A stretch of 64,000 nt of DNA. It comes from Candidatus Thalassarchaeum betae (GTDB lineage: Archaea > Thermoplasmatota > Poseidoniia > Poseidoniales > Thalassarchaeaceae). The DNA lies in the NCBI GenBank assembly GCA_003193925.1, contig PSPG01000008.1, positions 73,848 to 137,847 of the forward strand, in the 5' to 3' direction. Each line of letters starts with the position of its first letter. Positions within the stretch are counted from its first letter, which is position 1. Of the stretch, positions 1-64,000 are shown one piece after another. The notes under the pieces were generated by a model. The model saw only the letters and a program-made list of their open reading frames with translations. It was not told the origin of the DNA and did no database searches. The position numbers were made by a program, and so were the translations under genes.

Positions 1-2
1 GT

Positions 3-134
3 TTCACAGTGGATGGGCACATCCGCAAGTATGACGGTGAGCCGTTCAAGCCGCATCACATCACGGCCGCCGTTCAAGACCAACTGGCGGGTGGAGAGGC
101 GTTGTCGGTGCCGTATGAGGAAATAATAGTCTGA
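3..134 (+). CDS. 2-oxoacid:ferredoxin oxidoreductase alpha subunit, C-terminal fragment (runs off window start)
   Basis: Manual translation FTVDGHIRKYDGEPFKPHHI...EEIIV*; the KYDGxPF tail is typical of alpha subunits; lies directly upstream of the beta subunit. Confidence 0.8.
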   Translation, partial: FTVDGHIRKYDGEPFKPHHITAAVQDQLAGGEALSVPYEEIIV

Positions 135-145
135 GGGGTGAGTGA

Positions 146-1039
146 ATGAGCGATACGAATGTGCAAATCAGCTTGAAACCAAAGGACTTCAAGGGCAAGG
201 TGGACCCTGATTGGTGCCCCGGCTGCGGCGACTTCGGCGTGCTGAGCGGTCTCCAGCGAGCGGTCTGTGAACTCGGTCTGCAACCGCATGAGATCCTCAC
301 CATCAGCGGCATCGGATGCTCATCGAACTTCCCCGGCTTCTTCAACTCGTACGGGATGCACACGCTGCACGGGCGGGCGCTGCCGCACGCGAGCGGGGCG
401 AAGCTAGCGAACCACGAGATGAATGTCATAGTGACCGGAGGAGATGGAGACGGCTACGGCATCGGGGGGAATCACTTCACCCATACCAGCCGGCGTAACC
501 TCGACATCCTGTACATCGTGATGAACAATCAGATCTACGGACTAACGACCGGTCAGATCTCGCCCACCAGCGAGGTCGGCATGAAGACCAAGAGCACCCC
601 GTTCGGCAGCGTCGAGTTGCCAATCAACCCCATCGCGAGTGCGATTACGGCGGGAGCGACGTGGGTCGCGAGAGGCTACACTGGCAACATCAAGCAACTG
701 ACTCGATTGATTGTCGAGGGTATCCAGCACAAGGGATTCGCCCTACTCGACGTGTTCAGCCCATGTGTGACGTTCAACAAGGTCAACACCTACCAGTTCT
801 TCCGGCCACGGGTGCAGCCACTGGAGGACATCGAGCATGATCCGAGCGACTGGAAGGCGGGTATCGAGAAGGCGATGCTTTGGGGGGATGTAATTCACAC
901 CGGCGTCTTCTTCGAGACCAAAACCAGGCTCACCCTGGGAGAACAGGAACCGGTACTCGACGAAGGCGGGCCGCTCGCCTTCCGCGAGCTCGGCCTCAGC
1001 AGTGAACAGACCGAACGCATCATCGCCCGCATGATGTGA
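146..1039 (+). CDS. 2-oxoacid:ferredoxin oxidoreductase beta subunit
   Basis: WCPGCGDFG, SGIGCS, TPP motif GDGD...MNNQIYGLTTGQ, SPCVTFN. Confidence 0.95.
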   Translation: MSDTNVQISLKPKDFKGKVDPDWCPGCGDFGVLSGLQRAVCELGLQPHEILTISGIGCSSNFPGFFNSYGMHTLHGRALPHASGAKLANHEMNVIVTGGDGDGYGIGGNHFTHTSRRNLDILYIVMNNQIYGLTTGQISPTSEVGMKTKSTPFGSVELPINPIASAITAGATWVARGYTGNIKQLTRLIVEGIQHKGFALLDVFSPCVTFNKVNTYQFFRPRVQPLEDIEHDPSDWKAGIEKAMLWGDVIHTGVFFETKTRLTLGEQEPVLDEGGPLAFRELGLSSEQTERIIARMM

Positions 1040-1049
1040 TTCGACGAAG

Positions 1050-1643
1050 CTAGCTGTTCTTCGACGGCCCTCTGTCCGGGCCTACAACAATGGTATGACA
1101 CTGGTGAAGGGTTCGAACTCCTGCGACGGTGATGGCCGAGTCTCCATCTACGCAGCGCTCGCCTCCCCAGTCGCGGACCGTTCGCATCACCGTGCTTCGA
1201 CCAGCATGGTTGTGGGGGTCGACCTTGAGCTCGACGCAGAGCTCCTCTGCTTCGCCCAGCCAGAGCAGCGAGGCGTCTATGGCCTTGCGTGCCAAGCCGT
1301 GCTGCTGCTCGGAGCTGCGGACCCAGTAGCCTAGGTTCCAGATTGCCTTGCCGGAGCGCGTCACGCGGTCGAATCCGACCAGTCCAAGAAGAGCTCCGTC
1401 CCAAGGTCGAATCATCAACCAATGATGTAGCATCCCGGTCCGTCCCATTCGCTCGGTCTCGGCGAGGAAGTCCACTATCTGGGAGTCGAAGGGCCGGTCC
1501 GGGTTAATCCAAGGCATCGCCCTGCTGACCTCGGGCCAAGTCTCCTCGAAGGCCTCCATCATCTCCGGGCCGTACTCGCTCGTCGCAGGCCTCAGCACCA
1601 GCCTGTCATCGACCCGAATAGTGGCCGTCGCACGCCTCAGCAC
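1050..1643 (-). CDS. GNAT N-acetyltransferase, RimJ/RimL-like
   Basis: RLVLRP, MPW, NLGYWVRSSEQQHGLARKA. Confidence 0.75.
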   Translation of the reverse strand: MLRRATATIRVDDRLVLRPATSEYGPEMMEAFEETWPEVSRAMPWINPDRPFDSQIVDFLAETERMGRTGMLHHWLMIRPWDGALLGLVGFDRVTRSGKAIWNLGYWVRSSEQQHGLARKAIDASLLWLGEAEELCVELKVDPHNHAGRSTVMRTVRDWGGERCVDGDSAITVAGVRTLHQCHTIVVGPDRGPSKNS

Positions 1644-1686
1644 GGAGTTTCGGCAGCGGTCCTATCGCATCAGGGCTACGGATCCA

Positions 1687-2883
1687 TCAAGGTCGCAACT
1701 TCGCCTTCGCCGTCGCCACATTCGGGTCGCTGGGCAGCTCTTTCTGGGCCGATTTCAAAAGAGCGTCCACCGCATTCGAGCGGCCTATCCTCTGCAGCAG
1801 GGCTCCCACGGGGTAGACCAGCTTGGGGCGGTCGCCGAGATGGGGGCCGACTTCGTCGATGATGACGGTGGACTGCGCGATGTCCCTGGAGCGGGCCGCC
1901 TCCATCGCCGCTTTCACCCGAAGAGCGACCTTGCGATCAGACCACATGTCCTGCTGAGCCCATGGCCAGTAGTTGTCGGGCTCAGGAGCCTTGGCACTGA
2001 TGGGCGGAATAACCGGGGGCGGTGGGATGGGCATCGGCTCCTGGTCCTCGTCGACTTCTGGAGGGGATGGTGGGGCCGGGGGCATCAGCGGTGGTGGAAG
2101 ATCAGTCGGAGGCGGTGGTATCTCGACCTCGCCTGGAGCCTCTTCCGGCTCGGCCTCTAGCAGGGTTATCAAATCGGACTTATTGAGTTTGGAGAAGCCT
2201 GTCAGTCCGCGCTCCCTCGCCATCTTCTTCAGAGTGTCCACGGTCATGTTCGAAAGGCCGGAATCGGCCTCGGGCTCCACCTCTGGCTCGGGCTCCGGTG
2301 CCGGCTCAGACCCTTGGACCTCAGCCATCTCGCCGTTCGTGTCCGGAATCTCACTGGCCGAGATGACCTCGACGGTCTCAGGTGCGTCGGCGGTGGGCTG
2401 AACGAGTTCTATCTGCTGCGTCTGAATCGCCTCAATCGGTTCCGGTTCGATCTCCGGGACCTCGAACTTAGTAACGAACTCGGGAGCGTCCCCGGGCTTG
2501 AGCTCGTACTCCACATCCTCCTCGTCCGATGGCTCTGGGTGGTCGACGGTCATGGCGAAGGACGGCTTCTGATTCGTCAGCACCACGTCGTCCTTGCCGT
2601 ACTGCTTGACTTCAATCGTCATATCGTCCATGGTGAATGAGGCCTTCGACCAATCGATAATCTCGTCGCTGTCGTCCTCCTCCATCTGCTCAAGGAGCTC
2701 GTCGAAGAGGTCGGTGGCGACCTCATCATCGATAGTCGATTCCTGCTGGTGAGAGGCTTTCTGCAGTTGGTAGGAGCAACGAGAGCAACTCTCGGTGCCC
2801 TCGGGGTTCCTCTGCTGGCACAACGGGCATTCGACACCCACCTCCTCCTGCTTTCGCCAGGCTTTGAATCGGTCGAACACCAT
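1687..2883 (-). CDS. Hypothetical: Zn ribbon, acidic linker, Rho_N-like module, Pro-rich linker, helical C-domain
   Basis: CPLC...CSRC; LSNMTVDTLKKMARERGLTGFSKLNKSDLITLL; poly-Pro tracts. Confidence 0.75.
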   Translation of the reverse strand: MVFDRFKAWRKQEEVGVECPLCQQRNPEGTESCSRCSYQLQKASHQQESTIDDEVATDLFDELLEQMEEDDSDEIIDWSKASFTMDDMTIEVKQYGKDDVVLTNQKPSFAMTVDHPEPSDEEDVEYELKPGDAPEFVTKFEVPEIEPEPIEAIQTQQIELVQPTADAPETVEVISASEIPDTNGEMAEVQGSEPAPEPEPEVEPEADSGLSNMTVDTLKKMARERGLTGFSKLNKSDLITLLEAEPEEAPGEVEIPPPPTDLPPPLMPPAPPSPPEVDEDQEPMPIPPPPVIPPISAKAPEPDNYWPWAQQDMWSDRKVALRVKAAMEAARSRDIAQSTVIIDEVGPHLGDRPKLVYPVGALLQRIGRSNAVDALLKSAQKELPSDPNVATAKAKLRP

Positions 2884-3019
2884 TCAGTCCCCTCCTAGAT
2901 GCCCGTCCTCGTCGAAAGTCTCCGTATAATATTCACCCGGTGTTGGTCGCCCGCCGTCTAGGACGGCGGCGGCCGTGATAGAGGGAATCGTGATGTGATG
3001 GCACGTTCGTCGGCTGTGC

Positions 3020-4945
3020 ATGGCAGACGACCCTGGGGAGTTGCCGGCGCGCTTCAATCGCAGTCAGGATCATCACGAGGCCTATCTGAATCTGATTGGG
3101 TGGGAGTTGGAAGACGAGCTGGCAGCGACGGAGAAGCGGCTTCGCGAATGGCCCGATGGCAGGCTCGCAGCAAACGGGATTGCGCTGTTCGACTTGGTCG
3201 CGAAGACTGACGGCTGGCTGTTCGGGCAGCGCATCGTGAAGCTGGTGAGGCGTGATCGGCAGGCCTTCGGGATGCATCGCTTCAGGCAGGGCGACATCGT
3301 GATGCTCAGCCGTCGCAACCCGCTTTCCGAGAAGCCGGTCGAGGCGATTGTCAGCAATCGGACGCGTTTCTTCATTCGCATCGTCCTGCCCGAGGCCCCC
3401 ACCGGCCTACGTAGGGACACCTGGAGGATGGACAGAGGCGCCAACAGGGTGGCGCACGACAGGATGCGCGATGCTCTGAACTCAATCTTCGAGGAGGATG
3501 GCGGTGCTCCGATGCGCGACCTCCTGCTCGGCTTGGTCCACGACCCCGTCGGTACGGCCTCGCTGGCCCCTCACCTAGGGGTCGCACGCTCCAGACCGAC
3601 CTCTCTGGCCTCCGATCTCAACAAGGCCCAGAGGGAGGCCGCCCAAGCCGCTCTGGAACAGCGTCTCACTCTGATCCAGGGTCCGCCGGGAACCGGGAAG
3701 ACCCATACCGGCGTGCGCATCCTCGAGACTTGGGCCAAGCAGGACCTTGGAACCATTCTCGCGGTCGCCGACTCCAACGTCGCGGTCGACAACCTGCTCG
3801 AGGGTCTGCTCTCCCTCAATATCCGCGCCGTGCGTCTCGGACAGCCCGTCAAGGTCAGAGAGAGCCTCAGAGAAGCCACGATGGATGCCCAGATGGAGGA
3901 GCATCCCCTGCATCGCGACCTCGACCACTGGCTCAAGTCAAACGAGAAACTCGATCGCCGAGTCAAGGGGATGAAGGGCAAGGAAAAGGGGCTGGCGCAC
4001 CGCGATCTGAGGCGCGGTTGGAAGGAGGTTCGCCGGATCGAGGCGCAGATGCGGGATGACATCCTAGACCGTGCTCAGGTGCTGTGCTGCACCTGCATTG
4101 GCTCGGGACACCAAATACTGGACGGGCGCAGGTTCTCCCGCGTCCTCATCGACGAGGCCACGCAAGCCACCGAACCTGCCGCTCTGGTTCCTCTGGTGCG
4201 CGGCGCACGCCAGATTGTCCTGATCGGGGACCATCGCCAACTGCCACCGACAGTCATCTCACAGCGCGCCGAGAACGGTGGTCTGAACCGCTCCCTGTTC
4301 GAGCGGATAACTGAGATGGGCATCGAGCCGCTGCTGCTGCGAACCCAGTACAGAATGCACCCGGCGATCTCCTGCTTTCCCAACGAGCGCTTCTATGGGG
4401 GTCTGCTGGAGGACGGGGTCGCAGCAGAGGACAGGGCGACACCTGCCGGTCTGCTTTGGCCCGACTGGGAGCAGCCGATCGCCTTCCTCCCACTCAAAGG
4501 CGGCGAAGTGACAGCACCTGACGGCGCATCTAAGGAGAATCCGGCCGAGGCGGTGTGGATAGCGCGCCTGCTCGAGGGGCTCTTGGACGCAGGCGAGCTG
4601 CAGCAGGAGGACATCGGAATCATCACGCCGTACGCGGGGCAGGTCAGGGCGATCCGCGACAGCGTCCCGGAGAAGTACGACGGGGTCGAGGTCCACACCG
4701 TCGACGGCTACCAGGGACGCGAGAAGGAAGTCATCCTATTCTCCTGCGTGCGCTCCAACAGCGATGGCAACGTCGGCTTCCTCGCCGACTCGCGGCGGCT
4801 CAACGTCGCGCTGACCCGCGCCAAGCGTGGATTGATCGTGGTCGGGGACCCCGGAACGCTGCGCTACGACGAGGATTGGGCAGCGTGGCTAGAACACGTG
4901 CGAAGTCGCAACCTTGAGGCGTGGCACTTGCTCGGAATGGCCTGA
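3020..4945 (+). CDS. SF1 Upf1/IGHMBP2-like helicase (AAA_11/AAA_12)
   Basis: QGPPGTGKT, SNVAVDNL, DEATQ, GDHRQLPP, QYRMHP, TVDGYQGRE, RRLNVALTRAK. Confidence 0.93.
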   Translation: MADDPGELPARFNRSQDHHEAYLNLIGWELEDELAATEKRLREWPDGRLAANGIALFDLVAKTDGWLFGQRIVKLVRRDRQAFGMHRFRQGDIVMLSRRNPLSEKPVEAIVSNRTRFFIRIVLPEAPTGLRRDTWRMDRGANRVAHDRMRDALNSIFEEDGGAPMRDLLLGLVHDPVGTASLAPHLGVARSRPTSLASDLNKAQREAAQAALEQRLTLIQGPPGTGKTHTGVRILETWAKQDLGTILAVADSNVAVDNLLEGLLSLNIRAVRLGQPVKVRESLREATMDAQMEEHPLHRDLDHWLKSNEKLDRRVKGMKGKEKGLAHRDLRRGWKEVRRIEAQMRDDILDRAQVLCCTCIGSGHQILDGRRFSRVLIDEATQATEPAALVPLVRGARQIVLIGDHRQLPPTVISQRAENGGLNRSLFERITEMGIEPLLLRTQYRMHPAISCFPNERFYGGLLEDGVAAEDRATPAGLLWPDWEQPIAFLPLKGGEVTAPDGASKENPAEAVWIARLLEGLLDAGELQQEDIGIITPYAGQVRAIRDSVPEKYDGVEVHTVDGYQGREKEVILFSCVRSNSDGNVGFLADSRRLNVALTRAKRGLIVVGDPGTLRYDEDWAAWLEHVRSRNLEAWHLLGMA

Positions 4946-4954
4946 GAGGTACGC

Positions 4955-5533
4955 ATGACTGACCACGACTCGCCTATTCAATTGAACCTGAGTGGTGGCA
5001 CTCTGGCCAAGCAGATTGTCTCTGCCGGGGACGGCGGACACTGGCCGATCCCCGACGGCACGATACTGGCTTCCGGAGTCAGGAGGCTGGCTGCCTTCGC
5101 AGTGGACGTCGTGATTGTGACGACCATCCTGATGGTCGTGACCAGAAGGCAGGTCATAAACGCCTGGAACATCGACCTCTGGACTTCTCCGGACTTCCAT
5201 TACGCCCTCGCCCACGCCTCGGTCGTACTGATTGCCCACTGGCTGTACTGGAGGGTCACCGGACTGAGCTTCTCACGTTCGCTCGGACAACGCATGTTCG
5301 GCATCGCGGTGATTGCCGAGGACGGCTCGGGCATGACGAGCCAGATGTGGGACCGGAGGGCGCTGCGCAAGCTGCTCTACCTCCTGCCGGTCCTGAACCT
5401 CTACTTCGGAGCGTACGACCTAGCGAGGATCTCACAGCGCCACACGCACCAGTCGAACATCGACCTGCACGTGGGCTCCATCGTTGCGCATGCAGACTCG
5501 CTGCCGCCGGCGAGCAGGCGCCACATAAGGTAG
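4955..5533 (+). CDS. RDD family membrane protein
   Basis: ASGVRRLAAFAVD, SLGQRMFGIAV, hydrophobic segments. Confidence 0.8.
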   Translation: MTDHDSPIQLNLSGGTLAKQIVSAGDGGHWPIPDGTILASGVRRLAAFAVDVVIVTTILMVVTRRQVINAWNIDLWTSPDFHYALAHASVVLIAHWLYWRVTGLSFSRSLGQRMFGIAVIAEDGSGMTSQMWDRRALRKLLYLLPVLNLYFGAYDLARISQRHTHQSNIDLHVGSIVAHADSLPPASRRHIR

Positions 5534-5541
5534 GTGAGGAG

Positions 5542-6144
5542 ATGCTGGATGCAGTGGAGTGCGCGCTTTCAGGCGGGTGCATCGTCTACCCTACCACGAC
5601 CCAGCCGGCGCTGGGCTGCCTGCCCGAGCCGGCTGCGCTCGACGGGCTGTACGAGCTGAAGCAGCGGCCTGCTGACATGCCTGTCAGCATTGGCGTGGCA
5701 AGCCTCGAACAGGCCGCCGCGCTGGTCGAGGTGCCAGACGACGTGCGCGACTTCCTCGCAGCCTTTCCAGAGGGCTCCCTGACCGTGGTTCTGCGAGCCC
5801 ACGAGACTCTGGACGCGCGACTCGGGGGCGATAACGTGGCAATCCGAGTCGTCGCTCACCCGGTGGCCAAGGAGCTGCTCGCAATCACCGGCCCGCTCAC
5901 GGCGAGCAGTGCCAACAGGAGCGGTGAGGAGCCAGTCTCCGACTGCGACGAGGCAACGCGCCTCCTATCAGCCACCGGAGAGGGGGTATCGAGCGTGTCC
6001 GGTGTGTGTCCCGGAGGGGCACCCAGTACATTGATAGCGTGGTATTCGGTCTGTGGTTCAACCCAGTTGAGTGATACCGAGGTATTGAGAGAGGGAGTAG
6101 TTAGCACTGAGGAGATTCTCACATGGTTGAGGAAGGAGACCTGA
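5542..6144 (+). CDS. tsaC: L-threonylcarbamoyladenylate synthase (YrdC/Sua5 domain)
   Basis: IVYPT, LYELKQRP, PLTASSANRSG, PST; ATG 5542 follows the SD-like AGGTGAGG. Confidence 0.85.
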   Translation: MLDAVECALSGGCIVYPTTTQPALGCLPEPAALDGLYELKQRPADMPVSIGVASLEQAAALVEVPDDVRDFLAAFPEGSLTVVLRAHETLDARLGGDNVAIRVVAHPVAKELLAITGPLTASSANRSGEEPVSDCDEATRLLSATGEGVSSVSGVCPGGAPSTLIAWYSVCGSTQLSDTEVLREGVVSTEEILTWLRKET

Positions 6145-7136
6145 AGCAGTGGCGAGATGCCGGCCGCGTCGCTCGCAGGACCATCGAGGGAATCAAGGGC
6201 GAGATCACAGCCGGCAAGTCCTGGGACGAGGTCATCGACTCCGCGGAGCGCTTCATCAAGCGTCACGGAGGGCACGCCGCCTTCCCCGTAACCATCTCCG
6301 TCAATGAGATGGCTGCGCACTACACCACCAACACCGAGCTCGAGCCTCCTGAGGGGTTGGAGGGGGAGATGGTCTTTCAGAAGGGGGATCTCGTCAAATT
6401 CGACGTCGGCGTCCACATCAAGGGCGCCATCGCCGACAACGCGCTCACCGTAGAAGTGGGCGGTGGCGGCAAACACACCGATCAAATCCGCGCTGCCGAG
6501 GAGGCTCGTGACGCTGCCATCGAGAAGATGCACCCCGGAACCCCTTGGCACGAGATAGGGGCTGCCGCCGAGCAGGTGTCCAAGGATGCAGGCTTCGAGC
6601 CGATACGGAACCTCTGCGGGCACCAGCTCGAGCGCTGGAACCTGCACGCTGGAACCTCAATCCCATCGTACTCGTGTGGAGCGAAGAACCCCGGTTTCAA
6701 GGGCGACGTGGAGGTCGGCGGGATCTATGCAGTCGAGCCATTCAACACTACGGGAAAGTCCGGTATGGTGGAGAATGTCCCTCCTGTCGGCTCCTCCAAC
6801 ATCCTGAGGGTCACTGGCGATGTCAAGATTCGCAAGGCCCTAGCCAAGGGCAAACTCAAGCCACTCGGCGCGACCATGGCTCGTTACATAGAAGAGAGGT
6901 ATAACACGCTCCCGTTCGCCGAGCGTTGGGCCTACCCCCTGTTGGTGAAGCCGTTCCCCGGCGAGGAAAAGGAGTCGTTGCGCCGCAAGTGGAATGCCCT
7001 GGTCAAGAAACTGATCTCGATCAGGTTCGCAGAGGTCTATGCGGCGCTGCGTGACGCCGATGGCGGCAACGTCGGACAGTTCGAGCACACGGTGCTCGTT
7101 ACCGAAGGCGGACCAGAGGTTCTTACTATCCAATGA
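6123..7136 (+). CDS. map: Methionine aminopeptidase type II
   Basis: AFPVTISVNEMAAHYT, DVGVH, NLCGHQL, AVEPF, QFEHT. Confidence 0.95.
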   Translation: MVEEGDLKQWRDAGRVARRTIEGIKGEITAGKSWDEVIDSAERFIKRHGGHAAFPVTISVNEMAAHYTTNTELEPPEGLEGEMVFQKGDLVKFDVGVHIKGAIADNALTVEVGGGGKHTDQIRAAEEARDAAIEKMHPGTPWHEIGAAAEQVSKDAGFEPIRNLCGHQLERWNLHAGTSIPSYSCGAKNPGFKGDVEVGGIYAVEPFNTTGKSGMVENVPPVGSSNILRVTGDVKIRKALAKGKLKPLGATMARYIEERYNTLPFAERWAYPLLVKPFPGEEKESLRRKWNALVKKLISIRFAEVYAALRDADGGNVGQFEHTVLVTEGGPEVLTIQ

Positions 7137-7195
7137 TAGGCTCTCAATACAGCGTTTCTTGGTCCTAATGACTGAAATCTCGCAACGATTATCAA

Positions 7196-7419
7196 GCGCC
7201 GGCTCCAATGAGCGACTGTACAGGGACGACAGGTTCTCGCTGAGTGCATCCCATCCCCTCGCTTTTATCTCTCGCCCTGTACACCTGAATCGGGTGGCTG
7301 CAAGGCTATGCTAAGTCCTGTTTCGGTATCTCTAGCCGGTAAAAGTTCCATTCGCATCACCACCATCACGGGGCGTGGAACCCGTAGACGAGTGGACCGT
7401 GGCGAACTCAAGGACCTCG
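7196..7419 (+). repeat. Copy 1 of a ~225-bp duplicated segment
   Basis: About 90% identical by manual alignment to 8503-8739; 13 nt shorter. Confidence 0.92.
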
Positions 7420-7610
7420 ATCTCGTCGTGGCAGTCAGCATCGGCTTCCTGACCTTGCCGACATGGGCCGGGGTGCTGGGTGGAATCGGAACCTCGGAAG
7501 CCCTCGCCAGCTTGCCGCTGAGCATGATACCGACGTTCGCGGTTCCAATCTACTTCATCTTCCACCTGATCACGCTGCGACGACTGCGAAAATGGCCTGC
7601 TCACCGATGA
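7375..7610 (+). pseudogene. Chimeric remnant: first codons of the SAP-domain gene joined, with a 1-nt frameshift, to the C-terminal fragment of a membrane protein
   Basis: GTG 7375 reads VEPVDEWTVA, identical to the start of the 8682 gene; a second frame continues ELKDLDLVVAVSIGF...LPLSMIPTFAVPIYFIFHLITLRRL. Confidence 0.65.
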
Positions 7611-7635
7611 CTGGACAGCGTTCGATGATCTCTGA

Positions 7636-8454
7636 TTAGTCGTCACGCGACCTAGAACGGCTCCACGAAGATGCCAGCGCTAGAGTGCCCAACCCAGACA
7701 ACAGCCCGAATCCGGGTAGCGCCCCGACTCCGGGAAGCATCCCATCTTCCTCAGGCTCCTCATCTTCGACGATTTCGGGAGCGTCCACGATTGGGAACCG
7801 AATCTGAGATCGCATCCCATCTTGGTTGTTCGCGTAATACAGCCGGAAGGAACCTCCGCATTTCAGCACCTGCAAAGGCCCACTGCACGGAGTCCCCGAT
7901 GAATCCCAACCCACCTTGGAAATCTCAAACCTGATCCCCGGCTCATCGCCGCTTCGGTTCCACCTGGTCATGTTTGAATCGACGTCGAGCTCCCAAGTGA
8001 TTTGCTCGTCCTCGTCTGTCACTAGATCCGGGAACGCCTTGCGAGCAACTTCCACATCACCTTTCATCAGGGTGATGTTGAAGTCCTCGTCTGCGTCGTC
8101 TTCGGCTTCCGCGTGATCCACCCTGAGACCGAATTCGATCAATATCTTCCCCGTGGGGTTCAGGAACACGTCCTCATCGAAGGTGTACTTCATCTGGCAG
8201 GTGATGTCGACCTCCAGACGTTGACTGTCACTTCCGTCAACCTCCTCCCCATACCCGTCATCTGCAGCTCCTGCTGAGCCCTCGGCATCGAAATTCTGCC
8301 AGCAGTCGGATATGTCGTCATTCCCCCAGAAGTACAACATATTATTGCTTGGAGAGGGTTGCTCGGGACCCACGATCTGGGCCGATACCGGAGCAGCGGC
8401 CGTTGAAGAGCCCAGCAGCATGACGAGAAGCACGGCGACGATCCTCCTTATCAT
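7636..8454 (-). CDS. Secreted/surface protein with PGF-CTERM-like sorting signal
   Basis: Signal peptide MIRRIVAVLLVMLLG; C-terminal LPGFGLLSGLGTLALASSWSRSRSR (PGF, hydrophobic stretch, basic tail). Confidence 0.75.
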   Translation of the reverse strand: MIRRIVAVLLVMLLGSSTAAAPVSAQIVGPEQPSPSNNMLYFWGNDDISDCWQNFDAEGSAGAADDGYGEEVDGSDSQRLEVDITCQMKYTFDEDVFLNPTGKILIEFGLRVDHAEAEDDADEDFNITLMKGDVEVARKAFPDLVTDEDEQITWELDVDSNMTRWNRSGDEPGIRFEISKVGWDSSGTPCSGPLQVLKCGGSFRLYYANNQDGMRSQIRFPIVDAPEIVEDEEPEEDGMLPGVGALPGFGLLSGLGTLALASSWSRSRSRDD

Positions 8455-8502
8455 CAGAAACCGCACGAGAATCGCGCCGTTTGAGGTTATCCCATCTCGT
8501 CT

Positions 8503-8739
8503 GCGCCGACTCCGATGAGCAACTGTACAAGGACGACAGGTTCTCGCTGAGTGCATCCCATCCCCTCGCTTTTTTCTCTCGCCCTGTACACCCGAATAAG
8601 GCGGTTGCGAGGCTATGCAAAGTCCCGTTTCCGTATTTCTAACCGACAAAAGTTCCATTCGTATCACCACCATCCCGGGGCGTGGAACCCGTAGACGAGT
8701 GGACCGTGGCCGAACTCAAGGCCGAACTCAAGGAACTCG
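8503..8739 (+). repeat. Copy 2 of the duplicated segment (upstream region plus start of SAP gene)
   Basis: Aligns to 7196-7419. Confidence 0.92.
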
Positions 8740-9545
8740 GGCTCTCAAACAGTGGGAACAAGCAGGAGTTGTACGACCGCCTGGTCGAATACGAGGAGGG
8801 TGAGGACTGGGACGAGGATGAATCGGGCTTCGACGCCTCTGATCTGGCTCGCTCTTTCGCTGGTGCCATGGTGAGGAACAGAGTCGCCATAGGGGCGGTC
8901 TCCGCGGTAGTTATCCTAGTCGTCGCAGTGGCATTCGCCGGCCCGATGCTGCTCGACCTGTTCCGGCAGGAGGGGGCGAGCGAGCCGGAGGTGTACGTCT
9001 GGGAGTTCACGGTAGAGGAGAGGAACGTTACCGATGTCAAGAGTTACTTCATCAACGATGACACCACCGAGAGTGTGGTGGTCACGGTTCCGCTTACGAG
9101 GAACCTCTCTAGCATATACATCGGGGCCTACTGGCGGGAGTCTGACGAGCAGCCCGGGGGGATCATAGGCTGTGACGAGGTGACTATGGAGGTGTTTACC
9201 ACCGATGTGAACAAGACGAACCTCTACTCTCTATCCAATACCGATGCCGCTAGTTCGGACTGCGATGCCGATGGAACCGAGCCATGGGACCACATATGGT
9301 ACCAGTATGACCTCGAGCTTCCCAATATCACCGGTTTCGAGGGCACCGAGGAGGAGGCGCTTGCGATCTGGGATACCTACACGGGAATAGGGACCGGTGC
9401 GTGGCTCATCGATATCAGCGTGGACACTTACACCCTCTGGGGTCCAGTCTGTGACTGCGAGGATGGCGAGGACGTCAGGCTGACCGTTTCCTACATCGAG
9501 TACGATGTCAATATGGCGAAGGCGCAGCCCTCGACCGATGGGTAG
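8682..9545 (+). CDS. SAP-domain single-pass membrane protein
   Basis: WTVAELKAELKELGLSNSGNKQELYDRL (SAP); TM VAIGAVSAVVILVVAVAFAG; acidic beta-rich C-domain. Confidence 0.8.
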   Translation: MEPVDEWTVAELKAELKELGLSNSGNKQELYDRLVEYEEGEDWDEDESGFDASDLARSFAGAMVRNRVAIGAVSAVVILVVAVAFAGPMLLDLFRQEGASEPEVYVWEFTVEERNVTDVKSYFINDDTTESVVVTVPLTRNLSSIYIGAYWRESDEQPGGIIGCDEVTMEVFTTDVNKTNLYSLSNTDAASSDCDADGTEPWDHIWYQYDLELPNITGFEGTEEEALAIWDTYTGIGTGAWLIDISVDTYTLWGPVCDCEDGEDVRLTVSYIEYDVNMAKAQPSTDG

Positions 9546-10463
9546 TCACTCTGATTCGACCGTGCTCGCAGAGCCATACAGAGTCACGGTGACTATAGCC
9601 ACCAGAACAAGGAAGACTCCGATGGCCTGGTTCTGCGAGTGGCCTTCCTGATGCAATATGAAATAACCCCAGATGAGCGTCAAAACAGGCTGCAGGAGGA
9701 TGGCGAAGGAAGTGTGTGCTGCTGGTAGACGCGGTAGAGCGTGGGCGATGGCCAGCCAACCGGCTACCTGACAAAGCAGTGCGAGCAGGATGAGCCAGCC
9801 GTGACCGGGCCAGATCGGCTGCAATTCTAGCGGTTCTATGGCCACGCTACTAAGTGGGAGCAAGCCGAGTACGAGCAGCCCGAGGGCGGCGCCTACCGTG
9901 GCGTCCAATTGCACAGAAGATGATGGTGCCAGTTCCCTGTTCGAGTATCGGAACAGGATGAGGAATGAGGAGTAGAAGAACGCAGCCATCATCCCGAATA
10001 CGACGCCTTTGACGGGGTCTTCGCCGTATGGCTCTGGATCGGCGAAGCCCGAAATCAGCGCCAATCCGATGATGACTACGGGAAGAGACAGCAGAATGGC
10101 CGGATTCGGCTTCTCTCCGAACAGCTTCCAAGATGCCAGGGTCACTATGATGACCTGTGAGTTGCCAATCAGCGTGGCGATGCCGATGCCGATGAAAATC
10201 ATCGAACTATGATACGAAAGCATATCGGGTGCGAGTATCAGTCCAGCGCCGAAGGCTGTCCATCGTGTGCGTGAGGAGCGCGTGTCGGCCTTGCGGACGA
10301 GATAAGCTAGCAATGCAAGCGCTGGGAGCGCGTACAGCATCCGGAAGAACGCCCCGGTAGATGGATTGGTGTCCGAGTAGACGTAGAACACGGGGGAGAA
10401 CGAGATAGCCACAGCGCCAGCCAGCGCTATCAGCATGGTTCGACGGTCCGAGTCGGCCGACAT
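9546..10463 (-). CDS. EamA/DMT family transporter
   Basis: About 10 TM segments in two repeats; AFFR, LFGEKP, LLQPV. Confidence 0.9.
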   Translation of the reverse strand: MSADSDRRTMLIALAGAVAISFSPVFYVYSDTNPSTGAFFRMLYALPALALLAYLVRKADTRSSRTRWTAFGAGLILAPDMLSYHSSMIFIGIGIATLIGNSQVIIVTLASWKLFGEKPNPAILLSLPVVIIGLALISGFADPEPYGEDPVKGVVFGMMAAFFYSSFLILFRYSNRELAPSSSVQLDATVGAALGLLVLGLLPLSSVAIEPLELQPIWPGHGWLILLALLCQVAGWLAIAHALPRLPAAHTSFAILLQPVLTLIWGYFILHQEGHSQNQAIGVFLVLVAIVTVTLYGSASTVESE

Positions 10464-10473
10464 AGCCGGCCAC

Positions 10474-10803
10474 CTACTCTGATTCGCCGTCCACGAGCAT
10501 CTGCTGGAGCTCGCCGCTCTCGTACATCTCCAGAGCTATGTCAGAGCCTCCGATGAGCTCGCCGTGAACGAATATCTGGGGCATTGTGGGGAAGTCCGAC
10601 CACGCGCAAACCGAGGGGATTGCTCGGTGGTCGGAGAGTATGTCGACGGTGACGAACGGCTGTCCGAGCTGCTGCAGCACCTTCGAGGCGCGGTTGGAGA
10701 ACCCGCACTGCGGCTCCTCCGGCGTCCCCTTCATGAAGAGTACCAGCCTGTTGTTGTCGACTATCTCTTGCAACTCCTCCGGGGACCAGTTGAATTCTGC
10801 CAC
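10474..10803 (-). CDS. grxD: Monothiol glutaredoxin, Grx4 family
   Basis: LFMKGTPEEPQCGFS, PTMPQIFVHGELIGGSDI; GTG start inferred. Confidence 0.92.
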   Translation of the reverse strand: MAEFNWSPEELQEIVDNNRLVLFMKGTPEEPQCGFSNRASKVLQQLGQPFVTVDILSDHRAIPSVCAWSDFPTMPQIFVHGELIGGSDIALEMYESGELQQMLVDGESE

Positions 10804-10807
10804 ATCA

Positions 10808-11131
10808 TCACCCCTTGTCCGGCCTGCGGATGTGCACCCCAAAGAACTCCACTTCTTCACCATGAGGGTCGAAAGCGGTGTCCCCGCTCTCTCCAGCCTG
10901 CTCCGGGGTCATGCACTTCAGATCCAGCGCATGCACGATGTTCTGCGCGATGTGGGGCTTGAAGTGGTTCAGGATCGGTCGCTGCCTCTGCAGCGGCCGC
11001 ACACCCTGGTAACTCTCCGAAATCACCCTGACATGGAAGTGGTCGCCACTGCCATGTAGGTCGGATGCCTCGACCTCGGCGTCGGGAACGACCTTTCGGA
11101 CCTCCTCGACCATCCACTGCTCTGTGACCAT
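10808..11131 (-). CDS. bolA: BolA family protein
   Basis: GDHFHVRVISESYQG, VHAL; adjacent to Grx4. Confidence 0.9.
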   Translation of the reverse strand: MVTEQWMVEEVRKVVPDAEVEASDLHGSGDHFHVRVISESYQGVRPLQRQRPILNHFKPHIAQNIVHALDLKCMTPEQAGESGDTAFDPHGEEVEFFGVHIRRPDKG

Positions 11132-11173
11132 CGAGACTCCCCTCGGGGCTGAGTGCTTTGAATGCTCTCGGCG

Positions 11174-11884
11174 CTACTCGTCGAGAGCGGCGGTGATGGC
11201 AGCGAGGTTCTCGGCTATCGTGCCGCGGTCGTTGATGAGTCCTGATCCCACGACCGCGATGTCAATTCCCCACTCTGCAATCATTGCGGCGTTGTGGTCC
11301 TTCACGCCACCATCTATCATCAGCTTGGTAGCGCGCCCGCCGGCTGCAGACTGAGCATCGATGGCTGCGCGGAAGGCGCGCACCTTGTCCTCGACCTCAG
11401 GCATGAACTGCTGTCCGCCCTTGCCCGGGACAATAGACATCACCAGAACGAGGTCCAAGTCCTGTAGGAAGGGGAAGACATCCTCGGCTGGAGTGTCGGG
11501 GTTCAGCACGCAGCCGGCCTGCACTCCGGCGTCGTGCAGATTCTCGATTAGCGCGGGAAAGTCTCCTACGGCCTCAATGTGGGCGATTACCATGTCCACA
11601 CCGGCGTCGACGTACTGGTCCCAGGTCTCCTCAGCGTTTGTGATCATCAGATGGCAGTCGATGGTGACCTCGGAGCCGAGTCGGTCGCGTACAGAGCGTA
11701 TCAGAGCGGGGCCGAACGTGATTGTCCGGTTGACGACCCAGTTGCCGTCCATGACGTCCATATGGATCCAGTCTATGCCCGCGGCAATCGCTTCCTCCAG
11801 CGTCTCGCCGAGCCTCGAGAAGTCGGCTGTGAGGATGCTCGGCGTGACTTCCACGGGCCGTCGGGGGTGGCTTTCGGTTCTCAA
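11174..11884 (-). CDS. rpe: Ribulose-phosphate 3-epimerase
   Basis: PSILTADF, HMDVMDG, DCHLM, LNPDTP, IDGGV. Confidence 0.93.
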   Translation of the reverse strand: MRTESHPRRPVEVTPSILTADFSRLGETLEEAIAAGIDWIHMDVMDGNWVVNRTITFGPALIRSVRDRLGSEVTIDCHLMITNAEETWDQYVDAGVDMVIAHIEAVGDFPALIENLHDAGVQAGCVLNPDTPAEDVFPFLQDLDLVLVMSIVPGKGGQQFMPEVEDKVRAFRAAIDAQSAAGGRATKLMIDGGVKDHNAAMIAEWGIDIAVVGSGLINDRGTIAENLAAITAALDE

Positions 11885-11963
11885 TCCCTCGGCAGGGGAT
11901 TGTGCCTGCTAGAGACACAAATTGATAGGATGCGGATGCGGCGACGGTCCCACAGGTGAGCGA

Positions 11964-12281
11964 ATGGGGAAAGTTGTCGAGGCGAGTGACGCTGATTTCG
12001 ACATGGTGACTAACAGTGACGAGTGGGTCCTAGTGGACTTCTGGGCGCCTTGGTGCGGTCCGTGCAAGATGATTGCGCCGGTGCTTGAGCAGATCGCCGG
12101 AGAACGTGAAATCACCATAGCCAAGGTCAACACCGATGTCAATCAGCTCTCACCCGGGAAATACGGCGTCCGAGGTATACCGAACCTCATTCTGTTCCGC
12201 AACGGCCAACTCGTCGATCGGATGACCGGGGCCATGCCGAAGCTCGGGATGGACGACTGGCTCGACCGGCACATGGCCTAG
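11964..12281 (+). CDS. trxA: Thioredoxin
   Basis: VDFWAPWCGPCKMIAP; SD-like AGGTGA before ATG 11964. Confidence 0.95.
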   Translation: MGKVVEASDADFDMVTNSDEWVLVDFWAPWCGPCKMIAPVLEQIAGEREITIAKVNTDVNQLSPGKYGVRGIPNLILFRNGQLVDRMTGAMPKLGMDDWLDRHMA

Positions 12282-13822
12282 TCGACTGCCTCGCGCAGCC
12301 TCCGTGCTCGCTCCTCGTGCGGCGCGCCGACTTCCCTCAGCAGTCGGGCGCGCAGCGCCTCGTGCAGCCACATACCATCGCTGAGCTCCAGCATCAGGCC
12401 GCGTTCGAGCAGGTCTGCTGGCGGAGGGCCATCGGCGCCTGCAGCAGCCGCTAAGGTGGCCCATGGGACAGGGCGCTCTGCGACCGCGAGCAGGGCGAGC
12501 ATCTCCCGTCGGTCGCCGGGCAGCACGTCGAGTATCTCCTCGTCGAGGAAGCGCAGCCAGTCCTCGTGCAGGGTCTGGCCGTACATCTCGAGCAGTTCGA
12601 CGGCCAGCGGGTGCCCACCGGTGGCGCGATGGATTTCCTCTGCGGGCGCTTCGCTCGGCAAGTCGAGCGAAGCGAGCCACGCGGAGATCTCCTCGAGAGT
12701 CAGGCCCGAGAGGGAGAGTTCGGACACGCGTCCTCGCGTGTGCACATCGCGCCTGTCGTAGAAGGCGAGATTGGTGCGAGAAATCAGAAGCAGTCGCATC
12801 GGAGAAGCCTCAGCGATTTGTAGCAGCGCGCCGAACAGGTGCGCCCCGTCGGAGCCGATGTTGTGGACGTCGTCAAGTATCACCAGCAGTTCCTCCGAGG
12901 TGCCACCGCAGCGTCCATCCTCATCGAGCAGGTGAGCAATCAGGCGGCGACGATACTGATCGAGGTCGAGTCGGGCGCCGGGCTTGAGAGGGAGGGCCTC
13001 AAGGATGCTGTATGGGTCCTCGGAGTCGTCATCAGGGCCGATGCCGAGCCTGTGCAGCAGGCTCGTGGCGATACCCAGCGGAGAGTCCCATGGCTGGCAC
13101 GGGTAGTACATCACGTCAAGCTCTGGCTTGTCTCCAAGCAGCCCCTCGAGCCAGAAGGAGGCCAACGTGGTCTTACCGCACCCAGCGATGCCGGACAGCA
13201 CGAACATGGGCGTGGCCGAGGAGTGCCAGTCGTCCAGCCTCAGCTTCTCTGCAGACCTGCCGTGAACAGTGCGCGTCTCGGGCAGGCGCGTGTGGTAGGT
13301 GGAGTGGGCGCCCGCCAGCAGGGAGAGAGATCCAGGGGAGGGTGCGTCGTCGGGCTTGACGATGGCCCCGAAGCGGATGTCGCCGAAGTTCAGCACGCCC
13401 TCGTGCTGAGCGTGCATCAGGACCTGTAGCAGCGTCAATCCGGTCTGCAGCCGCGCTGCGGCCTCGTCGGCACGAACCTCCAGCAACTTGCCGTCGTGGC
13501 TGCGCAGGAGGATCTGGGTTGAGCGGAGGTCCGCAATGCGCTCGCGCGCCTCCGCGCGCCCCTCCTCGGTGAGTTGCCACGTCTTCTGGCGGCGCTCGTC
13601 CCCCCGGACAGTGCGAGTGTGCTCGGTGACCCAGTCGTTGGACATCAGCTCGCGCATCGAGCGAGACACGTTGGGCGGGTGCAGAGCGCATATCTCCGCG
13701 ATTCCGGGACGAGTCATCTCGTAGGTCACGAGGTAGTGGTCCGCTTGGTGGTCCTGCTCCCACAGATGCAGCAGAATGCGGTCCGAGACGGGTACGGAGA
13801 CCCGAGCGTCATTGCGCACCAT
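12278..13822 (-). CDS. Winged-HTH plus STAND-like (MalT/NB-ARC) P-loop ATPase
   Basis: N-terminal wHTH (TRPGIAE...VSRSMRELM); GIAGCGKTTLA; LVILDDVH; TGGHPLA. Confidence 0.8.
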   Translation of the reverse strand: MVRNDARVSVPVSDRILLHLWEQDHQADHYLVTYEMTRPGIAEICALHPPNVSRSMRELMSNDWVTEHTRTVRGDERRQKTWQLTEEGRAEARERIADLRSTQILLRSHDGKLLEVRADEAAARLQTGLTLLQVLMHAQHEGVLNFGDIRFGAIVKPDDAPSPGSLSLLAGAHSTYHTRLPETRTVHGRSAEKLRLDDWHSSATPMFVLSGIAGCGKTTLASFWLEGLLGDKPELDVMYYPCQPWDSPLGIATSLLHRLGIGPDDDSEDPYSILEALPLKPGARLDLDQYRRRLIAHLLDEDGRCGGTSEELLVILDDVHNIGSDGAHLFGALLQIAEASPMRLLLISRTNLAFYDRRDVHTRGRVSELSLSGLTLEEISAWLASLDLPSEAPAEEIHRATGGHPLAVELLEMYGQTLHEDWLRFLDEEILDVLPGDRREMLALLAVAERPVPWATLAAAAGADGPPPADLLERGLMLELSDGMWLHEALRARLLREVGAPHEERARRLREAVD

Positions 13823-13902
13823 GGGCCGGTGCGACCGCCCCGGCGCGCATCAAGCGTTCGTAGGGCTGCGCGCCCGGTTGAGATGGCTTTGGTCATATTC
13901 AA

Positions 13903-14808
13903 GTGAAAACGGCCTCAGCGCCCCACGTGGACGAATCCACACGAGCGAGGCTGCTCGAGCTGCAGCGCATGGAGGCGACCGAGGCGGAGGTGTACCGACG
14001 CCTCGCCAAGATGCAGCCCGACCCCGTCAACCAGTCAATACTCAACGGCATAGCGCTCGAGGAGGAGAGGCACGAGGCGGTCATCGCCAAGATGACCGGT
14101 GAGGAGGTCAAGGCGGACGGACTGCGGGTGATGAAGCAGGTCGTTCTGGCTAAGCTGTTCGGATTCACCTTCTCTGTCAAGTTGATGGAGGGGACCGAGC
14201 ACGATGCTGCTGCCGAGTACCGCGAACTGGGCCTCTACGACATCGCGGAGGAGGAGGAGGCTCACGAGCAGAATATGATCGACATGCTAGATGAGGAGCG
14301 TCTGCGCTACTCGGGAAGCGTGGTGCTGGGGATGTCAGACGCGCTGATCGAGCTGACGGGGGCCCTCGCCGGCCTCACCTTCGCCTTGCAGAGCCTGCAG
14401 CTGGTCGCGCTCGCGGGGCTGGTCACTGGTATCGCTGCCGCGTTCAGCATGGGGGCTTCGGAGTACCTGTCGTCTCGCGCGGAGAAGAAGGCGGAGTCTG
14501 CGATCAAGGCCGCGTTCTTCACCTGGCTGTCATATCTCGTGACCGTGTTCCTTCTGGTCGGCCCGTATTTGGTCTTCCAAGTCGACAGTCCTGACTTCCA
14601 TGGCTTAGAACCTCACGTTCAGGCTCTTATGTGCACCTTCGCGATAGGGCTCCTGATAGTCGCTGTGTTCAACATCTACGTGTCCGTGGTCGAGGAGGTC
14701 TCGTTCAGGAGCCGCTTCCTCGAGATGACTGGCATCCTCGGTGTGGTCAGTCTGATATCGTACGGCATCGGAATAGCCCTCAGAGGCATGCTCGGAATCG
14801 AAATCTGA
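13903..14808 (+). CDS. Ferritin/rubrerythrin-like domain fused to VIT1/CCC1 transporter
   Basis: ExxH motifs (EEERH, EEEAH); VLGMSDALIE; AFSMGASEYLS. Confidence 0.88.
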   Translation: MKTASAPHVDESTRARLLELQRMEATEAEVYRRLAKMQPDPVNQSILNGIALEEERHEAVIAKMTGEEVKADGLRVMKQVVLAKLFGFTFSVKLMEGTEHDAAAEYRELGLYDIAEEEEAHEQNMIDMLDEERLRYSGSVVLGMSDALIELTGALAGLTFALQSLQLVALAGLVTGIAAAFSMGASEYLSSRAEKKAESAIKAAFFTWLSYLVTVFLLVGPYLVFQVDSPDFHGLEPHVQALMCTFAIGLLIVAVFNIYVSVVEEVSFRSRFLEMTGILGVVSLISYGIGIALRGMLGIEI

Positions 14809-14859
14809 GTAGGAATCAGCCTCCGCAACCTATGTGTCTGAGACCGCTCTCGCGAACCC

Positions 14860-16362
14860 ATGAGTGCTTACGACGAGTTGCTGGAGCGACTGAAGGACAT
14901 CGATATGATCGGCCAGATTGGCGGCCTCTTGGGCTGGGACCAAGAGGTCCTGATGCCGCCCAAGGCCGCCGCACTGCGCGCCGAGCAGCTGGCTTGGGCC
15001 TCCAAGGCAGGTCACATGCGACTGACCGACCCCCGAATCGGGGAGCTGCTCGAGGAGCTCGAGGCTAGCGAGGAGCTGGACGATGTCCAAGCGGCCAACA
15101 TCAGGCTCGCTCGCGAGTCGTATGACAAGGCCACCAAGCTGCCGACCGAGTTCGTCGCCGAGATGGCCAAGCACCGCTCCGAGTCACTGGTATCATGGAC
15201 CGAGGCTCGGGCGAAGGACGACTTCTCAATCTTCCGCGATAATCTCGCCAAGTCAATCGACCTCGCCCGCCAGAAAGCGGACTACCTAGGCTTTGACGAG
15301 TTGCGCTACGACGCGCTGCTAGATATCTACGAGACTGGGCTGACCGTGGCTAGGCTCGACCCGCTGTTCGCAGGATTGCGAGACAGCGTCGCGCCCCTGA
15401 TCAAAGCCGTAGTAGAGAGCGAAAACCGCCCCGACATGTCGTGGGTAGAGGGGAACTCCTGGGCTCAGTCCGGACAGGAGGCGCTCAGTCAAGGGGTGAC
15501 CGAGGCCATCGGATTCGACTTCGACGCCGGCCGCCGGGACGTCTCGACCCACCCGTTCTGCGGCGGGACGAACCCGGACGACGTGCGCTGGACGACTCGC
15601 TACAGCGAGTCCGACCCGTTCGGCTCACTGTACGGCTCGATGCACGAGACAGGTCACGGGACCTATGAGCAGGGGCGCCGGCGCGACCTTGACTTCCAGC
15701 CCGCCGGCGAGGCCAATGGATTGGGCGTCCATGAGAGCCAGAGCAGGATGTGGGAGAACCAAGTGGGTCGCTCAAGGGAGTTCTGCGAGTGGGTCCTGCC
15801 GCTGTGGCAGCAGCACTTCCCCGAGAACATGGAGGGTGTCAGCGCCAAGGCGCTGTGGCAGGCCGTCAACCTCGTCGAGCCGAGCCTGATACGGGTCGAG
15901 GCCGACGAGGCCACCTACAACCTCCACATCATGATCCGCTACGAGATCGAGAAGAGGCTAATCGCCGGTGACCTCGAGGTCGACGACCTGCCGGACGCCT
16001 GGGACGACATGTACGAGAAGTTCCTCGGTATCCGCGCACCCAACCGCGCCCTCGGCGTGCTGCAGGACATCCACTGGTCCATGGGGGCCTTCGGCTACTT
16101 CCCCACCTACACTCTGGGCAATTTGTACGCCGCGCAACTGCTGGCCGCCGCGCGCGAGGACCTGCCCGAGCACGACGAGCAGATCAGGCGCGGTGAGTTC
16201 GCACCACTGCTCGCTTGGATGCGCGAGCACGTGCACCAACGCGGCAGCATACTCGAGCCAGCCGACCTCATCGAGGAGGCGACCGGCTCGCCGCCCTCCC
16301 CCGACGCTTTCGTCGAGTATCTGCAAGACAAAGTCGAGCGGCTCTATGGCGTCACTGCCTGA
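14860..16362 (+). CDS. Carboxypeptidase M32 (Taq)
   Basis: HPF, HETGH, HESQS, IRVEADE, QDIHW, GYFPTYTLG. Confidence 0.96.
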   Translation: MSAYDELLERLKDIDMIGQIGGLLGWDQEVLMPPKAAALRAEQLAWASKAGHMRLTDPRIGELLEELEASEELDDVQAANIRLARESYDKATKLPTEFVAEMAKHRSESLVSWTEARAKDDFSIFRDNLAKSIDLARQKADYLGFDELRYDALLDIYETGLTVARLDPLFAGLRDSVAPLIKAVVESENRPDMSWVEGNSWAQSGQEALSQGVTEAIGFDFDAGRRDVSTHPFCGGTNPDDVRWTTRYSESDPFGSLYGSMHETGHGTYEQGRRRDLDFQPAGEANGLGVHESQSRMWENQVGRSREFCEWVLPLWQQHFPENMEGVSAKALWQAVNLVEPSLIRVEADEATYNLHIMIRYEIEKRLIAGDLEVDDLPDAWDDMYEKFLGIRAPNRALGVLQDIHWSMGAFGYFPTYTLGNLYAAQLLAAAREDLPEHDEQIRRGEFAPLLAWMREHVHQRGSILEPADLIEEATGSPPSPDAFVEYLQDKVERLYGVTA

Positions 16363-16412
16363 GCGACTTGCCTACGCGAAAGCCCGATAGCGGAGCATCG
16401 GGGTGTGGAGCC

Positions 16413-17501
16413 ATGGGCGGCCATACCTTGGAGGGGCTCGCATCGCTGGTGCGCAACCTCGGCAGCGCCTGCACCTTGCTGCGCATTGCCGACGACGACC
16501 TGCTGGCTGGCTCGCAAGAAGGAGAGCTGATATGCTGGTCAGTCGAATCCGGCACCGAGCGCTGGAGGGTCGAGGTCGACGGGCCATTGTCCGACCTCGC
16601 CATCGACGGCGGTCGTGTCTACGCCTCGGCCTCAGCCAGCCTGCACGCGATTGACCTGGATACTGGCGAGATTCTCTGGAGTCGGGGGCTCGAGGGGGCG
16701 AGCGACTACGTCCAAGCATGGGACGGCAGCGTCTGGGCTGTGTCCTCGGTCTATGAGATCGAGGTTTCCGACTACACCGAGTCGACTGTCTGGAGATTCG
16801 ACGGAATGGGGGAGCTGCAGGAGCGCTGGACTGTGCCTGAACGCGCTTGGCACTTCGGACTGCACGAAGACGGGGGCGTCCTGCTCGGTCTCGGCAGACC
16901 CCGCTGCGGGTTCCTGAGAATCCGAAGCGGTGAGGAGCCTGAGCATCACCAGATCGAGGGTGACAGCCCCGTCACAGTCGGAGCCTGCGGTTCGAGCGGT
17001 CGGTTCCTGATTGGCCACTCCGACGGAAGCGTCAGTACGATCGTCGGCTCCGACGCGAAGACCGCAGGCGAGGGGTCGTCGCCGGTTCGTGCCATCACCG
17101 GCCACGGCGACGATTGGATCGCCGGTCAGGAATCGGGCCAAGTCGTCTCGAGCCGGGGTTGGACCACGACGGCGGCCGGCTCGGTGGACTCGCTCTCGAT
17201 GGGGCCCTCGACATCCGAGGGCGAAGCCGTCTGGGTATCCTCGTGGAAAGGAGACGGGGTGAGAATATCGGTCCTCGACCCAGACGGCGGCGGCTCCCTG
17301 CTGGAGTTCGACCACGGCCATAGGACAAGGCACATCCAAGCGAGCGCAGGTAAAGTCGTCCTAGGGGACTCCAGGGGGCGAATTCACCTGATCGAGGCAG
17401 GGGTCCTTACAAGGCGCGTGAAGGAATCGCCCGTGCCTGCCTCTGACGATGAGAATCGGGAGCGCCTGATGGAGCGTCTGAGGCAGCTTCGCGGCTCTTG
17501 A
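16413..17501 (+). CDS. PQQ-like/WD40 beta-propeller protein
   Basis: ESGTERWR, LHAIDLDTGEILWS blade repeats. Confidence 0.7.
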   Translation: MGGHTLEGLASLVRNLGSACTLLRIADDDLLAGSQEGELICWSVESGTERWRVEVDGPLSDLAIDGGRVYASASASLHAIDLDTGEILWSRGLEGASDYVQAWDGSVWAVSSVYEIEVSDYTESTVWRFDGMGELQERWTVPERAWHFGLHEDGGVLLGLGRPRCGFLRIRSGEEPEHHQIEGDSPVTVGACGSSGRFLIGHSDGSVSTIVGSDAKTAGEGSSPVRAITGHGDDWIAGQESGQVVSSRGWTTTAAGSVDSLSMGPSTSEGEAVWVSSWKGDGVRISVLDPDGGGSLLEFDHGHRTRHIQASAGKVVLGDSRGRIHLIEAGVLTRRVKESPVPASDDENRERLMERLRQLRGS

Positions 17502-17558
17502 ATTCAATAGAAATTAACAGTTGGGTACCCCTGTTTCCGGTGGACTGCGGGTCTGTTT

Positions 17559-17572
17559 GAAAAGGTTTAAGT
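17559..17572 (+). promoter_or_regulatory. Archaeal BRE-TATA promoter
   Basis: GAAAAGG-TTTAAGT; pyrimidine-purine step T/G17597 at canonical spacing. Confidence 0.7.
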
Positions 17573-17596
17573 GGGTACACCTGCCCTGTCATCTTT

Positions 17597-18440
17597 GCCG
17601 CTTCTTTGGAGTGGTGTGGGGGCGCTTCGGCGCGACCCGCGGGCCACAGAACGAAGCCCCGAGAAAGGGGCGGCGGAACCCGGGATCTGGAAAGAGAACG
17701 GGGAAGAGTCGGAACGCCTGTAGGCGGGAAGACGGCGGGAGAGCCGAAGCGGACGAGAGTGGAGAGAACCGGAGAGAACTGGACGAAAGGAAGGGGGAGG
17801 AAGGGGAAAGGAAGCTGGAGGAAGCGGAGGGGGAAGCTGAGGAAAACGTAACCGAACTGGAGAGAACTGGACGCAAGGAAGGGGAAGGAAGGGGAAAACA
17901 CAACCGAGGCAGAGGAACCATCCCGAAGAGATACGCGCGGAAGGGGGAGGAGACGAACCTGGAGGCGGCGTGGAGAACGAAGTGGAGAGACCGACGGGAA
18001 CCGGACGCAAGGAAGGGGAAGAACGGGAAGGAAGCGGAGGAGGAACACGAGTGAACGAGGGCGGAGAGATCCGTGGAGGAAGCTGTATCGGACCGTGGAG
18101 AGAACCGGAGAGAACTGGACGCAAGGAAGGGGGAGGAAGGGGAAGGAAGCGGAGAACGCGAAGGGGGGGGAAACGCCCTTGGAGAGAGAAGATGAGCGAA
18201 GTGGAGAGAACCGGAGAGAACTGGACGCAAGGAAGGGGGAGGAAGGGGAAGGAAGCGGAGCGCGACGAAGTGGAGAGAACCGGAGAGAACTGGACGCAAG
18301 GAAGGGGGAGGAAGGGGAAGGAAGCGGAGGAGTCTACCCGGGGAAGCCCGGGCCTTAGGGCCCGGGGGACACCCGGACCCTGCGGAGTATGCAGGGGGGG
18401 AAGCTCCCCCATGTGCGGAACCCCCTGCTGCTCCCACCTG
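17597..18440 (+). ncRNA. Candidate large structured ncRNA of unknown family
   Basis: Upstream promoter; GC hairpins at both ends including GCGC-UUCG-GCGC; internal frame-independent repeats; no credible CDS; ends approximate. Confidence 0.5.
17759..18329 (+). repeat. Array of 60-nt purine-rich repeats with variable spacers
   Basis: GTGGAGAGAACCGGAGAGAACTGGACGCAAGGAAGGGGGAGGAAGGGGAAGGAAGCGGAG exact at 18095, 18201, 18270; degenerate or partial near 17759, 17857, 17982. Confidence 0.95.
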
Positions 18441-18487
18441 TACCGCCAAGTACGTCATCGGCCCACCTTGTCAGCGTTACAATCATT

Positions 18488-18506
18488 GCGGAGCGTTTCG
18501 CTCCGC
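18488..18506. terminator. Perfect hairpin downstream of fumC; possible terminator or 3' stabiliser
   Basis: GCGGAGCG-TTT-CGCTCCGC. Confidence 0.35.
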
Positions 18507-18540
18507 TTGAGACGGTTTCGGAAGGCTGAGAAAATCACCG

Positions 18541-20142
<1,602 letters not shown>

Positions 20143-20232
20143 ATTTCGCAGCGCGTTAATTGGTTATTAATAAAGTCAGGCTGTCGAGTCGCAGTGCATC
20201 GTATTGTTTGATGACTATTCACGATATGGCAG

Positions 20233-20718
20233 CTAGATTCGCTCGACACTGACGATTTGCTGTGGGTCATAGGGCCGGTCACCTGGCTTGATGTCGCAAT
20301 TCTCGATTCGGTACACGTTCTCCATACCCTCGATGACCTCTCCGAAGACTGCGTGGTTGCCATCGAGCCACGGTGTGGGCACGGTGGTGAGGAAGAACTG
20401 CGAGCCGCCGGTGTTGCGGCCCGCGTTGGCCATCGAGAACAGCCCGGGACGGTCGTGTCGCTTGGCGAGGGCTGAGGGCTCGCACGGAATCTTCCACCCA
20501 GGCCCCCCAGTACCAGCGGCTCGGCTGTCCGGGTCCCTCGAGCGCGGGCAGCCTCCTTGGATCATGAAATCCTTGATGACGCGGTGGAAGTGCTGGCCAT
20601 TGTAGAACCCGGCATCGACGAGCTTGAGGAAGTTCCCCGTGGTCTCCGGGCAGTCCTCGGTGTACAGTGCGATCAGTATCTCTCCGGCGCTGGTTGTCAT
20701 CTTGACTACAGTAGGCAT
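20233..20718 (-). CDS. Cyclophilin-type peptidyl-prolyl isomerase
   Basis: FHRVIKDFMIQGG, SMANAG, GSQFF, WLDGNHAVFG. Confidence 0.95.
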   Translation of the reverse strand: MPTVVKMTTSAGEILIALYTEDCPETTGNFLKLVDAGFYNGQHFHRVIKDFMIQGGCPRSRDPDSRAAGTGGPGWKIPCEPSALAKRHDRPGLFSMANAGRNTGGSQFFLTTVPTPWLDGNHAVFGEVIEGMENVYRIENCDIKPGDRPYDPQQIVSVERI

Positions 20719-20797
20719 GGACTCGGGAACGCTCACAGGCACAAGAGCATATGTGTGTCGCCCTAACCCTAATGATGGTGTCCGGAACTGGCCCAAT

Positions 20798-21967
20798 GTG
20801 AGTACCCTTAGCGACTACGACTGCCCCAAGTGCTCGACGAAACTCAGGGTGGAGTCAGCCGAGGAAGTAGATGGCGTCGACTTGCTGGTCTGCATCAAGT
20901 GCTGGGGCCTCGCAGTACAGGCCAAGACGATGCAAGGAATCGTTCCTGACGAAGTACGGGAGAAAATCGAGAACGCGGGGTTCAAGCACCCAGAGGGGCG
21001 CAGCTGCCCGGTTTGCCCCTCTACGATGATGGAAATAGCAGTGCCCAAACCATTCGGATCAGAGGACCGAGCGAGCGAGCACGATGTGAAGATAGACATC
21101 TGCGGGGACTGCGCCACCATCTGGTTCGATGCAGGCGAGCTCGACACCCTGAACGGCATCAAGCCGAAGCTGCGTAAGGTGGAGATGGAGGATAGCGCTG
21201 ACAAGATAACGGCGGTTGTCGACGACTCGAGTTCCTCAGTGAAGTCGAGGAGGGTCGCGGGGATTTTCCTAGCATCACTCGGGTTGATGTTGCTGGGTGC
21301 AGGTTCGGGTGCCTGCTGGTCCATCACATCACTTCTGGTGATCCTGGGAGGCGGGATCCTTGCCATTACCGTGGCCCCGGAGACCGGACTTGAGAAGGGG
21401 GCCTGCAGCCGCTGCGGCCTCGAGGACGAGACGATTGGTTGGACTTGCCAGAGGGCGGGGTGCGAGGCTCCCATCTGCACCACATGCAGGTCGGCGGGTC
21501 AAGATCCGGCCGCGCAATACGTGAAGACCCTAGGTGGCGGTGCGTTGATGGTGGCGGGAGTCGTGCTTGGTATCGGTCTCCTCGTCGTCACTGAAGGGGC
21601 TGTGGCTGAAGGATTCCTCCCGGCAGCAGCCGGTTACGAATTGATTTCAGACGATGAGGAGGAAGGTCTGCTAGTCTGCAAGGAATGCAAAAAGGAGATG
21701 GGTGCCCTTCAGTTCGCCGATTCCGATGCTCGCACAGAAAGAAAGGAATGGACTGAGAAGGAAAAGAAGACGGCGGCAGGGGGGCCTTGGGATGTTGTCG
21801 ATTCTTTCGCCGAGGGGGTGAAGGATGCGGAGTCAAAGAGTGCTCAGCGCGAAGAGTACCTGAAATCGCAGACCCACTGCCTACACATTGACGGGAAGAC
21901 TGTCAAAAGGTGCCGCAGGATGGTTTTTCGCAAGTCAGGCTACTGCTACAGACACCAACGGGAGTGA
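20798..21967 (+). CDS. Multi-zinc-finger membrane protein (two zf-TFIIB-like ribbons)
   Basis: CPKC/CIKC, CPVC/CGDC-IWFDAGEL, hydrophobic segments, C-terminal C..C..CYRH; GTG start inferred. Confidence 0.75.
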   Translation: MSTLSDYDCPKCSTKLRVESAEEVDGVDLLVCIKCWGLAVQAKTMQGIVPDEVREKIENAGFKHPEGRSCPVCPSTMMEIAVPKPFGSEDRASEHDVKIDICGDCATIWFDAGELDTLNGIKPKLRKVEMEDSADKITAVVDDSSSSVKSRRVAGIFLASLGLMLLGAGSGACWSITSLLVILGGGILAITVAPETGLEKGACSRCGLEDETIGWTCQRAGCEAPICTTCRSAGQDPAAQYVKTLGGGALMVAGVVLGIGLLVVTEGAVAEGFLPAAAGYELISDDEEEGLLVCKECKKEMGALQFADSDARTERKEWTEKEKKTAAGGPWDVVDSFAEGVKDAESKSAQREEYLKSQTHCLHIDGKTVKRCRRMVFRKSGYCYRHQRE

Positions 21968-21971
21968 TTGA

Positions 21972-22853
21972 ATGGCAAAGTGCAAGGGCATAGATGAGAA
22001 TGGAGAGGTTTGTGGGCGCCCCGCCATGTACAATTCCGATTACTGCAAGAATCACAGGACTCAGGACCCAACTGTGAGTATCTGCATGGGCAAGAACCCC
22101 GCTGGCAAACCCTGCTCTAGGATGGCGTTGGAGGGCCTTCTATTCTGCAGGCAGCACAGGACCCAGATAGCTGATATCGAAAAGCTCCAATGCCCCCGGG
22201 GATGCGGTCTGCTCAGTTACAGATGGGTAGACAACAAAGGCGGGTACTATGTTTGCAAAGAATGCAGGGGTGCAGTGCTAGATTCAAAGGCGATGGAGAC
22301 TAGGCTTTCGAAGCACGTTGAGGGTCTAAACGAGCTTCTTGAGAGTGGTGAGGAGTGCTCTCTGAAGTGCCCTAATTGCGAGGGTGTGATGCTAGAGTTC
22401 AGGGTTGCCTACGTAATCGAAAGAGGTGGTGGTGGAGGCATGCACTTAGGCGGTGGCGGTGGTGGTGGTGCAATAATTGCCGGTATCGTTGTACTCGCCA
22501 TAGTTGCAGCAGCTGCTGAAGCCTCAAAGAGGAAGTCCAAAGGTGAATATGAGCAGAATATAGGAGAAACCATGGTAGTCGATGGGTGTCGAGAGTGTGG
22601 GACATTCTGGTTCGATGGTGACGAATTGGGCATTGCACGAAACTCGTTAATCGAGGGCGCGAGTGCAGCGCATGTAGCCCGGATACAAGCAAATATTGCC
22701 GAGAAGAAGGCGTCCAAAGAGAGAATTCGATCGGCGGCTGGAACGGAGAATTGCATGCATGTTGAGAAGCGTGGGATGCCCCCGGCTTTGAAGAAGTGTA
22801 GAAGGGTCACTTATCGCGGCACTGAATACTGCTACATGCACCAGCCGGAGTGA
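21972..22853 (+). CDS. Multi-zinc-finger protein related to the upstream gene
   Basis: Two N-terminal C-x8-C-x9-C-x2-H units, zf-TFIIB-like CREC-GTFWFDGDEL, C-terminal CYMH. Confidence 0.75.
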   Translation: MAKCKGIDENGEVCGRPAMYNSDYCKNHRTQDPTVSICMGKNPAGKPCSRMALEGLLFCRQHRTQIADIEKLQCPRGCGLLSYRWVDNKGGYYVCKECRGAVLDSKAMETRLSKHVEGLNELLESGEECSLKCPNCEGVMLEFRVAYVIERGGGGGMHLGGGGGGGAIIAGIVVLAIVAAAAEASKRKSKGEYEQNIGETMVVDGCRECGTFWFDGDELGIARNSLIEGASAAHVARIQANIAEKKASKERIRSAAGTENCMHVEKRGMPPALKKCRRVTYRGTEYCYMHQPE

Positions 22854-23252
22854 TCAGGCGACCATGGAGCCGGGCAGTACGCCTTCGGGCAGCTCGAGCA
22901 GGCGCACCGTGCCGTCGGGGTCGATCGCACCGAGCACGAGGAACTGCGAGACGAAGCCGCTTGGCAGGGTCTTGTCGCCGAGGTTGAGCGCGCCCACCAC
23001 AGTGCGGCCCATCAGCTGGGCGCGCGAGTAGTTGGTTATCTGGGCCGAGCTCCACAATTTCCCCATCACCGGCCCGAAGTCGACGTGGAACTTGTACGAC
23101 GGCTTGCGCATCTCGGGGAACTCCTCGACCTCGATGACCACTCCCGCACGCAGGTCCAGCTCGAAGTACGCTGCCGCGCCCACGTACTCCTTCCTGTCGA
23201 TCTTCTCGGGGTGGTAGGGCTCGCCAGTGGGGTCGATCTCGTGCTGGCTCAC
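22854..23252 (-). CDS. csaA: tRNA-binding/secretion chaperone CsaA
   Basis: LDLRAG, FPEMRKPSYK, VDFGP, SSAQIT, SQFLVLG. Confidence 0.88.
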   Translation of the reverse strand: MSQHEIDPTGEPYHPEKIDRKEYVGAAAYFELDLRAGVVIEVEEFPEMRKPSYKFHVDFGPVMGKLWSSAQITNYSRAQLMGRTVVGALNLGDKTLPSGFVSQFLVLGAIDPDGTVRLLELPEGVLPGSMVA

Positions 23253-23840
23253 TCACTCACCCGCCACGTCCGACCTCAGCAGCAGCGGCCTGAGCTCGAT
23301 GCCGGCCTCGGCGAAGGCCTGCGCCCCGCCCTCCTCGCGGTCGAGTATGGTGATGCAGGCCGCGACCTCGCAACCCATCTCGGTGAGTCTGGCAGCAGCC
23401 TGCAGCGCCGAGTTGCCGGTAGTGGTGACGTCCTCGAGCAGCACCACCCTGTCGCCGGCAGCGAGGCTCGAGCCCTCGATTCCCGGCGGGTTGCCGGTCT
23501 TGCGCCCGCCGCGCCCCTTGGGCTCCTTTCGTACTAGGAATCCTCGCAGGCTCGAGCCTATGCGAGCCTTGGCGATGGCGATGCCTGTGAGTGGCACCGC
23601 GCCGAGTTCGAGGCCACCGACCGCATCCACGCCACCGATATCGTCGATCTCGGCGTGGATGAGCACGCCCAGCAGGTGGGCAGAGTCGGGGTCCATCATG
23701 ACCGGCTTCATGTCGAAGAAGTGGGCGCTCTGACGGCCGCTGGCGAGAGTGAACGGCTCATCGGGGGAATGCAGATAGGCCAAGTCACGGACCTTGCCGA
23801 CGAGCCTCGACCTCGCTTCATCCGCAGTGGTTGACGCCAT
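23253..23840 (-). CDS. pyrE: Orotate phosphoribosyltransferase
   Basis: FTLASGRQS, VRKEPK, LLEDVTTTGNS, DREEG. Confidence 0.93.
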   Translation of the reverse strand: MASTTADEARSRLVGKVRDLAYLHSPDEPFTLASGRQSAHFFDMKPVMMDPDSAHLLGVLIHAEIDDIGGVDAVGGLELGAVPLTGIAIAKARIGSSLRGFLVRKEPKGRGGRKTGNPPGIEGSSLAAGDRVVLLEDVTTTGNSALQAAARLTEMGCEVAACITILDREEGGAQAFAEAGIELRPLLLRSDVAGE

Positions 23841-23977
23841 CTTCCTCCTTCACTTCGGCTCAGTGGGGGTCGGATGAAGGTTCGCACTGCGAACAGCCCG
23901 ATTGGCAGTCATTACGGTGAATGTTCTTGGACGGCCTCTTTCAGTGTCAGGATGCTCGACAGCGGAGCGTGTGCGAG

Positions 23978-26900
23978 ATGGGCGGAGATAAGCGGCAGAT
24001 GGCGGTATACGACGAGGCTCGCCTTAGCGCTGAGCGCGAGGCTTACCAGAGCTGGTTGGACCGGCGCGCCGAAGAGGTCTACCGGATTGCTGCGGCGGCT
24101 AAGGCCAAGGGCCTTGACTTCTCGGACGAGATCGAGATTCCTCGCGCCGCTGACCTAGCCAGTCGCACTCAGAAGCTGCTCGAGGCAGATTACCTGCATG
24201 GACTGAACATAGAGGACGACCTGCGCAACCTGCTCAATACCTCCGAGCGCGAGGACGCGGCGATCGAGATCGCCCTCGATGTCGCAAGGAGGATGCACGC
24301 GAAGACCAGCGATATCGAGAAGGCCATCGACTCGGGTCTGAGGGTCGGCCTCGCGGTGCTGACCGAGGCGGTGCTGGTAGCACCGCTCGAAGGCATCGGC
24401 GGAGTCCGAATCATGAACAACGCCGACGGCTCGGAGTTCCTCTCGATCGACTACGCCGGACCGATCCGAGCGGCCGGCGGGACCGCCCAGGCGCTCGGCG
24501 TGCTGATCGGCGACATGATCCGCACGGAGCTAGGCATCGGCAGGTACGTTCCCACGACTCCAGAGGTAGAGCGAGTCAAGGAGGAGTTCGGCCTCTACAG
24601 GGTCAGTCTGCAGTACAAGCCACCTCCCGAGGAGATCGAAGTCATCGTGAGGGCCTGCCCCGTGATGATCAACGGCGAGGAGACCGAGCGCCTGGAGTGC
24701 GCGGGCTACAAGGAGGTCCGCAACATCATCAACTCGAACGGCTCGCCGCGAACCAGGATACGCGGCGGCGTCTTGCTGGTAATCGGCGAGGGGCTGTGCC
24801 TCAAGGCACCGAAGATCCTCAGGCACACCGAGAGGCTCGATGTACCCGGCTGGGACTTCGTAGCCCAGTTCGTCGGCAAGGGCAAGGGCAACGACGAAGG
24901 CGAAGATGGGCTCAAGAAGAGGGAGATTTCCAAGGTCACCCGCTACATGGAGGACATCATCGCCGGCAGGCCCGTCTTCGGCGAGCCGGGAGAGCCGGGC
25001 GGGTTCAGACTGAGGTACGGCAGGAGCCGCGCCTCTGGGCTGGCCGCAGCAGGAGTGAACCCGGTCTCGATGGAAGCCCTAGGGGGATTCCTGTCGGTTG
25101 GCACTCAGATGAAGGTCGAGAGACCGGGCAAGGCCTGCGCGGTGACGCCCTGCATCGACATCGACGGGCCAACTGTGCTGCTTGAGGACGGGACCTTCCA
25201 GAGGATCTTCACCATCGAGGAGTGGCGCGAGTGCTCGCACAGGGTGCTCAGCATCTGGGACTCGGGTGAGATCCTCTCCGGCTTCGGCGAGTTCCTCGAG
25301 AATAACAAGGACCTCGTTCCATCGGCCTACAACCGTGACTGGTGGGCGGCCGACCTAGCCGACGCGCTGGACCACCCTGAGAAGGTCGACAGATTCGCCG
25401 AGCTGCTCGGAGCCAGCCGGGAGAGCCTGCCCCCCGGCATCCCGTTCAACGGTGCCATAGAGAGAGGCGGGGAGAGCGCGCTCGAGCGCAACTGGCGGCG
25501 GCGTGACTGGTACCTGTGCCTGCGCGACATGGAGCTGGACTGGGAGCAGGCGCGTGCGCTGGCTCAGGAGTTCGGGACCGCCGTCCCGACGCCGTGGAAC
25601 CTGTGGTGGTCCGACATGCCGATATCATTCGCGCCCGCTGTCATCGAGGCACTGGTAGCCTCTACTGTCGAAGAGGGGAGGGTCCGTCTGCACGGAGCCG
25701 CCCGGGATTGGGCTCCTGAGACCCACATCGAGGACATCGGCCTGCCGGCACCTTCGACGGGAGTGTGGCCGCGCTGGACCGAGGTCCACAGCCATGGCAT
25801 CCTCAAGTCAGCCCTGATGACTCTGGGCGTCGAGCACCACCACGAAGGCGAGGACATGGTGATCCCCACCCACTGGGAGGGCTTGGTAGAGGGACTCGGT
25901 CTGGAGTTCCATGACAACGCAATCCGCGTCGCCACCGAGGCTGGCCCGCACATCGAGGACAGAGTGAGTAGGATTCGAGCGGCCACCGACGTAATCGCTC
26001 AGGAGAAGGCTCGTCAGGAGGAGTTGGAGGGGCGCCGCGCTGTGGTCAGGATGAAGACCGAGACCGCCGCCAGGCAGGAAGGACTCGGCATCCAGGAGAC
26101 CGAAGCGGCTGGGAGAGAGGCCGTGGAGGAGATCGAGGACCCTGGTCCGGACGACCCCGCAGCCCTGCGGGCTGCACTCACACTGATAGACGAACACAGC
26201 GTCGAGCGCTCGCTGTGGCTGGCAAGACGGCTGTCCGACCTGCGTTGGGAGGACTCCGCGCCGTGCAGAGTCGGGTCCCGGATGGGCAGGCCCGAGAAGG
26301 CCGGTGCCCGTCAGATGAAGCCGTTGGTGCACGCTCTGTACCCCATCGGGGAGAACGGTGGGCCCCAGCGTCTGCTGGGACAGGCCGCCAGCAAGGGGAT
26401 AATCCGCGTCGATATGGGGCCAAGAATCTGCGACAAGTGCGGAAGGGACTCGCCGCACCTCAGGTGCCACAACCGTCTGACTGCAGGTGAGGCCGTAGAG
26501 TGCGGAGGCAGGACGCGAGTGAAGAAGCGTCGCGGTGGCCACATGAGGCGCAGATTGGGCCTGCGTACGAGCGTCCCGCTCGCTGAGATTATCGAAGTCA
26601 AGAGGCGCGCGCTCGGGCTGGACAGGATACCCGTCAGGATCAAGGCTGTCAAAGGACTGATCTCCATCGGACAGACGCCCGAACCGATAGAGAAGGGGAT
26701 CCTGCGCGCCAAGCACGGTATCTCGGTGTTCCGCGACGGGACCTCGCGCTACGACATGAGCGATGTCCCGATGACTCACTTCAGACCGAGCGAGATAGGG
26801 ACCCCCTGGAAGACGCTGCTCGATCTGGGCTACAAGCACGACATCTTCGGAGAGGAGCTATCCTCAGACGAGCAACTGCTGGAGCTGCTACCCCAGGACT

Positions 26901-27952
26901 TCGTCCCATCGATCGCTGCGAAAGGGCAACTGCTCGCCGTCTGTGGCTTCGTCGACGACCTGCTGGTTCGTTTCTATGGGATGCAGGCATTCTACGAGGT
27001 CGGCGACGAGAGGGATCTAATCGGCCACCTCGCGATTGGTCTCTCGCCCCACACATCTGGAGGGGTGCTCTGCAGAATCATCGGGTGGACCACTGCCTCC
27101 GCTGGCTACGCCCACCCTCTGTTCCACGCCGCCAAGCGCCGCAACTGCGACGGCGACGAGGACGGTCTGATGATGCTGCTCGACGGTCTGCTCAACTTCT
27201 CCAAGTCAATCCTGCCCGCGGGGCGCGGCGGCCAGATGGACGCCCCGCTGGTTCTCAGCACACGAATCAATCCGAAGGAGATCGACAAGGAGGCGCTCAA
27301 CGTCGACTGCTCATGGGCCTACACGCGCGCCTTCTATGAGGCGACCAAGTCACAGCCGCACCCCAGCGAGGTCGAGCCCTTGGTCGACCTAGTCGCCGAC
27401 CGAGTCGGCTCGGTCGGCGAGATACGTGGTTACGGCTGGACGCACGACTCGGGCCGGCTGGACGCCGGCCCGGTGAACTCGGCCTACAAAACGCTCGAGA
27501 CAATGGAGGACAAGATGCTGGCGCAGTTGGCGCTAGGCCAGCAACTCAGAGCGGTCAGCGTGCAGCGCGTGGCCTCACAGGTCATCGAATCGCACTTCCT
27601 CCCCGACCTGCGCGGTAACCTGATGGCTTTCACGAGACAGAAGGTGCGCTGCGTGAAGTGCGCCCACTCCTATCGGAGGATCCCACTGGCGGGCAAGTGC
27701 ATACAGAACCTCGCGACATCCGGGGGGCTGTCCGGGGCGAGGGGTGACGAGAGTACTCTGTGCGGGGGCAATGTCGTTCTGACGGTCTCCGAAGGAGCCG
27801 TTCGCAAATACATCAAAATCACCCGCGAGGTCATCGAGAAATACGGCGTCGACACCTACACCAAGCAACGTGTGGAGTGGATGACCGACAGCGCCGACTC
27901 GCTGTTCAACGACGACACGGTCACCGTGATGACCCTGAACGACTTCGTCTAG
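23978..27952 (+). CDS. polC: DNA polymerase D large subunit DP2
   Basis: APLEGI, AGPIRAAGGTAQA, GGFRLRYGR, RMGRPEK, KRRNCDGDED, HFLPDLRGNL; start could be 23921, 23978 or 23999. Confidence 0.97.
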   Translation: MGGDKRQMAVYDEARLSAEREAYQSWLDRRAEEVYRIAAAAKAKGLDFSDEIEIPRAADLASRTQKLLEADYLHGLNIEDDLRNLLNTSEREDAAIEIALDVARRMHAKTSDIEKAIDSGLRVGLAVLTEAVLVAPLEGIGGVRIMNNADGSEFLSIDYAGPIRAAGGTAQALGVLIGDMIRTELGIGRYVPTTPEVERVKEEFGLYRVSLQYKPPPEEIEVIVRACPVMINGEETERLECAGYKEVRNIINSNGSPRTRIRGGVLLVIGEGLCLKAPKILRHTERLDVPGWDFVAQFVGKGKGNDEGEDGLKKREISKVTRYMEDIIAGRPVFGEPGEPGGFRLRYGRSRASGLAAAGVNPVSMEALGGFLSVGTQMKVERPGKACAVTPCIDIDGPTVLLEDGTFQRIFTIEEWRECSHRVLSIWDSGEILSGFGEFLENNKDLVPSAYNRDWWAADLADALDHPEKVDRFAELLGASRESLPPGIPFNGAIERGGESALERNWRRRDWYLCLRDMELDWEQARALAQEFGTAVPTPWNLWWSDMPISFAPAVIEALVASTVEEGRVRLHGAARDWAPETHIEDIGLPAPSTGVWPRWTEVHSHGILKSALMTLGVEHHHEGEDMVIPTHWEGLVEGLGLEFHDNAIRVATEAGPHIEDRVSRIRAATDVIAQEKARQEELEGRRAVVRMKTETAARQEGLGIQETEAAGREAVEEIEDPGPDDPAALRAALTLIDEHSVERSLWLARRLSDLRWEDSAPCRVGSRMGRPEKAGARQMKPLVHALYPIGENGGPQRLLGQAASKGIIRVDMGPRICDKCGRDSPHLRCHNRLTAGEAVECGGRTRVKKRRGGHMRRRLGLRTSVPLAEIIEVKRRALGLDRIPVRIKAVKGLISIGQTPEPIEKGILRAKHGISVFRDGTSRYDMSDVPMTHFRPSEIGTPWKTLLDLGYKHDIFGEELSSDEQLLELLPQDFVPSIAAKGQLLAVCGFVDDLLVRFYGMQAFYEVGDERDLIGHLAIGLSPHTSGGVLCRIIGWTTASAGYAHPLFHAAKRRNCDGDEDGLMMLLDGLLNFSKSILPAGRGGQMDAPLVLSTRINPKEIDKEALNVDCSWAYTRAFYEATKSQPHPSEVEPLVDLVADRVGSVGEIRGYGWTHDSGRLDAGPVNSAYKTLETMEDKMLAQLALGQQLRAVSVQRVASQVIESHFLPDLRGNLMAFTRQKVRCVKCAHSYRRIPLAGKCIQNLATSGGLSGARGDESTLCGGNVVLTVSEGAVRKYIKITREVIEKYGVDTYTKQRVEWMTDSADSLFNDDTVTVMTLNDFV

Positions 27953-28707
27953 TATTCCAGATCCAAGGTCCCTAGGACCTTGTCCATCCACTGCAGCTTA
28001 GCCAACTTGTTCTCCGCGTCAGTGGCGCCCGACCACCGCCCGACCGCGTCAGACCTCGTCCCAAGCATGGTAATCGACGCCGCAGGGACCCCCAGCGAGC
28101 GGACGAAACAAGCTGCACGGTCGCCGTCGGTGAAACCCCCTGGATTGTGCATGCCGGGAATCTCGCCCGGGGTCTGATGAGTCAGCACCAGTGGCGAGGG
28201 GGTTGAAGTCGAGGCTGCGAGTTCCAGCAGCGAGCCCCACTCGGGCACATTGTCGCCGTGAGCGTGCAGAATCACCGGTATTCCGCGCTTGACCGCGGCC
28301 GTGGTGCCGTCGCCGCCATCGCCGTCGCTGACGATGCAGGCCAAGCGTGACCAAGCGCGCTCTGCCGTCGAGTCGGGTAGCGTGGAGAGGACTCCCGCCG
28401 CGCCGTCGGCTGCGACCAGCAGCGCTGGGCGCTCAAGGACGCTAAGCAGGTCCTCGGCCTCCACCGCCGCTCCGAGAATCGCGACCTCGGCCTCCCTGAG
28501 GACGAGTCTGCGCCGCAGATTGGCCACAGAGGCCGCGCGCCGTGGCCGCGACCATGCCTCGACGAACGACTCCTCGACCGTCGCGAGCAGGGCCTCGGCG
28601 CTGCTCGCATCGGCGTCCAGCGCCCAACCGAAGTGGACGCGGACATCTGATTGGATGGCCACTAACGCGGCATCGACCGGAAGCAGGTCGGTCGGCCTGT
28701 CTATCAT
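27949..28707 (-). CDS. mptE: 6-hydroxymethylpterin pyrophosphokinase, MptE-like
   Basis: AADGA, HAHGDN, GGFTDGDRA, KLAKLQW. Confidence 0.8.
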   Translation of the reverse strand: MIDRPTDLLPVDAALVAIQSDVRVHFGWALDADASSAEALLATVEESFVEAWSRPRRAASVANLRRRLVLREAEVAILGAAVEAEDLLSVLERPALLVAADGAAGVLSTLPDSTAERAWSRLACIVSDGDGGDGTTAAVKRGIPVILHAHGDNVPEWGSLLELAASTSTPSPLVLTHQTPGEIPGMHNPGGFTDGDRAACFVRSLGVPAASITMLGTRSDAVGRWSGATDAENKLAKLQWMDKVLGTLDLEY

Positions 28708-28771
28708 GCGCTCGCTCCAGTGGAAGGACTCGGTGAGTGTTGAAGAACCCTCGCGGTCCACTGTGCTACCC

Positions 28772-29944
28772 ATGCCGATGCCTCTAGCGCTGCCGGACAT
28801 CGAGGACGAGGTCCTGCTGGCTCGCTACCCCTTCCTGCCTCAAGGCCGCGAACACATGCGCCAAGTTCTGGAGAGCAACGGAATCACCGTCGAGGACCTC
28901 ATCGAGGCGCCTTGGCTGGAGGACGTCCGAACCCGAGGCAGGCTGCGTCTGCTCGAGAGCGTGATGCACAAGGACGGCGCCGACATAGCGACCACCGTCG
29001 ACCTCTCGACCGAAGTCGGCCGGATGACCGAGGTCCTGTCGTTCCTGCACGCCATGCTCGTGGTGTGCGCCTCGTTCAACGAGAGGCTGCTGGCGCGCTG
29101 GATCGAGGGCGAGGCGACACGGGCTGACCAGCTGTTCGGCATGGACTCGGGCAACTTCGAGCTTCTTGCGCGCTCGTACTTCTCCGACATTAGGGAGCAG
29201 AGGAACGGCAGAGGGGACGATTCCGTGTTCTGGATACCGATGGCGGACTTCATCGAGCTGTGCCCTCGGATCTCCGGCACTTACTGGCACTTGGCGAACA
29301 GGCCGGTGAGGGGAGGCTGGGTGTGTATGAGCCCAGGCGCAGGGGAGAACAGCAGACAGCGTACTGCGAGGCTGCTGAAGGAGAGGATCCGCGAGAACCT
29401 CAGCGAATCCTGCGTCGAGCGCATGGACAAGATGAGCGAGGAGTTCGCCGCCCTGTTCGCAGATCCCGTCGAGCGCATCACCGGCCTGCTGTCTGAGCGC
29501 GTCGAAGCCGAGATGCCGATGACTGCCGCGGTGCGCGAGGACTGGCCGCCGTGCTTCGAGTCCGCCATCTCCGAGCTGAATCAGGGAGTCAATGTGAATC
29601 ACGTCGGACGGGTCTTCCTCGCGGCCTTCTCGAGGGCCATCGGCATGTCTCAGGAGCAAGCCTGCTCGTTCTTCGACAACGCTCCCGACTACAGCGCGGA
29701 CACGACCTCCTACCAAGTGAACCAGATCTACGAGCGGGGCTACACTCCGCACGGCTGCGCCGCGCTGAAGACGGGAGCGAGGTGTCCCGTCCAGCCCGGT
29801 GACGACAGGCTGTGCGACCAAGAGTGGATGACGCATCCACTGAAGTACCTCAGGGTGAAGCAGCGCAGCCGGTATCGGGAGGGCTCGCGACCCGAGGAGG
29901 AGCCTGAAGTCGAGTCGGACGAGCCCAAGGCGGCCAATTCTTGA
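28772..29944 (+). CDS. priL: DNA primase large subunit
   Basis: ARYPFLP, LANRPVRGGWV, WPPC, NHVGR, APDY, Fe-S cysteines, HPLKY. Confidence 0.9.
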   Translation: MPMPLALPDIEDEVLLARYPFLPQGREHMRQVLESNGITVEDLIEAPWLEDVRTRGRLRLLESVMHKDGADIATTVDLSTEVGRMTEVLSFLHAMLVVCASFNERLLARWIEGEATRADQLFGMDSGNFELLARSYFSDIREQRNGRGDDSVFWIPMADFIELCPRISGTYWHLANRPVRGGWVCMSPGAGENSRQRTARLLKERIRENLSESCVERMDKMSEEFAALFADPVERITGLLSERVEAEMPMTAAVREDWPPCFESAISELNQGVNVNHVGRVFLAAFSRAIGMSQEQACSFFDNAPDYSADTTSYQVNQIYERGYTPHGCAALKTGARCPVQPGDDRLCDQEWMTHPLKYLRVKQRSRYREGSRPEEEPEVESDEPKAANS

Positions 29945-29987
29945 TATGGGCCTGCATCCTATCGCGGTTCACATCGGATGAATAGGC

Positions 29988-31160
29988 ATGGTGAGAACTC
30001 TCGTACTCACGGTTGACAGGGACAACGACCTCGGGGTCAAAGCCGGCATCCGCGGTCCGGTCATCGGTCGCAAGGCCACTTTGACAGCGGCCTTGCGTCT
30101 GGGCATCGCGGATCCCGAGGAGTCGGACACCAACGCGATCCTGGGGGCTCTGCGCCACCACGACAGGCTGGTCGAGAACGCGCAGGGCAACGATGAGATC
30201 GAAATCGCCCTGCTGACCGGCGATGTAAGGGTCGGGCCGCGCAGCGACCGGGCCATCGCGATGCAACTGGACGAGATTATCCAGGAGTTCCAGCCCGACT
30301 CGGCCGTGCTGGTCACCGACGGGGCCGACGACGAGGCTTCGCTTCCGATCATCACCTCAAGGGTGCGGGTCGACCACGTCGAGAAGATCATCGTAAGGCA
30401 GTCGAAGGGCATCGAGAGCACGTACTACTATGTCGCCAAGGCGATTGACGACCCGCGTTGGCGGGCCAAACTGCTCGTTCCGGTGGCCGTCTTCCTGATG
30501 ATCATCGGCCTCGGCCTGATCATCCCCGGAGGCGGGGCGCTGATCGGCGCCATGCCGCTGTTCATCGGTATCTGGCTCCTAGCCAAGGGGCTTGGCTGGG
30601 AGCAGCAGCTGGAGCGCCTGATGATCGACATGAGGGACAGTGCGACCGGGGGGATATGGTCGTCCCTGCTGTGGGGGCTGTCCATCGTCTCCGTGCTGCT
30701 GGCGGTACTCACAGCGTACCAGGTGTTCACTGCCTCGAGCACCGAAATCGACGCCTACGTCGCTTGGCTGGCCCTCGCTGATTTCAACGTGGACGCAGTG
30801 AACAGCGATCTCACGGTATGGGCCATCGCAGTCAACGAGGCTCTGACGTGGATCGTCGTCTCGGCGTTCTCCTTCGCCCTGTCCCTGGGTGTGCTGCGCT
30901 GGAAGGAGGGGAGCTTCACCGGACGCAGCCTGTTGCTGCTCGGGCTGGGCATTGTGGTCTACACCTTCGCCAAGGCGACCTTGGTGGTCATCCTCATCGA
31001 GATGGGGGGCGCCGACTACAGCCTCGACTACCAGAGCGTCTCCGACACCTGGGGGATGCCTGTGTTCACAATCATCCTGTACTACCTGCTGAGGACCGCA
31101 GTGCAGTCCGTCACGGAGGAAGAGGGCGTCAGCGGGGAGAACAGGTTCTGGGGCGTCTGA
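29988..31160 (+). CDS. DUF373 family membrane protein
   Basis: LVLTVDRDNDLG, DPEESDTN, VTDGADDE, VRQSKGIESTYY. Confidence 0.88.
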   Translation: MVRTLVLTVDRDNDLGVKAGIRGPVIGRKATLTAALRLGIADPEESDTNAILGALRHHDRLVENAQGNDEIEIALLTGDVRVGPRSDRAIAMQLDEIIQEFQPDSAVLVTDGADDEASLPIITSRVRVDHVEKIIVRQSKGIESTYYYVAKAIDDPRWRAKLLVPVAVFLMIIGLGLIIPGGGALIGAMPLFIGIWLLAKGLGWEQQLERLMIDMRDSATGGIWSSLLWGLSIVSVLLAVLTAYQVFTASSTEIDAYVAWLALADFNVDAVNSDLTVWAIAVNEALTWIVVSAFSFALSLGVLRWKEGSFTGRSLLLLGLGIVVYTFAKATLVVILIEMGGADYSLDYQSVSDTWGMPVFTIILYYLLRTAVQSVTEEEGVSGENRFWGV

Positions 31161-31577
31161 TCACGACTCGAATGTCGTGTCCATCATGCATGCGGGGCAC
31201 GTCACCCTGATTGGGCGGGTGTCGGGGATGCCCAGCGCGGAGTTGCAGTGAGGGCAGACTATGGCCTGTGTGGCCCTCTCCTGACGTGCCTTGCCGGTGT
31301 GGCTGGGGTCGTACCTGAATCGGTATTTGTGCGAGTCCTCGATGAAGTCGGGGCTGCCTTCCTTCTTCTTGTTCGGCTCCTTGAACTTGGACTCTCGTTT
31401 AGGGGCGGCGGCGGGTTGATTCTGATTGAAGCCACCGCTCTGGAAGTTCTCTATCTCGGCTTCGATCCCCTCGACGGTCATCCCCAAATCACGGGCGGCC
31501 TTGTCCACGGCGAGCTTGCGCTCGTAGTCGGACAGACCGATGAAATGCTGGAGGATGGTCGCGGGAATCTTCGCCAT
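31161..31577 (-). CDS. Hypothetical protein with C-terminal Zn ribbon
   Basis: CPHC...RPIRVTCPAC. Confidence 0.7.
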   Translation of the reverse strand: MAKIPATILQHFIGLSDYERKLAVDKAARDLGMTVEGIEAEIENFQSGGFNQNQPAAAPKRESKFKEPNKKKEGSPDFIEDSHKYRFRYDPSHTGKARQERATQAIVCPHCNSALGIPDTRPIRVTCPACMMDTTFES

Positions 31578-31681
31578 GCGCTCGCTCCGTTCGACCCGAG
31601 ATATCCTACCTCTTTGAATATCAACCCGTTCCCGTTCGCAGAGCAGTATCGCTAAGAGCGTTCGATTGCGATTGCCCCCCG

Positions 31682-32911
31682 ATGTTCCCGGAATGCATCG
31701 AGTGTCGCGGCACTCGAGGAATGTGCGGAATCTCCCCCTGTCCCCTGCTCGCTGACATCCGGGGCAGGTTGCCGGCGGCCGCGACGAGTTCGGTGAGCGA
31801 GTTGGTCGGCCCGAGCCCGCCCTCGCTGTTCGTAGGGAGGTACGGTTATCCCAAGGTGCGGACCGGCCCCAGCGCCGCATGGCTGGCTGACGAGGATGCG
31901 GATGCCGCCCCGCTGGTGAGCGGCGACCCAGCCGACCTCTTCGGAAGGCCACTGGAGGAGGTCGCTGCTCGTCACGCCAACCTAATCACCGGTGGGAGCG
32001 CGATGTCGGTGGAGAGCCCACGCTCGCCCGACGCCATGCTAGAGACGACGCAGCAGATAGCCATGGCCGAGAGCAGCGTCGACATCGAGCTGGACTTCGC
32101 CAAGCCCATCATGGTGGGCATGAATCCGACGTTCGACAGCATGAGCACCCCCCTAGGACCCTCAGGCGAGGTCCTACGGGCTGAGGTGGTGGGCCATGTC
32201 AGCATTCCGAGGAAGGTCGATGCGGTGGCCAACGAGGACGACCTGCTTGCTGTCGATGCCATGGATGAGCTGACAGAGGCCTCGATCGGCGAGGCTCAGA
32301 TTTCCCGCCTGCTCTCCTCGGGCTTGCTGGGTCGCGAAGGCAGCAGGAAACTAGTGCCGACAAGATGGAGCATCACAGCCACCGACGACATGCTCAGCAA
32401 GCGGCTGTGGGAGAGAGTCAGGGAGCACCCTTCCCTAGACAAGGTGCTGGTCTACGAGGCGACTTATCTCGACAACATCTTCCACATCATCCTCACTCCC
32501 GGGCTCTGGGCCTTCCACATGCTCGAGGCATGGACGCGGGGCTCGGTATGGACTGGGACTGGCAAGGTGCTGGGAGACTGGGAGGACCTCAAGCCGCGCA
32601 GCGAGTATGCGCACAGGATCACCGGAGCCTACTACTCTGCTAGACTGGGAGTGCTGGAGCAGATGGACTCGATGAGGCGCTCCGGCGCCTGCTTGCTCTG
32701 GCGAGACATCGGACCGGGCTACTGGGCGCCTGTCGGGGTCTGGCTGATCCGCGAGACCGTTCGCGAGGCGATGAAGCAGGCCCCGAAGCAGTTCGATTCC
32801 CTCAAGCAGGCCGTCGACTACGTTGCCCCGAGGGTCTCGGCTCCTGACGACCTGCGCAACAGCTGGTTCGTGAAGAGGAGTCGGCAGACCACGCTGGACT
32901 CGTTCGAGTGA
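31682..32911 (+). CDS. nreA: Nre family DNA repair protein
   Basis: CIECRG..CG..CP, SPPSLFVGRYGYPKV, LVPTRWSITATDD, PVGVWLIRE, C-terminal PIP box QTTLDSF. Confidence 0.93.
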   Translation: MFPECIECRGTRGMCGISPCPLLADIRGRLPAAATSSVSELVGPSPPSLFVGRYGYPKVRTGPSAAWLADEDADAAPLVSGDPADLFGRPLEEVAARHANLITGGSAMSVESPRSPDAMLETTQQIAMAESSVDIELDFAKPIMVGMNPTFDSMSTPLGPSGEVLRAEVVGHVSIPRKVDAVANEDDLLAVDAMDELTEASIGEAQISRLLSSGLLGREGSRKLVPTRWSITATDDMLSKRLWERVREHPSLDKVLVYEATYLDNIFHIILTPGLWAFHMLEAWTRGSVWTGTGKVLGDWEDLKPRSEYAHRITGAYYSARLGVLEQMDSMRRSGACLLWRDIGPGYWAPVGVWLIRETVREAMKQAPKQFDSLKQAVDYVAPRVSAPDDLRNSWFVKRSRQTTLDSFE

Positions 32912-33556
32912 TCAGCGCGACTTCTTGAGGAAGCCGCCGACGATCTCGCTCTCGGCCTTGACCAACTGCTCGGCCACAGTCGACTTGGACAGACCCAACT
33001 TGGAGGCGAGCCCCCTGATTGAAATCTTCTTTGGGACCTCGTACCAACCGTGCCGGTGAGCGATCTTGATGATTCTGTACTGCTGCAGGGTCGGGCCCTT
33101 CTGGACTATTCCCTCTGAATCCTTGGCCTTGGTGATGCGATCGACGGGTATCGCCCTCCTGAGCGCATTGAGGAAGGACACCAAGGAGGCCTGTCGGCCG
33201 GCGACCTGGATGATCAGCCCGCTCGATGTGATATTGCTCCCAGCGAGCAGAGTAAGGTCGCGAGAATGGAAGAACCGTCCGAGGAAGTCAGAATCGAAGT
33301 CGAGGATCACCAAGTGGTGGGTCAGATAGTCCGTGCTCCACTCTTCGATGATCTCCACGACTGTGATTCCTCCGACGCTGAAGCCTGGCGAAGGGCACCC
33401 TGCATCGGTGGTTATGCACTCGCACATCACGCGTAGGTTTCCGTCTACCTGGTCCAGTACTCCGCGGTAGTCCCAACTCACCGCTTGGAGGGCTGCTCGC
33501 GCCCTCGGGTCATGCACGATAGAGGGAATCGCGCACTCGACCCTGACGGCTCTCAT
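32912..33556 (-). CDS. HTH_10 (bacterio-opsin activator-type) regulator
   Basis: GWYEVPKKISIRGLASKLGLSKSTVAEQLVKAE. Confidence 0.85.
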   Translation of the reverse strand: MRAVRVECAIPSIVHDPRARAALQAVSWDYRGVLDQVDGNLRVMCECITTDAGCPSPGFSVGGITVVEIIEEWSTDYLTHHLVILDFDSDFLGRFFHSRDLTLLAGSNITSSGLIIQVAGRQASLVSFLNALRRAIPVDRITKAKDSEGIVQKGPTLQQYRIIKIAHRHGWYEVPKKISIRGLASKLGLSKSTVAEQLVKAESEIVGGFLKKSR

Positions 33557-33623
33557 AGGAGGTCCTCAGAGAATCGAGTCTCACCCGAGGTTATGAAAAT
33601 ACTTCATTGCTGCTCGTCTCGGC

Positions 33624-36600
33624 TCAATTTCTCCCTCTGCGCACCTTCTCCTCGTTCCTCACGATGGCCCTTGCCACCTCCGGTGAGTAACCGAGGTCGG
33701 ACAGGTCTCGCACTTCCTTCTCGGGTGTATTCAGAGCGTGGGATGAGCCCGAGCGCATCGATTCCTCGACAGACCGGGTTTGGTCTGCGAGCTCGTACCG
33801 TCCTCGTCCTCTCTGGGAGGACAGGACCATTCCTGCTAGCAGCAGGACCGTCAGGCTGCCGATGATCAACGTCATGAAGGCGTTGCTGCGCAGCGTGTGT
33901 AGTATCCTGCCGGAGACGTGGTCGTCCTCTATCGAGTCCATGCAGCCGTCGCCGTCGATGTCGTTGTCCGAGTTGGAGTTCCAGTTGATTAGGCCCAGTG
34001 GGCAGCTGTCCTCGGAGTCCGGCACCCCGTCGCCGTCGTCGTCCCAGTCCTCGGTCTCGTCGTCGCAGCCGTCCCTGTCGTAGTCCGAGTTCACCGTCAT
34101 GCTGTTCGGGCACTGGTCATCGGCGTCGAGGACGTTGTCGCCGTCGTCGTCCCAGTCCTCGGTCTCGTCGTCGCAGCCGTCCCTGTCGAAGTCGGTGATG
34201 AGAGTCGATACCCAATCCGAGGTTGGGTCGCCCTCGCAGTTGTCGAAGGCCGACTCGATGCCGTCGTTGTCGAGGTCGTTGTCCTCGGTGTAGTCGTCGC
34301 AGCCGTCGCCGTCGAGGTCGGTGTGGGACTCGGCTGTTAGCACGCTGCGCACGCAGCTGTCCTCGAAGTCGGAATAGCCGTCACCGTCGTCGTCGCTGTC
34401 CTCGTTGGCGTCGTTGCAGCCGTCGGAGTCCCAGTCGTTGAGCGGGGTCGAGATCCAACCGAGCATGCCCCTCGGGCACTCATCGAACTCGCCCAGCACG
34501 CCATCGTTGTCGATGTCCATGTCCTCGGCGACGTCGTGGCATCCGTCTGAGTCGTAGTCGCTCGACGGATCGGAGAACCACAGGGTCATGCCCAGCGGGC
34601 AGAGGTCGTCGGCGTCGGTGACGCCGTCGTTGTCGTCGTCCTCGTCCTCCTGGAGGTCGTGGCAGCCGTCGCCGTCGTGGTCGAAGATGGTGCTGCTCCA
34701 CCCCACGACGCCCACGGGGCAGTCGTCCTCGGCGTCGGGGTACGGGTCGTTGTCGTCGTTGTCGTCCTCGTCGGCGTCGCGACAGCCGTCGCCGTCGTGG
34801 TCCTCGGCGAAGGAGCCCCAGTACTGCGCGCCGTTAGGACACAGGTCGAGGTAGTTCTCGACGCCGTCGCCGTCGGTGTCCGGGTCCTCGTGGAGGTCGT
34901 CGCACCCGTCAGCGTCCAGATCGACGTGCTCACCCATGTAGCCGGACGGGCATGAGTCATAGGCGTCGGGATAAGCATCGTTGTCGTCGTTGAGGTCCTC
35001 GGAGGCGTCTCTGCAGCCGTCGCCGTCGTGGTCGGTGTCGATGTCCGAGGTCCAGCCGGTCTCGCCGAACTGGCAGTCGTCCTCGTCGTCGGTGACGCCG
35101 TCGCCGTCATCGTCGTTCCAGTCGGCCTCGTTGACGAGGTTGACCAAGATGGTCTTGCTAGTCGTAGCCTCGGCCTTGGTGGAGGAAGTCACGGTGACGG
35201 TCAGGTGGAACGTCTGGTCATCGTTGACCTCCTGCAGGCTCGGAGCGCGCAGGAACAGGTCGAGGTCGCTCGTGGTACCCTCGATCAGGGTCGTGGTAGA
35301 CTGGTACGACTTCGAGAAGCCGACGTCGACGAACCAGTCATCCGGGGCGCCATGCGCATCTGTGATCACGATGTCACTGCCACCCGATACCCTGATTCCG
35401 CGGAGCATCATCTCCACGTTGGTGGACTCGCCGGGCCCTAGGGTGATCTCGTCTGGCTGGGCGGGGGCCAACTCGATGACCATGTTGTAGACGTTCTCGG
35501 ACCACATGCAGACGTCCCACCTGTCCGCTGAGGACGAGGTCTCGGAGCAGTCGGGCGTGGTCCAGATGATCTCCCTGTCGGGCCAGTCGAAGTTGACGAT
35601 TGGCTGGGAGCTGCTGTCGAGACCGGTTCCGAAGACGCCCATCAGGTTGTCAGTGCTGGTGGCGATGATGCGGGTGTTGATGACCCCATAGGCCTGCTCG
35701 AGGGTCCGACCCAGTGGCATCTCGCCGTCTTCCAACTGCGGCGACACGATGCGGGTCCAGCGCAACTCGACCCTGCTGTTCTCGTCACCGGTACCCGACA
35801 TCGACTCGAACCAGGTGATATGGATCGAGCCGTCGTTGTCGAAGTCGACCCGGGGGTTGGAGCCCCAAGTCATGTCGGAGCCTATTACAGCTGAATCAGT
35901 TACCACTGCGACTTGACTCATTTCTAGGCCATCAGCCTCGCCGTCGAGTGCACCAGCGCGGTCGAGGTCAATCTGCATGTAGTGCAACTGCGACGGGCCG
36001 ACCTTGCTGGGAATCGTAGAGCGACCATCTACCCAGACGACGTGGATATTGCCATCATCGTCCACGTTGACATCTGGGCTGGAACTCCAACCGTGGCCAT
36101 TGGTAAGGCGCGTGTCGTTGACCAGCACGAAGTGGCCTATTGTCCCCCAACCACTGCCGTCTTCCTGCCAGACGTAGTCAAGCGCGGGTCCGATGTCCTC
36201 CACATACTGGCCGGTGTCTGGATCAATTGACGTGGCTGAATCGCCAGGCCTCCAGGTTGTACGCGGGTTGTTGAGAAGTGAATATGGATTTAGTACGGTG
36301 AGGAATGTTTCTGTCGAGCCGGTGCCAGAGGTGAGAGCGATGATCGACTGAACCAGCGCCTGCATCTCCTCGGTGTAGTTAGCGAGCGGGACGACGACAT
36401 CATCGATCCAGACAGCGTCGCTGCCTGCGCTGACGCTGCCGTCCTTGACGTAGGCCCACTTCAGAGTGTGCTGGCCGAGTGAGACCGGAGTGGAGAAGTT
36501 GCCACTCTGCGAGCCTGACCACTGGGCGATCTGAGCGCCGTCGATGGAGAAGGTCAGGAAGTCGTAGTTCGCCTCCGACGAGACGTTGTAGGCGAAGGTG

Positions 36601-38786
36601 ACGGTGCCGTTGGAAAGCACCCCGGTGAACTCCAGATTGGTGTTGTCGCCGTCGGAAATATCTCCGGATCTGGCCGAGTACGCACCTGAGATGGGGGTCG
36701 AGGGGGGATTGGACGAAGAGACGTACGAGTAGTCAGCCGATACCGAGGTTCCTCCGTCGCCGTAGGTGTCATTCAGGTAAATTGTGTAATTCCCTGCGCC
36801 GGTGAAACTTACCAGAACCCCATTGTAGTAATTGTAGACAGTGCTGCTATTGAATGAAGCAACTGTTCCATCGGGTAGAATGACATCCATGCTGAATTCG
36901 GATGCCCAGTTGTCCACGGTTACCGTCAGGTCGGCTGTGACCCCGGCGGGTTGCGTGTAGTTGCACGACACAGAGTAGAACGACGGGTTGTTTGTGGTCC
37001 CCCCGATATCGCACAGGTTGGCTTGAGAGTAGACGTTGCCGTTGTTGGCCGCTTCCACGTACCACATCGAGGTCCCGGACACGCCCCAGCCGTTGGTCAG
37101 GTAGCCCGACTCGAAGTCGCCCTCGAAGTTAGCCATGTTGTCGGTCGGGTAGAGGAACATGTCGCCTTCCGCATCTGTGGTGTTGACCGCGGAGTCGTCA
37201 CAGGTTCTGTCCTGTATCCCCGTGGTGTTGGAAGCGCACTGAGCGAGATCCATCATGTGAGAGCGGACGTGTGTGTCATTTGCCCATATCGTGCTCGCGC
37301 CGTAGGAGGTGGTGCCAGCCACCGGGATGGGGATGATGCCGGCGCTGACGCAGGCATCGTGGGCCTCGCTGATGCTCTGGTAATCGTTTGCCTCCTGAGC
37401 CTGATAGCCGTTGCCCGAGCCGCCGTACGGGCCCTCGTCTGAGACCGGGATGACCAGTTTGGTGGCGTTGGGATTCCACTTGTGGTCAGCGGCCGTGGCC
37501 GGGTTGCCCGGGGTCATGCCCGAGTTGTCCCGCCAAGACAGGCATGCCCAGGTCGAGCCGGGGCCCCACATCTCGCTGTTGTAACCCCAATCTGGCGGGA
37601 TGGTGAGTGAGGAGTTGTTGTACATGACAGCGTCCAGGGTGCGGATTCCCCCCGTCGTGTCAGATGAGTTCTGTCCGAGGTACGAGGTTCTGGGTCCCTC
37701 AGAGCCGCTGCCACCGATTATGTAGCCATCTTCGCAGTTCTTGTGCGTAGCAGCGTGGGACATCTGCCCGCTGATGGCGTAAAGAGTCTCGAGAACGGTG
37801 ATGCTGGCCTGCTCGAGCAGCGGCTTGACTCCCTGGAAGTACTCGCCGCTGGTCAGGTTGCCACCGTAGAACACAGCGCAGATATCCTCCCACTCCGCGG
37901 TCATCGAGCCGGAGGAGTCGAGCAGCGCGACGTACTCGACGAGGCTGCCTCGCGTGTCCTCCCAGACCACGATGACGGTGTTGTTGGCTCCCATCGATAT
38001 TGCCGGGTTGCCCTTGAACCCGAGTGCCGGTGTGATGATCGAGTTGTTGATCTGGACGGAGAAGTTCCCCGACGAGTCGTATGTCAGCATCGTGTAGTAA
38101 ATCAGCGGGGTGCCGAAGTACAGCCCCTGCGAGTCGTAGGTGTCGACCCAGACCACGTGAGCCCCGTCGTAGGAGTCGATGGCGATGTCGGGGTCGTCGC
38201 GCACTCCGGTGCCGTCTGCGACGGTGTAGGAGACCAGCGTCATGTTGGCGATGTCGCCGGAATCGCCGTCCCGGTCGTCCAAAGCGGGGTCGATAAGGGT
38301 GTACAGGATCTCGAGGTCGGTTATCGCCCAGACGATGTGAGCCCGGTTGTTAGAGTCGACCACCAGAGACGGGCTGGAGATGGCTGAGGAGCTGTTGGAG
38401 CCGATCAGGGTGTTGGATATCAGCACGGCATCGACGCCAGTGGTGGCTATCAGAGCGTACTGGAGAAGCGGCTGGGAGCCGTTCTCGATCCACACCAGAT
38501 GGACTCTGCTCTGGTTGTCCATGACGCCTGTGACCTCGACCGGGTTCGATGTGTTGAGGCTCGACATCAGCGTCTGCGTGGAGCTGTCGTTCAGCGTGTT
38601 GTTGGCCGTGTCGTGCCGACTCTCGACTGGTTCGAGGAAGGAGGGGTCGGTCGACATCGAGGGCGCGAACACAGAGGCTACCATCAGGAAGGACAGGAAG
38701 AGCGTCAGATGCGTCTTCCGGGTATTCTCGTTTCTAACACGCCTCAGCGGCGGGCAATCATATGTTGGGGCGGGCTGTCGAACCAT
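33624..38786 (-). CDS. Giant cell-surface protein: vWA-like and beta-sandwich domains, thrombospondin type 3 repeats, C-terminal TM
   Basis: Signal-like N-term; LLDSSGSM (MIDAS); many DxDxDGCxD/DxDxDGxxDxxDxCP repeats; TM FMTLIIGSLTVLLLAGMVL; start uncertain. Confidence 0.88.
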   Translation of the reverse strand: MVRQPAPTYDCPPLRRVRNENTRKTHLTLFLSFLMVASVFAPSMSTDPSFLEPVESRHDTANNTLNDSSTQTLMSSLNTSNPVEVTGVMDNQSRVHLVWIENGSQPLLQYALIATTGVDAVLISNTLIGSNSSSAISSPSLVVDSNNRAHIVWAITDLEILYTLIDPALDDRDGDSGDIANMTLVSYTVADGTGVRDDPDIAIDSYDGAHVVWVDTYDSQGLYFGTPLIYYTMLTYDSSGNFSVQINNSIITPALGFKGNPAISMGANNTVIVVWEDTRGSLVEYVALLDSSGSMTAEWEDICAVFYGGNLTSGEYFQGVKPLLEQASITVLETLYAISGQMSHAATHKNCEDGYIIGGSGSEGPRTSYLGQNSSDTTGGIRTLDAVMYNNSSLTIPPDWGYNSEMWGPGSTWACLSWRDNSGMTPGNPATAADHKWNPNATKLVIPVSDEGPYGGSGNGYQAQEANDYQSISEAHDACVSAGIIPIPVAGTTSYGASTIWANDTHVRSHMMDLAQCASNTTGIQDRTCDDSAVNTTDAEGDMFLYPTDNMANFEGDFESGYLTNGWGVSGTSMWYVEAANNGNVYSQANLCDIGGTTNNPSFYSVSCNYTQPAGVTADLTVTVDNWASEFSMDVILPDGTVASFNSSTVYNYYNGVLVSFTGAGNYTIYLNDTYGDGGTSVSADYSYVSSSNPPSTPISGAYSARSGDISDGDNTNLEFTGVLSNGTVTFAYNVSSEANYDFLTFSIDGAQIAQWSGSQSGNFSTPVSLGQHTLKWAYVKDGSVSAGSDAVWIDDVVVPLANYTEEMQALVQSIIALTSGTGSTETFLTVLNPYSLLNNPRTTWRPGDSATSIDPDTGQYVEDIGPALDYVWQEDGSGWGTIGHFVLVNDTRLTNGHGWSSSPDVNVDDDGNIHVVWVDGRSTIPSKVGPSQLHYMQIDLDRAGALDGEADGLEMSQVAVVTDSAVIGSDMTWGSNPRVDFDNDGSIHITWFESMSGTGDENSRVELRWTRIVSPQLEDGEMPLGRTLEQAYGVINTRIIATSTDNLMGVFGTGLDSSSQPIVNFDWPDREIIWTTPDCSETSSSADRWDVCMWSENVYNMVIELAPAQPDEITLGPGESTNVEMMLRGIRVSGGSDIVITDAHGAPDDWFVDVGFSKSYQSTTTLIEGTTSDLDLFLRAPSLQEVNDDQTFHLTVTVTSSTKAEATTSKTILVNLVNEADWNDDDGDGVTDDEDDCQFGETGWTSDIDTDHDGDGCRDASEDLNDDNDAYPDAYDSCPSGYMGEHVDLDADGCDDLHEDPDTDGDGVENYLDLCPNGAQYWGSFAEDHDGDGCRDADEDDNDDNDPYPDAEDDCPVGVVGWSSTIFDHDGDGCHDLQEDEDDDNDGVTDADDLCPLGMTLWFSDPSSDYDSDGCHDVAEDMDIDNDGVLGEFDECPRGMLGWISTPLNDWDSDGCNDANEDSDDDGDGYSDFEDSCVRSVLTAESHTDLDGDGCDDYTEDNDLDNDGIESAFDNCEGDPTSDWVSTLITDFDRDGCDDETEDWDDDGDNVLDADDQCPNSMTVNSDYDRDGCDDETEDWDDDGDGVPDSEDSCPLGLINWNSNSDNDIDGDGCMDSIEDDHVSGRILHTLRSNAFMTLIIGSLTVLLLAGMVLSSQRGRGRYELADQTRSVEESMRSGSSHALNTPEKEVRDLSDLGYSPEVARAIVRNEEKVRRGRN
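33940..35120 (-). repeat. TSP3-like Ca-binding repeat tract (coding)
   Basis: About 11 units of ~36-38 aa; identical 52-bp copies at 34029-34080 and 34137-34188. Confidence 0.9.
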
Positions 38787-38861
38787 GCTTGGCCAAAGCC
38801 AGGCATACCCATAGTAGGGTCGCCGGACAGGTCCGCTAAAGCCCGATTCCAGCGTTTTTCG

Positions 38862-40097
38862 TCAGGAGAGGAGGGCATCGATGCGCTCATCGTGGATGCG
38901 CTCCCAGGAGAAGTGCCCATCGTCGGTCGGGGGGCGCGCGAAGTGACCCCCTGTGGCCGTGGCTAGGAAGATGGGGCGCTTCAGGTCGAGGTCCGCGACA
39001 ATCGCTGCCGGACGGAAGTCAAAGACTTCCGAGACTCGGGCCTTCAACTCGATGTCGCTGAGCTTGCCGGTCCCGATAGTGTCCACTCGCAGGCTGACGG
39101 GATTGGCCTCACCGATCACGTAGGCCACCTGGATCTCACAGTGCTCGGCCAAGCCTGCCGCGACCACGTGCTTGGCCGCCCAGCGCGCGCAGTAGGCCGC
39201 TGAGCGGTCGACCTTGCTCGCGTCCTTGCCGCTGAACGCGCCGCCACCGTGCCTGCACATGCCGCCGTACGCGTCGACGACTATCTTGCGTCCGGTGATA
39301 CCGGCGTCCGAGTACGGGCCACCCGGGTCGGCGAAGCGGCCGGTGCCGTTGACTACCAGCCTGTAGCCGTGCTGCAGCCAGCGCGCGGGAATCGCATGCT
39401 CGACCACGTGCTCGCGCACCTGCGCGGTGACGAACTCACGCTCGGCTTCCTCGGAGTCGTCGAAGCGCTCCTTGAGGGCTGCATCGTGCTGTACTGCGAC
39501 AACCACGGTCCTGACGCAGTTGGGCGCGCCGTCCTCGTACTCCACTGTGACCATGCTCTTGCCGTCGGGGCGCATCCAAGGAATCTCGCCACTGCGCTGG
39601 ATGATGTCCAAGCGGCGGGTGATCCGCTGTGCCAGAGCCGCGGCGACGGGGAAGTATCGGTCACGCAGCTCGTCGTCCTGCTCGGTCTCTGTGCAGGCAT
39701 AGCCGAACATCATGCCTTGGTCGCCCGCGCCCTGTGAGTCCGGGTCGCCGCCATCGACGCCCTGGCTGATGTCCGGCGACTGGGTGGTGATGTGCAGTTG
39801 GACATCGCAGAGCTCGATTGAGGTGGCGTCCATGCCGATGGCGTGGTCGTTGTAACCGATGTCGGCGGCGGTCTGGCGCGCGATGGCCTCGTAGTCCGGC
39901 GCATCGCCGTCCAGGCTGACCTCTCCAGCGAGGATGATGACGGAGCCATCGGCTCTGCCCTTCACGAGCGTCTCCACGGCCACGCGAGCGTTTGGGTCGA
40001 CTGTCAGACAGGCATCGACAATCGCGTCCGAGATGGAGTCGCATATCTTGTCAGGGTGGCCGGAGGCCACCGACTCGGAGGTGAACATGGCCGCCAT
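38862..40097 (-). CDS. metK: S-adenosylmethionine synthetase, bacterial/eukaryotic type
   Basis: FTSESV..GHPDKICD, GAGDQG, GRKIVVD, GGGAFSGKD. Confidence 0.96.
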   Translation of the reverse strand: MAAMFTSESVASGHPDKICDSISDAIVDACLTVDPNARVAVETLVKGRADGSVIILAGEVSLDGDAPDYEAIARQTAADIGYNDHAIGMDATSIELCDVQLHITTQSPDISQGVDGGDPDSQGAGDQGMMFGYACTETEQDDELRDRYFPVAAALAQRITRRLDIIQRSGEIPWMRPDGKSMVTVEYEDGAPNCVRTVVVAVQHDAALKERFDDSEEAEREFVTAQVREHVVEHAIPARWLQHGYRLVVNGTGRFADPGGPYSDAGITGRKIVVDAYGGMCRHGGGAFSGKDASKVDRSAAYCARWAAKHVVAAGLAEHCEIQVAYVIGEANPVSLRVDTIGTGKLSDIELKARVSEVFDFRPAAIVADLDLKRPIFLATATGGHFARPPTDDGHFSWERIHDERIDALLS

Positions 40098-40183
40098 GGT
40101 CCCGCATGCGGACCATTCCCCTTGATGAGTTTTCGGAGATTGGCAACCGCAGTAGCGAAAGCGCGATGCGTCGTCCGAGTCTC

Positions 40184-40429
40184 ATGGGCAGGGTCGAGGC
40201 GGAGATTGTCTGGACTGGCTCCAGAGCGCGTGCAGAGGCCCTGTTGGCGGCCGTGGCGCCCGATGACCCCGAGTCATTCGACGCCGAGATCGTCGATGTC
40301 GGAGGAAGTTCGGAATTGCGGATTCGTGTCATTGGCGAGAAGCTCAAGACGGTGCGCTCGACGGTGGACGACCTCTTGGCGTGCCTCGCTGCAGCAGAGT
40401 CGGGTCTCGACGTCATCGACGGGGCTTGA
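40184..40429 (+). CDS. pcc1: KEOPS subunit Pcc1-like
   Basis: ~80 aa; AVAPDD; LKTVRSTVDDLLACLAAAE. Confidence 0.7.
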   Translation: MGRVEAEIVWTGSRARAEALLAAVAPDDPESFDAEIVDVGGSSELRIRVIGEKLKTVRSTVDDLLACLAAAESGLDVIDGA

Positions 40430-41444
40430 GGGCCTTGGCCACGGCCCTCGCGGAATCCACCGCGGCATCACTCAGATGGTGCTCCGACTCGACATGACAG
40501 CCGGCCAGTCCTATGCCGTTCTCGAGGAACATGGTGCCGCCGACCCGTTCGCTGCGCGAGCATGGATGGAGCATTATTGAGGTCGTAGAACGACGCGCTG
40601 CGGCCATCCCTCGCCACCCTGAGCAGCGCGAGTCGAGGAACTCCTTGATGCCCTCGAGCGCGGCGTCCCCATCACCCTTGAGGCAGACTGCGTGCAGGAT
40701 GGTGCACTCCGAAGCCTCAGCGCCCTCGGGTACCCTGTCATCGGCTGTCACATCGATGGCGATGATGCCGCTCTCAGCCTCGAACAGGCCGGAGTAGGGT
40801 CGCATCGGCCTGCCCTCGAGCGCTACGTCCAGCGCGGCGACTCGATGCTCGTTGCACTCCCAGAGCGGCGATGCGTCGAGGCCGGCGGACTCGAGCAGCC
40901 TCGCGCTCTCGGCGGGTGGGACCGCGAGGATGACCGCATCGCACTCGACATCGTTGTCCGCGATGCGAACGGAGCGGACTCGCCTGTCCGCTCCGAGGAG
41001 GATAGACTCGGCGCTCTTTCCGGTATCGAACATCACATCGAGCTGGTTCGCGCCGACGATCAGTCGGCCGACCAGGCTCGACCAGCCGCCTCGCGGTATC
41101 ACCAGTTGGCCCGGCCTGCGTACCTCCTCTGAGCCCAGAGACATTGTGGCGAGTGCGGTCATGGCGCTCTTGCCGTCGCCGCCGATCTCCAGCATCCCAT
41201 CCTGCGGCCACTTGGATCCGAGTACACGTGGTGCGCGGAGTTTCCTCAGCAGCTGGTTCAGGGGGCCCTTGCGCCTCAGGAGATGGAGACCGGGGTCAAG
41301 GAGCCACTCCCCGGAGTCGCGCAGCCTGACACGGCCGCCCAAAGTGTCCCTCGACTCGACTAGCAGCACAGTGGCTCCGTCGGCCGCCAGTTGGACCGCT
41401 GCTGCCAATCCCGCGACTCCGCCGCCGATGACAACGCTGCGCAT
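40413..41444 (-). CDS. FAD-dependent oxidoreductase (amine oxidase/phytoene desaturase-like)
   Basis: VIGGGVAGLAAA...ESRDTLGGR; PRGGW; DAVILAVP. Confidence 0.8.
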   Translation of the reverse strand: MRSVVIGGGVAGLAAAVQLAADGATVLLVESRDTLGGRVRLRDSGEWLLDPGLHLLRRKGPLNQLLRKLRAPRVLGSKWPQDGMLEIGGDGKSAMTALATMSLGSEEVRRPGQLVIPRGGWSSLVGRLIVGANQLDVMFDTGKSAESILLGADRRVRSVRIADNDVECDAVILAVPPAESARLLESAGLDASPLWECNEHRVAALDVALEGRPMRPYSGLFEAESGIIAIDVTADDRVPEGAEASECTILHAVCLKGDGDAALEGIKEFLDSRCSGWRGMAAARRSTTSIMLHPCSRSERVGGTMFLENGIGLAGCHVESEHHLSDAAVDSARAVAKALKPRR

Positions 41445-41473
41445 CTGCCGGTTTCAGGGGGGAGGATGGTAAA

Positions 41474-42457
41474 ATGTCGTTTCGGACCATTGAAGGCGGG
41501 GTTGTGACACGTCATGGCGTGGCCACACTGCCTCACGACCGCTCCACCCTCCTCTGGTCGGAGGATGGCCCAACCCCGCTCTTCCTCGATTCAATCGACA
41601 GGTGGGTCGATGCAATGGTAGCCGACGAGCACGGCGGGGGCGATGGGCCCGACGGGCTCGTCGAGGCCAGGGTCGTGGCGAAGGCTTCGGGCGTCCTGTG
41701 CGGCCGCCCGGTGGCCGAGCGCTTGCTTGCAAGGCACCTCTCAGGGTGCTCGGCAGAGTGGGGGGCCAGCGAGGGTGGCCCTGTGGAGGAGGGTCGGACG
41801 GTACTGGTCCTGCACGGGCCGGCCAATGAGATTCTCCGAATTGAGCGGACCCTGCTCAATCTCTTGGGAAGGCTGTCCGGAATCGCCTCAAACACGACTC
41901 AGTGGGCCGAATCAGCCGGCTCGATGTGCATCGCAGCCACTCGCAAGACCGAATGGGGGCTGCTCGACAAGTGGGCCATTCACATCGGCGGAGGGCTGAC
42001 CCACAGGCTCGACCGCAGCGATGCATTGATGCTCAAGGAGAACGACATCGCGGCTGAGATGGGCGAAGGCGAGAGCGAGCTCGCAGCGATGAGACGAATG
42101 GTCTCCTCGGTAGACATGAAGCAGCATGCCGGGTTCACCGTGGTCGAGGTTCGCAGCGTCGAGCAGGCTGTCGCCGCAGCAGCCGCCTGGGACGCCTCGC
42201 AGCGCGCACGGGGAGGCGACGAGCGAGTCGTGCTGCTACTCGACAACATGGGCTCTGAGGGCGCTTCTGATGCAGGCACTGCCCTGAGCGAGCGCGGCTT
42301 GCGCCAGCGCTGCGTGCTGGAGGGCTCGGGCGGAGTGAGCCTCGACTCACTGGGTGATTGGGCTGCCAGCGGCGTCGATCTGGTGTCCTCGAGCGCTTTG
42401 AACCGCGGCGTGGAACCACTCGACCTGTCTATGCTGATTGGCGCCGGAGGAGATTGA
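41474..42457 (+). CDS. nadC: Quinolinate phosphoribosyltransferase
   Basis: ERTLLNLL, TRKT, HRLDRSDALMLKEN, LLDNM, EGSGG, LDLSM. Confidence 0.88.
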   Translation: MSFRTIEGGVVTRHGVATLPHDRSTLLWSEDGPTPLFLDSIDRWVDAMVADEHGGGDGPDGLVEARVVAKASGVLCGRPVAERLLARHLSGCSAEWGASEGGPVEEGRTVLVLHGPANEILRIERTLLNLLGRLSGIASNTTQWAESAGSMCIAATRKTEWGLLDKWAIHIGGGLTHRLDRSDALMLKENDIAAEMGEGESELAAMRRMVSSVDMKQHAGFTVVEVRSVEQAVAAAAAWDASQRARGGDERVVLLLDNMGSEGASDAGTALSERGLRQRCVLEGSGGVSLDSLGDWAASGVDLVSSSALNRGVEPLDLSMLIGAGGD

Positions 42458-43243
42458 ATGGGCGAGATACCTGAGAGCCACCCTCGACGCTCCTCGCTGC
42501 TGGCGAGGCAGAAGCTGGTCGACGCCGCAGCCGAGGGGCTGCTGGCGGACTCAGCGATGATAGCCCACGGCCGCGGCGAGGCTTTCGACTATCTGCTGGG
42601 CGAGCAGACCTCGGACTCGGCCAGAAGCGCGATTCGCGAGGCGTCGGCCAGACTGCTGACCGCCGAACGACCTGTCATCTCGGTCAACGGTAACACAGTG
42701 GTGCTTGCTGGCGAGGACCTGATCCGCGTCGCAGCCGTCGTCGGCTGCCCAATTGAGGTGAACCTGTACTACCGCACTCCCGAGAGGATCGCCAGACTGC
42801 TGACGAGGCTGGCGGAGCAGCGTGCCTCGGTCGCAGGTGGGCCGGCCCCTGACGGCTGGTCCGAGGACTGGGCGAAGGCTGTCAGCTCGGTCGCCCTGCT
42901 GGGTGATGGGGCGGATGGCAGCATCGAGGGGCTGGAGGGGGCTCGGGCTATATGCTGCACAAACGGCATCGGCAGTGCCGACATCGTACTGGTGCCACTC
43001 GAGGACGGAGATAGGTGCGAGGCGCTCGTCGAGATGGGCAAGCAGGTCGTGGTCATCGACCTCAACCCTCTTTCGCGCACATCGAGGATGGCCACGGTCA
43101 CCATCGTGGACGAGGTTACGAGAGCCGCGACTGCTTTGGTTGATGAGGTCGTCTCGGGGCATGCGGCGCAGGGCGACTGGGACAATCGAGCCGCCTTGAG
43201 CGAAGCTCTCGACATCATCGCAGGTGCTTCCGCGGGTGAATGA
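42458..43243 (+). CDS. Archaeal phosphopantothenate synthetase
   Basis: IPESHPR, IAHGRGEAFDYLLGE, SVNGN, VPLEDGDR, IDLNPLSRT. Confidence 0.93.
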   Translation: MGEIPESHPRRSSLLARQKLVDAAAEGLLADSAMIAHGRGEAFDYLLGEQTSDSARSAIREASARLLTAERPVISVNGNTVVLAGEDLIRVAAVVGCPIEVNLYYRTPERIARLLTRLAEQRASVAGGPAPDGWSEDWAKAVSSVALLGDGADGSIEGLEGARAICCTNGIGSADIVLVPLEDGDRCEALVEMGKQVVVIDLNPLSRTSRMATVTIVDEVTRAATALVDEVVSGHAAQGDWDNRAALSEALDIIAGASAGE

Positions 43244-44434
43244 TCAAGCAGATGCGAACTTCTCTGCGAGGAGGACGGCGCATCGCTCGGCGATGGCCTG
43301 GCCGACCTCAGAGGTGGATGCCGTTCCTCCAAGGTCGTAGGTCACAGCGCCACCGTCTGCGAGATGATTGGCTATCGCCTTCTCGAGGATGTCGGCGCAC
43401 ATTATCGCATCAGCGTCTCCATGTCGAACTCCGAGGCTGTCGAACATCAAATGGACCGAGGAGATGGCTGCAATTGGGTTGACCTTGTTCATACCGGCGT
43501 ACTTGGGAGACGAGCCGTGAACCGGCTCGAACAGCATGTGCTCATCACCGATATTGGCGCTGGCTGCCATTCCCATCCCGCCCTGCAGGACGGAGGCTAG
43601 GTCGGTGGCGATATCACCGAACATGTTCGGCAGGACTACGACGTCTAGGTCCTCGGGGTCGCGAACTAACCACATGGTGAACGCGTCGATATAGGCCTCA
43701 TTGGACTCGATGTCCTCATACTGCTCCGATACCTCGTTGAAGACCTTCCTGAACAGGCGGCATCCCCGCAGGACGTTGCTCTTATCCACACAGGTCACCT
43801 TCTGCGGAATGCCCATGCGAGACTTGCGCCGCTTGGCGATTTCGAAAGCGAATCTGATGACGCGCTCGCTGCCGGCACGCGATATCGGCCTCGGGTCCCA
43901 TGACACCTCTCCGTCGAGGCCGGGAAAACCGTCAATCATAATCGGGTCGTCCTTGGCACCGACCGCGCGTTGGGCCGAGCGTCGCAGAAGGCTGTGGTAG
44001 AGGCCTTCCGTGTTCTCGCGGACGAACACCATGTCGACAAGGTCGGGGTCCCACACGTTGGTGTGGACGCCGTGCACCTTGTGCTGGACGCCATCGTAGA
44101 GTTTGACCGGCCTGATGTTGGCGTACAGGTCCAGTCCGGAGCGCAGCCCCAGTATGACCTGTCCACCGGCCAAGTCACCGTTACTGAGCCGGGCGCCGGG
44201 CCATCCGATGGCACCAAGGAGAATCGCGTCGGAGTTGTCCCTGCAGTGCTCGAAGGATCCCTCGGGCCACTCCTCGCCGGTCTCAAGGAAGTACTGTCCA
44301 CCGCACGGAATCTCCGTGATGTCGAAAGACAACGGGCTGTGCTCCTCGAATACCTCGATGATGCGTCTGGCCTCGGCAATGACCTCGCGACCAGTGCCAT
44401 CGCCGGGCAGGACAGTCAGGCGGTACTTGCTCAC
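43244..44434 (-). CDS. Isocitrate/isopropylmalate dehydrogenase family protein
   Basis: LPGDGTG, RENTEGLY, DKSNV, NMFGDI, FEPVHGS. Confidence 0.92.
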   Translation of the reverse strand: MSKYRLTVLPGDGTGREVIAEARRIIEVFEEHSPLSFDITEIPCGGQYFLETGEEWPEGSFEHCRDNSDAILLGAIGWPGARLSNGDLAGGQVILGLRSGLDLYANIRPVKLYDGVQHKVHGVHTNVWDPDLVDMVFVRENTEGLYHSLLRRSAQRAVGAKDDPIMIDGFPGLDGEVSWDPRPISRAGSERVIRFAFEIAKRRKSRMGIPQKVTCVDKSNVLRGCRLFRKVFNEVSEQYEDIESNEAYIDAFTMWLVRDPEDLDVVVLPNMFGDIATDLASVLQGGMGMAASANIGDEHMLFEPVHGSSPKYAGMNKVNPIAAISSVHLMFDSLGVRHGDADAIMCADILEKAIANHLADGGAVTYDLGGTASTSEVGQAIAERCAVLLAEKFASA

Positions 44435-44532
44435 GGTTGGGGCACTTGCTTTTCATTCATCAACCCAACCCCCGATTTCCCTCTGGTTCTGGATGACATA
44501 ATTGATAGACGGTCAACACGAACCAACGTCCC

Positions 44533-45135
44533 ATGGACCGTACGCCCGATGACGGAAGTGGTAGCCCACGAATAGACGTCAGAGCCTTGCCTGACTCAGT
44601 TGCGAGGCTGTGGGAGACCATGCTCAGGCTCGACCCCTCCTGGGACCTCGCCGATTGGCTGGACGAGCGAGCTAACGAGGAGCTTGAACTCGTCGACGGG
44701 CACTTGGGTCGAGAACGCCTGAGGCTGGAGCAGCGGCTGCATCGCATCGAGACTCTGGTCAAGCGCCTGAGGCGGCAGAGGGAGGTCGCCGAGCGAGCCA
44801 CTTGGACCGACCCCCATCAGAGGAATCTCTTCGACGTCTACGAGAAGGAGGGTGCTGAGGAGGTGGAGGAGGACCTCAATGGCTTCCCTGCAATCGACTT
44901 CGGGTCTCTCGGAGCGGAGGACGACCCGTTGCTGGCGATTGTCGCAGAGCACGTCATCAGCATAATCGAGCGGGCTTGCGCCGAAGGTCCCGAGCCAGTT
45001 CACTACGACCTCTTCGTGGATGAGTTGAATCCCATCGGAATTAGGCCAGACGAGGTTGACGAGGCTGTGGCCTGGCTGCTGCAGAGGAGAGTCGTCATCG
45101 AGTTGGGCGAGGACTGCTTTGGGATGGCCTCCTGA
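44533..45135 (+). CDS. Hypothetical: coiled coil, PIP-like motif, C-terminal winged helix
   Basis: RLRLEQRLHRIETLVKRL; QRNLFDVY; EVDEAVAWLLQRRVVIE. Confidence 0.65.
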   Translation: MDRTPDDGSGSPRIDVRALPDSVARLWETMLRLDPSWDLADWLDERANEELELVDGHLGRERLRLEQRLHRIETLVKRLRRQREVAERATWTDPHQRNLFDVYEKEGAEEVEEDLNGFPAIDFGSLGAEDDPLLAIVAEHVISIIERACAEGPEPVHYDLFVDELNPIGIRPDEVDEAVAWLLQRRVVIELGEDCFGMAS

Positions 45136-45211
45136 GTTTCCCGATTCGGGGCTCCCAACGGACAACCGTTCCCTTCAAAGAAGGGCGTCCTGTCGCGATG
45201 GCCGTAGTACC

Positions 45212-47191
45212 ATGGCAAGTGATGCATCGGGATGGTACGCGCGCCTCGATCACGAGTGCTCTGACAGGCTCGAGCAGCTCTCTGTGTGGCTCGATTCCTG
45301 GGAGGAGGCGATCAGGCACCGGCTGCCGATTGCAGCCACTCTGCCCAGCCACTGGCCCATCCTGCCTGCCGGGCTCCTCTCCGATCCCGGAGCGGTCCTC
45401 GAGCACCTGCTCTCCAGACATGAGGCAGAGCGTGACGGCAGGTCGCCCAGAGGCGCCCACTCGACCCCGGGAAGGCTCATTGAGTCCATACTCGCGGACG
45501 AGTTGAAGAACACCCAGCGCAAGGCGAGGAAGGCTCCGCCTGCGACCTTGTCGCTAGCTGCCATGCCCCGGGGCTTCTGGGCCTATGCCGAGCGCTTCAA
45601 CGAGAATGTGGTCGGGGGCTCGGGTGATTCGGAGGAAGTTTCCCAGGATGACGGAGCGCAGACTCGCTCGGGGATACCCATCCCATTCGCCGACCCTGCG
45701 GTCGGAGGTGGCGTCGTCCCATCGCGAGCGATCAGAATCCACGTCCTGCGCAGCGACGGTTACGATGCCTGCGAGATACGCGAAGACACTCGCAGACTGC
45801 TCCAGGGCATGCAGATGGCAGATGCTTCCGAGGCCGCTGTGACATGCACTAGGAGGAGGCTCCTGCTGGTCTTAGCGCGGGCTGGACTGGTCGATCTCGA
45901 TGGCGAGGGCGACGAGTCTAGAATCGGGCGCCGCGAGGCTGAGGCGATCCTAGAGGACGGCGTGCGCTGCGCGGACGTCCTCCGAGGGGAATGGCCGTGG
46001 GACGAGGCGCCGCGCCTGCTGGTCAGCAGGCCGCCCTGGCTGCGCATCAAGGACCGCTTCCGCGGCCACCCCGAAGGCAGCCAGATGCGCAAGGATCTCT
46101 CGAGGGAGTTGCGCGATACGAAGGAGCGCGATGGCAACCTGAGGTTCGCCGCGCTCAGAGGCAACATCAACCTCTACCGGCTGTTCCTCGAACGCTCGAT
46201 GCAACTCGTTCGCGAGGGCTGCAGAATCCGCATGGTCGTCCCTGACGCCCTGCTGCGCGAGAAGAGCAGCATCGCCCTCCGCAAGCTGATGGTCGAGAGG
46301 AACGAATGGAGCTCCTCCTGGTCCTTCCCAGAGCCTCAGAGGGTCTTCCCGGGAGCCTCTCAGGGTGTTCTGGTAGTGGGGGTCACAGTCGGTGGCAGCA
46401 CCGAGATGATGACTAGCTTCAGCCCTCTCGAAGTCAATGAAATCTCACCCAATTCGGGCCTCGACAACAAGGCGCCGTTCCTGGAGTTGGAGCGCGGGCC
46501 CTGGTCAGTCTGGACCGACATGTCCTGGGCCGTCCCCAAGATGCCGCGAGACCCCTACCTGCGGCGAGCCGTGCTCAAGGCTATCGATGAACTCGCCGAC
46601 CAGCCGCGTCTGGGCGAGGAAGGCAACTGGCTCAACCCCAACGGCAAGCCGATTCGGGTGCGGGTCGGGGAAATCGACCAGACGAACTGGTCGTCCAACA
46701 TCAGCGACTGGAAGATTGGCTCCGGGGGAGTTCCGTTCATCCGAGGTGCGCACTTCTGCCTCGAGGACGGTGATGTCAGGATCAACCACCCCGGTTACGA
46801 CACCGAAATCGAGGATGGGGCGATTGAGCGCTCACAGGCTCTGTGGAACGGGCCCATCGAGTCGAGGGGTCATTCCCGAGTTGCTTGCCAAGCCATCGTC
46901 AACGCCCAGAAGGAGCGCCGCCTCCGCTGGGCGGTCGTCCCACCCGACTGCGTGCTTGGCAACTCTGTTAATTTCCTAGAGCTCCCAGAGGGGGTCCTCG
47001 ACAGTTTGGCCGAGGAGCACGGAAGTTTAGACGAGGGACTTCTCTTCGTCGCGGCCCAACTCAATTCAGAGGCTCTCGACCTCTGGTCGAGGGCTTGGGC
47101 TGCTAACAACAACGTGAACAACTACGAAATCGAGAGCCTCCCATTCCCACCTCCGTCTACCGAAAGCGCCCTGAATTACGCTTTGAGGTAG
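45212..47191 (+). CDS. Eco57I/TaqI-like amino-methyltransferase-fold protein with altered catalytic motif
   Basis: GAHSTP (motif X-like), FADPAVGGG (motif I), VSRPPW (motif IV position), NLYRLFLER, QLNS...NVNNYEIESLPFP. Confidence 0.75.
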   Translation: MASDASGWYARLDHECSDRLEQLSVWLDSWEEAIRHRLPIAATLPSHWPILPAGLLSDPGAVLEHLLSRHEAERDGRSPRGAHSTPGRLIESILADELKNTQRKARKAPPATLSLAAMPRGFWAYAERFNENVVGGSGDSEEVSQDDGAQTRSGIPIPFADPAVGGGVVPSRAIRIHVLRSDGYDACEIREDTRRLLQGMQMADASEAAVTCTRRRLLLVLARAGLVDLDGEGDESRIGRREAEAILEDGVRCADVLRGEWPWDEAPRLLVSRPPWLRIKDRFRGHPEGSQMRKDLSRELRDTKERDGNLRFAALRGNINLYRLFLERSMQLVREGCRIRMVVPDALLREKSSIALRKLMVERNEWSSSWSFPEPQRVFPGASQGVLVVGVTVGGSTEMMTSFSPLEVNEISPNSGLDNKAPFLELERGPWSVWTDMSWAVPKMPRDPYLRRAVLKAIDELADQPRLGEEGNWLNPNGKPIRVRVGEIDQTNWSSNISDWKIGSGGVPFIRGAHFCLEDGDVRINHPGYDTEIEDGAIERSQALWNGPIESRGHSRVACQAIVNAQKERRLRWAVVPPDCVLGNSVNFLELPEGVLDSLAEEHGSLDEGLLFVAAQLNSEALDLWSRAWAANNNVNNYEIESLPFPPPSTESALNYALR

Positions 47192-47338
47192 TGAATCGGG
47201 TAGACAGCGTCAATTTGTCGGTAGGATTTTTCCGTATTCCGGATTTATTGATGCGTCTGCACCAAACAGACTATTATCCGAGCGTGCCGTACGGGGAGCG
47301 TTCTATCGCGTTAGCGTTGAATTTAGAGGAAACAAGTT

Positions 47339-47920
47339 ATGGGAGTCCACCCAAAGATCGGTATCACAGGCCTGCCTAGGTCTGGGAAGTCTGCCGTGCT
47401 GGACAAGGTCGTCAGCATGGTCGTCGAGGCGCGTAAGGAGGAATCCCGTGGACGCGGAGGAGGCGGTGAGATGAACATCATCGGAGGGATGAGGACTGAG
47501 GCGATCATCGAGGACGGTGAGCGAGTCGGGTACGCCTGCGTCGACATCTTCTCCGGCGACAAGGGCGTGATTGCCCACCGTGAGATAGACTCGCGAACTA
47601 GAATCCTCGGCTACGGCATAGACCCCAGCGAGGTGGACAGAGTGGGGGTGCCGGCCATCCAAAACGCCATCGGCAACTGCGAGATTATGGTCATCGACGA
47701 GGTCGGCAAGTTCTCCGTCGAGAGCGAGGCCTTCGTCGCAGTTGTGCGGAAGGCATTGGATCACGACATACCCACCCTGCTAACACTGCACAAGAAGAGT
47801 CGCCACCCTCTGCTGCAGGACATCCGCAGACGGGACGACGGGAGAATCCTGGAAGTGACCCCTGTTAACCGGGCCCTTCTACCGTACAAGATTCTCAGAC
47901 TCATCCTAGAGACCTACTGA
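47339..47920 (+). CDS. THEP1-family nucleoside triphosphatase
   Basis: ITGLPRSGKS, VIDEVGK. Confidence 0.9.
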   Translation: MGVHPKIGITGLPRSGKSAVLDKVVSMVVEARKEESRGRGGGGEMNIIGGMRTEAIIEDGERVGYACVDIFSGDKGVIAHREIDSRTRILGYGIDPSEVDRVGVPAIQNAIGNCEIMVIDEVGKFSVESEAFVAVVRKALDHDIPTLLTLHKKSRHPLLQDIRRRDDGRILEVTPVNRALLPYKILRLILETY

Positions 47921-47946
47921 CGCCCGCTCTGCGGTCAACTTGATGC

Positions 47947-48345
47947 ATGGGTGTCCACGCTCGATACTCGATGGACTCACCGGCGAGCCGCGTAGAGAGG
48001 GTACTCATCGGTCTTGCCGTACCCCTGTACCTGCTGACCGCTCTGGCCATCGCCGACGGCAGGATAGTAATCCTGTCCGAATCCAACGTCGACGAGGACT
48101 CGTTTGCGTACGTGTTCCCCGCCCTCGCTGTGCTGGCAACGCTGCTCTATACCTACATCCGAGGTGTGGGCTCACGTCCCCATGGCGATTCCCCTCTCGA
48201 CAGGTGGTTCAGCCGCGAATCCGAGGACGAGATGCGCGAACGACTGAGGCAGGAGCAGATGGAAGCCGATGTCTCCAGCATGGGCTCGGCATGGGCGGAG
48301 AGGGAGAAGGAGCATCTCGAACGCACGCTCGGCGAGGAAGAGTGA
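47947..48345 (+). CDS. Hypothetical two-TM membrane protein
   Basis: Two hydrophobic helices and a charged tail; fills the gap between NTPase and gcvH. Confidence 0.6.
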   Translation: MGVHARYSMDSPASRVERVLIGLAVPLYLLTALAIADGRIVILSESNVDEDSFAYVFPALAVLATLLYTYIRGVGSRPHGDSPLDRWFSRESEDEMRERLRQEQMEADVSSMGSAWAEREKEHLERTLGEEE

Positions 48346-48395
48346 GCATCGAAACCTTCACTCTCCGAGTGCGTCGTGGGCGAGTTGGGCATACC

Positions 48396-48779
48396 ATGGG
48401 CGAAGTTCCGGCGGAGCTGCATTACACCGAGTCGCACGAATGGATCAGGGTCGTGGCCGACGAGGTCACCGTGGGAATCACTGACTTCGCGCAGAATGCT
48501 CTGACAGACGTCGTCTGGGTGGATCTCGCCGAAGTCGGTGCTGCTGTGGATGTCATGGAGCCATGCGCCAGTGTGGAGTCGGTGAAGTCGGTCAGCGAGA
48601 TCTACGCTCCAGTCTCGGGGGACATCGTCGATTCCAATATGGAGCTGGAGGACGCTCCCGAGCGAATCAACGAGGACCCTTACGGCGATGGCTGGATATT
48701 CAGGATGAGCATAGCCGACAGGGCGGATCTCGACGTTCTGCTGGACGCTGCAGCATATACCGCCTTGATTGGGGAATGA
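48396..48779 (+). CDS. gcvH: Glycine cleavage system H protein
   Basis: YTESHEW, GITDFAQ, VESVKSVSEIYAP, NEDPYGDGW. Confidence 0.95.
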   Translation: MGEVPAELHYTESHEWIRVVADEVTVGITDFAQNALTDVVWVDLAEVGAAVDVMEPCASVESVKSVSEIYAPVSGDIVDSNMELEDAPERINEDPYGDGWIFRMSIADRADLDVLLDAAAYTALIGE

Positions 48780-49321
48780 AGATGACTGCATCCCACCCAC
48801 TGTACATCTACGTAGATGGCTCCTGTGAGGAGAACAAAAACGTCACCGCCGACACGCCCGCGGGATGGGGATTCTGTGTGATATCAGGTGACAACGGAGT
48901 CGGACGAGGCGGCGGGGACGTCGTCTTCGAGAGGAGCGGGGCGGTCGTCACCGACGAGGCTTCTGAGGGATACCTCGGAGCCGAAGTCGGCTCGAACAAC
49001 ACGGCCGAGCTGAGCGCCATCGCGCAAGCCATGAGATGGCTTCTGACCGATGGTGGCAGCCATGCCGTAGTCATCCGCGGAGACTCCCAGTACGCTCTCA
49101 ACATAGGCTCGGCGGTATGGAGGGCGAAGGCAAACAGGGACCTCGCGCTGTCTGTTCAGGCCCTATGGGCCGAAGTCTCCTCCCTGCGCTCATTGACACC
49201 CGAGCACATCCGCGCGCACCGGGGGCACCGTTGGAACGAGCGCGCCGACCACCTCGCGTTCCGAGCGATGCAGGGTGAGAACGCGCTGCCCCTGCAATTC
49301 TGGAAACCCGGGCGTCGCTGA
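48776..49321 (+). CDS. rnhA: Ribonuclease HI
   Basis: YVDGSC, NNTAELSA, GDSQY, HIRAHRG..NERADHLA; ATGA overlap with gcvH stop. Confidence 0.9.
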   Translation: MKMTASHPLYIYVDGSCEENKNVTADTPAGWGFCVISGDNGVGRGGGDVVFERSGAVVTDEASEGYLGAEVGSNNTAELSAIAQAMRWLLTDGGSHAVVIRGDSQYALNIGSAVWRAKANRDLALSVQALWAEVSSLRSLTPEHIRAHRGHRWNERADHLAFRAMQGENALPLQFWKPGRR

Positions 49322-49738
49322 CTACTCCTGATCTGCCAGCGGCCCGATGCTCAGCATCACGTAGACGGCTTGGAGCACCATCAGCAAGCCGATGAGCGTC
49401 AGAACCAGACCCGCGGGGTCGGGCATGTGGTCCTGCAGCGGGTTGCCCGTGAGCCATGCGAGAGCGATTGTAACGATGCCGACGCCGAGAAGCTTCCTAG
49501 ACGAGCCCGATGGATCCTTCCAGAGGTCCATCCACGGAATCAGGCCCTTCCGCTTGAAGGTCACACGATACCAAGCGACGTAGAGCAATGCCAACCCGGT
49601 CAGCCCGATTACCCCCAAGGTGAATGATTCCGAGTCCCAGGGACCGGCCGGTGCGAGGTCGATAAGCAGTGTGTCGAGCATCATCAGCGCGCCCAATACT
49701 GCGTGGGGCCGCCATTCGGGCGCCACTTGCTCGGCCAT
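49322..49738 (-). CDS. Hypothetical membrane protein (about 4 TM)
   Basis: Hydrophobic segments; ATG 49738. Confidence 0.65.
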   Translation of the reverse strand: MAEQVAPEWRPHAVLGALMMLDTLLIDLAPAGPWDSESFTLGVIGLTGLALLYVAWYRVTFKRKGLIPWMDLWKDPSGSSRKLLGVGIVTIALAWLTGNPLQDHMPDPAGLVLTLIGLLMVLQAVYVMLSIGPLADQE

Positions 49739-49820
49739 GCTGTCACGAGGCGGGCCTACGGCTTGAAATCGCCGTAGCGATGATGTCTTCAAGACCACCC
49801 CGCAGGCGCTGGTGAGGCAC

Positions 49821-50771
49821 ATGGGGTACGCAATCGGGTTCAGCGACGTGCAGGCCGCTGCAGAGAGGGTCAGAGGCACCGTCAAGCGGACTGCCGTGGT
49901 TTCCTCAGAGGATCTCAACGAGATGGCGGGCCGAGAAGTCCTGCTGAAGTGCGAGAACCTGCAGCACGTTGGCGCCTTCAAGTTCCGCGGCGCCACGAAC
50001 GCGGTGAAGATGCTCGGTGAAGAGGCTGAGAACGGTGTCTGCACTCACAGCAGCGGCAATCATGCCCAGGCACTGGCCCTCGCAGCGAAGCAGAGGGGGA
50101 TCCCGGCCTACATCGTGATGCCGGAGACCGCTCCCCGGGTCAAGGTGGCTGGAGTAGAGAGCCATGATGCCGAGATAACCTTCTGCGAACCTACACTTGC
50201 AGCGAGGGAAGCGACGGCTGCAGATGTGATTGAGCGGACCAATGCGACTCTGGTGCACCCCTACGACGACCCGAACGTCATCGCGGGGCAGGGTACGGCC
50301 GCGATGGAGCTCTTCGAGCAGGCGGGCCCGGTGGATGCGATGATCGCCCCCGTGGGCGGTGGTGGACTGATGTCGGGGACTTGCATCACCACGCGGGCTC
50401 TGCTCCCGGAGACCAGACTATTCGGGGTCGAGCCGGAGGGGGCGGACGACGCTGCCCGCTCGCTGGCCGCTGGCGAGTACATCCCCCAAACGGGCCCAGA
50501 CACCATCTGCGACGGTCTGCTGACCAGTATGGGGCAATTGACCTGGCCGATACTGAAGGACCATCTCGAGGACATCATCACGGTCAGCGATGACGAGGTT
50601 ATCGAGGCCATGCGGCTTCTGCTCAAGCACCTAGGGATGGTAGTCGAGCCCAGCGGCGCGACGACACTCGCGGCAATACTGAGACCCGAGTTCAGGGCGC
50701 TCGAAGGAATCGACAGAGTGGGGCTCATACTATCGGGTGGCAATGTGGACCCAGGAGCAATCGCCTACTAG
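49821..50771 (+). CDS. PLP-dependent threonine/serine dehydratase or serine racemase family
   Basis: KCENLQHVGAFKFRGA, SSGNHAQ, PVGGGGL, VEPSGA, LSGGN. Confidence 0.92.
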   Translation: MGYAIGFSDVQAAAERVRGTVKRTAVVSSEDLNEMAGREVLLKCENLQHVGAFKFRGATNAVKMLGEEAENGVCTHSSGNHAQALALAAKQRGIPAYIVMPETAPRVKVAGVESHDAEITFCEPTLAAREATAADVIERTNATLVHPYDDPNVIAGQGTAAMELFEQAGPVDAMIAPVGGGGLMSGTCITTRALLPETRLFGVEPEGADDAARSLAAGEYIPQTGPDTICDGLLTSMGQLTWPILKDHLEDIITVSDDEVIEAMRLLLKHLGMVVEPSGATTLAAILRPEFRALEGIDRVGLILSGGNVDPGAIAY

Positions 50772-50792
50772 GGCGGTCGCTGAGACCGAAGA

Positions 50793-50866
50793 TGGAGCAC
50801 GGGCCGGGATTTGCACCCGGGTCCATGGATCTGCAGTCCATTGCATAGCTGCTCTGCCACCCGTGC
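50793..50866 (-). tRNA. tRNA-Cys(GCA), CCA encoded, no intron
   Basis: Acceptor GCACGGG/CCCGTGC, U73, CCA; anticodon arm ATGGA-CTGCAGA-TCCAT; T arm CCGGG-TGCAAAT-CCCGG. Confidence 0.95.
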
Positions 50867-50975
50867 AGTGACTCTCGACCCCCGAGGGCCCCTTGAAGAC
50901 TCTTTGGAAGGCGGCGAGGCCACATTCAGGGGACTTGGCGCATAGTTCATCCCCAGTCAGCCACCCGCCGGCGAT

Positions 50976-52109
50976 ATGCCTGAGATTTCTTCACGCTACG
51001 ACGGGCTTGGCGTGGGCTTCGCTCCGTATCTGCAGCCCCCAGGGCCCGAAGTCGTTCGCTGGACCGTGGGCGAGCCCGGCTTCGATGCTCCGAGCGAGGT
51101 CATCGAAGCGGCAATCAAGGGGCTCGAGGATGGCAATACGAAGTACACCCGCGGAGCCGGCTCGATGGAACTGTGCCAAGCCGTGTCCGACTATCTCGCC
51201 CGTCATCACAGTATCGAAGTGGCGGCGGATGACGTGGTCATCACGCCGGGCGCCAAGCAGGCCCTGCTGTATTCGTTCATGATCACGACCATGCCCGGCG
51301 ACGAGGCCATCCTGCTCGCTCCCTCGTGGGCTTCCTACGAGCCGATGCTCAACCTGATTGGGGCGACCCCAGTGAACGTCCCGGTCAGGAAGGACAACTT
51401 CCACCCAGACATCGATGCCATTCGGGCGGCGGTCACCGAGAAGACGCGGATGATCCTAATCAACTCGCCCTGCAACCCAACGGGGGCTGTGTTCACCCCC
51501 GACGAGATCCAGGCGATTGTCGACATAGCCGCCGAGCACGACTTCTGGATAGTCTCAGACGAGATCTACGCCAGACTGGTGTGGATGGACTACCCGCACG
51601 TCTCCCCCTCGACTCTTCCCGGAGGCAAGGAGCGCACGCTGATAGTCAACGGGTGGTCGAAGTCATGGGCGATGACGGGGATGAGGCTGGGCTTTCTCAC
51701 GGGACCCCCCAATGCGATGAGAGCGGCCATAAAGACGCAAGCCAACTCAGCCTCGCACGTTCCCACTTTCATGATGCACGCGGCTGCGGTGGCGCTGGGT
51801 TGCGATGACTCGGTCGAGGAATTCAACCGAGAGTACCTGAAGCGACGCGAAATCATGACCGACGGGCTGGCGGAACTTCCAGGTCTGAGGGTGGTCGAGC
51901 CAGAGGGAGCGTTCTACGTATTCGTCGATATCACCGCTACGGGAATGACCGACATCGAGTTCGCCGACGGCGCTCTCGAGGCCGGTGTCCAGTTGATTCC
52001 GACCTCGCTCATCACCGGCGGCGAGGGCTTCGTCAGAATCTCCTACGCCGCCGACGAGGAGGCGATTCACGAAGGGCTGCGGCGCTTGCGAGCGTGGCTT
52101 GTGGATTAG
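50976..52109 (+). CDS. Class I/II aminotransferase (aspartate aminotransferase-like)
   Basis: VGEPGF, GAKQAL, NSPCNPTG, SDEIY, SKSWAMTGMRLG. Confidence 0.93.
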   Translation: MPEISSRYDGLGVGFAPYLQPPGPEVVRWTVGEPGFDAPSEVIEAAIKGLEDGNTKYTRGAGSMELCQAVSDYLARHHSIEVAADDVVITPGAKQALLYSFMITTMPGDEAILLAPSWASYEPMLNLIGATPVNVPVRKDNFHPDIDAIRAAVTEKTRMILINSPCNPTGAVFTPDEIQAIVDIAAEHDFWIVSDEIYARLVWMDYPHVSPSTLPGGKERTLIVNGWSKSWAMTGMRLGFLTGPPNAMRAAIKTQANSASHVPTFMMHAAAVALGCDDSVEEFNREYLKRREIMTDGLAELPGLRVVEPEGAFYVFVDITATGMTDIEFADGALEAGVQLIPTSLITGGEGFVRISYAADEEAIHEGLRRLRAWLVD

Positions 52110-52144
52110 TCACCTTGAAATCGGGAAATAGACGCAGAGGACGC

Positions 52145-52531
52145 ATGAGCGGCTCCGCAGCGCACGGCGGGCATATCCTGCTGGACTACATCGGCTACGC
52201 CCCGCCAGTCGACAACGACGGCGATTGGATGCTGCAAGTGCTGCGCGACAGCGTCAGGAAAGCAGGTATCAGGGAGGTCCACTCCCATGTCGCGCAGTTC
52301 GACGGTGATGGCAGCCCGCCCGGCTTCGCAGCTGTCGTGCTGATCGACGAGAGCCATGTCAGCGCCCACTGCTACTCGGACAGAGGCCTGCTGGCAATCG
52401 ACATCTTCACCTGCGGGGGCAACGACCCCGCCCCCCTAGCGGACGACATTCACGAAGCGCTGCAGAGCGCCGTCCCCGGACTCGTGCTGTCAGGACGCGA
52501 GCATATCGACAGATTATCAGCGTTAGAATAG
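52145..52531 (+). CDS. speD: S-adenosylmethionine decarboxylase proenzyme family
   Basis: GHILLD, LIDESHVSAH (ESH cleavage site), IDIFTCG. Confidence 0.85.
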   Translation: MSGSAAHGGHILLDYIGYAPPVDNDGDWMLQVLRDSVRKAGIREVHSHVAQFDGDGSPPGFAAVVLIDESHVSAHCYSDRGLLAIDIFTCGGNDPAPLADDIHEALQSAVPGLVLSGREHIDRLSALE

Positions 52532-53764
52532 ATTCGTGAAATCGCTGCACTGCTCTGATATTCTCAGCAATTGATTGTACTTCGATGTGCGATCGCTCCT
52601 CGCAGGAGCGCCGGTCTTGATCTGCCCGGCGTTCGTGCCGACGGCGAAGTCTGCGATGATGTCGTCCGAGGTCTCGCCCGAGCGGTGGCTGATGACGGTG
52701 GCAAAGCCCGCGGCACGGGCCATCTCAATGACGCGCAGGGTCTCGGTGACCGTGCCTATCTGGTTGAGTTTGATGAGGATGGCATTGCTCGCGCCCTCGG
52801 CTATGCCTCTGGCGAAGCGTGTGGGGTTGGTCACGTAGAGGTCGTCGCCGACAATCTGCACCCGGTGCCCCTCACGGGCCGTGAATTCGACCCAGGACTC
52901 CCAGTCATCCTCGCCGAACGCGTCCTCGAGCGATACTATCGGGTAACTGTCCAGCCATGAGGAGTAGAGCGCGCCCAGCTCGGTGCCGGACATCGCCTTG
53001 CCGTCGATGTGGTAGCCGTCCTCACGGTGGAACTCCTGCGCGGCGCAGTCGAGGGCGATCGATATCTGCTCGCCGGGCGTGTATCCGGCTCGCTTTATGG
53101 CTCCGAGCACGTGGCGCAGCCCGTCCTCGTTGCGCGGGAGGTTCGGCGCGAAGCCGCCTTCATCACCAACGCCGCCGAGCATTCCCTCCTCTTCAAGCAC
53201 CGATTTCAGCGCGTGGTACGTCTCCACGCCTGCGCGCAGGGCCTCTGGAAAGCTGTCGAATCCGTGAGGTACGACCATGAACTCCTGGATGTCGACGTTC
53301 GAGGCTGCGTGCACGCCGCCGTTGAGGATGTTCATCTGCGGCACAGGCAGACTGCTGGGGCCACTGCCCGCGAGGTACGTCCACAGGATTCCGCCTGCAG
53401 CTGCCCTCAGGCACGCCATCGAGGCACCGAGGACCGCGTTGGCGCCGAGGCGCCCTTTGTTCGCTGTCCCATCGAGTGCGACTAGGGCGGCGTCGATGCC
53501 CTCTTGGTCGGCCACGTCCATGCCAATCAGAGCATCACAGATCTCGCCGTTGACATTGGCTGCGGCCACCTCGACGCCCTTGCCGCCCCACTCAGCGCCT
53601 CCGTCGCGCAACTCCACGGCCTCATGACTGCCGGTGCTGGCACCAGATGGAACCGCAGCGCGGCCGCGCAGTACCCCGTCCACATAGCAGTCGACCTCGA
53701 CGGTCGGGTTGCCGCGAGAATCCAGTATCATCCGAGCGGAGAGGTCGCTCACAGCGCCACTCAT
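52523..53764 (-). CDS. eno: Enolase
   Basis: ILDSRGNPTVE, VPSGASTG, GDEGGFAP, IKLNQIG, SHRSGET. Confidence 0.97.
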   Translation of the reverse strand: MSGAVSDLSARMILDSRGNPTVEVDCYVDGVLRGRAAVPSGASTGSHEAVELRDGGAEWGGKGVEVAAANVNGEICDALIGMDVADQEGIDAALVALDGTANKGRLGANAVLGASMACLRAAAGGILWTYLAGSGPSSLPVPQMNILNGGVHAASNVDIQEFMVVPHGFDSFPEALRAGVETYHALKSVLEEEGMLGGVGDEGGFAPNLPRNEDGLRHVLGAIKRAGYTPGEQISIALDCAAQEFHREDGYHIDGKAMSGTELGALYSSWLDSYPIVSLEDAFGEDDWESWVEFTAREGHRVQIVGDDLYVTNPTRFARGIAEGASNAILIKLNQIGTVTETLRVIEMARAAGFATVISHRSGETSDDIIADFAVGTNAGQIKTGAPARSDRTSKYNQLLRISEQCSDFTNLF

Positions 53765-53813
53765 TGGTGCGGCGACCTGCCGGCCCCCTCTCAAGGTTGC
53801 GCAGAGGAAACAC

Positions 53814-54248
53814 TCAGACGTTGAGCCAACTTAGCCACCGAGCGACCCTTCCTTGGATCTCTGGCACTTCCATCTCAGAGCGGCAGCAGTGCTCCCAGCT
53901 GAGTTGCTCCTCGGTCGGCGAGATCGAGAACAACTCGGCGCGGAACAGGACTCCGTCATGCTCCTGGCACTTGCCGCGGTTGTCGTCAACGAAGCAGTGG
54001 AGAAGGTGCTTGGGGAAGTGTTGCATCTTGCCAGCGGAGGGGCTGCAGAACATGACGCTCCTCTCGAGGAAGAGCAGCGAGTCGCCAGTGCATTGGTCGA
54101 CCTCGTGGCCGAGCACCCTAGAGCCAGTCAGCAGAGATGCGACATCGACGTTGTACCACTCGGTGTGGGAGGGAGGAATGTCCAACTGGGAGACGTCGTC
54201 GAGATACTCCTGAACGCGGAGGTGGGCGACCGTCTCCTCCGCTGACAT
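53814..54248 (-). CDS. Hypothetical protein (Cys/His-containing)
   Basis: 144-aa ORF upstream of and co-oriented with eno. Confidence 0.6.
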   Translation of the reverse strand: MSAEETVAHLRVQEYLDDVSQLDIPPSHTEWYNVDVASLLTGSRVLGHEVDQCTGDSLLFLERSVMFCSPSAGKMQHFPKHLLHCFVDDNRGKCQEHDGVLFRAELFSISPTEEQLSWEHCCRSEMEVPEIQGRVARWLSWLNV

Positions 54249-54391
54249 CGGACGCGAATTAACGCCGACCCATTTGAATACGACTTTCTTCAGAGATTTT
54301 TCCGATGTGCGTAATCCGGAAAGAATAGATAGCGAAAATTCGCACATCTGGTAGCGAAGATACAAATACGAGTCCATTTTCGGCGCAACCC

Positions 54392-54814
54392 ATGGTCGCA
54401 GTCGACAGCCTCGATAGATCGATATTGGCAGTATTGAGAGATTCCGGAAGATCGCCTTACGTCGACATCGCCAAGCAGGTCGGAGTGACCGAGAGAACCG
54501 TTCGGACCCGCATGCGACGCATGGAGGAAGAGGGTGTCGTCCGGGGCTACACGATCCGCGAGGCGGGCATAGGGCTGACTGCACTGGTCCGCCTCAAGGT
54601 CGGTTCGGGAACCGAGATCGGAACGCTGGCGGGGGAGTTCACCGGATGGACCGGCGTCGAATGCGTCTACGAGATCAGCGGGGACGCCGACCTAGTCGCC
54701 GTCGTCCACGTCGACGACACCGTCGCACTGCGAAACCTGCTCGACGAGATGTGGCTCGCCGCGCCCGGTGAGATTAGCTCGACCCAGACCGAGCTGGTCC
54801 TCGAGCAGTACTAG
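54392..54814 (+). CDS. Lrp/AsnC transcriptional regulator
   Basis: DSLDRSIL...IAKQVGVTERTVRTRMRRMEEEGVV; YEISGDADL. Confidence 0.92.
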   Translation: MVAVDSLDRSILAVLRDSGRSPYVDIAKQVGVTERTVRTRMRRMEEEGVVRGYTIREAGIGLTALVRLKVGSGTEIGTLAGEFTGWTGVECVYEISGDADLVAVVHVDDTVALRNLLDEMWLAAPGEISSTQTELVLEQY

Positions 54815-55369
54815 TCAGTGCTTCCACTTGACCGAACAGCCGATGCTGTCGGTGCGAGAGACGGAGACGGAACGTCCGGCGACGAGGTCGTCCATCGCAT
54901 TGGCGAGGTCGGAGGAAGTCGTGTGGGACGGGTCTCTGGGGGAGTCGTCCAGTCGTCCGCGGTAGACGACGGATCCAGATGAGTCAATGAGGTAGAACTC
55001 GGGTGTCCGCTCTGCCCCGTACGCGCGCGCAGTGTCTTGAGTGTCGTCATGGAGGTACGAGTATCCCATCCCCCTGTTCGCTCGCTTGACCATGTTGTCC
55101 CACGAGTCGGACTGGTAATTGACCGGGTCGTTCGAGTTGATTCCGGCGAAGCCGAGGCCCTCGGAGCGCGCGCGCTCGGCCATCGCCTCGATGCGCGGCT
55201 CGGAGCCCACTACGTACGGGCAGTGATTGCAGGTGAACACGACGACGGCTCCGTTCTGTCCCATCAGGTCGGTCAGAGACATCGGATTGCCGCCCACGTC
55301 TGCATTGGCATTCGGCAGGTGAAAGTCGGGGGCGGTGTCACCCGGTTCGATGCCTAGTGGTTCCGGCAT
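54815..55369 (-). CDS. AhpC/TSA-like thioredoxin-family protein
   Basis: APDFHLP, FTCNHCPYV, YGAERTPE, YRGRLDD, IGCSVKW. Confidence 0.9.
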   Translation of the reverse strand: MPEPLGIEPGDTAPDFHLPNANADVGGNPMSLTDLMGQNGAVVVFTCNHCPYVVGSEPRIEAMAERARSEGLGFAGINSNDPVNYQSDSWDNMVKRANRGMGYSYLHDDTQDTARAYGAERTPEFYLIDSSGSVVYRGRLDDSPRDPSHTTSSDLANAMDDLVAGRSVSVSRTDSIGCSVKWKH

Positions 55370-55395
55370 GGGGCGGGGGGGTGGTGGTCGGCAGT

Positions 55396-57696
55396 TCAAC
55401 CCTCTGTAGTCGAGCCTGGCTTCGGTGGAGCCACGCCGTCCTTGCACTCCTCGAGCCTGCGGCGGGCCAGACGGTGCTCGGGGTCCGCGTCGAGGACTCT
55501 CCTCCACGCCGCTGCGGCCTTCTTCGGGTCCCTGCCTTCGTGCAGGATTGCAGCGATCCGAAGTCGGGCGTCGATGTGGTGCTCATCGTGCTCGGCGGCA
55601 TTCTCGAAGTCATGCGTGGCATCGTCGAGTCTCCCGAAGTCGAGGTACAGAAGCCCTCGCTGGTACCATGCATCGGAGTGCGTCGGGTCGATCTGCAGAG
55701 CGGCGTTGAGTGGCTTCTCAGCCTGCTCGGGCCGCCCTCTGGCAATCAGGCAGGTCCCGAGGTGGACCAGCGCCATCGTGTGCTCCGGCCTGCGCTCGAT
55801 CAGCCTGCGCAGCTCGGCCTCGGCCTCATCCCAGTCGCCATGGTTCATCAGTATCTCAGAGCGGCGGAGGCGCGCAAGATTGAGATTGGGGTGGTTGCCG
55901 ACTAGATGGTCGGCGTCGTCAAGCGCAGTTGCAAGGTCCCCCTTCAAGAGCGCCGCCGAGCACCTGTTGAGACGCGCTCGGACGTGCCCGGGCTCGCTGG
56001 CTAGGACCTTGGTGAACAATGATTGCGCCTCTGTGAGGCGGTTCTGATGCGCTGCGATCATGCCGCGGATGAACGGTATCGCCACGTGGTCGTTCAATTG
56101 GGTCGCCGCCTCGGCCACTAGAGTGTCAGCCTGCTCCAAGCGACCCAGGTCCAGACACAATTGCGCCTCCTCCAATGGAATCGACGGGTGCTCCGGAATC
56201 AGTCGGCGCGCTCTGGTCAGTGCGATATCTGCCTCATTGAACGAGTCTTGGTATCGAAGCGCCTTGGCGCGGCCCAGCCAAGCGAGGCCCGACTCGCGGT
56301 CACGATCTATGGCCCCATCAAAGGCGACGAGTGCATCGAGCAGAACGAGTTGGTCGTGCTGCCCGGTGTCATCACGATGCTGCTCGGTGAGCACTAGGTG
56401 GAGGCGTCCGTCCATCACATGCAGTGAGGCGTGCTCCCACGCCTCGGGGGGTGACTCGTCCAAAACCTTGCGCGACCACTCGATGGCTCCGGCCCGCAGC
56501 AGAACGAGGCTCAGGCGGGCTCTGGCCTCGGCGTCCTCGGGATTCGTCTCAAGCCTATCCTCCAAGACGGCCCTAGCGGCGTCCAGCCTGCCGTCATTCT
56601 CGAATATCTCAGACTCTAGGAGGACCCCGTACTCACCCAGCGCGGTCGCCCGGCGGATGCTCTGCAGCGCCTCCTTCGTCCTATCCACGTCCGCCGAGAG
56701 CAACTTCGCGTGCAGCATCCAAGCCTCACCATTGTCGGGATTGGCCTGCAAGGCCTTCTCCACAGACTCCAGAGCGACGGCGATCTCTCCGATCATGAGC
56801 AGCTTGGCGGCGCGCTCGAGCCATCCGGCGGAAGTCTCAGGCTCGGTTGCGCGCGGGTCGACGTCCTTGTTGACCTCTCGTGCCCTTTCGACTATCTCGG
56901 ACAGCTTCGTGGTCGCGAGGGAGGCGTCGAACTCGATGCCGAGCGCCTCCAGTCTGCGATGGTTGCGGGTGACCCGCTCCTCGTCTGTTCCAGTCAGGAG
57001 CAGTGCCTGCTCCCTGAGCACCGCGACGTCGTCGGGCTCAATCGCGAGCAGCCTCTCGAGGCTGCGATCCAACGTCTCGACGTCGCCCTCCTCCCTCTGA
57101 ATGGTGGCGAGCGCCTTGAGCGCCTCGGCGTCCTCGGCACTGAGGCTGTGCGCTTGGCGGTAGAAGTCCGAGGCCCGGATGATACGGTCAATTCCATGGA
57201 AGAGCTCGCCGAGCCTCCTGTGCTCGTCGCCGTTCAACTCGAGGTCCTCGGCCTGCATCTCGGCCTCGTTGAGGATAGCGTCGAGTCGCTCTACCAGCGG
57301 CAGCAGGCCGGGTATGACCTCCTTCTGGCCCTCGTCGGAGACGAGACCGGGGTAATGCTGGAGGATCGTCTTAGCCGCATGGGTGGCAATCGCGCAGGAC
57401 TCGCTGGAGCTGACATTGACTCCCTGCTCAAACAGCAGCGTCTCAGCCGACTCGAGGGACTTGTGGGCATCGAGCAGGCCGTGGACCTCGGGGGTCTCGC
57501 TGAGAACGGTGTCGACTCCTCTCGACAGCAGGTCGAGGCGTTGTGAGGTGTCTGAGAGGTCGCCTTGCAGGGAGCCCATCTTGTCTCGCATGCGCTCCCT
57601 CTGCCTCAGCACCGCCTGATGCCTGAGCCAAAGCGTCAGAAGGGCGATTCCAAGCAGGGCATACAGAGTCAGTATGCCCAAGGTAGACGGTTCCAT
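55396..57696 (-). CDS. Membrane-anchored TPR protein
   Basis: N-terminal TM, coiled coil, many TPR units (ALQIDPTHSDAWYQRG). Confidence 0.85.
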   Translation of the reverse strand: MEPSTLGILTLYALLGIALLTLWLRHQAVLRQRERMRDKMGSLQGDLSDTSQRLDLLSRGVDTVLSETPEVHGLLDAHKSLESAETLLFEQGVNVSSSESCAIATHAAKTILQHYPGLVSDEGQKEVIPGLLPLVERLDAILNEAEMQAEDLELNGDEHRRLGELFHGIDRIIRASDFYRQAHSLSAEDAEALKALATIQREEGDVETLDRSLERLLAIEPDDVAVLREQALLLTGTDEERVTRNHRRLEALGIEFDASLATTKLSEIVERAREVNKDVDPRATEPETSAGWLERAAKLLMIGEIAVALESVEKALQANPDNGEAWMLHAKLLSADVDRTKEALQSIRRATALGEYGVLLESEIFENDGRLDAARAVLEDRLETNPEDAEARARLSLVLLRAGAIEWSRKVLDESPPEAWEHASLHVMDGRLHLVLTEQHRDDTGQHDQLVLLDALVAFDGAIDRDRESGLAWLGRAKALRYQDSFNEADIALTRARRLIPEHPSIPLEEAQLCLDLGRLEQADTLVAEAATQLNDHVAIPFIRGMIAAHQNRLTEAQSLFTKVLASEPGHVRARLNRCSAALLKGDLATALDDADHLVGNHPNLNLARLRRSEILMNHGDWDEAEAELRRLIERRPEHTMALVHLGTCLIARGRPEQAEKPLNAALQIDPTHSDAWYQRGLLYLDFGRLDDATHDFENAAEHDEHHIDARLRIAAILHEGRDPKKAAAAWRRVLDADPEHRLARRRLEECKDGVAPPKPGSTTEG

Positions 57697-57817
57697 CCGG
57701 CCTCAGCGGACCTGTACGACTTTTGATGGCTTCTGCGGATGCCAAGGCTCCCGCCGGTATTGTTGGCGGGACTATGTCCCGCCGAAGCGGATTCGCAGTC
57801 GCTTCGTTCGCTGCGGA

Positions 57818-58984
57818 TCAGAGGTCTTCTGCTGAGTACGCCTGCACTCCGGACTTCCGGGTGACTTTGCCGACCGATGTGCCGAGCACGTTCTCGATGC
57901 CTGCGCCAGAAGCGAGGTCGAAGATGCGGTCATTCACCTTGCCGGCGAAGATCAGCCCCCGGGAACCGTTCGAATCTACCAATGCGGTCTTGAGGCCGTT
58001 GGCTCCGATTGGATCCGAGGCTGAACCGTCCTCTTGGATGATCACTGCCTGTCGGGGCTTGAGGGCGTCTAGCATTCCTGCCCAGCCCTTGATCTCGTCG
58101 GGGGCCTCGAGGGCCTCCGAGCCTCGGCCGACGGATCTGTCGTCGTCCCTGTTGATCTGGGTCTGGACCCGAGCGACGGCCTTGCCAGCCGTCTCCTTCT
58201 GGCCGAGTGCCTTGGTCACGACCTTGCTCTCAAGGTGCTCGACCTCTCGGCTAGTCGGCGCGAACGCGACGTGGGTCAGTGCATTGCCGAGCACACCGCT
58301 GATCTCCATCAGAAGCAACTTGCCACCGCGGTCCCCATCGAGGAACGCGGTAACGGTCTTCTTCGTCTTGGCGAGCTCGGCGAGCTCGGGCTTGATGCCC
58401 GAGCCCATCGTGGCGATTGCGTTCTTGAAGTCGTACTTCAGTAGGTTGCGTACGTCGTTGCGTCCTTCGACGATGATAATCGCCCCGGACTCAATCACAT
58501 TCGGACCCGCGGTCATTCCCTTGTAGTCGATTTCCGTTTCCAGAGTCAGTACCGAGCGGACCTCCTCGAGGATGTTCCTCGACTCGTCCGCGCCGGAGTT
58601 GATTATGTTGAGCAGGAGCTCCTTGGCCCTGTCAATCACGGTATCCCTCTTGGCGGAGACGATGTTCTCGATCCGCTTGACCTTGATCGAGGCCTTGCAC
58701 GGTCCGATCCTGTCGATCGTCTCGAGCGCGGCGGCGATCACGGCTGTGCTCACTTGGTCGATGGAGGAGGAGAGTTGTATCTCCCCGTTCACCTTACCCC
58801 TGCTCTGGTGCAGAACGACGTCGACGTGGCCGATGCGCCCAGTTCGCTGAAGCTTCCTGAGTTGCAACTCTTCGCCGAGCAGACCTTCGGTCTGGCCGAA
58901 GATCGCCCCTATGACGTCTTTGCGCGCAACGGTCCCGTCAGTGCGGATGGTTGCGTGTATCACGTATTTTCCTTCGTTTGTCAT
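57818..58984 (-). CDS. dnaG: Archaeal DnaG (TOPRIM; exosome-associated)
   Basis: DVIGAIFGQTEGLLG, ETIDRIGPC, IVEGRND, FLDGDRGG. Confidence 0.95.
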   Translation of the reverse strand: MTNEGKYVIHATIRTDGTVARKDVIGAIFGQTEGLLGEELQLRKLQRTGRIGHVDVVLHQSRGKVNGEIQLSSSIDQVSTAVIAAALETIDRIGPCKASIKVKRIENIVSAKRDTVIDRAKELLLNIINSGADESRNILEEVRSVLTLETEIDYKGMTAGPNVIESGAIIIVEGRNDVRNLLKYDFKNAIATMGSGIKPELAELAKTKKTVTAFLDGDRGGKLLLMEISGVLGNALTHVAFAPTSREVEHLESKVVTKALGQKETAGKAVARVQTQINRDDDRSVGRGSEALEAPDEIKGWAGMLDALKPRQAVIIQEDGSASDPIGANGLKTALVDSNGSRGLIFAGKVNDRIFDLASGAGIENVLGTSVGKVTRKSGVQAYSAEDL

Positions 58985-59211
58985 TGTCTTTTCTCCTTAG
59001 GCTCTCGGCCCCACTTTTGGGGCCTCGCTCCCGGTTTTCGCCAGTTGGCGGTTCGGTGGATGGGCGCCAAGCGCCCGCGAGTGTGGCAGAGTACCTGCGG
59101 TTCGTCCGACCGGGGGACCCTTCATGAACGCTACTGTTGGCGGAAAGGCCCGATTCGCAGTTGAAAGGACCCTGCACGAGCCATTAAGGGAGACGGTGCG
59201 AATCGTGGTAC

Positions 59212-59679
59212 ATGGAGCCGAGACTCACCGACCGCAGGGGGGTGTTCCACGGTGCGACTATACTCGCCCTGCGCGATGGTCAGCTGTCAAACGGGGAGAA
59301 GCGGCTCCTGGTGAAGCTGGCTCATGCGCTCAGATTGGATGAGGATGAGCCGAAACGCGTCTACGACGCTGTCGTCAACGGCGAGAGTCTCGAGTCGGGG
59401 CAGGAGATTGGCGGGCAGGAGATGCGCATGGTCTACGAGCAGCTGCTGGAGGCTGTCCTCATGCACACCGACCGCTCCGACGACGAGCTCACCATCCTGG
59501 CCTACCTGCGTCGGGCGTTCGATATCGGTGATGCTGAGCACCGGGCGATCACGAGGAGCCTTGACCGTCAGCTGGAGGAGATAATCCACAGGACGGTCCT
59601 ACAGGACTTCAGGATGCGTCTGGATGACACCATGGAGCGAATCGGCGGCATTTTCGACATGATCAGAATCCAGATCTGA
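59212..59679 (+). CDS. Hypothetical protein with TerB-like helical repeats
   Basis: ALRDGQLSNGEKRLLVKLAHALRL; SDDELTILAYLRRAFDI. Confidence 0.6.
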   Translation: MEPRLTDRRGVFHGATILALRDGQLSNGEKRLLVKLAHALRLDEDEPKRVYDAVVNGESLESGQEIGGQEMRMVYEQLLEAVLMHTDRSDDELTILAYLRRAFDIGDAEHRAITRSLDRQLEEIIHRTVLQDFRMRLDDTMERIGGIFDMIRIQI

Positions 59680-59681
59680 GG

Positions 59682-60344
59682 ATGAACATGTCTCAGCACG
59701 ATTCGTTGGACGATTTCCTCGCCGCCCAGCCGCCCAGGGTCCACCGCTCGGACAGGCTGCTCGCCAAATTGGTGCGCGAGGCCTACCCTATCGGCGTGCC
59801 GGCCCTGATCATGAAGTCGAGCACCGATCGGCTGGGCGAGTCGGCCGGTTACTCATTCCACCTCGGGACGCCGGACGAGATGCTCCGGCAACTCGCCTCG
59901 TGGCTGCTCACCGAAGCGGGCGAGGACCAGAATGTGCTGCTGCGGCTGGTCACTCGGCTCTGGGGGCGGCACGGGCGCGAGGACGTCGCTCTAGCAGCGC
60001 TCCTTCTAGCCAACCTCGATCACCCGAGCCTCGGGACCGACCCGTGGCAGGTCCTAGCCTCGTCGACCAGGGGCACCGAGCCGGCTGATGCCCTGCTGCT
60101 GAGCATCGAGGAGTTGCTACGGGCCGGGCGCGGGATGCCCAGCGAGGCGCTGCTAATGCAGTGGTGCGAGGGGCGTGCTGTGGACGCTCACATGGCTCTG
60201 CTTGCGAGCTACGTCGGCTCTGTCAGGGGCGATGAGCCGAGTGATGAGCTGCGTGACGCTCTCGCGTCGCTGGAGATCCCTACCGGCGACTCGCTGCTAA
60301 GTCGGGTAAAGCAGAGATTGGCCTCGCCGCAAGCGCAGGACTGA
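59682..60344 (+). CDS. Hypothetical helical protein
   Basis: 220-aa ORF inside a co-oriented cluster. Confidence 0.6.
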   Translation: MNMSQHDSLDDFLAAQPPRVHRSDRLLAKLVREAYPIGVPALIMKSSTDRLGESAGYSFHLGTPDEMLRQLASWLLTEAGEDQNVLLRLVTRLWGRHGREDVALAALLLANLDHPSLGTDPWQVLASSTRGTEPADALLLSIEELLRAGRGMPSEALLMQWCEGRAVDAHMALLASYVGSVRGDEPSDELRDALASLEIPTGDSLLSRVKQRLASPQAQD

Positions 60345-60369
60345 TGGCTCAGGTCGCTCGCCGCGGGCC

Positions 60370-60579
60370 GTGACCAAGCGCCTGCTGCCATCTGACGACC
60401 CCGTAGCGGAGCAGGTCCTGGAGTGGACCATCAAGCGAGATGCGCACGACATCACCCAGCTGATGAGATGGATGGAGGCTACCGACGTGAGGCGCGACCG
60501 ACAGGTCCTGCTGAACCGTGCGTTGGATCTGATGGACGAGATGCAACACGCGCTCCGTCGGCTCGACGATCTGCGGTGA
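60370..60579 (+). CDS. Small hypothetical helical protein
   Basis: 69 aa; fills the gap before mobA. Confidence 0.55.
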   Translation: MTKRLLPSDDPVAEQVLEWTIKRDAHDITQLMRWMEATDVRRDRQVLLNRALDLMDEMQHALRRLDDLR

Positions 60580-60583
60580 TAGC

Positions 60584-61147
60584 ATGCGCTCCCTACTGCT
60601 AGCCGGCGGTCGCTCGTCGCGCATGGGCAGCGACAAGGCTCTCATCGAGGTCGACGGCGTAGCCTGCATAGCCCGCGTCGCGATGGCTCTGGCCGAGGCC
60701 GGGCGCGAGCCGATCAGGATCGCGGTTGCCGAGCCGGATGCAATCGAGCGCTACGGCGCGGTCATCGACCCGTCAATCCAGGTCGAGTGGGTGCTCGACG
60801 CCCGACCGCACGCCGGGCCCATCGAGGCTCTGCTCGAGGCGCTCGAGGACCCGTTGTGCGAGTCCGAGAGCCTGCAGCTGGCCACCGTGGACGTGCCGTG
60901 GATAGACTCGGGGGTGTTCGCGGGGCTCGAGACCGCGCTGGGCGAGGGCGATGCACTCGCCATGCCCAGTGACGGCGAGTGGGCGCACCCGCTGCTGGCA
61001 CTGGTGCGCCCGAGCAGGGTGGTGGGTGCGCTGAGGGGAGGTGACCGCAGGCCGTTGCACGTCCAGTTCACCGAGATGCCGCACACACTGATGCTCGAGG
61101 ACCCTGCGGTCCTGCGCAATGTCAACACGCCTGAGGACCTAGAGTGA
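60584..61147 (+). CDS. mobA: MobA-like nucleotidyltransferase
   Basis: LLAGGRSSRMGSDKA, GP, DVP, HPL, NVNTPED. Confidence 0.85.
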   Translation: MRSLLLAGGRSSRMGSDKALIEVDGVACIARVAMALAEAGREPIRIAVAEPDAIERYGAVIDPSIQVEWVLDARPHAGPIEALLEALEDPLCESESLQLATVDVPWIDSGVFAGLETALGEGDALAMPSDGEWAHPLLALVRPSRVVGALRGGDRRPLHVQFTEMPHTLMLEDPAVLRNVNTPEDLE

Positions 61148-61771
61148 GACCTGGCCCGAGCAGAGCCGGTCGAGGACCTCCGGGTAGAGAACGTGCTCGA
61201 CCCTCTTGACGCGCTCCTGCAGGGCCTCCTCGTCGTCATCGGGCAGCACCTCCACCCGCCTCTGCGCGAGGATCGGCCCGGAGTCGATGGTCTCGTCGAC
61301 CAGATGCACCGTGCACCCGGTCACGCTGACGCCGGCTGCCAGGGCATCCCGGTGCGCATGGGCGCCCGGGAAGTCGGGCAGCAGTGAGGGGTGGATGTTG
61401 ACGAGCCGGCCCTCCCAACGCGACACGAACCAAGGCGTGAGGATGCGCATGTAGCCACTCAGCACTACGAGCTCGACATCCGCGGCGACCAGCTCGGCGT
61501 GTAGCAAACGCTCGTGTGCAAGGCGCCGCTCGGACTTGTCGATGTCCATGGGAAGGGGCACATCGACGGTCCTAACGCCGGCATCGCGGCCGTGCTCCAG
61601 ACCACCTGCATCAGTGCTGTCAGCCACGACTAGGACAGTGGCGTGGCAGCGGGGAGTCTGCTGGTACCTGAGCAGTGCGGCTAGCCCAGAGCCCCCGCCG
61701 GAGACCAGCAGTGCGAGTCGGACCGGATCATCGGTGGTGCCCGCCCGAGGCAGTGCGAAGCCTTCGCCCAT
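61139..61771 (-). CDS. purN: Phosphoribosylglycinamide formyltransferase
   Basis: SGGGSG, GYMRIL, NIHPSLLPDFPG, GCTVHLVD, DSGPI. Confidence 0.95.
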   Translation of the reverse strand: MGEGFALPRAGTTDDPVRLALLVSGGGSGLAALLRYQQTPRCHATVLVVADSTDAGGLEHGRDAGVRTVDVPLPMDIDKSERRLAHERLLHAELVAADVELVVLSGYMRILTPWFVSRWEGRLVNIHPSLLPDFPGAHAHRDALAAGVSVTGCTVHLVDETIDSGPILAQRRVEVLPDDDEEALQERVKRVEHVLYPEVLDRLCSGQVSL

Positions 61772-61842
61772 GGCGTCTAGGCGGGTCGTCGGGGCTTGAG
61801 AATTGGGGCGTGAGGGGCTGCCGCTCTGATACCGAGTTTTTT

Positions 61843-62355
61843 ATGGGCAGAAGACAATGGCCTCGAACCGTGGAGCGACTGGAGACGGTGGACGAAATCG
61901 TCGAGCGCTACTGCGTGGCGAGCAGCTCAGGCAAGAGCAAGCTGTACGTCGGCCTCGGCTCGCTCTTCCTCGTGTTCGCGGTGATCGGCATCTGGATTCC
62001 GGGCTGGCCTACGGTCTCGTGGGCCGTCCCGGCCGCCTTCCTGTTCTCCATGTCGAGCGAGAGGATGTTCCGCTTGACCCTGACCAACCGGTACTTCGGG
62101 GCTGCTATGTTCGATTACTACGCCACTGGCAAGACCATCCCGCGACACGCCAAGTACGCCACCGTCGGGCTCATCGCCCTCATGGCCTCCCTCTCGGCCT
62201 ACTTCGTCTGGCACGTCTCGTCGCGCGGCGACGGGGTGCTATCCGACCCGGCATCGTGGAACGGGGCTGATCCGGGGTTCGGGTCTGGTGCGATCATTCT
62301 GGTCGGGCTGATCGGGATGTGGTATGTCGGAATCAAAGTCCCGACCCGAGAGTGA
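61843..62355 (+). CDS. YbaN/DUF454 membrane protein
   Basis: GIWIPGWPT, FSMSSER, IPRHAK. Confidence 0.8.
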   Translation: MGRRQWPRTVERLETVDEIVERYCVASSSGKSKLYVGLGSLFLVFAVIGIWIPGWPTVSWAVPAAFLFSMSSERMFRLTLTNRYFGAAMFDYYATGKTIPRHAKYATVGLIALMASLSAYFVWHVSSRGDGVLSDPASWNGADPGFGSGAIILVGLIGMWYVGIKVPTRE

Positions 62356-62432
62356 ATCAGTCCCTAGGGTCTGACTCGACCCACTGAAAGCCCATAGATT
62401 CATGATACCAAATTCTTCCGTATGGAACAGAG

Positions 62433-63491
62433 ATGTCTGAGCAGTCTATGTTTCAACTTGGGCTGAACACCTTTGGTGATGTAACAAGAGGTTCCGATGG
62501 ACAATTCGAGGAGCATCATGCAGTTCTGAGAAACGTAGTCGAGGAAGCAGTTCTAGCGGATAAACTGGGTTTGGATTTCTTCGGTGTCGGAGAGCATCAT
62601 AGAGATGATTTTGCAATCACTGCTCCAGAGGTCGTTCTCGGAGCAATCGCCAGTAGAACTGAGAGGATTCGTCTAGGAACAGCCGTTACAGTACTGAATT
62701 CAGACGACCCGATTAGAGTTTACGAAAGATTCGCAACATTGGACGCGCTCTCAAATGGCAGAGCTGAAGTAATTCTGGGCCGTGGCTCCTTTACCGAGTC
62801 ATTCCCCCTTTTTGGATTCAGGATGGAAGATTATGAAAGGCTCTTTGAAGAGAAACTAGAAATATTCTCTTTACTGAGAAATGAGGATGAATTCGATTGG
62901 GAGGGGACAATTCGCACCCCCCTTCTCAAGCAACGAGTTTACCCGACTACAGAACGAGGGGGCCTCCGGTCTTGGATAGGTGTTGGAGGAAGTCCCGAAT
63001 CTGTTGTTCGTGCGGCAAGACACGGAATCCCCCTATGCCTTGCTATCATAGGAGGTCAACCATCTCGCTTCACATCTTTTGTTGATCTCTATCACAGAGC
63101 ACTGACTCAGTTCGAACAACCCCGTCTGCCTATTTCTGTACACAGTCCAGGCCACATTGCTGAGACAGACGAGCAAGCCAAAGAAGAGATTTGGCCGCAT
63201 TACCGGGAGATGTTTGGCAGAATCGGGCGAGAGCGTGGTTGGCCACCAGTCACTTACGAGCAATTTGAGCTTGGAGTTGGTCCACTCGGCTCGATATATG
63301 TGGGGTCTCCTGAGACGGTGGCGGAGAAGATTATTCGAAACTCAAAACTGTTGCAGACATCTAGGTTTGATCTCAAGTACAGCAATGGCGGTATGCCACA
63401 TGACCAATTGATGAGTTCGATTGAGCTGTATGCAAAGGAAGTGGCTCCGATAGTTCGCGAAGCGATCACAGATTTCACTCCAATTCCTTGA
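62433..63491 (+). CDS. LLM-class flavin-dependent oxidoreductase
   Basis: GVGEHHR, TAVTVLNSDDPIRVYERFATLD, GRGSFTESFPLFG, GVGGSPESV. Confidence 0.93.
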   Translation: MSEQSMFQLGLNTFGDVTRGSDGQFEEHHAVLRNVVEEAVLADKLGLDFFGVGEHHRDDFAITAPEVVLGAIASRTERIRLGTAVTVLNSDDPIRVYERFATLDALSNGRAEVILGRGSFTESFPLFGFRMEDYERLFEEKLEIFSLLRNEDEFDWEGTIRTPLLKQRVYPTTERGGLRSWIGVGGSPESVVRAARHGIPLCLAIIGGQPSRFTSFVDLYHRALTQFEQPRLPISVHSPGHIAETDEQAKEEIWPHYREMFGRIGRERGWPPVTYEQFELGVGPLGSIYVGSPETVAEKIIRNSKLLQTSRFDLKYSNGGMPHDQLMSSIELYAKEVAPIVREAITDFTPIP

Positions 63492-63602
63492 TACGATCTG
63501 AATCAAAGGGTACCCTTTGACTCACATGGCAAGGTTGACCAGAACCCCAGCAGTCGATACTGTCACATCCACAGCCTGCATCCGAGGGGACGGGAGTGAA
63601 CG

Positions 63603-63767
63603 ATGGCGATTGAGGTCTGTTCGAACTGCTTCAGCCCCCGCATCGCCCCCTACATGGGGTATGAGACCGGCAAGCGTTTCATCTGCCAGGACTGCGATGT
63701 AACCATCGAGTTCCAGAACATCGAAGCCTTGGTCGCATTCCTTCAGGAAAGGAGAGATGCCTCATGA
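63603..63767 (+). CDS. Small Zn-ribbon protein, 54 aa (absent from ORF track)
   Basis: MAIEVCSNCFSPRIAPYMGYETGKRFICQDCDVTIEF...; SD-like GGGAGTGA; ATGA overlap with next gene. Confidence 0.7.
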   Translation: MAIEVCSNCFSPRIAPYMGYETGKRFICQDCDVTIEFQNIEALVAFLQERRDAS

Positions 63768-64000
63768 GCAGGTATCTTGCAATTGGAATGATTCTTGCTT
63801 GTCTAGCGCTCGTAGTAGGGGGAATGTTTGGCCATTCTTGGCGTACACATGAAGGGATGAATCCCGGCGATGATCGTCTCCATGGGTCCCATTATGGTCT
63901 TCATGAAGTATATTATTCAGTAGACGGAGACCTAGGGGACCCCCTTGAATATTCCAATGCATGTGCAACGAGTGATTCTGCTTACGAACCGATGTGCGAT
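63764..64000 (+). CDS. Membrane protein, N-terminal part (runs off window end)
   Basis: MSRYLAIGMILACLALVVGGMFGHSW... open to the end of the window. Confidence 0.65.
   Translation, partial: MSRYLAIGMILACLALVVGGMFGHSWRTHEGMNPGDDRLHGSHYGLHEVYYSVDGDLGDPLEYSNACATSDSAYEPMCD

What the first reader, a model, noticed from the sequence alone, without database searches (positions are those of the whole stretch)
17559..18440. Candidate ~850-nt ncRNA: consensus promoter, structured ends, purine-rich repeat core
Seen: this is the only ~1-kb CDS-free gap in the window. BRE-TATA GAAAAGG-TTTAAGT lies at 17559-17572, with a predicted start at G17597. The 5' domain has GCGC-UUCG-GCGC (17622-17633), GCCCC-GAGAAA-GGGGC, CGCC-UGUA-GGCG and CGGC-GGGAGA-GCCG, and the 5' GCCGC can pair with GCGGC at 17670. 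CGGA-GAGA-UCCG sits mid-array. The 3' domain has CCCGGGCC-UUAG-GGCCCGGG enclosed by CCGGG/CCCGG. Known: cUUCGg and GNRA loops are typical of functional RNAs, and here they read correctly on the promoter strand. I see no SRP helix-8, RNase P P4, rRNA or tRNA signature. Inference: a stable RNA with protected ends and a single-stranded multivalent core, acting as a scaffold or sponge.
Basis: partly seen in the sequence, partly recalled or inferred. Interest (0 to 1): 0.9.

Follow-up and report, generated by a model that had tools for sequence, protein, structure and literature searches.

The report
Abundant structured RNA of marine archaea
This is a gene for a folded non-coding RNA of about 850 bases, carried by one family of the very common Marine Group II sea archaea, present in sea-water RNA libraries, and matching no curated RNA family.

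Summary
Window 17597-18440 (+) is an RNA gene, not a coding gap.

- **No ORF:** low-GC relatives have 3-15 stops in all six frames.
- **Conservation:** the locus sits between the same two convergent genes in 45 of 45 loci from 7 genera. Divergent copies fill the same gap in five deeper genera.
- **Structure:** the end domains show compensatory changes. 25 of 36 and 15 of 25 pairs change on both sides, against 4-14 in slid controls. A long-range helix and a loop-loop contact also covary.
- **Expression:** contigs from RNA libraries of four studies carry the element. In one library a template-switch oligo abuts G17597, the predicted start.
- **Not a known family:** there is no Rfam match, and RNase P and SRP RNAs lie elsewhere.
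- **Distribution:** found in one Poseidoniales family.

The purine-rich core is a lineage-specific amplification of a tandem-purine-pair/GNRA hairpin module: 7 copies here, 1-5 in relatives.

The function is inferred, not shown. A multivalent RNP scaffold is my best guess, at about 0.35. The RNA may overlap the 229-nt "Tan1" RNA (PMC5069720), which I could not compare.

The parts
17511..17550 (+). Conserved block upstream of the promoter: AAATTAACA (17511-17519) and TTTCCGGTGGACTGCGG (17534-17550). It is probably an operator for a DNA-binding regulator. In deeper genera the second element is a full palindrome of the form TTCCA-N-TGGAA.
   Evidence: The block is conserved in the 44-sequence alignment. 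The 17-mer is unique in the genome: 9 places with up to 3 mismatches, none beside a promoter-like context. The palindromic form is seen in g2, g3, g7, g9 and g11. That palindrome is dispersed and enriched genome-wide in those genomes.
17559..17572 (+). Archaeal promoter: a BRE-like GAAAAGG followed by the TATA box TTTAAGT. The TATA centre lies about 28 nt upstream of the mapped 5' end.
   Evidence: The sequence is. The block (majority form CGAAAGGTTTATG) is conserved in 44 sequences, followed by a variable spacer of about 20 nt. The distance fits the 5' end at 17597. That archaeal TATA boxes are centred near -26/-27 is established knowledge, recalled.
17597..18440 (+). The RNA itself, about 844 nt. 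The 5' end is G17597. The 3' end lies at or a few bases beyond CCCACCU(G) at 18439-18440.
   Evidence: Contigs from RNA libraries of 4 studies lie on 17597-18440. In X7, 4 contigs carry a library oligo ending in GGG directly before 17597. In X1, adapter letters follow a relative's sequence 12 nt beyond 18440. In AT-rich relatives a run of T follows CCCACC.
17597..17760 (+). 5' domain. It contains P1 (17597-17601 with 17670-17674), the P2 hairpin, the P3/P4 hairpin capped by UUCG (17622-17633), the P5 hairpin (17656-17671), a P2-loop to P5-loop contact, and hairpins P6 to P8.
   Evidence: On alignment A1, 90.9% of cells are paired against 39.8-47.6% in slid controls. 25 of 36 pairs change on both sides, against 6-14 slid. 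The covariation score is 0.373 against at most 0.114.
17736..17740 (+). 5' strand of a long-range helix (CGGGA). It pairs with UCCCG at 17921-17925 and encloses the first module and a central sub-domain.
   Evidence: All 5 of 5 pairs show changes on both sides in 36 non-g1 sequences, for example CGGUC/GACCG in g6 and CGAUA/UAUCG in g8 (my own script on a MAFFT alignment; sequences).
17921..17925 (+). 3' strand of the long-range helix (UCCCG).
17779..18305 (+). Span holding the seven hairpin modules, at 17779-17794, 17867-17882, 17944-17959, 18001-18016, 18115-18130, 18221-18236 and 18290-18305. Each has two standard pairs, one variable pair, two purine-purine pairs, a C-G or G-C closing pair and a GNRA loop. 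Most are followed by a purine-only linker.
   Evidence: There are 7 here and 1-5 in the 43 other sequences. Mononucleotide shuffles average 0.04, and the opposite strand has 0. The closing pair flips from C-G to G-C in g10 and in the central copy, and the third pair varies G.A / A-U / U-A. Positions are converted.
18062..18073 (+). Conserved central hairpin CGGA-GAGA-UCCG.
   Evidence: It corresponds to alignment columns 486-490 with 495-499. 3 of 5 pairs change on both sides in 36 sequences.
18197..18329 (+). Most recent tandem duplication of the module-bearing unit: 69 nt repeated 1.9 times at 100% identity.
   Evidence: The copy number here is not verified by reads, because no contig bridges the unit boundary with 31 letters on both sides.
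18325..18440 (+). 3' domain. It contains a helix enclosing the CCCGGGCC-UUAG-GGCCCGGG hairpin. An invariant GGAGU/GCUCC helix follows, enclosing a long hairpin with the invariant loop CCCCCA, and then the invariant single-stranded tail CACCU.
   Evidence: On alignment A2, 92.8% of cells are paired against 32.9-57.1% in slid controls. 15 of 25 pairs change on both sides, against 4-10 slid. The covariation score is 0.241 against at most 0.095. The covariance model R1 built from it finds the domain in 53 of 74 genomes of the family.
18440..18465 (+). Downstream elements: a facultative hairpin GUAC-CGCCAA-GUAC (18440-18453) and the conserved motif AUCGGCCCA (18457-18465). They may act in termination or processing, or belong to the convergent fumC transcript.
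   Evidence: The hairpin varies as GUAC/GUAC, GUACCG/CGGUAC and GUCC/GGAC in g1, g6, g10 and g13, and is absent in several g1 loci. The CGGCCCA motif is kept in most genera. I did not analyse this further.

Best explanation
Window 17597-18440 (+) is a single-copy gene for an abundant, highly structured non-coding RNA of about 844 nt. Relatives carry versions of about 470-850 nt, and deeper genera carry versions above 1 kb.

What is shown. The RNA has its own BRE/TATA promoter at 17559-17572 and starts at G17597. It is restricted to one family of Poseidoniales (Marine Group II archaea). It has a compact 5' domain with several helices, a UUCG cap and a loop-loop contact. A long-range helix closes a central domain. 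The 3' domain is invariant and ends in a single-stranded CACCU tail. On this conserved frame, one hairpin module has been amplified in this lineage: a GNRA loop on a C-G pair stacked on two purine-purine pairs, followed by a purine-only linker. This genome has 7 copies against 1-5 in relatives, which creates the purine-rich repeat core.

What is inferred. The folded frame makes the RNA stable and gives it a defined shape. The modules are equivalent docking sites, each holding one copy of a partner. The partner is most likely an RNA-binding protein. The RNA would then act as a multivalent RNP scaffold whose valency varies between species.

My odds. That it is a real, expressed, structured ncRNA gene: about 0.95. 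That the multivalent protein-scaffold mechanism is right: about 0.35.
For: Non-coding:
- The repeat units lie at spacings that do not keep one frame: 88, 134, 114, 106 and 69.
- The six low-GC g8 loci have 3-15 stops in each of the six frames.

Conserved gene:
- BLASTN finds it in 63 of 101 genomes of the family and 8 of 13 genera.
- The order M32 peptidase, PQQ-propeller gene, RNA, then convergent fumC is kept. PQQ is seen in 44 of 45 loci and fumC in 44 of 45; each miss is a contig end.
- The RNA ends are more conserved than the upstream protein: up to 93% nucleotide identity against 24-73% amino-acid identity.

Structure:
- Searches give RNAalifold structures with 17 of 33 and 14 of 21 compensated pairs.
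- Searches give the shuffle controls (0 of 500 shuffles reach the observed value on four of five measures) and the slid controls.
- One search gives 156 pairs over the full length, 101 with changes on both sides, in 36 sequences.
- One search gives the long-range helix, 5 of 5 covarying.

Expression:
- 20 of 24 listed runs hold part of the stretch. 17 of these are recorded as RNA, from 12 studies.
- I laid 4 of the 24 runs, one each from four studies.
- Contigs identical to the window lie inside the element: X2, 258 nt at 17867-18124; X3, 228 nt at 17897-18124; X7, 149 nt at 17623-17771.
- In X7, 4 contigs carry the loose letters ...GGTATCAACGCAGAGTACGGG directly before 17597. By recall this is a SMART-type template-switch oligo, which marks the 5' end of a + strand RNA. 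The genome reads TTT at 17594-17596, so the GGG is not templated.
- X1 also holds a contig of a g6-type relative joined to the 3' domain, so homologues from other genera occur in RNA libraries too.

Not a known RNA:
- No Rfam match reaches a gathering score, and the E-value mode gives only chance-level hits.
- RNase P RNA and SRP RNA lie on other contigs.

Modules:
- 7 here against 1-5 in relatives, and 0.04 in shuffles.
- The number varies within a genus, 2-7 in g1.
- Pair 6-11 flips from C-G to G-C.
Against: - No partner has been identified, and nothing in the neighbourhood suggests one.
- The module motif is not found in mRNA leaders: there are 18 loose matches in the other 2.96 Mb of both strands.
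- Most relatives manage with two modules, so high valency is not essential to the family's function.
- The folding energy of the single sequence is only weakly better than shuffles: z = -1.58 for the whole RNA with 20 shuffles, -2.49 and -2.29 for the end domains.
- Simple GNRA hairpins with 3-bp stems are not enriched in this copy, 2 against 2.7 expected, though they are in g9, 16 against 2.5.
- All RNA-library evidence comes from assembled contigs. Those cannot give level, strand or ends, apart from the library-oligo junctions.
- The recognition of those oligos rests on my recall.
- The alignments used for covariation are MAFFT alignments. The helices were chosen partly from the same data, and related sequences are not independent.
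Confidence: 0.6

Rival explanations
1. The RNA is an RNA-only architectural particle. It self-assembles into a defined multimer or cage through loop-helix and loop-loop contacts, as reported for large bacterial RNAs such as ROOL, GOLLD and OLE (recalled). The GNRA/tandem-purine modules and purine linkers would serve as the contact surfaces.
For: The RNA is large, is carried in many RNA libraries, and folds into a complex shape with an intramolecular loop-loop contact (helix 3). It has many GNRA loops on this strand only: 0-2 on the opposite strand, and 16 against 2.5 expected in g9. No protein partner or target is evident.
Against: There is no sequence or model similarity to ROOL, GOLLD or OLE. 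No intermolecular contact can be inferred from sequence. Module number varies from 1 to 7, which is awkward for a closed symmetric assembly.
Confidence: 0.15
2. The RNA is a titrating sponge of the CsrB/RsmZ or 6S type. It sequesters a regulator, protein or RNA, that otherwise acts on many mRNAs. Its abundance, set through the upstream operator, would tune that regulon.
For: It carries repeated near-identical motifs in one RNA that many RNA libraries hold. A conserved operator-like block lies upstream of the promoter.
Against: No CsrA gene was found in the 91.8%-complete genome. The module is not enriched outside the RNA, with 18 loose matches in 2.96 Mb. No complementarity of 16 nt or more to any other locus was found; 14-15-nt matches occur at roughly the chance number. 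Most relatives carry only two modules.
Confidence: 0.1
3. The RNA is a catalytic RNA or a ribosome- or translation-associated RNA. The invariant unpaired segments (GCGGGCCACA, CUACCC, GACCCUGCGGAGU, the CCCCCA loop, the CACCU tail) would form an active or binding site. The repeats would be a dispensable expansion segment.
For: These invariant single-stranded segments are embedded in a covarying frame across all shallow genera. Parts of the core can be lost or gained: g10 lacks a central sub-domain, and one g12 locus (L024) is only 473 nt. That is how expansion segments behave.
Against: There is no similarity to any ribozyme or rRNA model. No substrate is evident. Restriction to one family is unusual for a core translation factor.
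Confidence: 0.1
4. The feature works at the DNA level. It would be a replication origin or iteron array, or a polypurine tract that forms a triplex, and the transcript would be incidental.
For: The region has extreme strand asymmetry and direct repeats. In deeper genera the upstream palindrome resembles, by my recall only, the core of archaeal origin recognition boxes.
Against: Both orc1/cdc6 genes lie on other contigs. The palindrome is not clustered here and is dispersed over many contigs in relatives. The cumulative GC skew does not turn at the locus. Compensatory changes preserve RNA pairs, including G-U pairs, on the + strand. RNA libraries carry the element, with a defined 5' end.
Confidence: 0.02
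5. The region is a low-complexity protein-coding gene, or the 3' untranslated tail of a neighbouring gene.
For: Open frames of 281 and 289 aa lie on the minus strand and frames of 177 and 201 aa on the plus strand.
Against: These frames arise from the lack of T. The repeat is read in different frames within one ORF. Relatives have stops in all frames. The element has its own conserved promoter, and library oligos abut 17597, 96 nt after the upstream stop codon. The neighbouring genes converge on it.
Confidence: 0.02

Closest known systems
Tan1 (Candidatus Thalassoarchaea ncRNA 1), Hou et al. 2016, Sci Rep, PMC5069720. [quoted passage not shown]
   Same: Tan1 is an unknown, very abundant ncRNA of Marine Group II archaea, ranked 5th in their RNA-Seq. 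It has a 'complex secondary structure'. Homologues were found only in Thalassoarchaea metagenomes, at 75-79% identity. That resembles the 70-81% identity of our 5' domain between genera. It was the only unknown abundant ncRNA they report besides RNase P and SRP RNA. Our RNA occurs in a locus titled 'Marine group II euryarchaeote REDSEA-S43_B8' (L107, 146 bits). By eye, a divergent copy occurs in one titled 'Candidatus Thalassarchaeaceae'.
   Different: Tan1 is given as 229 nt, while this RNA is 844 nt and RNA contigs lie along its whole length. The Tan1 sequence and structure appear only in a figure and in supplements that are not held, so identity could not be tested. My estimate that Tan1 is the 5' part of this gene is about 0.55. 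No repeats, distribution, synteny or full architecture appear in the passages I read.
Large bacterial structured ncRNAs of unknown or recently emerging function: OLE, GOLLD, ROOL, HEARO, raiA (recalled; their models are in Rfam).
   Same: They share the size class (about 0.5-0.9 kb), a complex multi-helix fold with covariation, narrow phylogenetic distribution and a lack of an evident target.
   Different: No sequence or model similarity was found. This RNA is archaeal, strongly purine-rich, and carries a hairpin module of variable copy number.
CsrB/RsmZ-type sponge RNAs (recalled).
   Same: Both have many copies of a short purine motif presented in hairpins within one abundant RNA, with copy number varying between species.
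   Different: No CsrA gene was found. The motif is not shared with mRNAs. The bulk of this RNA is a conserved, covarying tertiary frame rather than a string of hairpins.
Archaeal RNase P RNA (RF00373) and SRP RNA (RF01857).
   Same: Both are structured archaeal RNAs with their own promoters.
   Different: Both lie elsewhere in this genome, at C16:20489-20780 (227 bits) and C19:97784-98096 (123 bits). The present RNA matches neither model.

Membership tests
Structured ncRNA gene (generic criteria) | No conserved open reading frame | tested here: met
   The low-GC relatives have 3-15 stops in each of six frames. The repeat spacing does not preserve a frame.
Structured ncRNA gene (generic criteria) | Base pairs kept through compensatory changes in relatives | tested here: met
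   25 of 36 pairs (A1) and 15 of 25 pairs (A2) change on both sides, against 4-14 in slid controls. 0 of 500 shuffles reach the observed covariation score.
Structured ncRNA gene (generic criteria) | Own promoter and a defined transcript present in RNA libraries | tested here: met
   A conserved BRE/TATA block is present. Contigs from RNA libraries of 4 studies lie on the element, and a library oligo abuts G17597. The evidence comes from contigs only, and the oligo was recognised by recall.
Any Rfam 15 family (4227 models, including OLE, GOLLD, ROOL, HEARO, the IMES RNAs and 6S) | Score at or above the family's gathering score | tested here: not met
   No match falls in the region at gathering thresholds. 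The best hit in E-value mode is ilvH at 25.6 bits, against a gathering score of 55.1.
Archaeal RNase P RNA / SRP RNA | Match to RF00373 or RF01857 | tested here: not met
   Both RNAs were found on other contigs of the same genome.
Tan1 (PMC5069720) | Host clade is Marine Group II, 'Thalassoarchaea' | tested here: met
   Record titles of loci holding the RNA read 'Candidatus Poseidoniales archaeon' and 'Marine group II euryarchaeote REDSEA-S43_B8'. A divergent copy, identified by eye, lies in a locus titled 'Candidatus Thalassarchaeaceae'.
Tan1 (PMC5069720) | Length of 229 nt | tested here: not met
   The distance from the mapped 5' end to the conserved 3' end is 844 nt, and RNA contigs lie along the whole element. 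Tan1 could still be a 5' fragment or a partial mapping.
Tan1 (PMC5069720) | Sequence and secondary structure of Figure 5 | not testable with these tools
   Figures are not held and supplements are closed. Only the one-line legend could be read.
CsrB/RsmZ-type sponge | Cognate CsrA-family protein encoded in the genome | tested here: not met
   PF02599 gives 0 matches in the 91.8%-complete genome.
CsrB/RsmZ-type sponge | The same motif occurs in target mRNA leaders | tested here: not met
   The 844-nt RNA holds 7 modules. The rest of the genome, both strands, holds 18 loose matches, which are not clustered.
Archaeal replication origin | Cluster of origin-recognition repeats, an adjacent orc1/cdc6 gene, and a skew turn | tested here: not met
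   The orc1/cdc6 genes lie on C21 and C20. The upstream motif occurs once here and is not clustered anywhere in the genome. The cumulative GC skew rises through the locus.
CRISPR array | Short repeats of constant length separated by unique spacers of similar length | tested here: not met
   The units are 63 nt long at spacings of 69-134, and the 'spacers' are themselves homologous between genera. I did not search for cas genes.
K-turn / K-loop (L7Ae-binding site) | Tandem sheared G.A pairs next to a 3-nt bulge or an open loop | tested here: inconclusive
   The modules have two purine-purine pairs. However, positions 6 and 11 covary as a pair, C-G to G-C. That argues for a closed GNRA tetraloop without a bulge. 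The K-turn definition is recalled, and I did no binding test.

The most novel reading that the evidence does not exclude
This would be the first large 'ornate' structured RNA family defined in archaea. It is a 0.5-1.2 kb RNA specific to the Thalassarchaeaceae-type Marine Group II family. The RNA forms a defined particle, alone or with a few proteins. Its amplified GNRA/tandem-purine hairpin modules set the valency of the assembly. It is carried in many surface-ocean RNA libraries, so it could be a major, so far unannotated, component of ocean metatranscriptomes.
Probability: 0.2. Interest if true: 0.9.

Novelty: new member of a known kind. Interest (0 to 1): 0.8.

Why it matters
Marine Group II archaea are among the most numerous microbes of the surface ocean, and none has been grown in pure culture. 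A single-copy gene in one of their two families makes a structured RNA of 0.5-1.2 kb. That RNA turns up in RNA libraries of at least a dozen studies and belongs to no curated RNA family.

This has three consequences:
- A gene is missing from every annotation of these genomes.
- Reads in marine metatranscriptomes are probably going unassigned.
- This may be the first archaeal counterpart of the large bacterial RNAs (OLE, GOLLD, ROOL), whose functions are only now being found.

The work here supplies the material for structure and partner studies without a culture. It gives exact ends, a consensus fold, a covariance model for the 3' domain, and natural variants with 1-7 modules, with domain deletions and with domain duplications.

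Tried and rejected
Readings I tested and rejected:
- **Protein-coding.** Rejected.
- **RNase P, SRP or any Rfam family.** Rejected.
- **Replication origin or ORB cluster.** The upstream motif reminded me of origin recognition boxes. But the orc1/cdc6 genes lie on other contigs. The motif is single here. In five relatives the palindrome is dispersed over many contigs and enriched against the reversed control: G023 110 vs 28, G008 68 vs 28, G006 61 vs 32, G002 32 vs 17, G001 20 vs 18. I read it as a common operator, not an origin.
- **Antisense or guide RNA.** No complementarity of 16 nt or more to any other locus was found. There were 18 14-mer hits, against roughly 9 expected by my rough estimate.
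- **CsrB-like sponge.** No CsrA gene and no module regulon.
- **GNRA-hairpin enrichment as a hallmark.** Not significant in this copy, 2 against 2.7 expected.
- **Single-sequence thermodynamic stability.** Weak.
- **Pairing of the 3' tail or of invariant loops with the 5' domain.** I looked by eye only and found no covariation, so I dropped it.

Cover in the RNA runs. The bins 17400-17567 had no cover in any of the four runs. The bins 18450-18650 had none in three runs and depth 1-7 in X1, while the bins inside the element had tens to about 10^6.

Three 'joints' that skip 369-486 nt (table 5) most likely come from shorter relatives or from repeat collapse. I did not use them.

The R1 model found nothing in the second large family: f3 0 of 74 and 0 of 65, both with strict filters. 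One weak partial hit was found in f4 (G222, 22.9 bits, in a genome with 6% contamination). Because R1 barely sees the deeper genera of its own family (14 bits), this is 'not found in those searched', not absence. Two loci outside the clade that I checked by eye have coding sequence or only a 460-nt gap at the syntenic site. These are L109, titled Poseidoniaceae, and L110.

Literature. Seven searches found no description of this RNA other than, possibly, Tan1. The supplements of PMC5069720 (Table S5, Dataset S5) and its Figure 5 may hold the sequence that would settle the matter, but I could not see them.

Full report
**What is in the sequence.** The interval lies between two convergent genes. 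A PQQ/beta-propeller gene ends at 17501 and a class II fumarase gene ends at 18541. The 882 bases are G385 A262 C167 T68. This is the only place in the 1.48-Mb genome where 300-base windows exceed 72% purine. The stretch occurs once in the genome. The core holds six copies of a 63-nt unit at spacings of 88, 134, 114, 106 and 69. The last units form a 69-nt tandem duplication at 100% identity.

**Not coding.** Long open frames exist on both strands, but they follow from the scarcity of T. The repeat units fall in different frames of the same ORF. In the homologous stretch of low-GC relatives, each of the six frames has 3-15 stops.

**Conservation and synteny.** BLASTN against 101 genomes of the family, including this one, found the element in 63 genomes and in 8 of 13 genera. 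The best-conserved parts are the first 190 nt or so and the last 115 nt or so, at up to 93% identity between genera. For 45 loci in 7 genera I could place both ends. The PQQ gene lies upstream in 44 of them and fumC lies downstream, convergent, in 44. Each miss is a contig end. The upstream protein is only 24-73% identical over the same set. The RNA is 473-844 nt long in 44 of these loci; L009 was dropped because it contains a gap or an odd stretch. A global alignment of the 36 sequences outside the window's genus shows homology along the whole length, not only at the ends. g10 lacks a central sub-domain, and one g12 locus is 473 nt.

**Promoter, start and end.** The block CGAAAGGTTTAWG (GAAAAGGTTTAAGT in the window, 17559-17572) is conserved in all 44 aligned sequences. 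A variable spacer of about 20 nt follows, and strong conservation resumes at UUGCCGC.

Of 24 listed public runs, 20 hold part of the stretch. 17 of these are recorded as RNA, from 12 studies. I laid four of them, one each from four studies; all are kept as contigs. Contigs identical to the window lie inside the element: 258 nt in X2, 228 nt in X3 and 149 nt in X7.

In X7, four contigs carry the letters ...GGTATCAACGCAGAGTACGGG immediately before 17597. By recall this is a SMART-type template-switch oligo, which is added opposite the 5' end of the RNA template. The genome reads TTT just upstream, so the GGG is not templated. Illumina-type adapter letters (recognised by recall) abut 17603 in X1 and 17647 in X2. 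In X1 they also follow a relative's sequence 12 nt beyond 18440.

In AT-rich relatives a run of T follows the invariant CCCACC, which fits an archaeal terminator at about 18440.

They are described under Tried and rejected.

**Structure.** RNAalifold on the two end domains (alignments A1 and A2, 44 sequences each) gives 33 and 21 pairs. Of these, 17 and 14 are kept through changes on both sides.

I curated the structures and counted pairs with controls:
- **5' domain:** 36 pairs, 90.9% of cells paired (slid controls 39.8-47.6%). 25 pairs change on both sides (slid 6-14). The covariation score is 0.373 (slid at most 0.114).
- **3' domain:** 25 pairs, 92.8% of cells paired (slid 32.9-57.1%). 15 pairs change on both sides (slid 4-10). 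The score is 0.241 (slid at most 0.095).

In both domains no shuffle of 500 reached the observed value on four of five measures.

The 5' domain has these features:
- P1 joins the 5' end to GCGGC at 17670-17674, with C-G changing to U-A in 8 sequences.
- It has a small P2 hairpin, a long P3/P4 hairpin capped by UUCG, and a P5 hairpin.
- A two-pair contact links the P2 and P5 loops and covaries: UU/AA, GG/CC and GA/UU (helix 3).

A scan of all column pairs found a long-range helix, 17736-17740 with 17921-17925, with changes on both sides at all five pairs. It also found further covarying hairpins, including CGGA-GAGA-UCCG. RNAalifold on the full length of 36 sequences gives 156 pairs, 101 with changes on both sides.

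The 3' domain ends in an invariant helix, GGAGU with GCUCC. That helix encloses a long covarying hairpin with an invariant CCCCCA loop, followed by an invariant unpaired tail CACCU.

Caveats apply. The alignments are MAFFT alignments, the helices were partly chosen on the same data, and relatives are not independent. The single-sequence folding energies are only modestly better than shuffles.

**The repeat core.** The recurring unit contains a 16-nt hairpin. It has two standard pairs, a variable third pair (G.A, A-U or U-A), two purine-purine pairs, a closing pair that is C-G in most copies and G-C in g10 and in the central copy, and a GNRA loop. Most copies are followed by a purine-only linker. 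The window has 7 such modules, the most of any sequence examined. The other 43 have 1-5, with two as the usual number. Within the window's genus the number ranges from 2 to 7. Shuffles give 0.04, and the opposite strand gives 0.

**Not a known RNA.** No Rfam 15 family reaches its gathering score in the region, and the E-value mode returns only chance-level hits. The genome's RNase P RNA and SRP RNA lie on other contigs.

**Distribution.** A covariance model of the 3' domain (R1) gave these results:
- **Order sample:** f1 53 of 74, f2 0 of 2, f3 0 of 74.
- **Class sample:** f1 29 of 40, f3 0 of 65, f4 1 of 43 (a weak partial hit), f5 0 of 2.

Both searches used the strict filters applied to large samples. 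g2 and g11 gave weaker matches, with E-values from 2e-11 to 5e-8.

For g3, g7 and g9 I located fumC and read the neighbouring DNA. In g3 and g7 a gap of about 1.1 kb separates the PQQ gene from fumC. In g9 the locus did not reach the PQQ gene. In all three the DNA beside fumC holds the same kind of promoter, the same opening (UUGYCGCUYY...RRAGUGRUG) and the same terminal architecture (GCGGAG, a long hairpin, then CUCCCAA/C). This rests on reading the sequences, not on a score.

Two further loci hold a version above 1.2 kb with the terminal domain duplicated. One of them is titled 'Candidatus Thalassarchaeaceae archaeon'.

Record titles of the nearest fumC relatives name Candidatus Poseidoniales and Marine Group II. 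The locus from 'Marine group II euryarchaeote REDSEA-S43_B8' scores 146 bits with R1. A locus titled Poseidoniaceae has coding sequence at the syntenic place.

**How it may work.** These points are shown:
- The promoter and the 5' end.
- Presence in RNA libraries of several studies.
- The conserved fold, with tertiary contacts.
- The amplified module.
- Restriction to one family.

The rest is inferred. An RNA with a conserved, compact frame and a variable number of identical, exposed hairpin modules is most simply a platform on which several copies of one partner sit. I favour a protein partner, at about 0.35. I found no RNA target: no complementarity of 16 nt or more anywhere in the genome. 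The modules' tandem purine pairs are also a common protein-recognition feature (established knowledge, recalled).

A titrating sponge in the CsrB sense is less likely. No CsrA gene was found and the module does not occur in other transcripts. An RNA-only assembly like the large bacterial RNAs, or a catalytic or ribosome-associated role centred on the invariant unpaired segments, cannot be excluded. DNA-level readings are unlikely.

**Relation to the literature.** Seven full-text searches found one relevant paper: Hou et al. 2016 (PMC5069720; I read passages). It reports 'Tan1', an unknown 229-nt ncRNA of Marine Group II archaea. Tan1 ranked 5th in their RNA-Seq and had homologues only in Thalassoarchaea metagenomes, at 75-79% identity.

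Clade, abundance and between-genus identity all fit the 5' part of the present RNA. It was also the only unknown abundant ncRNA they report. The length does not fit, and the sequence is only in a figure and in supplements that I could not see. I put the chance that Tan1 is part of this gene at about 0.55.

Either way, none of the following appears in the passages I read or in Rfam: the full length, the fold, the module amplification, the synteny and the family-wide distribution.

**Verdict.** This is a real, conserved, structured non-coding RNA gene that many marine RNA libraries carry. The 'single-stranded core' picture needs correcting, and the function remains inferred. Interest is high.

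Noticed in passing
window 17534-17550; L091 (g11), L084 (g9), L083 (g7), L081 (g3) and L089 (g2), upstream of the RNA promoter: In the deeper genera the conserved upstream element is a full palindrome of the form TTCCA-N-TGGAA(A), often present twice. The same palindrome is dispersed over many contigs and enriched against its reversed control: G023 110 vs 28, G008 68 vs 28, G006 61 vs 32, G002 32 vs 17, G001 20 vs 18. It looks like the operator of a global regulator of this family. In the window's genus only a degenerate half remains.
   Followed up: partly
window 18541-20142 (-): The fumarase ORF is 533 aa. It has a weak ribbon-helix-helix (RHH_1) match at residues 12-48, ahead of the Lyase_1 domain that starts at residue 81. 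The whole 530 aa, including this N-terminal part, aligns at 74-77% in g3, g5, g7 and g9. A fusion of a DNA-binding-type domain to a class II fumarase therefore seems to be conserved.
   Followed up: partly
L102 and L103 (loci), downstream of fumC: These loci hold a longer version of the RNA, above 1.2 kb, in which the terminal domain (GCGGAGG, a long hairpin, then CUCCCAAC) occurs twice about 300 nt apart. L102 also contains a run of N.
   Followed up: no
window 18440-18465: A facultative hairpin lies just after the RNA's 3' end and keeps its pairing through changes (GUAC/GUAC, GUACCG/CGGUAC, GUCC/GGAC). A conserved motif AUCGGCCCA lies about 20 nt downstream. Its role is unknown: terminator, processing site, or part of the convergent fumC transcript.
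   Followed up: no
window 12278-13822 (-): This is a 514-aa protein with a weak N-terminal HTH match, AAA_16/AAA_22 NTPase domains, and a C-terminal part resembling a tetratricopeptide-repeat sensor (PDB 6mfv, E = 4.9e-5). It looks like a STAND-type regulator, not Orc1/Cdc6.
   Followed up: partly
window 20624-21967 (+) and 21972-22853 (+): Two adjacent genes encode proteins with TFIIB-type zinc ribbons. The second also matches DUF5763.
   Followed up: no
g10 loci (for example L013) and L024 (g12): These are natural deletion variants of the RNA. g10 lacks the central sub-domain of about 150 nt that the long-range helix encloses in other genera. L024 is only 473 nt, against about 650 nt in its genus. 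They could serve as natural 'mutants' for structure and function work.
   Followed up: no
G222:C17:2185-2230 (family f4): This is a weak partial match of model R1 covering positions 77-121 only (22.9 bits, E = 3.8e-4), in a genome of another family with 6% contamination. It may be chance, contamination or a distant relative.
   Followed up: no

Follow-up and report, generated by a model that had tools for sequence, protein, structure and literature searches.

Gene organization of the locus

In Candidatus Thalassarchaeum betae an RNA gene on the + strand is flanked by a beta-propeller gene and by a fumarase gene that converges on it; it lies within the window, by which we mean the whole stretch of 64,000 nucleotides that was analysed. 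The gene is ~845-870 nt long in the source genome and 0.5-1.3 kb long in relatives. The purine-rich repeats at this place are amplified copies of an old module within this gene and not a stand-alone array. The features, in window positions, are as follows:

17503..17552, + strand, conserved upstream element between the beta-propeller stop codon and the TATA box
17560..17575, + strand, archaeal BRE/TATA-like promoter, AAAAGGTTTAAGTG; GGTTTA invariant in 12/12 genus sequences
17597..18440, + strand, RNA gene; predicted start G17597 (TTG/CCGC)
17597..17742, + strand, structured 5' domain; consensus folds with compensatory changes
17736..17925, + strand, long-range-helix domain, CGGGA 17736-17740 with UCCCG 17921-17925; contains module copies 1 and 2
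17759..17820, + strand, module copy 1, degenerate, GAAA loop; ancestral module 1, in nearly all genera
17854..17896, + strand, module copy 2, degenerate; an insertion peculiar to the source species within the genus
17982..18039, + strand, module copy 3, degenerate; ancestral module 2
18095..18154, + strand, module copy 4, exact 60-mer; an insertion in the region of helices 15/16
18201..18260, + strand, module copy 5, exact 60-mer
18270..18329, + strand, module copy 6, exact 60-mer, in the source species alone
18326..18440, + strand, structured 3' domain; helices 5 and 18-21, nested GC-rich hairpins
18488..18506, no strand assigned, perfect hairpin GCGGAGCG-UUU-CGCUCCGC between the RNA and the fumarase stop codon; conserved in the genus

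The rule for the spacing of TATA box and start is textbook knowledge; here the TATA-like element is centred ~27 nt upstream of the predicted start, and in a comparison of relatives the invariance of the sequence starts at 17595. Most other genera viewed carry a TATA-like AAAG(G/T)TTTAT at equal distance, while the promoters of g3, g12 and g16 are only loosely TATA-like and fall outside the strict pattern. The upstream element, partly palindromic in relatives (CCAGTGGAAA ... TTTCC.CTGGAAA), is kept in the genus alignment and recurs in g4, g5, g12, g14, g2, g3, g16 and, in a second family, in g9. It may be a promoter-proximal factor site or a terminator of the upstream gene. At the other end, the conserved 3' terminus ...GCUCCCACCUG occupies 18430-18440, with conservation running on to AUCGGCCC (~18466), and the perfect hairpin beyond it is likely a terminator for the RNA, for fumarase, or for both.

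Copies of the repeated module

An earlier note, made from the letters of this DNA, had described three exact and three degenerate copies of a 60-mer, and our search recovered all of them. The exact copies (18095-18154, 18201-18260 and 18270-18329) are offset by 106 and 69 nt and separated by spacers of 46 and 9 nt; the degenerate ones agree with the unit at 95% (17759-17820), at 95% over its positions 8-50 (17854-17896) and at 87% (17982-18039). CGAA stands directly 5' of the copies at 17982, 18201 and 18270, and the unit is bipartite as described, with GGAGAGAAC twice and GGAAGGGG twice. Its purine content had been given as 51/60; a recount yields 52/60. Tandem Repeats Finder reports a period of 69 nt with 1.9 copies at 100% identity. 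The region goes beyond chance, since ~17634-18380 is the only place in the genome of 1,479,542 bases where a 200-nt segment reaches at least 78% purine or pyrimidine, and since the genome search for the 60-mer that the note had proposed gave no match outside this locus.

Independent RNA-library contigs reproduce the copy-spacer-copy junction (X2 records 14 and 15) and the junction between the last copy and the 3' domain (X1 record 4, 18309-18387, 0 differences), although contigs this short do not tell how many 69-nt units there are. In several relatives the assembly ends inside the repeat array; assemblies of the genus break at this locus because the RNA gene carries repeated modules.

Where the source species has module copy 2, the genus alignment shows a 26-column gap in the 11 other sequences. 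Module copy 3 is enclosed by helix 11 (CGUG 17969-17972 / CACG 18046-18049), and a 20-nt extension at module copy 4 is common to 5/12 genus sequences. At the site of module copy 6 most relatives have a short covarying hairpin of the type GGGCAC-UAGAG-GUCCC, a form also met in the RNA contigs, where 17 letters separate the two sides of the joint. The last three copies are identical and thus stem from a very recent duplication.

Conservation and distribution

The 1039-nt intergenic gap that holds the RNA gene is 76-83% identical in 17/20 genomes of the genus, which is on par with the end of the fumarase gene (77-90%) and better than the end of the upstream gene, matched in only 1/11 loci. All 13 genera examined within the family carry the RNA at this syntenic place, as does one genus of a second family. 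A covariance model built from the 5' domain (R1) matched 99/151 genomes of the family, with one match per genome and two in G007; synteny and end motifs add g2, g3, g5, g12, g14 and g16. By the same two marks the RNA is present in 7/28 genomes of g9 in the second family, and the g9 form, which has a 4-nt loop, was also met in an order-wide pattern search. In one genome each of g7, g8, g10, g19 and g6 the RNA is absent at the syntenic site. In the second family model R1 has no power, having missed the known g9 member, and absence therefore holds for the syntenic site only, in one genome per genus. Two candidates were discarded: the R1 match in the second family (G028, E 0.019) is coding sequence, and a BLAST match in G039 is spurious. 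The g16 genome G058 carries an internal tandem duplication of ~210 nt that is unrelated to the modules.

Covariation and RNA structure

The family alignment comprises 19 sequences and was evaluated against 500 shuffles and against controls with slid partners. It yields 88 consensus pairs, 50 of which show compensatory changes on both sides. Paired cells reach 92.9% (81.1% in shuffles, 39-44% with partners slid) and the covariation score 0.395 (0.184 and 0.065-0.083, respectively); none of five structure measures was reached by any shuffle (0/500). Several G·U pairs are invariant in 18-19/19 sequences, which fixes the + strand.

The 5' domain has a terminal hairpin CUUC-UUU-GGAG, an irregular GGUGUGGGG.../...CCCGCGGGCCAC hairpin and the further hairpins GCCCC-GAGAAA-GGGGC and CGCC-UGUA-GGCG; as a single sequence it folds at -68.8 kcal/mol (z = -3.4). 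Helix 8, which closes the following domain (17736-17740/17921-17925), shows changes on both sides in 5/5 pairs and has 100% of its cells paired. In the 3' domain (-66.4 kcal/mol, z = -2.07), UCUACCCG pairs back to CGGG 17699-17702, the terminal stem GGAGU 18384-18388 / GCUCC 18430-18434 is followed by the tail CACCUG, and CUCCCA is kept in every family member viewed.

The locus combines covarying helices, a promoter of its own, a transcript (see below) and conservation beyond that of its neighbours, as a structured ncRNA would, and we regard it as close to certain that it encodes an RNA. The suggestion of the earlier note that constraint acts at the level of the nucleic acid gains strong support from the covariation, from indels that are not multiples of three and from a frame that is not kept, but the repeats do not stand alone: they are modules of a large ncRNA that the note had not recognised. 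Its idea that they may offer repeated sites to a protein is still plausible.

Anatomy and evolution of the module

A survey of the module gave 72 pattern matches in 27 sequences, 4 of which look off-target. According to our model, the module is a small hairpin of two or three Watson-Crick pairs, tandem G·A/A·G, a C-G pair and a GNRA tetraloop. The loop alternates between GCAA, GAAA and GAGA at orthologous sites, and the fourth stem position covaries, being G·A in g1, g4, g11 and g15 and A-U in g13 and g17. The model draws on this one covarying position and on GNRA conservation; nearest-neighbour folding does not predict the hairpin. On either side the GNRA hairpin has GA-rich tails that do not pair, and these tails are free because the 60-mer forms no stable structure from canonical pairs (-5 kcal/mol, z about 0).

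Most genera have 1-2 copies of the module, one g11 genome (G074) has 4, and g1 has 2-6. Both ancestral modules are kept in at least 7 genera and are near-invariant across genomes of 35-64% GC. Gain and loss of the module provide a clear evolutionary handle on this RNA.

Transcription and previously published transcripts

Contigs from RNA libraries cover 17570-18442 in 4 runs of 3 studies, and parts of the RNA were found in 20/24 listed runs (12 studies). Such contigs carry no information on transcript ends, strand or level. Summed word depths, which go up to 586,112 (X1) and to 7,861 in a 20-Mb run (X8), reflect expression poorly and did not enter any ranking. In four runs, flank bins had a cover of 0 at 16600-17569 and of 0-8 at 18443-19500; zero cover is not evidence.

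The locus is among the top-expressed "genes" of Marine Group II (MG-II) in the passages and Table S5 rows of Hou et al. considered here, where these are read as intrinsically disordered proteins (Hou et al., 2016, Sci Rep 6:35470, PMC5069720). In that account, 93% of the RNA-seq reads on MG-II contigs come from 13 "mRNAs" for disordered proteins (PMC5069720). The rows concerned are KF900459 eury_gene231/232, KF900973 eury_gene4618, KF900410/411/409 eury_gene4614-6 and KF901020 eury_gene13 (Table S5, PMC5069720), and their translations share long identical stretches with + strand frames of the present locus, for instance VVWGRFGATRGPQ, KRTRVERTGENWTKGRGRKGKE, GGKRPWREKMSEV and GVYPGKPGP. The summed RNA-seq coverage of the rows that translate frames of this RNA is 48,936-117,839, compared with at most 2,366 for the MG-II SRP RNA and 1,300 for RNase P RNA, and in one row the TSS count is 3,245 (Table S5, PMC5069720). 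The case for abundance is built mainly on one published data set, with the ORF translations matched by eye; the assignment to MG-II, too, draws in part on this match.

On KF900459 the TSS is at 290109, and a 127-aa ORF has its low end at 289754 and its start near 290137 (hand count, ±3 nt); the TSS accordingly falls ~28 nt inside the annotated 5' ORF. By hand count it is placed at the equivalent of G17597. The transcripts of Hou et al. are those of the same locus and, like this RNA, have extreme expression and a strong mapped TSS. They were read there as mRNAs for disordered proteins, whereas we find frames that are not conserved and a covarying structure; family-wide synteny, terminal domains and module amplification come from the present analysis and do not figure in the passages of Hou et al. 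considered. Our literature search returned no description of this RNA besides that paper.

Proposed role

The locus is a single-copy gene for a large structured ncRNA of Marine Group II, and we posit that its modules, together with the GA-rich single strands, serve as docking sites for a partner, which would make the RNA a multivalent scaffold or sponge. By a modest measure this seems to us the probable reading. The RNA is transcribed on the + strand from its own TATA promoter, and its conserved 5' and 3' terminal domains, tied by long-range helices, frame a variable centre in which hairpin modules are joined by purine-rich single strands. The genus amplified the module to 2-6 copies; most genera have one or two. 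The data show the gene with its strand, its structure and conservation, its abundance and lack of coding, and the anatomy of the module; the binding of a partner and the identity of that partner we infer. Most likely the modules dock an RNA-binding protein, and module duplication would alter the valency of the scaffold or sponge. The RNA could, for instance, hold the exosome cap that bears an RRM, or some other protein that binds purines. The sole RRM protein of the genome is a Csl4-zinc-ribbon-RRM fusion; it is also found in four genera without the RNA at the syntenic site, which makes RRM co-occurrence uninformative.

Alternative explanations concern what is encoded and what the purine tracts do. 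If the locus instead encoded intrinsically disordered proteins rich in Glu, Arg, Lys and Gly, which is how MG-II fosmids are annotated and how Hou et al. read it, this would account for open frames that span 177-201 aa (+ strand) and 281-289 aa (- strand), for their annotation as CDSs in public records and for the very high RNA-seq coverage in the rows considered. We give this reading next to no credence. The frames are open because of composition, lying within 1.4-1.7 sd of shuffles (+ 200 vs 131±40 codons; - 283 vs 216±49), and in AT-rich genera the longest + frame has just 62-81 codons. Only 28/126 pairwise indels have lengths that are multiples of 3, mismatches by position mod 3 (32/30/37, 34/27/41, 41/39/47, 32/30/44) lack a 3-periodicity, and across the 19 sequences the spacing of conserved anchors, measured for five pairs, falls into every residue class mod 3. 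The frame is kept neither within the genus nor between genera, stretches of one KF900410 frame fall in two different frames in the source genome, and 0/4 ORFs matched Pfam; the mapped TSS inside the 5' ORF and the strong covariation point the same way. Pairing of GGAGG-like sites with the 3' end of 16S rRNA, that is, a sponge for ribosomes by way of the anti-SD, is hardly credible either. The 12 GGAGG and 84 GGA of the source RNA invite the idea, which the earlier note had raised, but 16 sequences from other genera have GGAGG only 1-4 times and two other species of the genus 7-8 times. At the module site alignment A1 shows GGGGAAGG in the other species of the genus but GGGGGAGG in the source species, and the GGAGG counts track composition. 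The 3' end of the 16S is not in the assembly. Very improbable, too, is a role of the GGAAGGGG tracts as two-tetrad RNA quadruplexes, or of the DNA as H-DNA. One quadruplex is indeed predicted per unit of the triple array, the 60-mer reaching -17.8 kcal/mol with quadruplex energies vs -5.0 without, and 52/60 bases of the unit are purine on this strand. The necessary G-tracts, however, are missing in several other genera: the modules of g13 and g18 read GAAUGGAAAAUA or GAAAGACAAGC, and runs of three or more G number 29 in the source RNA vs 10 in g13. It is the GNRA hairpin and the terminal domains that are conserved, not the G-tracts, and an element acting as DNA only would show no RNA covariation, promoter or abundant transcripts.

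Two further explanations accept the RNA and differ on its modules. Neutral expansion would leave the RNA its function but make the extra copies in this genus products of slippage or recombination, tolerated in a variable region like rRNA expansion segments, with a copy number that means nothing. We consider this unlikely, though it deserves to be taken seriously. Copy number varies from 2 to 6 within one genus, three copies are identical, the insertions are at different places, one of them replaces a hairpin conserved in relatives with no apparent harm, and in g16 (G058) an unrelated stretch of ~210 nt was duplicated in tandem. Against it, the two ancestral modules are kept near-invariant in at least 7 genera at 35-64% GC, the same module was amplified independently in g11 (4 copies, G074), and in g1 amplification always affects this module. 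A self-assembling architectural RNA, in which GNRA loops and purine-rich strands would form tertiary or intermolecular contacts and thus an RNA particle, seems to us quite doubtful. Self-assembly is reported for some large bacterial ncRNAs (ROOL, GOLLD), and the present RNA is likewise large and very abundant, with many covarying helices, many GNRA and UUCG loops, conserved terminal domains and a modular centre. No receptor motif was identified in it, however, and lengths of 0.5-1.3 kb with a varying module set fit poorly with one fixed assembly.

Marine Group II archaea rank with the commonest microbes of the surface ocean, and to our knowledge none of their members is cultured. On present evidence, and as far as the Table S5 rows considered extend, at least the Glu/Arg/Lys/Gly-rich group of the "disordered protein" mRNAs is one structured ncRNA. 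This takes a set of hypothetical proteins out of annotation and alters the way in which MG-II metatranscriptomes are to be read and normalised. It also provides Archaea with a large ncRNA that is on a par, in size and abundance, with the enigmatic large RNAs of bacteria.

Comparison with known RNA families

Among the 4,227 Rfam models, no family matched the element at its gathering score. At E up to 10 there were 4 matches at chance level only, none of the CsrB/RsmZ type, and at E up to 1 six members from other genera gave 0 matches. The best sub-threshold match (ilvH, 25.6 bits vs a cut-off of 55.1), on the 3' hairpins, is due to chance. RNase P or SRP RNA with an insertion was discarded as well, as both are found elsewhere in the genome (C16, 227 bits; C19, 123 bits).

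CsrB/RsmZ-type sRNAs sequester proteins, and NORAD is a sponge built of repeats. The present RNA resembles them in that GGA-rich modules are repeated in one abundant RNA and that module number shifts fast between relatives. It is no member of the CsrB/RsmZ type, from which it differs in its archaeal host, in being 3-4 times longer and in its large structured terminal domains. CsrB/RsmZ present GGA many times in hairpin loops; here the 84 GGA appear to fall mainly within purine tracts that are unpaired and within the G·A portion of the module's stem, a non-canonical one, while the loops are GNRA. CsrA (PF02599) was found in 0/11 genomes (the source and 10 relatives), with positive controls in E. 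coli, B. subtilis and T. maritima.

Another abundant, purine-rich RNA of marine archaea is Tan1 (Thalassoarchaea ncRNA 1), described as a 229-nt ncRNA in the passages considered (PMC5069720). Its small hairpins are joined by GGRAAAC-type linkers, and a similar style of linkers and hairpins is seen in the present family among its g9 members. We considered whether Tan1 could be a fragment of the present RNA and rejected this: it is a different gene, and BLASTN of its locus L112 (CAZMPT010000002.1) against the genome and the family loci gave a best E of 0.27. L112 has its own TATA box and terminator, a length of ~350 nt and unrelated neighbours, and is without the 5' and 3' motifs of the family. 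The genome that holds it has no R1 match, and its fumarase, 46% identical, faces acetyl-CoA synthetase. The 17-nt Tan1 motif gave 86 genome matches vs ~70 estimated by chance, and of three inspected only L112 is real.

A further parallel is offered by the large "ornate" bacterial ncRNAs OLE, GOLLD, ROOL and HEARO, which are in Rfam. The present RNA stands apart from these in its archaeal host, its purine-rich sequence and its modular, length-variable centre, and it showed no match to the Rfam models used here. Like them, it exceeds 500 nt, has a single gene in each genome, is very abundant, contains many covarying helices and does not reveal its function by sequence. More speculatively, and as a possibility rather than an expectation, this could be the first class of large "ornate" ncRNA in Archaea, a modular RNA of 0.5-1.3 kb making up most of the non-ribosomal RNA of MG-II and acting as a multivalent RNP scaffold or sponge, with docking modules whose number evolves through duplication, or else as a self-assembling particle; the published "highly expressed disordered proteins" of these archaea would then be nonexistent.

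Genomic setting of the locus

The purine-rich repeats occupy part of a 1,039-nt gap that separates two convergent genes. The three exact 60-mers and three weaker copies described in an earlier note were all recovered, with 52 purines in the 60-nt unit in place of the 51 stated there.

Features of the locus (window positions)
16215-17501, + strand, PQQ/BamB-like beta-propeller gene, upstream of the gap
17759-17820, weaker copy of the 60-mer (95%)
17854-17896, weaker copy (95% over part)
17982-18039, weaker copy (87%)
18095-18154, exact copy
18201-18260, exact copy
18270-18329, exact copy
18541-20142, - strand, class II fumarase/aspartase gene with N-terminal ribbon-helix-helix (RHH) domain, downstream of the gap, ending at 18541

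Exact copies two and three make up a tandem with a perfect 69-nt period. The repeat region is the only part of the whole genome (1,479,542 bases, 23 contigs) where a 200-nt window reaches 78% purine on either strand, and the genome search for the 60-mer that had been proposed likewise gave no match beyond it. The genome is archaeal, with its RNase P RNA (227 bits) and an archaeal SRP RNA (123 bits) on other contigs; its assignment to Marine Group II (MG-II) is in keeping with its match to annotations on published MG-II fosmids.

The fumarase contains RHH_1 (CopG-like, DNA-binding; E 2.6e-4), Lyase_1 (1e-114) and FumaraseC_C domains, and the fusion is probably common throughout the order, as six other genera have open frames of 529-543 aa. 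The fumarase gene is oriented towards the RNA gene, whose promoter has a partly palindromic element upstream of it. The beta-propeller protein is cytoplasmic-looking, always directly precedes the RNA gene and keeps a short basic C-terminal motif (ERLR.LR.) from g1, the genus of the source genome, to the second family; genera g19 and g8 have the protein but no RNA at that site.

Conservation and coding potential

Identity across the full gap is 76-83% for 17 of the 20 other g1 genomes, which makes it as conserved as the fumarase gene end (77-90%), and the upstream gene end is barely alignable (1 of 11 loci). In an alignment of 12 g1 sequences, invariance sets in sharply at TTGCCGCTTC (17595), about 27 nt downstream of an invariant TATA-like box (GGTTTA), runs on through a GC-rich 5' domain and resumes in a 3' domain that closes with ...GCTCCCACCTG (18440), then ATCGGCCC. 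Module copies between the two domains were gained or lost by indels of 1, 9, 10, 20, 26, 39 and 44 nt. The locus is a conserved gene and not merely a repeat. At least six g1 assemblies are broken inside the array, and one g1 genome, G007, has two 5' domain copies (G007:C34:72661-73439 and G007:C42:2847-3253), one of them at a contig end; either several strains mixed within the bin or a genuine second copy may account for this.

That the locus encodes disordered proteins, as read by Hou et al., is poorly supported. The longest open frames (+ strand, 200 codons vs 131±40 in shuffles; - strand, 283 vs 216±49) are what composition gives on both strands, and the longest + frame has only 62-81 codons in AT-rich genera. 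Only 28 of 126 pairwise indels within g1 are multiples of three, no codon periodicity of substitutions was seen within this genus, and across genera the spacing of conserved anchors (five pairs) assumes every residue modulo 3. In the MG-II fosmid record KF900410, one frame reads through a stretch that is divided between two frames in the source genome. Pfam matched none of the four long ORFs overlapping the repeats.

Structure and strand of the RNA

A family alignment of 19 sequences from seven genera (GC 35-64%), which are related and from which the structure itself was derived, yielded 88 consensus pairs, 50 of them changed on both sides, vs 32.2±2.6 in column shuffles and 12-17 with partners slid by 1-3 columns. 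Paired cells amounted to 92.9% (shuffles 81.1%, slid 39-44%) and the covariation score to 0.395 (0.184 and 0.065-0.083, respectively); none of 500 shuffles matched any of five measures. With covarying structure and frames that are not conserved, the central proposal of the earlier note, a constraint at the nucleic-acid level, holds.

Helices of the RNA (window positions)
17699-17702 / 18337-18340, + strand, long-range helix CGGG / CCCG, consensus structure
17736-17740 / 17921-17925, + strand, long-range helix CGGGA / UCCCG, 5/5 pairs compensated
18384-18388 / 18430-18434, + strand, terminal stem GGAGU / GCUCC, consensus structure

A number of G·U pairs stay unchanged in 18-19 of the 19 sequences; as the opposite strand would have A·C at these positions, the RNA is assigned to the + strand. 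The isolated domains fold better than shuffles (5' z = -3.4, 3' z = -2.07), and the repeat unit alone (-5 kcal/mol, z ~0) folds no better.

The module and its copy number

The old, conserved core within the 60-mer reads AAC-Y-G-G-A-C / GNRA / G-G-A-A-G-G, then GGAAGGAA. Among 72 pattern matches in 27 sequences (four look off-target), the loop alternates between GCAA, GAAA and GAGA at orthologous positions, outer stem positions remain Watson-Crick or G·U (C/U opposite G), and the fourth position covaries (G·A in g1, g4, g11 and g15; A-U in g13 and g17). This pattern is consistent with a small hairpin in which a GNRA tetraloop caps tandem G·A pairs, and whose GA-rich tails would be single-stranded.

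The RNA contains one or two modules in most genera, four in one g11 genome and two to six in g1 species. The copy at 17854 is an insertion private to the source species, that at 18095 extends a helix region, and that at 18270, also private, stands in place of a small hairpin kept by most relatives; RNA contigs bear out both the junctions of the source species and the form of its relatives. A g16 genome (G058, locus L098, oriented ~1470-1900) contains an internal tandem duplication of ~210 nt in the RNA, unrelated to the purine module, which points to module duplication as a recurrent mode of RNA growth.

Distribution across genera

R1, a covariance model of the 5' domain, matched 99 of 151 genomes of the family, once per genome except twice in G007.

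R1 matches and syntenic members by genus
Strong R1 matches: g1 13/14, g4 14/15, g11 14/15, g13 11/13, g15 12/14, g17 14/14, g18 10/12
Weak R1 matches: g5 8/15, g12 2/15
No R1 match: g2, g3, g14, g16
Members seen at the syntenic site: g5 3/3 loci viewed; g12 two; g14, g2, g3 and g16 one each

Inspection of syntenic sites thus revealed the RNA in every genus with weak or missing matches. These members (~510 to ~1,300 nt) share the upstream element, TATA-like box, 5' hairpin motif, 3' GGAG-hairpin-CUCC-CA end and convergent fumarase. In the second family, a ~780-nt member occupies the same place in 7 of 28 g9 genomes; a further four pattern matches were attributed to chance. No RNA was seen at the syntenic site in one genome each of g7, g8, g10, g19 (second family) and g6 (third), R1 being too weak to exclude copies elsewhere in these genomes. 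Purine-rich sequence characterizes all members (55-80% purine per 100 nt), with g1 as the extreme (76-85%).

Expression and published transcripts

Part of the stretch was present in 20 of the 24 public runs listed (12 studies; shares 0.19-0.59), 16 of which are recorded as RNA, from metatranscriptomes of marine, hydrothermal-vent or aquatic origin. Contigs from four runs (3 studies) cover 17570-18442 and give no ends, strand or level.

The decisive connection to published data is Table S5 of Hou et al. (2016; PMC5069720), where Thalassoarchaea ncRNA 1 (Tan1) is followed, as top MG-II rows, by CDSs labelled "hypothetical protein (Disordered protein)", whose translations are plainly + strand frames of the RNA, with identical stretches. 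Their summed RNA-seq coverage is 48,936-117,839, compared to at most 2,366 for an SRP RNA row and 1,300 for an RNase P row, and one of them has a transcription start site (TSS) count of 3,245. In fosmid record KF900459, the mapped TSS (290109) lies ~28 nt inside the annotated 127-aa 5' ORF; by hand count it coincides with the start that conservation and TATA spacing had predicted, the G in TTGCCGC (window 17597). The same paper assigns 93% of the RNA-seq reads on euryarchaeal contigs to 13 such "mRNAs" and interprets every one as encoding a disordered protein (PMC5069720); our literature search found no later paper on them. Outside the window, at G000:C4:39157-39331, the source genome has a coding region of Gln/Gly-rich repeats that belongs to the 'collagen-like cell surface protein' type, the other highly expressed 'disordered protein' cluster in that study (PMC5069720); unlike the RNA locus, it looks like real coding sequence.

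The RNA is an independently transcribed, abundant and structured ncRNA with fixed terminal domains and a centre of duplicating modules. It constitutes a new archaeal large-ncRNA family with transcripts already in print, where they were taken to be protein-coding. The larger finding behind the repeats is this whole family, not the repeats alone.

Possible function and comparison with known RNAs

We posit that the modules, with a rigid GNRA/G·A hairpin beside free GA-rich strands, are docking sites, and that the RNA would then act as a multivalent scaffold or sponge, CsrB-like in its working. Rival explanations are neutral expansion of the extra module copies, RNA self-assembly and quadruplex formation; a quadruplex is predicted in the source species (-17.8 vs -5.0 kcal/mol), but it is not conserved. 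Pairing with the anti-SD, one of the two kinds of repeated site that the earlier note had proposed, is poorly supported.

One candidate partner of the proposed scaffold is the Csl4-zinc-ribbon-RRM exosome cap, which contains the only RRM of the genome (G000:C20:20075-20284, - strand; locus L192, 1438-2700); this RRM terminates a 420-aa fusion whose linker and tail are Arg/Gly-rich. The distribution of Csl4-RRM fails to single out RNA-bearing lineages. Five second-family genomes have two tandem RRMs in the equivalent ORF. The always-adjacent beta-propeller protein is another candidate.

Tan1, the 229-nt ncRNA of Hou et al. (PMC5069720), is another gene: it differs in locus, ends and neighbours and has no similarity to the RNA. 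It was found in one genome only, which lacks the RNA. This homologue (L112:1328-1673, - strand; CAZMPT010000002.1) begins at a TATA box, ends in a terminator of stem and T-run, measures ~350 nt and exceeds the published Tan1, which has no mapped TSS in Table S5, by ~110 nt; the published form may be truncated. Rfam gave no match for the RNA, and CsrA was found in none of the 11 genomes searched. CsrB and other repeat-built sponges are thus likened to the RNA in working only, and the RNA stands outside that family.
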